From Chthonomonadales bacterium (GTDB taxonomy: Bacteria > Armatimonadota > Chthonomonadetes > Chthonomonadales > Chthonomonadaceae): 16,009 nucleotides of DNA. Positions within the stretch are counted from its first letter, which is position 1. Every line of letters starts with the position of its first letter. Made by a program: the position numbers and the translations under genes. This document shows positions 1 through 16,009 of the stretch, in pieces. The notes beneath the pieces are model-generated. The model saw only the letters and a program-made list of their open reading frames with translations. It was not told the DNA's origin and made no database searches. The DNA is taken from positions 1 through 16,009 of the forward strand of contig JBBQPO010000139.1 of NCBI GenBank assembly GCA_038217285.1, read 5' to 3'.

Positions 1-91
1 CTGGTACCGAGACGCTCTGTGCCTCTCCACACACTGCGCCTGTCAGTAACCACGCCGCCACTATTCCTGCCCCTATTAGCATCCGTCGCAT
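1..91 (-). CDS. N-terminus of a secreted protein (partial, runs off the window start)
   Basis: Not in the ORF track. Minus strand ATG at 91 (TTG at 94) preceded by GAGGGAG; reads MRRMLIGAGIVAAWLLTGAVCGEAQSVSVP..., i.e. basic n-region, hydrophobic h-region and G-E-A|Q cleavage site of a Sec signal peptide. Confidence 0.65.
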   Translation of the reverse strand, partial: MRRMLIGAGIVAAWLLTGAVCGEAQSVSVP

Positions 92-178
92 CAAGTCTCT
101 CCCTCATAGATACGTTCTGTCGTGTACTGTCTCGGCTCGCATCCTGCATGACTGCAACCACCCCAATCCTCTGCGCTT

Positions 179-934
179 TTAGGGCCCGGTCTTGGTGCGG
201 ATCAGGGCGACGCGGTAGAAGAGGCTGCGGCGGAGGTGAAAGTCCTGACCCTCTCGCAGGCCGAACGACTCTGGCATGGCGCGGTACTCCGGCAGAGAGT
301 AGGCGCGCAGCACGGAGGCGGGGCCGTCGTGGCGCGTGAGGCGGTTCATTCCGGTCAGCGTGGAGACGGCGCGGAAGAGGTACCAGGCCGACCAGGCCCG
401 GCGCAGATCGTTGACCAGCCAGCCATGCCGCGCCACGCGCTCCATCTCCCGTAAGGCGATCACGCTCTGTTCGAACCCGAAATGATGGAAGGCCAGCGAA
501 CAGAGGACATAGTCCACGCTAGCGTCCGCGAAAGGCAGCCGAAACGCATCGCCGCGCACCAACCGAATCTCCTTCTCCGCCCCGACCTCTTCGCGAGCAA
601 ACCGCAGGATCGGTGGGCTGAAATCCAGTCCGAGGATCCGTACAGGCACCCCCTCTCGACCTGCGAGCGCCGTTACCGCCTTTGGCAGGTCGCCGGACCC
701 CGTCGCGACATCGAGAAACGTCACGGGCCGCGCCGCGAACGTCGGATCGGATTTCGCGGCGCGCAGCCAGAGCTTCGTCTGGCGCGCGACGACCGGCGTT
801 CCGCCCAGAAAGCGGTTGGCGCGCTGGACATCGGTCATGCTAGCGCGAAAATCGGCGTAAGGCTGTCCCTCGTCGTCGATCAGCTCCTCCTCGTCTATGC
901 GAGAAGGCGTATCCCACTCCAACAGGCTCTTCAA
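179..934 (-). CDS. Class I SAM-dependent methyltransferase (type often found beside polyketide synthases)
   Basis: 251 aa; motif I FLDVATGSGD, GLDFS, GDAFRLPFADASVDYV, SLAFHHF, NDLRR, HDGPASVLRAY. TTG at 934 is the first possible start after an in-frame upstream TGA; GAGGAG lies about 15 nt upstream. Confidence 0.92.
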   Translation of the reverse strand: MKSLLEWDTPSRIDEEELIDDEGQPYADFRASMTDVQRANRFLGGTPVVARQTKLWLRAAKSDPTFAARPVTFLDVATGSGDLPKAVTALAGREGVPVRILGLDFSPPILRFAREEVGAEKEIRLVRGDAFRLPFADASVDYVLCSLAFHHFGFEQSVIALREMERVARHGWLVNDLRRAWSAWYLFRAVSTLTGMNRLTRHDGPASVLRAYSLPEYRAMPESFGLREGQDFHLRRSLFYRVALIRTKTGP

Positions 935-971
935 GGGTCTGTACTGCGTCTCCTCTTCGTAGAATTCTCAA

Positions 972-997
972 GACTGTGAGGGCCGCCGTGACGTTGC
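972..997 (-). promoter_or_regulatory. Candidate ECF-sigma-type promoter for the methyltransferase (GCAAC-N17-AGTC)
   Basis: Minus strand GCAAC (997-993), 17-nt spacer, AGTC (975-972), about 40 nt upstream of the TTG start. Degenerate version of the motif seen at four other sites. Confidence 0.3.
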
Positions 998-1012
998 CCT
1001 TCCCGCTGACAT

Positions 1013-1038
1013 TGAACTTTCGACATACATAAGGCGTA
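1013..1038 (+). promoter_or_regulatory. Candidate ECF-sigma-type promoter for the ketosynthase-P450 unit (TGAAC-N17-CGTA)
   Basis: TGAAC 1013-1017, 17-nt spacer, CGTA 1035-1038 in the AT-richer divergent intergenic region; AAC / CGT cores are typical of ECF sigma promoters. Confidence 0.45.
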
Positions 1039-1165
1039 CACCTGTATAGTTCACGAATTACCGAGGCTATCCCGCTTTTGGCCACCATCACCGTTGGAAA
1101 AACGGAAAGGCTGACCGACAAGCTAGATGGCAGACCTGCTTCTTAAAGAGCGGGCGGAGGCGAAA

Positions 1166-2428
1166 TTGCAGGCATTTGACAGAGCGACGAATCGACGGCG
1201 TGTGGTGGTCACCGGAATAGGGGCGATCACGCCTATCGGCATTGGGGTCGATGGACTACGGGCAGGGTTGCGGAGCGCACAGTCGGCAGTCCACACGATC
1301 ACCGACTTCGACACCTCTGCTTTCGTCACGCATATCGCGGCGACGGTGAAAGACTTCGACGCGATGCCTTATCTGGACGGCAAAAAGCTGAAACGCCTGG
1401 ATAAGTTCTCCCAGTTCGCGGTCGCCGCCGCCAAAATGGCCGTCTCGGACGCGCACCTCGATCTGGACCGGGAGGACCGCAACCGGGTCGGCGTCTGTCT
1501 GGGTACCGCGCTGGGGGGCATCTCTTTCGCCGAAGCGCAGTACCCGAAGTTTATGGCGCAGGGCCCGCACGGCGTCAATCCGATGCTCGCCCTCAGCGTC
1601 TTCAACGGGGCTGGCTCGTGCAACGTCGCCATAGAGCTAGGCATCAACGGCCCGGCCACGGCCAATGGCGACTCCTGCGCCGCCTCTCCGATCGCCATCG
1701 GGCATGCGGTCGATATGATTCGCGCCGACCGGACCGACATCATGCTGGCAGGCGGCTCGGAAGCGCCGCTGTCGCCGCTCTGTTTCGGCGCATTCGCCAT
1801 CATCCGCGCCATGAGTCAGCGCAACGCCGATCCGCAGGCGGCCTCCCGCCCGTTCGACAAAGAGCGCGACGGCTTCGTGATGGCGGAAGGGGCGACGATG
1901 CTCGTCCTGGAAGAACTGGAGCATGCGCAGAAACGCGGGGCGCAGATCTACGGCGAGATACTGGGCCACGCCTGCACCAACGACGCCTTCCACATGACGC
2001 AGCCCCGCCCGGACGGAAGTCAGACCGCGCGCTGTATGCGCGACTGTCTGCGCGAAGGCGGTATCGCAGCAGAGCAGGTAGACTATATCAATGCCCACGG
2101 CTCCAGCACAATGCTCAACGATAGCTCGGAGACCACGGCGATCAAAAAAGTGTTCTGCGACACCGCGTATGACATTCCTATCAGCGGCACCAAGGGCGCG
2201 CATGGCCACGCGCTGGGCGCGACAGGCGCCTGGGAGGCCGCCATCAGCCTGCTGGCCCTCCGCGACGACTGGCTTCCACCGACCCTCAATCTGACCACTC
2301 CCGACCCGGCCTGCGATCTCGACTATATTCCGGAGACAACGGGGCGCTCGCAGCGCGTGAACTATGTCCTGTCCAACTCCTTCGGCTTCGGGGGCATCAA
2401 CGCCTGCCTGCTCTTCGGGCGCGTCTAG
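1166..2428 (+). CDS. fabF: Beta-ketoacyl-ACP synthase II family protein (FabF-like ketosynthase, probably a secondary-metabolism paralogue)
   Basis: RRVVVTGIG, catalytic Cys in NGDSCAAS (TGC 1676-1678), SRPFDKERDGFVMAEG, INAHGSST, KGAHGHALGA, SNSFGFGG: Cys-His-His triad intact. The ORF opens at ATG 1127, but in-frame TTG 1166 has GGAGG 5 nt upstream and is preferred. Confidence 0.93.
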   Translation: MQAFDRATNRRRVVVTGIGAITPIGIGVDGLRAGLRSAQSAVHTITDFDTSAFVTHIAATVKDFDAMPYLDGKKLKRLDKFSQFAVAAAKMAVSDAHLDLDREDRNRVGVCLGTALGGISFAEAQYPKFMAQGPHGVNPMLALSVFNGAGSCNVAIELGINGPATANGDSCAASPIAIGHAVDMIRADRTDIMLAGGSEAPLSPLCFGAFAIIRAMSQRNADPQAASRPFDKERDGFVMAEGATMLVLEELEHAQKRGAQIYGEILGHACTNDAFHMTQPRPDGSQTARCMRDCLREGGIAAEQVDYINAHGSSTMLNDSSETTAIKKVFCDTAYDIPISGTKGAHGHALGATGAWEAAISLLALRDDWLPPTLNLTTPDPACDLDYIPETTGRSQRVNYVLSNSFGFGGINACLLFGRV

Positions 2429-2446
2429 GCCACCGGATTCGCCCTC

Positions 2447-3856
2447 ATGCAGACTTCCCGGACGGAACACACAGTAAGCCCTCCCCAGCACCCGATTTTC
2501 GGCCATCTCCCGGCGTTTCGAAAAGACGCGCTGGGATTTCTGACGCACTGTGCGCGCAGCTACGGCAACGTCGTGCCGCTGCGGATGCTGCACAAGCCCG
2601 CCTTTCTGCTGCTGGATTCGGCGGACATCGAGCGGGTGCTGGTCACGGATCACAAGGATTTCCGGAAGGCGCAGTGGCTCCGTACCGCCGCCGTGCGCCG
2701 GGTGCTCGGAGAGGGCCTGGTGACCGCCGAGGGGGAAGAGTGGCGGCGGCAGCGCCACGCCTGTCAGCCCGCCTTCCAGCCCCGGCGCATGGAGAGTTAT
2801 GGGGCCATCATCGCATCCCTCGCGCACCGTACTCTGGCAGAATGGGAGCCAGGTCAGACGCGCCCCCTCCAGCAGGATATGGCGCATCTGGCCCTGCAGA
2901 TCGTGGCCCAGACGCTTCTCGACGTGGATGAGATGGGATGGTCGGCAGAGGCAAGTGCGGCCGTGGACACGCTGATGGCCCGCTTTACGGGGCAGCGCAG
3001 CCTCTTCGGTATGATCCCCCTACCCGCCAGTCGTGCCGAAAAGCAGGCGGCACGCCAACTGAACCAGGTGGTGGAAAAACTCCTCCACAGCCATGCCACG
3101 CGAACGGAAACCGGCCCCCCGGATCCGAAACAGTCGGATATGCTCTCTCTCTTAAAGCAGTCGATCAGTGCGGGAGGCGAAGGAAGGCATGGGCCTCTCC
3201 TTCACGAACAGGTGAAGACGTTTCTCTCGGCAGGGCACGAGAGCTCGGCCCTCACGCTTGTCTGGGCTTTCCTGCTCCTCGCCCGCGCCCCCGAAGCGGA
3301 GGCGGCGATGGCCTCGGAACTGCAAACCGCGCTCCAGGGCCGTTCCCCTGCCTACGCCGACCTGCCCAACCTGCCCTTTACACGGGCGATCATTCAAGAG
3401 ACGCTGCGTCTCTATCCCCCCGTCTGGATGACAGGCCGACAGTCCCTGCGCCCTTGCGAAATCGGCGGTTTTCGAGTTCCGGTCGGCGCTTTCATCATGA
3501 CCAGTCAATGGGCCGTGCAGCGTCTGCCGCAGCACTTCCCCTGCCCCGACGAATTCCGTCCCGAGCGCTGGATAAATGGCGAAACCGCCGATCTTCCCCG
3601 CTTCGCCTACTTCCCTTTTGGCGGCGGCCCGCGCATCTGCATCGGTCAGAACTTCGCGCTGGTCGAAGCCATTCTTCTCCTGGCAACCATCGCGCAGCGC
3701 TTCCGTTTGGAACCCGAGTCCGAAGCCTCCTCCCAACCCTGGCCCAGCATGACTCTCCGCCCCCCGGCCGGAACCATGATGCGGTTGACTTCCAGGTCCT
3801 TGGGGAGAACCTCCGCTGTCATGCCACCGGATACTCGGCTTCGACTTTTGCCTTGA
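2447..3856 (+). CDS. Cytochrome P450
   Basis: 469 aa; WRRQR C-helix motif, I-helix AGHESS, K-helix ETLR, PERW, heme-binding FPFGGGPRICIG (Cys TGC 3638-3640). Starts 18 nt after the ketosynthase stop. Confidence 0.96.
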   Translation: MQTSRTEHTVSPPQHPIFGHLPAFRKDALGFLTHCARSYGNVVPLRMLHKPAFLLLDSADIERVLVTDHKDFRKAQWLRTAAVRRVLGEGLVTAEGEEWRRQRHACQPAFQPRRMESYGAIIASLAHRTLAEWEPGQTRPLQQDMAHLALQIVAQTLLDVDEMGWSAEASAAVDTLMARFTGQRSLFGMIPLPASRAEKQAARQLNQVVEKLLHSHATRTETGPPDPKQSDMLSLLKQSISAGGEGRHGPLLHEQVKTFLSAGHESSALTLVWAFLLLARAPEAEAAMASELQTALQGRSPAYADLPNLPFTRAIIQETLRLYPPVWMTGRQSLRPCEIGGFRVPVGAFIMTSQWAVQRLPQHFPCPDEFRPERWINGETADLPRFAYFPFGGGPRICIGQNFALVEAILLLATIAQRFRLEPESEASSQPWPSMTLRPPAGTMMRLTSRSLGRTSAVMPPDTRLRLLP

Positions 3857-4283
3857 TACAGCGCAGGGTCTTCCCGGCGATATTCTCGACAAAAAGCCTC
3901 CCGACGATATACTTCGCGAACAGCGGCCCTAGCACAGGGACGGGATAGCCCAGCTCATGGTAGATCGAGACGTGGACCCCGTTGGCCCGCTTCTCCAACT
4001 TCCACTCCACCCACATCCCCTTCGTCATCCCGGCGGTATGGACGAAGGTGATCCGATTTGTCTCCGGGAACAGCTCCTGCCGCGCGCTCCACTTCACTGG
4101 AAAGCCGTCCCGCGACGCCCCATAATCGGCCTGTTTATGGCGCTCCGACTGCTGCCGGATGTGCATATACCGATAGTGCGGCAGCATCGTGGGCCAGTCC
4201 TGAATATCGGCGGCAAGCTGGAAGATGCGCGGGCATATCTGCTCCGGATCCCCTTTTATATCGATCTCATTGACAGTCTTCAT
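3819..4283 (-). CDS. SRPBCC / polyketide cyclase-dehydrase family protein
   Basis: 154 aa from ATG 4283 (AAGGGAG just upstream), not 4589 as in the ORF track. MKTVNEIDI...IFQLAADIQDWPTMLPHYR...WSARQ...ITFVH...GMWVEWKLE...TLRCIKAKVE fits the Bet v1/START-fold aromatase-cyclase pattern. Confidence 0.88.
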   Translation of the reverse strand: MKTVNEIDIKGDPEQICPRIFQLAADIQDWPTMLPHYRYMHIRQQSERHKQADYGASRDGFPVKWSARQELFPETNRITFVHTAGMTKGMWVEWKLEKRANGVHVSIYHELGYPVPVLGPLFAKYIVGRLFVENIAGKTLRCIKAKVEAEYPVA

Positions 4284-4292
4284 ACACTCCCT

Positions 4293-4317
4293 TACGCCGC
4301 CTGCCTGCCTTCGTTCC
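4293..4317 (-). promoter_or_regulatory. Candidate ECF-sigma-type promoter for the cyclase gene (GGAAC-N16-CGTA)
   Basis: Minus strand GGAAC (4317-4313), 16-nt spacer, CGTA (4296-4293), 9 nt before the ATG. Caveat: the CGTA abuts the Shine-Dalgarno-like TAAGGGAG. Confidence 0.45.
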
Positions 4318-4341
4318 TTTCGCAGTTGCATGAGGCCCACG

Positions 4342-5472
4342 TTAATCCGGGAGGCTGATTGGGTCTCCGGAGAGTGGGGGCAGCGGGTGCGGACGTACCA
4401 GTGCGCCGCCCTGTTCGTACGATTCGATGACGGCCCAGGTGTACTCCAGCGCTGCGAGGGCATCGCGGCCGGAGGCGCGGACGTCTTCACGGGGTACGCC
4501 GTTGGTGATGTCTTCCAGAAACGCGTGGATACGGCGCGGGAAGGTCTGCCCGAAATCCGTGATACCGGAGCTGGTGACTTCCGGGCCACCCGGTCCGCCG
4601 CCCGCCATCTTCGCCGGGTCGCCCGCTTTCGCGGGGCTCGGCGCGGGCCAGAAGGTCACCTTCTCGATGCAGTTCTCGATGCAGAAGGTGCCGTGCGTTC
4701 CCGCCACCTCCAGGCTCCACCATCCGCCCAGTCCGTAGGTCGCATCGCCGCGCTGGCTGAGAAGGTACCCGACACAGTCGTTGGCGAAGCGCACATGGAT
4801 GCTAACGGTAGAGAGCATGACATCTCCCACCCGCCGCCGGAAGCCCGGACGGTTCACGAACGCCTGCACATGCGTGATGTCACCGCAGAAGTGCCGCATG
4901 ACGCTGAAAGGATGCGACAGAAACGCCTTGAGGTGCCCATAAGGAAACCCCTTGAAGCGAGACGAGGTGGGAGGGCTGTACGCCTCTTCGCCCGCAGAGA
5001 ACCCCATCTTATGCAGACAGTAGACCAGTTCTCCCACCTGACCGGAGTCCATATACTCTTTCGCCTTTTCCGCTGGCGGCGTAAAGTAGTGGTTCAGGTT
5101 GCAGCCGATGATGACCTTCTTCTGCGCCGCCTTCGCCACCATCTCCCGCGCCTGCCCGATATCGGCTGACAGTGGCTTCTCGACCAGAACGTGTTTGCCC
5201 GCCTCCATCGCCTGCATAGCCGGCTCGTAGTGCCAACTGCCGTTCTCAAACCCGCCCGTCGTCACGTCTACGATGTCCAGCGGTTCGTTCCGCAGCATCT
5301 CGTCCAGGCTATAGTACGCCTTCACCCCGAATTTCGCCGCCGCTGTATCCGCCCGCTCCTTCACGACATCGCAGACCGCGACGAGATCCCCGAGCGGCTC
5401 CTCTTTGTAGGCATTCGCATGCCCGGTCCCGATGCCCCGCATTCCTACCAGTCCTACTTTTAATGACGCCAT
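4342..5472 (-). CDS. Gfo/Idh/MocA family NAD(P)-dependent oxidoreductase
   Basis: N-terminal Rossmann KVGLVGMRGIG, VAVCD, GKHVLVEKPL signature. ATG 5472 chosen because GGAG lies 6 nt upstream (ORF opens at 5484). Confidence 0.93.
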   Translation of the reverse strand: MASLKVGLVGMRGIGTGHANAYKEEPLGDLVAVCDVVKERADTAAAKFGVKAYYSLDEMLRNEPLDIVDVTTGGFENGSWHYEPAMQAMEAGKHVLVEKPLSADIGQAREMVAKAAQKKVIIGCNLNHYFTPPAEKAKEYMDSGQVGELVYCLHKMGFSAGEEAYSPPTSSRFKGFPYGHLKAFLSHPFSVMRHFCGDITHVQAFVNRPGFRRRVGDVMLSTVSIHVRFANDCVGYLLSQRGDATYGLGGWWSLEVAGTHGTFCIENCIEKVTFWPAPSPAKAGDPAKMAGGGPGGPEVTSSGITDFGQTFPRRIHAFLEDITNGVPREDVRASGRDALAALEYTWAVIESYEQGGALVRPHPLPPLSGDPISLPD

Positions 5473-5533
5473 TATCATCTCCATTTTCGAATTTCGATTG
5501 ATCGTACTGCCGAACTACATTGTGCCTGCCCCG

Positions 5534-5809
5534 CTACCCTTTCTCCTTCTTCTCGATAAGGGCCACTATCTGCTGCACCGTCGTATCCCCAATGATGAAA
5601 AGGGAGGATGGCATATTTTCGACGTCGTCTTCCGAAATCTCGAAATCGACTTCTAGTTTCATCATGAGTTCGACAATATCCATCGAGTCCGGGGGCGTTC
5701 CTCGTTTCTCCCAGAAGAGATCGTCGAGCGTAGTCTCAGGCTTTATGATCTCCTTAGGAATATCTAACGAGGCTGCAAGGGACTTTTGCACACGCAGGAA
5801 TGTAGTCAT
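5534..5809 (-). CDS. Acyl carrier protein-like protein (atypical, with loop insertions)
   Basis: 91 aa acidic protein from ATG 5809 with AGGAG upstream; DSMDIVELMMKLE resembles ACP DSLDxVELVMALE (Ser42, codon 5686-5684) and TTVQQIVALI resembles ACP helix IV. Confidence 0.8.
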   Translation of the reverse strand: MTTFLRVQKSLAASLDIPKEIIKPETTLDDLFWEKRGTPPDSMDIVELMMKLEVDFEISEDDVENMPSSLFIIGDTTVQQIVALIEKKEKG

Positions 5810-5825
5810 GCTGTCTCTCCTTCTT

Positions 5826-7016
5826 TCAGTAGACGTGCATCGAGCCATCTGAGCGACGGACAAGCGGCATATAGGCGCGCTTATAAGGATACTGTGCCGC
5901 CTTCTCCTCGTCGATGTCCAAGCCGAAGCCGGGGGCTTCATTGGGGTGAAGGAAACCGTGCTCCATCTTGCAGACGCCCGAGACGATCTCGTAGGCGGCT
6001 TCGGGGTAGCGGGTCCACTCCTGAACGCCGAAGTTCGGGATGACCGACTGGAGGGCGACGCTGGCGGCCTGGGCGATAGGACCTATGTCGCCGGCTCCGT
6101 GAAAAGCGCTGCGCACGTTGTAGGGTTCGGCGAGAACCATGATCTTCCGGGCTTCGGTCAGGCCGCCGACGTGGAGCGGTTTGATGCGGATGAAATCGAT
6201 CCATTTGTTGACGAAGAGCGGCAGGCAGTCCCAGCGGGAGGTAATGATCTCACCGATGGCGAGCGGGGTTGTGGAGGCGGCGCGAAGGATGGGCCAACTC
6301 TCCCGGTGTTCCGGCATCAAGGGATCTTCGAGGAAGAAGAGACGGTAGGGTTCCAACTCTTTTGCCAACCGGGCCGCTTCGATAGGCTGCAACTGCTCGT
6401 GCGCGTCGTGGAACAGTTCGATCTCCATGCCGAGTTTGTCGCGCATGTGGGCGAAGATTTTGGGAACAGAGAGGAGATAGGGAGTCGGCTCGTATATCTG
6501 TTCCGGCGGCGTTCCGGGGGTGATCGGTGGATTGGAGCCGAGGACGCCCGCGCCGCCGTAGACGCCGACCTGACACCGCACGACCTTGAAGCCCCGCTCT
6601 ATCAGTTTGCGCGCGCTGTCCTCGCACTCGATGACGTCGCGCCCGCTCGCATGGCTGTAGCACATCACGCCGTCCCGCGCCTTGCCGCCCAGGAGTTGAT
6701 AGACCGGCAGTCCGGCCTGCTTGCCTTTGATGTCCCAAAGGGCAAAATCAATGGCGGCAATGGCGGCCATAAAGATCGGTCCGCCGCGCCAGTAGCCCTG
6801 TCGGTAGAGCAGTTGCCAGGTGTCTTCGATACGCTGCGGGTCGCGACCTATGAGCAGGTGGCTCATGTGGCGAATGGCCTCTGCCACGATAGGCTCGCTG
6901 CCGTTGAGCGTGCCTTCACCGACGCCGTACAGGCCCGGCACGTCGGTCATTACCTTGACGAACACATAGTTCCGTCCGGGACATGTTACGATCACTTTGA
7001 CATCGGTTATCTTCAA
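5826..7016 (-). CDS. manD: Enolase-superfamily acid-sugar dehydratase, D-mannonate dehydratase (ManD/RspA) subgroup
   Basis: 396 aa from TTG 7016 (GGAGG 9 nt upstream). KITDVKVIVTCPGRNYV, GEGTLNG, YWRGGP, ALWDIKGK, metal ligands HDAH / LEDP / IGE, FHGAGD. Exact substrate cannot be read from sequence. Confidence 0.9.
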   Translation of the reverse strand: MKITDVKVIVTCPGRNYVFVKVMTDVPGLYGVGEGTLNGSEPIVAEAIRHMSHLLIGRDPQRIEDTWQLLYRQGYWRGGPIFMAAIAAIDFALWDIKGKQAGLPVYQLLGGKARDGVMCYSHASGRDVIECEDSARKLIERGFKVVRCQVGVYGGAGVLGSNPPITPGTPPEQIYEPTPYLLSVPKIFAHMRDKLGMEIELFHDAHEQLQPIEAARLAKELEPYRLFFLEDPLMPEHRESWPILRAASTTPLAIGEIITSRWDCLPLFVNKWIDFIRIKPLHVGGLTEARKIMVLAEPYNVRSAFHGAGDIGPIAQAASVALQSVIPNFGVQEWTRYPEAAYEIVSGVCKMEHGFLHPNEAPGFGLDIDEEKAAQYPYKRAYMPLVRRSDGSMHVY

Positions 7017-7082
7017 TGCGCTCTCCCTCCACGCCTTTGTCCGATTCATTTCGCGACCGTCCGACCTTTCCCCTGCAAGATT

Positions 7083-7102
7083 TGCGATGGAAGGCGATGG
7101 AA
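7083..7102. repeat. 10-bp-period tandem direct repeat (TGCGATGGAA GGCGATGGAA), possible operator
   Basis: Directly visible, 9/10 identical units, 67 nt upstream of the manD start. Confidence 0.5.
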
Positions 7103-7256
7103 TGAATTCCTTCGCTAGAGGCGCGCAGCGCCGAAGGTCCGCCTGCGCGGACACAAAGCCGTTGACTTTCGAGAGCGGAAAGGGTCAGGGGACCGAACAT
7201 CCGAGCAGGGAGATGCAGTATGTGCAGCGAATATCTCCGAGAGGAGACCTTCTATC

Positions 7257-8351
7257 GTGAGCCGATCCATTCGATATTTTATTTTGCTTCTGATGCTCTG
7301 CCTCTTCGTGTTTCCGGACGCTTCGGCCCAACGCCTTGCAGTCGTGGTGATGCGGGGAGGACAGGAACAGGACCCTAACATTGGCGACGTCCATTTTGAC
7401 CGGCCTTTCGGGATCGGGTTCGATGCCAAAGGGAACTACTACACGGTCGCGATGGAGGGCAACCAGGTCTGCAAGCATACGCCCGAGAACGCTCGCCACA
7501 AAATCATGCGGGTGGTCGCGGGGACGGGGGCGAAGGGGAACACCGGAGACAACAGTGACAGCCGCAAAGCCCTGCTCAACGGCCCGCATAACCTGCTCGT
7601 TCTGCCGTCCGGAGATCTTTATGTGGCGGATACGTGGAACAACCGGGTTCGCAAGATCGAGGCACGTACCGGGCGCATCACAGCGTTCGCGGGGACAGGG
7701 GAACACGGCTATAGCGGCGATGGTGGGCCTGCACTCCAGGCGACCTTCGGAGGGATCTACTGCCTTGCCTTCGACGCAACGCGGGAGAATCTCTATCTCG
7801 ACGACCTCGACAATCATCGGATTCGCAAAATCTTACTCCGGACAGGCGTTGTTTCGACCATCGCGGGGAACGGCAAGTCCGGAGTGCCGCAGGAGGGTGC
7901 GGACGCTCTCACCAGTCCTCTCCTCGATCCCCGCGCCATCGCCCTGGACAGCAGAGGCAACCTCTATATTTTAGAGCGCAGTGGCAACACCTTGCGAGTG
8001 GTAGATAGGAAGGGCCTGATCCGCACCGTCGTTGGAACGGGCAAGGCTGGCCCCTCGGCGGACGATGTTCCTGCACTGAAGGCCACTCTGCGTGGTCCGA
8101 AGCATCTCTGCATTGATCGTGACGACAATGTGCTCATCGCCGACACCGACAACCATGTCATCCGCAAATATCTTCCGCGCGAGGGCCGTATCGTCCGCAT
8201 CGCGGGCACAGGCATGGCCGGTAGTGCTGGCATCGATGGTCCAGCCCTGCAAGCACAGCTCAATCAGCCGCACGGCGTCACTGTGGACGCGAAGGGCATC
8301 GTCTATATTGCGGACAGTTGGAATGACCGCATCGTGAAGATCGTGCCCTGA
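7257..8351 (+). CDS. Secreted NHL-repeat beta-propeller protein
   Basis: Sec signal peptide (MSRSIRYFILLLMLCLFVFPDASA|Q) followed by about six repeats of AGTG..G..GD.G.A..A.L.GP..L.D..G.LY.AD..N.R.RK; GAGGAG upstream of GTG. Confidence 0.9.
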   Translation: MSRSIRYFILLLMLCLFVFPDASAQRLAVVVMRGGQEQDPNIGDVHFDRPFGIGFDAKGNYYTVAMEGNQVCKHTPENARHKIMRVVAGTGAKGNTGDNSDSRKALLNGPHNLLVLPSGDLYVADTWNNRVRKIEARTGRITAFAGTGEHGYSGDGGPALQATFGGIYCLAFDATRENLYLDDLDNHRIRKILLRTGVVSTIAGNGKSGVPQEGADALTSPLLDPRAIALDSRGNLYILERSGNTLRVVDRKGLIRTVVGTGKAGPSADDVPALKATLRGPKHLCIDRDDNVLIADTDNHVIRKYLPREGRIVRIAGTGMAGSAGIDGPALQAQLNQPHGVTVDAKGIVYIADSWNDRIVKIVP

Positions 8352-8404
8352 TAGCGTCCATGCAACGCCGCATACCATAGCGCCCTATTCGAAGGAGAAT
8401 TTTC

Positions 8405-9301
8405 GTGGAGAGAATCCCTGTTTTGCTGGATACCGACATCGGCTCCGACATCGACGATGCGGTCGCGCTCGCCTATCTGCTGCGCCAGCCCGCCTGCGAA
8501 CTGCTGGGCATCACCACTGTCAGCGGCGAACCGGAGCGGCGTGCCAGCCTTGCGGATGCTGTCTGTCAGGCAGGAGGCCGAACGGATGTGCCTGTTCATG
8601 TCGGGGTGGAGAACCCGCTGCTCATCACACAGCGCCAGCCTCGCGCCACGCAGGCCGAAGCTCTCTCCGCCGCTATGCCGCATCGGCTCTTTGGCCGCGA
8701 GAACACCGCCATCGCCTTTCTGCGCGACGCCATCCGCGCGCGACCGGGCGAAATCACCCTGCTGACGATAGGCCCGCTGACCAATATCGCGCTGCTCTTC
8801 GCCCTCGACCCCGAGCTTCCCAGCCTGCTCAAACAGTTGGTGATGATGGGCGGCCGTTTCCATACCCGCGCGCGCAATGGCGGTCTGGCCGAATGGAATA
8901 TACTGTGCGATCCCCATGCGGCTGCGATGGTTTTCGCGGCGCCTGTGCCGCGTCTGGTCGCGGTCGGCCTGGATGTGACCGAGCCGTGCCAGTTGCCCCG
9001 CGACGAGTGCCGCACCCGGTTCGCCGCCGCAGGGGGTCCGCTCGCGCCGGTCGCCGCTATGGCGGAGGTCTGGTTCCGGAGCGTCCCGCACAGCACGTTC
9101 CACGATCCGCTCGCCGCCGCCCTGATCTTCGAGCCCGCGCTCTGCGCGCTGGAGCCGTATCACATCGGGGTGGATCTGACCAGCCCCCACAACCCTGGCC
9201 TAACGCTGCCTCTGCCCGGCGATACGAAGCCGCATCAGGTCGCGGTGCGCGTCGATCCAGCCGCCTTCTTCGCGCACTATTTCGGTATCGTCGGGGCCTG
9301 A
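8405..9301 (+). CDS. Nucleoside hydrolase (IUNH family)
   Basis: Ca-binding DTDIGSDIDD motif, IGPLTNIA, AEWNILCDPHAA, GLDVT, FHDPLA; AAGGAG upstream of GTG. Confidence 0.93.
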   Translation: MERIPVLLDTDIGSDIDDAVALAYLLRQPACELLGITTVSGEPERRASLADAVCQAGGRTDVPVHVGVENPLLITQRQPRATQAEALSAAMPHRLFGRENTAIAFLRDAIRARPGEITLLTIGPLTNIALLFALDPELPSLLKQLVMMGGRFHTRARNGGLAEWNILCDPHAAAMVFAAPVPRLVAVGLDVTEPCQLPRDECRTRFAAAGGPLAPVAAMAEVWFRSVPHSTFHDPLAAALIFEPALCALEPYHIGVDLTSPHNPGLTLPLPGDTKPHQVAVRVDPAAFFAHYFGIVGA

Positions 9302-9326
9302 GTTTCCCGAATTGGAAAGGGTCGAT

Positions 9327-10496
9327 ATGTCCGTGACGTCCCGTTTTCGTCGCATTCTGCTCTGCCCGAATGCGTTCAAAGGCAGCCTTACGGCGCATGA
9401 GGCAGCCCGGGCGATGGCCGAAGGCGTGGCACGGGCCGGAGGGTACGAAACCATCTGCCTGCCCCTGGCAGACGGCGGCGACGGAACCCTGGAGACCCTG
9501 GTGCAAGCGACCGACGGCAGCCTGCACACCGCCTCCGTGCACGACCCGCTCGGCCGCCCCATCAACGCGACCTGGGGCAGGCTCGGCGGGGCACAGAGCG
9601 ATACCGCCGTCATCGAGATGGCGCAGGCGTCGGGCCTGCGCCTGCTCCGCGAGGAGGAGTACGCTCCGCTCCACGCCTCGACCTATGGGACAGGCGAGCT
9701 CATGCGGAGTGCGCTGGACGCGGGCTGCCGTACGCTTCTGGTCGGTATCGGGGGCAGCGCGACCAACGACGGCGGCGCGGGGATGGCACAGGCGCTCGGC
9801 TTTCGCCTGCTCGACGCCGAAGGCAAGGATCTCCCGCCCGGAGGTGCGGCGATCGCGCGCCTCGACCGCATCGCGATCGACGGCAGCCTTCTTCCACCCG
9901 GCCTGGAGGTGATCGTCGCGTGCGATGTGAACAACCCGCTCTGCGGGCCGGACGGCGCCGCCACCATCTACGGCCCCCAGAAAGGCGCGACACCAGCGCA
10001 GGTTCTGCAGATCGATGCCGCGCTCGCTCACTACGCCGCCGTCCTGTGCCGTACCTTTGGCCATAATGTCGCGGAAGCGCCCGGCGCGGGGGCGGCAGGT
10101 GGGCTTGGGGCGGGCCTGCTGGCCTTCTGCGCAGCTCGACTGCAGCCGGGAACCGACATGGTGCTGGATGTGACCGGTTTCGACACCAGGTTGAAGGAAT
10201 GTGATCTGGTGCTGACCGGGGAGGGCCGGATCGACGGCCAGACGACGCGGGGCAAAGTCGTTGCAGGAGTCGCGCGGCGGGCCAGGGCGGCAGGGGTTCC
10301 GGTCATCGCTCTGGCAGGAAGCATTGCGGAGGGAGCCGAGACCCAGTTACGACCGGCAGGGCTTACGGCGGCGCTCAGTATCGTGAATGGCCCCCTCCGC
10401 GTCGAGGAGGCCATGCAGGACGGTTACCGACTGCTACGGGATGCGGCAGAACGCACGATGCGACTGCTGGGAGCCGGAGACGCACCACTGGCCTGA
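9327..10496 (+). CDS. glxK: Glycerate kinase (GlxK/GarK family)
   Basis: PNAFKGSL, PLADGGDGT, IEMAQASGL, ASTYGTGEL, GIGGSATNDGGAG, DVNNPL.GP.GA..YGPQKGA, GAGAAGG, TGEGRIDGQT..GK. ATG 9327 preferred over TTG 9312. Confidence 0.96.
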   Translation: MSVTSRFRRILLCPNAFKGSLTAHEAARAMAEGVARAGGYETICLPLADGGDGTLETLVQATDGSLHTASVHDPLGRPINATWGRLGGAQSDTAVIEMAQASGLRLLREEEYAPLHASTYGTGELMRSALDAGCRTLLVGIGGSATNDGGAGMAQALGFRLLDAEGKDLPPGGAAIARLDRIAIDGSLLPPGLEVIVACDVNNPLCGPDGAATIYGPQKGATPAQVLQIDAALAHYAAVLCRTFGHNVAEAPGAGAAGGLGAGLLAFCAARLQPGTDMVLDVTGFDTRLKECDLVLTGEGRIDGQTTRGKVVAGVARRARAAGVPVIALAGSIAEGAETQLRPAGLTAALSIVNGPLRVEEAMQDGYRLLRDAAERTMRLLGAGDAPLA

Positions 10497-11059
10497 GCGG
10501 GCAGGGTCGTTTTCTGTTCTACCGCAGAATGCTTATTATGTCTGTTTCGCGCCGAGGCCAGGGAGGGCAGGATCAACATCAGCGCCCACAGACCCACCAG
10601 GGTCAGGGCGATCGCGCGCTGCCCGGTCCGGAGGCCCGTGCGCTTGCCCTGCTCGAACTCTGCCACCACCGCCGACCGGCGCAGCCAGAATACCGTCCAT
10701 GTCGCCAGCAACAGCATCGCGCCTATTCCGCCCGGCGAGGCGGCAAAGAAATTGAGCGTGGCATGCAGTCCGTTCGCGCCGGTGACGTCGGCCAGTCGGG
10801 CTCCTACCAGACAGACGACCAAGACTGTCACGCTCATTCCGAGCAGAGCCAGTCGCCCCCAGCGTTTACGCTCCAGCGTCGCCCACACCATTAACAGTAC
10901 CATCGGGCCGACCACCATAAACCGCAGCGAATGCGTCACCAAAAACCCGTGCAGCAACTGATACGACGCCAACATTCCCCAGACTACAGCAAAAAGCGTC
11001 GTTCCTTGATTCGCGACTGGTGGTGTGCCGCGCCGAGCAGGCAACATTCGTTCTGACAT
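10424..11059 (-). CDS. Hypothetical integral membrane protein (about 5 TM helices)
   Basis: 211 aa from ATG 11059; five hydrophobic segments with basic loops (LERKRWGR, WLRRSAV). The extension to 11362 in the ORF track looks non-coding. Confidence 0.7.
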   Translation of the reverse strand: MSERMLPARRGTPPVANQGTTLFAVVWGMLASYQLLHGFLVTHSLRFMVVGPMVLLMVWATLERKRWGRLALLGMSVTVLVVCLVGARLADVTGANGLHATLNFFAASPGGIGAMLLLATWTVFWLRRSAVVAEFEQGKRTGLRTGQRAIALTLVGLWALMLILPSLASARNRHNKHSAVEQKTTLPAQASGASPAPSSRIVRSAASRSSR

Positions 11060-11284
11060 CTCTGAATAAAGTCTCCGCTCTTCCTGGATCGTGGTCCCTG
11101 GACTAACTTTTTGACTCTCCGCCCTCCACGGTAAAAGGGGAAGGGGACGACAACGGCCCGTATATGACAGCGACAGAAGAGTTATTTGAGATCGTAGATG
11201 GTAGACTGCAGGCAGTGCAGCAGAATCAGGGAGAGAAGCGTTACCGCCGATACGAAGCGCTCGGCTCACCGGTACGAGCAGGGC

Positions 11285-11309
11285 GGAACGGCAGTGGAAT
11301 AGATCCGTT
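11285..11309 (+). promoter_or_regulatory. Candidate ECF-sigma-type promoter with no obvious downstream gene (GGAAC-N16-CGTT)
   Basis: GGAAC 11285-11289, 16-nt spacer, CGTT 11306-11309 in the 395-bp intergenic gap. Confidence 0.35.
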
Positions 11310-11386
11310 GAAACAGTGAGTAGACAGCAGAGGCTAACAGTAGCAGTGGTTTCCAGCGACATCGCTTCGGAAACCTGTCGAACAGT

Positions 11387-11392
11387 ATTATA
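11387..11392 (-). promoter_or_regulatory. Perfect sigma70 -10 hexamer (TATAAT), possible promoter of the membrane protein gene
   Basis: Plus strand ATTATA 11387-11392, just downstream of the terminator; no recognisable -35. Confidence 0.35.
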
Positions 11393-11404
11393 CCCTACAA
11401 TGCG

Positions 11405-11456
11405 AAAAGACCGAGAAGGACGAAACGAACAGCCTTTCTTCCTTCTCGACGGTCTT
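11405..11456 (-). terminator. Intrinsic terminator-like hairpin after the ytxH / DUF948-like pair
   Basis: Minus strand AAGACC-gtc-GAGAAGGA...TCCTTCTC-GGTCTT ending in a TTTT run, beginning at the stop codon of 11455-11802. Confidence 0.6.
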
Positions 11457-11802
11457 AAAATACTTTGCGGACGAAGTTCATCACGCGCGCCGCTACCAGC
11501 ACTCCCGTAAGGGCAGCGCCGACGCCCCGCGCCTTGCTCGTCACCTGGAACCCGGTGCTATTGGCATTACCGAGCAGGTTCTGGGTATGGACATGGACGA
11601 TGTTGGCGGTGTTCGACGCTTTCATAGCCACGCCCTTGGCCTGATTGCTCACCCGTTTCACCTGGGTACGGGCTTCCGTCAACACAGGCATCACCTTCTG
11701 ATAAAGCTTGAACATTCCTACCACCAGCACCACCGACCAGACGATGCTGATGACAAAGTAGAGAAACGATGCCAATATCCACCAGCTCGGTACCTCTTGC
11801 AT
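11455..11802 (-). CDS. Membrane-anchored coiled-coil protein, DUF948/YoxC/YtxG-like
   Basis: 115 aa from ATG 11802 (AAGGAG upstream); N-terminal TM helix, then an amphipathic helical region; directly downstream of a YtxH gene, a common pairing. Confidence 0.7.
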   Translation of the reverse strand: MQEVPSWWILASFLYFVISIVWSVVLVVGMFKLYQKVMPVLTEARTQVKRVSNQAKGVAMKASNTANIVHVHTQNLLGNANSTGFQVTSKARGVGAALTGVLVAARVMNFVRKVF

Positions 11803-11862
11803 GAACCTCTCCTTCTCTTTCACGCTCCGGCCGGTCCAGCCCGGAAGCGACCCTCACAAACG

Positions 11863-11898
11863 ACAGCGCGCCAGGAAAAGCCTCTCCCGACGCGCCGC
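11863..11898 (-). terminator. Strong intercistronic hairpin (weak terminator or mRNA-stabilising stem)
   Basis: Minus strand GCGGCGCGUCGGGAGA-GGCU-UUUCCUGGCGCGCUGU: 16-bp stem that needs G-U pairs, so it folds only on the minus strand; followed by CGUUUGU. Confidence 0.55.
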
Positions 11899-11936
11899 GT
11901 AAATGTCAATTCGAACGGAATGCGTTCGCAGCCACC

Positions 11937-12245
11937 CTAGTTGACTTTGTTCACACCCGCATGCGCCGTGTCGGCAATGCTATCGATGGCATCGTTCGCC
12001 TTCGACTGGCCCCGATTGATGACGCTCTGGGCCTGATCGGCGACCTGTCCCCACTTGTCTTTGGCGGTTGCCGCGACATTGGAGGCCACATCGGACGCCT
12101 TATCGCGATATTCGCTGGTCTTGTCACCGATCAAGCGGCGCGTCGATTCGCCATCCTGGGGCGCGTAGAGCAGCGCCACGGCCGCACCCGTCGCCGCACC
12201 CAGCAGGAAAAATACCAGGTTACTTCCGAAGTTATCTTTGTTCAT
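11937..12245 (-). CDS. ytxH: YtxH-domain general stress protein
   Basis: FFLLGAATGAAVALLYAPQDGESTRRLI is the YtxH signature, followed by a LEA-like helical tail; GAGGAG upstream. Confidence 0.93.
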   Translation of the reverse strand: MNKDNFGSNLVFFLLGAATGAAVALLYAPQDGESTRRLIGDKTSEYRDKASDVASNVAATAKDKWGQVADQAQSVINRGQSKANDAIDSIADTAHAGVNKVN

Positions 12246-12331
12246 TGCTTTCGCTCCTCATCCGAATCTTTGGTCTGGCGATAAACCTTAGGAAATCTGT
12301 CTGCTCGCCATATCGCCCAGTCTTTCGTATT

Positions 12332-12357
12332 GACGCACAGGCGAGCGAGTTTGTTCC
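12332..12357 (-). promoter_or_regulatory. Candidate ECF-sigma-type promoter for ytxH (GGAAC-N17-CGTC)
   Basis: Minus strand GGAAC (12357-12353), 17-nt spacer, CGTC (12335-12332), about 87 nt upstream of the ytxH start; fits a general-stress gene. Confidence 0.55.
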
Positions 12358-12372
12358 GAGAAGAGTCGCTTT

Positions 12373-14340
12373 CTAGCGTAATCGATTCACGATGGCATCG
12401 ACGTCGTAGACGCAGCCTCCCCAGGTTCCGCCACCGACCGCTTGCAGCGCCGCCCAGAGGCGCGTATCGTCCGGCAGGTCGGGGTCCGCCGTAAGGTCGG
12501 GGCGGCTCTGCCGCTGCTCCAGCACCCGTTTGCCCTCTTCTGCCCCGAACAGATTCTCGCCTGCCCCGATGAGGTTCACGCTGCCTTCGAGACGGTTGCG
12601 GTCGATGACGATCTCCAGCAGGTCGTCGTCGAGCACCTTGCCGATAGGCCCGCCCGCCAGAGCCTCCGGGCCGATATGCCCGATGCAGGCTCCGGTCGAA
12701 ACCCCAGAGAAGCGCGCATCCGTCAGCACGGCGACCGTCTTGCCCCACGGCAGGAACTTCAGCGCGGAGGTGATCTGATAGATCTCCTCCATCCCCGCAC
12801 CGATCGGTCCCCGGCAGATCAACACCAGCACGTCGCCCGGCCGGATGCGCGTCCCGGTTTCAGCGGTATCTCCGGCCTGCTCCGCCGCGTCGTTATGGGC
12901 CGCTTTGATCGCCGTGATGGCCGCTCGCTCGCTTGTAAAGACCCGCGCCCGGCCCCGCTTGCGATAGACGCCGTCGGCGTCCACGACCGCCGGATCGATT
13001 GAGGTGCTTTTAATGACCGCGCCGTCCGGGCAGAGATTGCCGACCGGAAAAGTCACCGTCGAGGTCAGGCCGCGCTCCTTCGCCCGCGTCGGGGTCAGGA
13101 TCACGTCGTCAGGGTCCACGCCGTCCTGCTCGCGCAACCGTTCGCGCAGCCGTTCGCGCCGCTCGGAGCGCTCCCACTCCTCCAGATTCTCTCCCAGCGT
13201 CTTGCCCGTCACCGTCAGGCAGTCGAGCGCCAGCAAGCCGCGCTCGCGCAGATGCAGCATCACCTCCGGCACTCCTCCCGCCAGAAACAGGCGCACGGTC
13301 GGGTGGTCGGTCGGGCCATTCGGCAGCACATCGACCAGTCGCGGCACCGCCAGGTTGATGCGATGCCAGTCCTCCACGGTCGGGCGGCGCAGTCCGGCGG
13401 CATGGGCGATGGCCGGGATATGGAGCAGCAGATTGGTCGAGCCACCGCAAGCAGCATGGACCATCATAGCGTTGCGCACCGCCGCGTCCGTCAGGATGTC
13501 ACGAGTCTTGAGGCCACGGGTATCCAGCGCCATCAGGGCGACCGCCGAGCGCCGCGCGGCATCGAGCCAGATCGGCTGCCCGGAGGGAGCCAGGGCGGAG
13601 TGCGGCAACGACAGCCCCAGCGCCTCGCCCACCACCTGGGCCGTGGCCGCCGTCCCGAAGAACTGGCAGCCGCCGCCGGGCGTGGCACAGGCGCGACAGC
13701 CCAGTTCCGCCGCCTCTTTCAGGGTGATCTGCCCATGCGCGAACCGTGCCCCAACGCTCTGAATCTTGCCCGCGTCCTCGCCTCCCTCGGCAGGCAACGT
13801 CACCCCGCCGGGCACGAGCACGCTCGGCAGAAACGGCACTCCCGCCAGGGCGATCAGCATGGCCGGAAGCCCTTTGTCGCAGGTCGCCACGCCCAGCACG
13901 CCGCGCCGGTTCGGCAGCGAGCGAATCAACCGTCGGAAGACGATGGCAGCGTCGTTGCGGTAAGGCAGACTGTCCATCATGCCGGTGGTCCCCTGCGAGC
14001 GTCCGTCACAGGGGTCGGAGACGTAGCCCGCGAACGGCAGCCCACCCTGCGCGGCGATCTCGACCGCTGCCGCGTGCGTCAGCAGCCCAACCTCCCAGTG
14101 GCCGGTATGGTAGCCCAATGCGACGGGTTTGCCATCCGCATCCCGAATACCGCCCTGTGTGCTCAGGAGCAGGAACTCCTTTCGATTCAACTCTTTCGGG
14201 TTCCAGCCCATCCCCGCGTTCTGGGAGAGCGCGAACACATCGCCGCTTGGCCGGGAGATCAGCATCTCCGGCGTCAGCGGCAGCTCGCCCAGCGGCCCCT
14301 TCGCCTTCGTCTGCACCTCGTAAATGTCTGTCTGCGTCAT
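12373..14340 (-). CDS. yjhG: YjhG/YagF family D-xylonate dehydratase (IlvD/Edd superfamily)
   Basis: 655 aa; family motifs [87 protein letters not shown]...[10 protein letters not shown]. Confidence 0.96.
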
Positions 14341-15482
14341 TTGAGAAAAGTTCCTATCATGGCGGCGGCGACCTCATCGCATGCGACATCCGCGCCGCCT
14401 CCGGCCTGATTGGTCGCGACGACGACTGCGAAGTCCCGCAGAGGTGCCAACCATACCACCGCATAGTTCATGCTGTTGCTGCCGCTGTGCGTGAGCACGG
14501 TCCCTCCGCCCCACGGCCGCTGGGCCATGATCCAGCCAAAGGCGTACTCCCCTCCAAACTGCGGCTTATGCAGATACCTGTAGGTCTCCCCGGTGAGCAG
14601 CGAACTGCCGCCGTTCTCTCCGCGCGCATGGGCCGCCGCATATTTCAGCCAGTCCGTCACCGAGCAGTGAACTGTGCCTGCCGGGCCGATCACCTCCGGA
14701 TTGTCGCTGTATTTGCCTGGCCCGATGGGGACACGCTTCGCGCCCTCCATCCGGTGCTGCCAGGGCTGATTGATCGTACCCGGCGCGCCCATCGCCTGAA
14801 ATCCTGCCGACTTCATGCCGAGCGGTTTGAACAGCTTCCGCGTGATGAGGGCTTCCCACTCCTCGTTCGCCACGCGTTCCGCCACAATGCCCAGCAGCGC
14901 GAAATTGCGGTTAGAGTAGAGGTATTTCGTGCCCAACTCCGCGACCGGCTCTTCTTTCAGGATATGCTCGGCATAGACCTGCCTCTGGGCCCGGAAGCTA
15001 CCGGTCAGGTCGTGCAGCTCTTTGAAGCCCAGATCTTTCGGGCAGCTTTCGGCGGTGATCCCGCTATGCTGGCAGGCCAGATGCGCCAGCGTCACTTTCC
15101 GCAGTCCAGCGGCCATCGTGCTGTGCATCTCAGGAAAGTAGGTGGTAAGAGGCGCTTTCCAGTCCAGCTTATGCTCTTCTACCAGCATTGCGGCCAGCGT
15201 TGCCGTCATCGATTTGGTGTCCGAGCCGAGATGAAACTGATCGTCGATCAGCGCAGGAGTCGGGTCGCCGTATTTACGGACGCCTGTCACCCCCGACGCA
15301 ACCGTGCGGCCCCGGTGATAGACCGCTGCCGCCAGCGCGGGCAGATCGAATTTGGCGCGGATCGGTGCCAGCAGTCGCCTCACATCCTGCACCTCCTCCT
15401 CCGCCTCCGCGTTCCTCCCTGCCGCTATCGCCACGCCTCCCACACACAATCTCCTCACAAACTCGCGTCTCTCCTGTTGCAT
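14337..15482 (-). CDS. Tat-exported serine hydrolase, beta-lactamase-like (class C / PBP fold) family
   Basis: FHLGSDTKS (SxxK), YLYSN, LTHSGS motifs; N-terminal ERREFV twin-arginine motif and A-E-A cleavage site; GGAGG 7 nt before ATG 15482; stop overlaps the dehydratase start (ATGA). Confidence 0.92.
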
Positions 15483-15542
15483 CTGCACTCCTCCCTGCTC
15501 CGCAATACACCAGACCCTCCCCTAAATCCTTTGTCTGAACTG

Positions 15543-15562
15543 GGAGAAGGTAGGAGAAGGTA
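15543..15562. repeat. Perfect 10-bp tandem direct repeat (GGAGAAGGTA x2), possible operator
   Basis: Directly visible, 61 nt upstream of the serine hydrolase start; a degenerate third unit AGGAATGGAA follows at 15564-15573. Confidence 0.55.
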
Positions 15563-15616
15563 AAGGAATGGAACAGCAGTCTGGCGAACTGAATGTCACT
15601 TTGCAATTGATTATGG

Positions 15617-16009
15617 GTTACTGTCCAGCCTGAAATCGCCGGGAATCTTTTGCCTTATCGGCCCGTAGGATACCTATGCTGACACGCGAAGCCTTCCAAT
15701 CTGTCTACGACCAGGGACCAGAGGCCGTCTTTACTCTCCTCACGGCGCTCGAACAACGTGTCGTCGAGTTGGAAGCCCGTCTGAACAAGGACAGCCACAA
15801 CAGCAGTAAGCCCCCCTCAAGCGATGGCCTGAGCAAGAAACCCACTCCCCGCTCCCTGCGCGAAAAAACAGGTCGCAAACAAGGCGGACAGAACGGCCAT
15901 CTCGGCACAACCCTCTCCATTTCCACCTCGCCCGATCACACGATGCCCCATATCCCCACCTGCTGTGAGGGGTGCGGAGCCTCCCTGGAAGGGGCCGAAG
16001 TGATCGCAG
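15617..16009 (+). mobile_element. IS66-family insertion sequence (ISBst12-like single-ORF group), left end, partial
   Basis: Putative left terminal inverted repeat GTTACTGTCCAGC at 15617, similar to GTAAC...CAGC ends of this group, 59 nt upstream of a transposase start. Confidence 0.75.
15676..16009 (+). CDS. IS66-family transposase, N-terminal part (partial)
   Basis: Not in the ORF track. MLTREAFQSVYDQGPEAVFTLLTALEQRVVELEARLNKDSHNSSKPPSSDGLSKKPTPRSLREKTGRKQGGQNGHLGTTL...CEGCGASL: coiled coil, NSSKPPSSD, GGQxGHxG and CxxC zinc-finger start. Confidence 0.93.
   Translation, partial: MLTREAFQSVYDQGPEAVFTLLTALEQRVVELEARLNKDSHNSSKPPSSDGLSKKPTPRSLREKTGRKQGGQNGHLGTTLSISTSPDHTMPHIPTCCEGCGASLEGAEVIA

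Follow-up and report, generated by a model that had tools for sequence, protein, structure and literature searches.

A conserved Chthonomonadaceae gene cluster pairing a divergent FabF-like ketosynthase with a cyclase-like SRPBCC protein may direct phenolic-lipid synthesis

Gene content and layout of the locus

A ketosynthase (KS), a cytochrome P450, a methyltransferase (MT) and an SRPBCC protein lie side by side in a 16,009-nucleotide stretch of DNA (the window), which raises the question of whether the KS belongs to fatty-acid synthesis or builds a polyketide-type product. The host is a soil bacterium, a Chthonomonadaceae relative (Armatimonadota). As the initial annotation stated, all four genes are present and contiguous (Table 1); they are not co-directional, however, and do not form one operon. 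MT is divergent from KS and P450, and SRPBCC converges on P450, with which it shares 38 bp at the 3' ends (3819-3856). On the minus strand, a ManD-family dehydratase, an acyl carrier protein (ACP)-like open reading frame (ORF) and a Gfo/Idh/MocA oxidoreductase precede SRPBCC, in this order, and SRPBCC closes the string. No sigma-70-like site was found within 935-1126 by a consensus scan, and the MT and KS promoters are presumed to lie there. The absence from the window of a chain-length factor (KS-beta/CLF), FabG, FabD, FabH and PlsX, reported in the initial annotation, was borne out by tblastn with FabD, FabG, FabH, PlsX, canonical ACP and the KS itself (E<=1), which also found no second KS.

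Table 1. Features of the cluster and its flank in the window
Feature	Position	Strand	Basis and remarks
SAM methyltransferase (MT)	179-934	-	PF08241/PF13649/PF01209; class I, PRK06202 (NF004851) family, as in MT-oxidoreductase-type III PKS (hidA-like) operons
MT-KS intergenic region, divergent, presumed promoter region	935-1126		Read from sequence
Ketosynthase (KS), divergent FabF-like	1127-2428	+	PF00109 + PF02801; Cys184-His324-His361, Lys356, GFGG; without CLF partner
Cytochrome P450, CYP170/CYP46/CYP97-like	2447-3856	+	PF00067, 265 bits; 19 nt downstream of KS
SRPBCC/START protein, type II PKS aromatase/cyclase-like	3819-4283	-	PF03364, 33 bits
Gfo/Idh/MocA oxidoreductase	4342-5484	-	Pfam/NCBIfam; directly upstream of SRPBCC, same strand; membership in system uncertain
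Divergent ACP-like carrier protein	5534-5809	-	DSMD motif at phosphopantetheine site; membership in system uncertain

The ACP-like ORF, to which the initial annotation alluded as the ACP, matches Pfam PP-binding at just E 0.02 and a home-made ACP HMM at E 1.7e-6. Its weak PDB sequence matches are nearly all ACPs, as are the fold neighbours of its predicted model (pLDDT 74), and it has no counterpart in four related loci, L001 (Gemmatimonadota), L002 and L003 (the two close relatives) and L008 (Elusimicrobiota). A Gfo/Idh/MocA gene with 27% identity follows MT in L002, and none is present in L003.

Divergence of the ketosynthase and conservation of its linkage

The KS has an intact catalytic set (including F421 of the GFGG loop) and is about 48-51% identical to canonical FabFs; a possible alternative start, TTG at 1166, would suit its homologues of 416-420 aa. 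Its score against the FabF (KAS II) equivalog model TIGR03150 is 513.7 bits, barely above the cutoff of 493.75, whereas the fab-operon FabFs of Armatimonadota reach 631-672 bits, which places the KS 120-160 bits lower. It departs at 20 of the 135 columns conserved in canonical FabFs, and its group shows 20-33 deviations at these columns, canonical FabFs having a median of 6 and at most 24. The altered motifs surround Cys184, His324 and Lys356/His361 and extend into the GFGG loop. At least three of the four signature motifs occur in 119 members of the KS clade (among the best 120 matches listed), and at least two in only 4 of 80 single-domain representatives. In the tree, the KS groups with that of Gemmatimonadota L001 (support 100), and an AU test rejects uniting it with the fab-operon FabFs of Armatimonadota (delta lnL 144, p 5e-5). 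It had been asked whether the KS would cluster with housekeeping FabF; that it branches apart from the canonical FabFs of its phylum is indirect evidence that it does not. These sequence comparisons mark the KS as a distinct branch derived from FabF.

Conserved linkage was assessed by matching the 'longest contig' values between tables of the best 120 homologues each of KS, MT and SRPBCC. Among these matches, at least 20 contigs are shared by KS and MT, at least 16 by KS and SRPBCC, and at least 13 by all three, six of the 13 triple-match contigs being 5.2-8.3 kb long; controls with shifted lengths gave a mean of 0.3-0.4 matches. The linkage of KS, cyclase and MT is therefore conserved, and its recurrence in relatives indicates that the gene arrangement is more than chance. 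MT orthologues adjoin KS in L002 (63% identity) and L003 (40%), and a P450 orthologue (51%) immediately follows KS in L002. In L003, MT, a hidB-like flavoprotein, SRPBCC and KS form one tight, co-directional operon: two of its junctions have gaps of 12 and 3 nt, the third is a 4-nt overlap, and KS is translationally coupled to SRPBCC.

At least one of plsX, fabH, fabD, fabG and acpP was found within 10 kb upstream in 40 of 43 FabF-homologue loci. The three loci without any fab gene are L002, L003 and L008, which agrees with the earlier view that the window is not a housekeeping fab locus. L008, an uncharacterised locus, is an independent parallel to the window cluster. Its single operon brings together a divergent FabF-like KS, an SRPBCC protein of PF03364 and a methyltransferase. 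In contrast to the window cluster, this methyltransferase belongs to the ICMT family, the operon additionally encodes a PF04199 cyclase and a B12-radical SAM enzyme, and the KS, with just 47% identity, retains the canonical SxKSMxGH motif. ICMT-family methyltransferases accompany type III polyketide synthases (PKSs) such as SrsA and BpsA.

Relationships to type III and type II polyketide systems

The top NCBIfam match of the window MT is NF004851 (PRK06202) at 109 bits, with UbiE/MenG at 53 bits, and NF004851 is also the top match for the MTs of L002 (107 bits) and L003 (140 bits). A tblastn search of plasmids with the L003 MT gave 25 records; in all 11 loci examined from these, a type III PKS lies within about 3 kb of the MT, and a flavoprotein or NAD-binding oxidoreductase is adjacent in eight of the nine annotated PKS-linked loci. 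The four PKS-linked plasmid MTs that were scanned match NF004851 alone (136-309 bits), and the two partner flavoproteins scanned match GG-reductase-family/QhpG/MenJ models, as does the L003 flavoprotein. Type III PKS-linked MTs on Roseomonas and Paludisphaera plasmids share 35% identity with the window MT. These matches place the window MT in the MT family of MT-oxidoreductase-type III PKS operons. The closest known systems are the hidABC (hierridin) and planctomycetal alkylresorcinol operons, whose MT is of this family; srsABC and ftp are related systems.

In planctomycetes, 58 of 96 type III PKS genes are reported to lie in operons with an MT and an FAD oxidoreductase; these operons have the gene order of cyanobacterial hidABC and yield alkylresorcinols, and srsABC makes alkylquinones (PMC10896814). 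The same is reported for the cyanobacterial hid clusters (PMC8086630). L003 has a similar GG-reductase-like flavoprotein and the same order of MT, oxidoreductase and condensing enzyme (PMC10896814 and PMC8086630). Type III PKSs were not found in the window or in L001, L002, L003 and L008; a FabF-like KS and an SRPBCC protein stand in place of the PKS, and the window and L002 have a P450 at the flavoprotein position. The L003 order of MT, flavoprotein, SRPBCC and KS therefore puts SRPBCC and KS together at the position of the PKS.

The SRPBCC family profile matched PDB entries for BexL (7.5e-11), WhiE-ORFVI (9e-6), ZhuI (2.8e-5) and StfQ (9e-4), versus 0.096 for the Coq10-like 1t17. The best Foldseek matches of its predicted model (pLDDT 90) are TTHA0849, ZhuI, WhiE and TcmN, and its only plasmid match is an annotated Streptomyces aromatase/cyclase. 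By profile and predicted fold, the protein is thus nearest to the aromatase/cyclases of type II PKSs. Scanned against 8,859 ORFs from 93 sources, the family HMM matches only the window, L003 and L008, the latter two having belonged to its training alignment, and it matches nothing in the 11 type III PKS loci; within the sources scanned, this SRPBCC family appears only with window-type KSs.

The cluster resembles a minimal type II PKS (KS-alpha/CLF/ACP) with a TcmN/WhiE/ZhuI-type cyclase in pairing a stand-alone decarboxylating thiolase-fold KS, with its Cys-His-His triad, with a mono-domain START-fold protein. However, CLF is absent, the search turned up neither a conserved dedicated ACP nor a ketoreductase, the tailoring genes are of the type III PKS-operon kind, and the KS is of the FabF type rather than KS-alpha (403 bits to FabF structures versus 279 to the actinorhodin KS-alpha structure), in line with the initial annotation, which did not class the locus as a canonical type II PKS. 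In addition, a near-invariant Gln of the SRPBCC family aligns, in HMMER alignments, with an Arg of BexL and WhiE-ORFVI that corresponds to Arg69, the catalytic Arg of TcmN.

Proposed pathway and alternative explanations

We lean towards reading the locus as a conserved Chthonomonadaceae cluster for an alkylresorcinol-type phenolic lipid, in which a CLF-less, FabF-derived and presumably homodimeric KS would, with SRPBCC, replace the type III PKS. Such a replacement was proposed in the initial annotation, and comparative evidence, namely the MT family and the gene order of L003, supports it. We infer the substrate, extension number, ring type and tailoring order as follows. The KS would load a fatty acyl thioester supplied by fatty-acid synthesis and add about three malonyl-ACP units without reduction; SRPBCC would fold the poly-beta-keto chain and close it by aldol cyclization to a resorcinol-type ring. 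The hidA-like MT may then O- or C-methylate the ring, and hydroxylation or oxidation by the P450, in place of which some relatives have the hidB-like flavoprotein, may give a methoxy-alkylphenol or alkylquinone. As in hid-type operons, an oxygenase and a methyltransferase would tailor the product of one small condensing system. Several points count against this reading. To our knowledge, no FabF-type homodimer making an unreduced poly-beta-keto chain has been characterised, and host FabG could reduce the KS intermediates. The KS passes the TIGR03150 cutoff and its best solved relatives are housekeeping FabFs, the four genes of the window do not share an operon, the MT scores of the window, L002 and L003 are all under the curated NF004851 cutoff of 243, no SRPBCC gene lies within 10 kb in L002, the P450 lacks homology to HidB, and the SRPBCC family has Gln at the Arg69 position.

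A less probable explanation, though one with real weight, is that the KS is the family's own FabF, or a second KAS supplying an unusual (e.g. longer) acyl starter, with a type III PKS from another part of the genome making the ring and MT, P450 and SRPBCC tailoring or binding the product. Its score above the TIGR03150 cutoff and its FabF structure matches are in keeping with this, as is the 75-91% conservation of the KS over at least 120 clusters, which would be expected of a housekeeping enzyme and is a further point against the phenolic-lipid reading. On shared contigs, KS identity levels at about 78-80%, while MT and SRPBCC drop to 59-69%. Related Planctomycetota variant KSs lie within fab operons beside a second KS, which indicates that the wider KS branch includes fatty-acid enzymes. 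Chthonomonas genomes are described as non-operonic, with genes that form operons elsewhere being scattered (PMC4959169), so the failure to see fab neighbours or a type III PKS within 16 kb is weak evidence. However, the coupling of KS to SRPBCC at the PKS position of a hid-type operon in L003, the restriction of SRPBCC to window-type KSs, the near-universal alteration of active-site motifs in the KS clade and its separation from the fab-operon FabFs of Armatimonadota all argue against this explanation.

It is improbable that the cluster modifies a fatty acid or other lipid without forming an aromatic ring, the KS extending it, the P450 or flavoprotein hydroxylating it or altering its saturation, the MT methylating it and SRPBCC binding or transferring it. 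In favour of this, the P450 has relatives among oxidases of lipids and isoprenoids (CYP46, CYP97, CYP102 and CYP4), the MT weakly matches fatty-acid and phthiotriol O-methyltransferases (22-26 bits), the best model of the L003 flavoprotein is the geranylgeranyl reductase family, and lipid binding is common among SRPBCC folds; the specific family of the MT, the SRPBCC profile and the second cyclase-type gene of L008 speak against it. Least probable is a quinone-cofactor module (UbiE/MenG-like MT, UbiH-like hydroxylase and Coq10/RatA-like START protein) that merely happens to adjoin a FabF paralogue. JGI labels MT 'UbiE' and SRPBCC 'RatA', the MT weakly matches Pfam Ubie_methyltran and TIGR01934 (48-53 bits), and the Atlas language-model look-alikes of SRPBCC include clusters auto-named RatA family, which also counts against the phenolic-lipid reading. 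However, the NF004851 score is twofold that of the UbiE models, a true UbiE beside a UbiA prenyltransferase in another locus, L041, is a different protein (PF01209, 187 bits), 1t17 is a far weaker SRPBCC match than the aromatase/cyclases, and the KS linkage recurs both on the shared contigs and in a tight operon.

If the phenolic-lipid reading is correct, the cluster points to a previously undescribed route to phenolic lipids, in which a methyltransferase of the kind that partners type III PKSs would work with a small cyclase and an altered ketosynthase of fatty-acid type.

Gene organization of the window

The genes that the initial annotation proposed for a methyltransferase (MT), a FabF-like ketosynthase (KS), a cytochrome P450, and a cyclase-like SRPBCC protein were all found in their places, in a window with a G+C content of about 62%. 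The four genes are contiguous, as had been described, but they do not run in one direction; they lie in three directions, with MT divergent from KS-P450 and the SRPBCC gene converging on the P450 gene with a 38-bp overlap. The SRPBCC gene is the last of a minus-strand string comprising the genes for the ManD-family dehydratase, the acyl carrier protein (ACP)-like open reading frame (ORF), a Gfo/Idh/MocA oxidoreductase, and the SRPBCC protein. A promoter and terminator scan gave no site in the MT-KS spacer and nothing above expectation elsewhere. The window had also been said to lack a chain-length factor (CLF), FabG, FabD, FabH, and PlsX, and tblastn searches with FabD, FabG, FabH, PlsX, a canonical ACP, and the KS likewise turned up neither a fab gene nor a further KS there.

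Features of the window and the evidence for their assignment
Feature	Position	Strand	Evidence
5'-open ORF, Arg/Gly/Ala-rich, no family match	1-339	+	
Class I SAM methyltransferase (MT)	179-934	-	Pfam and NCBIfam profiles
Ketosynthase (KS)	1127-2428	+	Profiles; Cys184, His324, Lys356, His361, GFGG loop
Cytochrome P450	2447-3856	+	Profile match
SRPBCC protein	3819-4283	-	PF03364
Divergent ACP-like ORF	5534-5809	-	Home-made ACP HMM, E 1.7e-6
ManD-family dehydratase (D-mannonate/galactonate dehydratase family)	5826-7154	-	
NHL-repeat beta-propeller protein	7257-8351	+	ScyF/ScyE family models, 72 and 40 bits
Nucleoside hydrolase	8405-9301		
Glycerate kinase	9312-10496	+	
YjhG/YagF-type xylonate dehydratase	12373-14340	-	1136 bits
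DUF6444 ORF (transposase-associated domain)	15676-16008	+	Runs past the 3' end of the window

Sugar-acid catabolism genes occupy the remainder of the window and, like the nucleoside hydrolase gene, look unrelated to the cluster. The similarity of the NHL-repeat protein to the scytonemin-associated ScyF/ScyE models is weak and below their cutoffs. The DUF6444 ORF at the 3' end hints at a mobile element nearby. The ORF at the 5' end lies on the strand opposite the MT gene, shares sequence with that gene's 3' end, and is probably not a real gene.

Relationship of the KS to FabF

The KS has a complete catalytic set (C184, H324, K356, H361, and F421 in GFGG), in agreement with the single Cys-His-His ketosynthase first described. 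In its triad, Lys, and GFGG motif, it resembles housekeeping FabF (KAS II), and it marginally passes the fabF model TIGR03150 (513.7 bits against an equivalog cutoff of 493.75 bits). Among solved structures, housekeeping FabFs match it best (403 bits, versus 279 bits for actinorhodin KS-alpha), and a search of the Atlas returned generic FabF clusters. However, no acpP, fabG, fabD, fabH, or plsX gene was found in the window, and the KS does not group with the canonical FabFs of its own phylum. The KSs of L002 and L003, which are loci of close relatives, have TIGR03150 scores of 512 and 507 bits, compared with 631 and 672 bits for the FabFs of two textbook fab operons of Armatimonadota, L016 (fabD-fabG-acpP-fabF) and L037 (plsX-fabH-fabD-fabG-fabF-rnc). 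The cluster also differs from a minimal type II polyketide synthase (PKS), since the KS resembles FabF more closely than actinorhodin KS-alpha and no CLF or second KS-like sequence was found in the window, L002, L003, the Gemmatimonadota locus L001, or the Elusimicrobiota locus L008. Judged from its sequence, the KS is FabF-like yet a distinct offshoot.

Conservation was scored at 135 alignment columns, each at least 85% conserved in a comparison set of 73 FabF-type sequences. Members of the clade formed by the KS and its close homologues deviate at 20 to 33 of these columns, and the comparison sequences themselves at a median of 6 and a maximum of 24. The changes in the KS concentrate in catalytic motifs: Ser replaces Ala before the active Cys, HGSST stands for HGTST, SGTKGxHGH for SSTKSMTGH, and GHA for GYG, in addition to GFGGIN. 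At least three of four signature motifs occur in 119 of the 120 clade members among the homologues listed. A search of a 50%-representative library served as the motif control; no representative among the matches listed exceeded 53% identity, and at least two signature motifs occurred in only 4 of the 80 single-domain proteins among the best 150 representatives. Homologue clusters of the KS number at least 120 (75 to 91% identity), several of them on contigs of 3.5 to 4.9 Mb, the SRPBCC protein has 183 matches (the best 120 at 55 to 91%), and the MT has 487 (E ≤ 1e-10; the best 120 at 63 to 95%), and the organism-named ones in each set are mostly from Chthonomonadaceae or Armatimonadetes.

A maximum-likelihood tree of 82 sequences joined the clade with the KS of L001 (59% identity) with a support of 100 and, more weakly (88 to 89), with the KS of L008 and four variant KSs of Planctomycetota, while L016 and L037 fell in the other half of the tree. 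The approximately unbiased (AU) test rejected a single group of the clade, L016, and L037 (delta lnL of 144, p of 5e-5), although this group was chosen once the tree was known, branches are long, and the free tree does not place L016 and L037 as sisters. With the same reservation about the post hoc group, the tree and the AU test place the KS apart from these two fab-operon FabFs of its phylum. L001, the nearest relative of the clade outside Armatimonadota, is a 2-kb contig of a Gemmatimonadaceae metagenome-assembled genome, possibly mis-binned, and its KS has most of the signature motifs. It is too short to show the neighbours of the KS gene, and its downstream 144-aa ORF matches neither Pfam nor the SRPBCC HMM. 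The Planctomycetota variants (L005, L006, L034, and L073) lie in fab operons that contain a pair of KS genes; L034 and L073 have the order fabD, variant KS, fabG, acpP, and second KS. They share an altered 'TAL..VF' pocket loop with the window KS, and their tree grouping is weak. Because these variants lie within fab operons beside a second KS, the wider KS branch consists of FabF paralogues, some of which are not secondary-metabolic.

A scan of genome contigs with the KS yielded only two close relatives (L002 and L003) among the loci listed, and 75 of the 79 loci are of FabF type from other phyla; the set is too thin for synteny statistics and serves as controls. A complete 10-kb upstream region was available for 43 FabF-homologue loci. 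One or more of plsX, fabH, fabD, fabG, and acpP occur in 40 of them, and L002, L003, and L008 are the three that have none of these genes. The meaning of the missing fab neighbours is tempered by the description of Chthonomonas calidirosea as scattering genes that are operonic elsewhere (PMC4959169).

Linkage of the KS and tailoring genes and comparison with hid-type operons

L002 (Chthonomonadales; KS 75% identical) has the layout of the window, with the MT gene (63%) transcribed away from the KS-P450 pair (P450 51%), and no SRPBCC gene was found within 10 kb. In L003 (KS 79%), the genes for an MT (40%), a geranylgeranyl-reductase-family flavoprotein, an SRPBCC protein (45%), and the KS lie on one strand directly after hemL, two of the junctions being gaps (12 and 3 nt) and one a 4-nt overlap. 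The L003 KS gene is followed by a small ORF and a PIN-domain gene; beyond these, about 770 bp downstream of the KS gene, a 17-residue stretch (11997-12047, plus strand) is 82% identical to the KS C-terminus and is possibly a rearrangement remnant.

Linkage was also assessed by matching exact 'longest contig' values across the homologue tables of the KS, MT, and SRPBCC protein, with the best 120 rows of each compared, so that a non-match carries no information. Values were common to KS and MT in 20 cases, KS and SRPBCC in 16, MT and SRPBCC in 19, and all three in 13, including contigs of 5,158, 5,606, 5,632, 7,978, 8,200, and 8,328 bp. Controls with lengths shifted by 1 to 59 bp gave a mean of 0.3 to 0.4 matches (contigs of at least 2.5 kb). 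Conserved linkage of the KS, SRPBCC, and MT genes is supported by the 13 triple matches and by the single-strand run of L003. The identities of the three proteins on common contigs drop in step (for example, KS/MT/SRPBCC of 91/89/84, 87/87/84, 80/79/75, and 80/69/59%), a pattern consistent with joint inheritance of the three genes in which the KS is the most constrained.

The best family of the MT is NF004851 (PRK06202, 'hypothetical protein'; 109 bits against a curated cutoff of 243), not UbiE, and a quinone-cofactor reading of the cluster is considered improbable. A tblastn search of plasmids with the L003 MT gave 25 records, 11 of which, picked to span genera (Paludisphaera, Sphingobium [two], Deinococcus [two], Roseomonas, Falsirhodobacter, Novosphingobium, Paracoccus, Microvirga, and Paenibacillus), were examined. 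A type III PKS lies within about 3 kb of the MT in all 11, and of the 9 annotated loci, 8 also have a neighbouring gene for a flavoprotein or an NAD-binding oxidoreductase. NF004851 was the sole match of the four PKS-linked MTs scanned (136 to 309 bits), two of which were below the cutoff (136 and 142). Two partner flavoproteins matched the geranylgeranyl-reductase family, QhpG, and MenJ models, as did the L003 flavoprotein, and the PKS-linked MTs of Roseomonas and Paludisphaera share 35% identity with that of the window. Among planctomycete type III PKS genes, 58 of 96 are reported to lie in methyltransferase-FAD oxidoreductase-type III PKS operons, which have the order of the cyanobacterial hidABC operon and produced pentadecyl- and heptadecyl-type alkylresorcinols upon heterologous expression, with an MT homologue that appeared to C-methylate (PMC10896814). 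Cyanobacterial hid clusters have been described likewise (PMC8086630). Since its MT family and flavoprotein are as in hid operons, L003 reads as hidA-like, hidB-like, SRPBCC, and KS, with the last two exactly at the place of the type III PKS.

The window resembles hidABC/srsABC-type clusters in its MT, whose top NCBIfam match is the same family, though below the cutoff. It differs from them, as does L002, in having a P450 where a HidB-like FAD oxidoreductase is expected, whereas L003 has the flavoprotein. The condensing enzyme differs as well: tblastn searches with three type III PKSs (E ≤ 1e-6) found none in the window, L001, L002, L003, or L008. Since features of housekeeping FabF loci, minimal type II PKSs, and hidABC operons are each present only in part, the window was assigned to none of them. 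The P450 resembles CYP97 and CYP175, and a carotenoid reading was dropped since no carotenoid gene is linked. Its plasmid homologues (151 records) had no informative neighbours in the two contexts examined.

The SRPBCC protein and the proposed pathway

The SRPBCC protein is a member of PF03364, as are Coq10/RatA START proteins, and automatic labels and language-model Atlas look-alikes point to RatA. The profile of its family matched the Coq10-like structure 1t17 with an E value of only 0.096, compared with BexL (7.5e-11), TTHA0849 (4.6e-7), WhiE-ORFVI (9e-6), ZhuI (2.8e-5), and StfQ (9e-4). An AlphaFold model from 48 sequences (pLDDT 90) retrieved TTHA0849 first by Foldseek, with ZhuI, WhiE-ORFVI, TcmN, StfQ, and BexL at ranks 3 to 15. 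The query-normalised TM scores to these aromatase/cyclases (ARO/CYCs) were 0.70 to 0.83, with START folds of other functions close behind. The sole plasmid match is an annotated Streptomyces aromatase/cyclase. In START/helix-grip fold, the protein is thus like TcmN/WhiE/ZhuI-type ARO/CYCs, its closest relatives in sequence and fold, but unlike BexL and WhiE-ORFVI, the two compared by HMMER alignment, it has no pocket Arg at the aligned position. Gln69, near-invariant in its family, faces that Arg, which is taken as the equivalent of Arg69 of TcmN, a catalytic residue (PDB 2res is the R69A mutant), and this counts against strict ARO/CYC membership. Invariant residues of the SRPBCC protein include Tyr37, Trp65, His109, and Glu148.

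Among 8,859 ORFs from 93 sources, the SRPBCC family HMM matched those of the window, L003, and L008 alone, the latter two being included in the model, and it matched none of the 11 type III PKS loci. In this set, the SRPBCC protein therefore goes with KSs of this type rather than with type III PKSs, as expected if it supplies the cyclisation that a type III PKS does itself. L008 is an independent parallel in Elusimicrobiota, with an operon (6162-11233, plus strand) that has no fab genes and encodes a PF04199 cyclase, a PF03364 SRPBCC protein, an ICMT-family methyltransferase, a B12-radical SAM enzyme, and a divergent FabF-like KS. It is flanked by two-component regulators and is an uncharacterised cluster in its own right.

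On sequence grounds, the cluster is filed as a putative hid/srs-type phenolic-lipid cluster, with the type III PKS replaced by a FabF-derived KS and an aromatase/cyclase-like protein. The KS, presumably a homodimer like FabF, would be primed by a fatty acyl thioester and perform repeated malonyl-ACP condensation without reduction, and the SRPBCC protein would cyclise and aromatise the chain. The MT may then methylate the ring, which would be oxidised by the P450 in the window and by the flavoprotein in L003. To our knowledge, there is no precedent for a FabF-type KS that builds an unreduced poly-beta-keto chain, and the proposed intermediate would need to escape FabG. A doubtful candidate for the carrier protein is the ACP-like ORF, which lies 1.25 kb from the SRPBCC gene and reaches an E value of only 0.02 with Pfam PP-binding. 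Its weak PDB sequence matches are nearly all ACPs, as are the fold neighbours of its single-sequence model (pLDDT 74). Fold alignments show it to be about 30% identical to AcpP structures, and it has DSMD at the serine site. It lies between the ManD-family dehydratase and Gfo/Idh/MocA oxidoreductase genes (16 and 49 nt away), an unusual site for a carrier protein, and has no counterpart in L001, L002, L003, or L008. Its role may be in the KS/SRPBCC system or elsewhere.

We tentatively propose, at slightly less than even probability, that a CLF-free FabF-derived KS and a single-domain aromatase/cyclase form a third, independently evolved alkylresorcinol-type route beside type III PKSs and DarAB-type enzymes, which displaced the type III PKS in a conserved hid-type tailoring cluster, was co-inherited with the tailoring genes in Chthonomonadaceae, and has a parallel in Elusimicrobiota. 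No description of a KS, SRPBCC, and MT system of this kind was found in the open-access full text searched, where the matches listed were ordinary type II PKS work. Rule-based genome mining would be expected to miss such clusters because the KS is annotated as fabF. If the proposal is true, a housekeeping-type KAS II would have become an iterative non-reducing PKS through few active-site changes and a START-fold cyclase, without a CLF, giving a new minimal PKS architecture that uses the fatty-acid ACP pool directly and blurring the boundary between type II fatty acid synthase, type II PKS, and type III PKS. The displacement within a conserved tailoring operon would be a clean natural test case of how non-orthologous proteins can take over from a condensing enzyme. 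In addition, the poorly studied Armatimonadota would gain a family-wide phenolic lipid or alkylquinone, with a testable role in the membrane, respiration, or stress protection.
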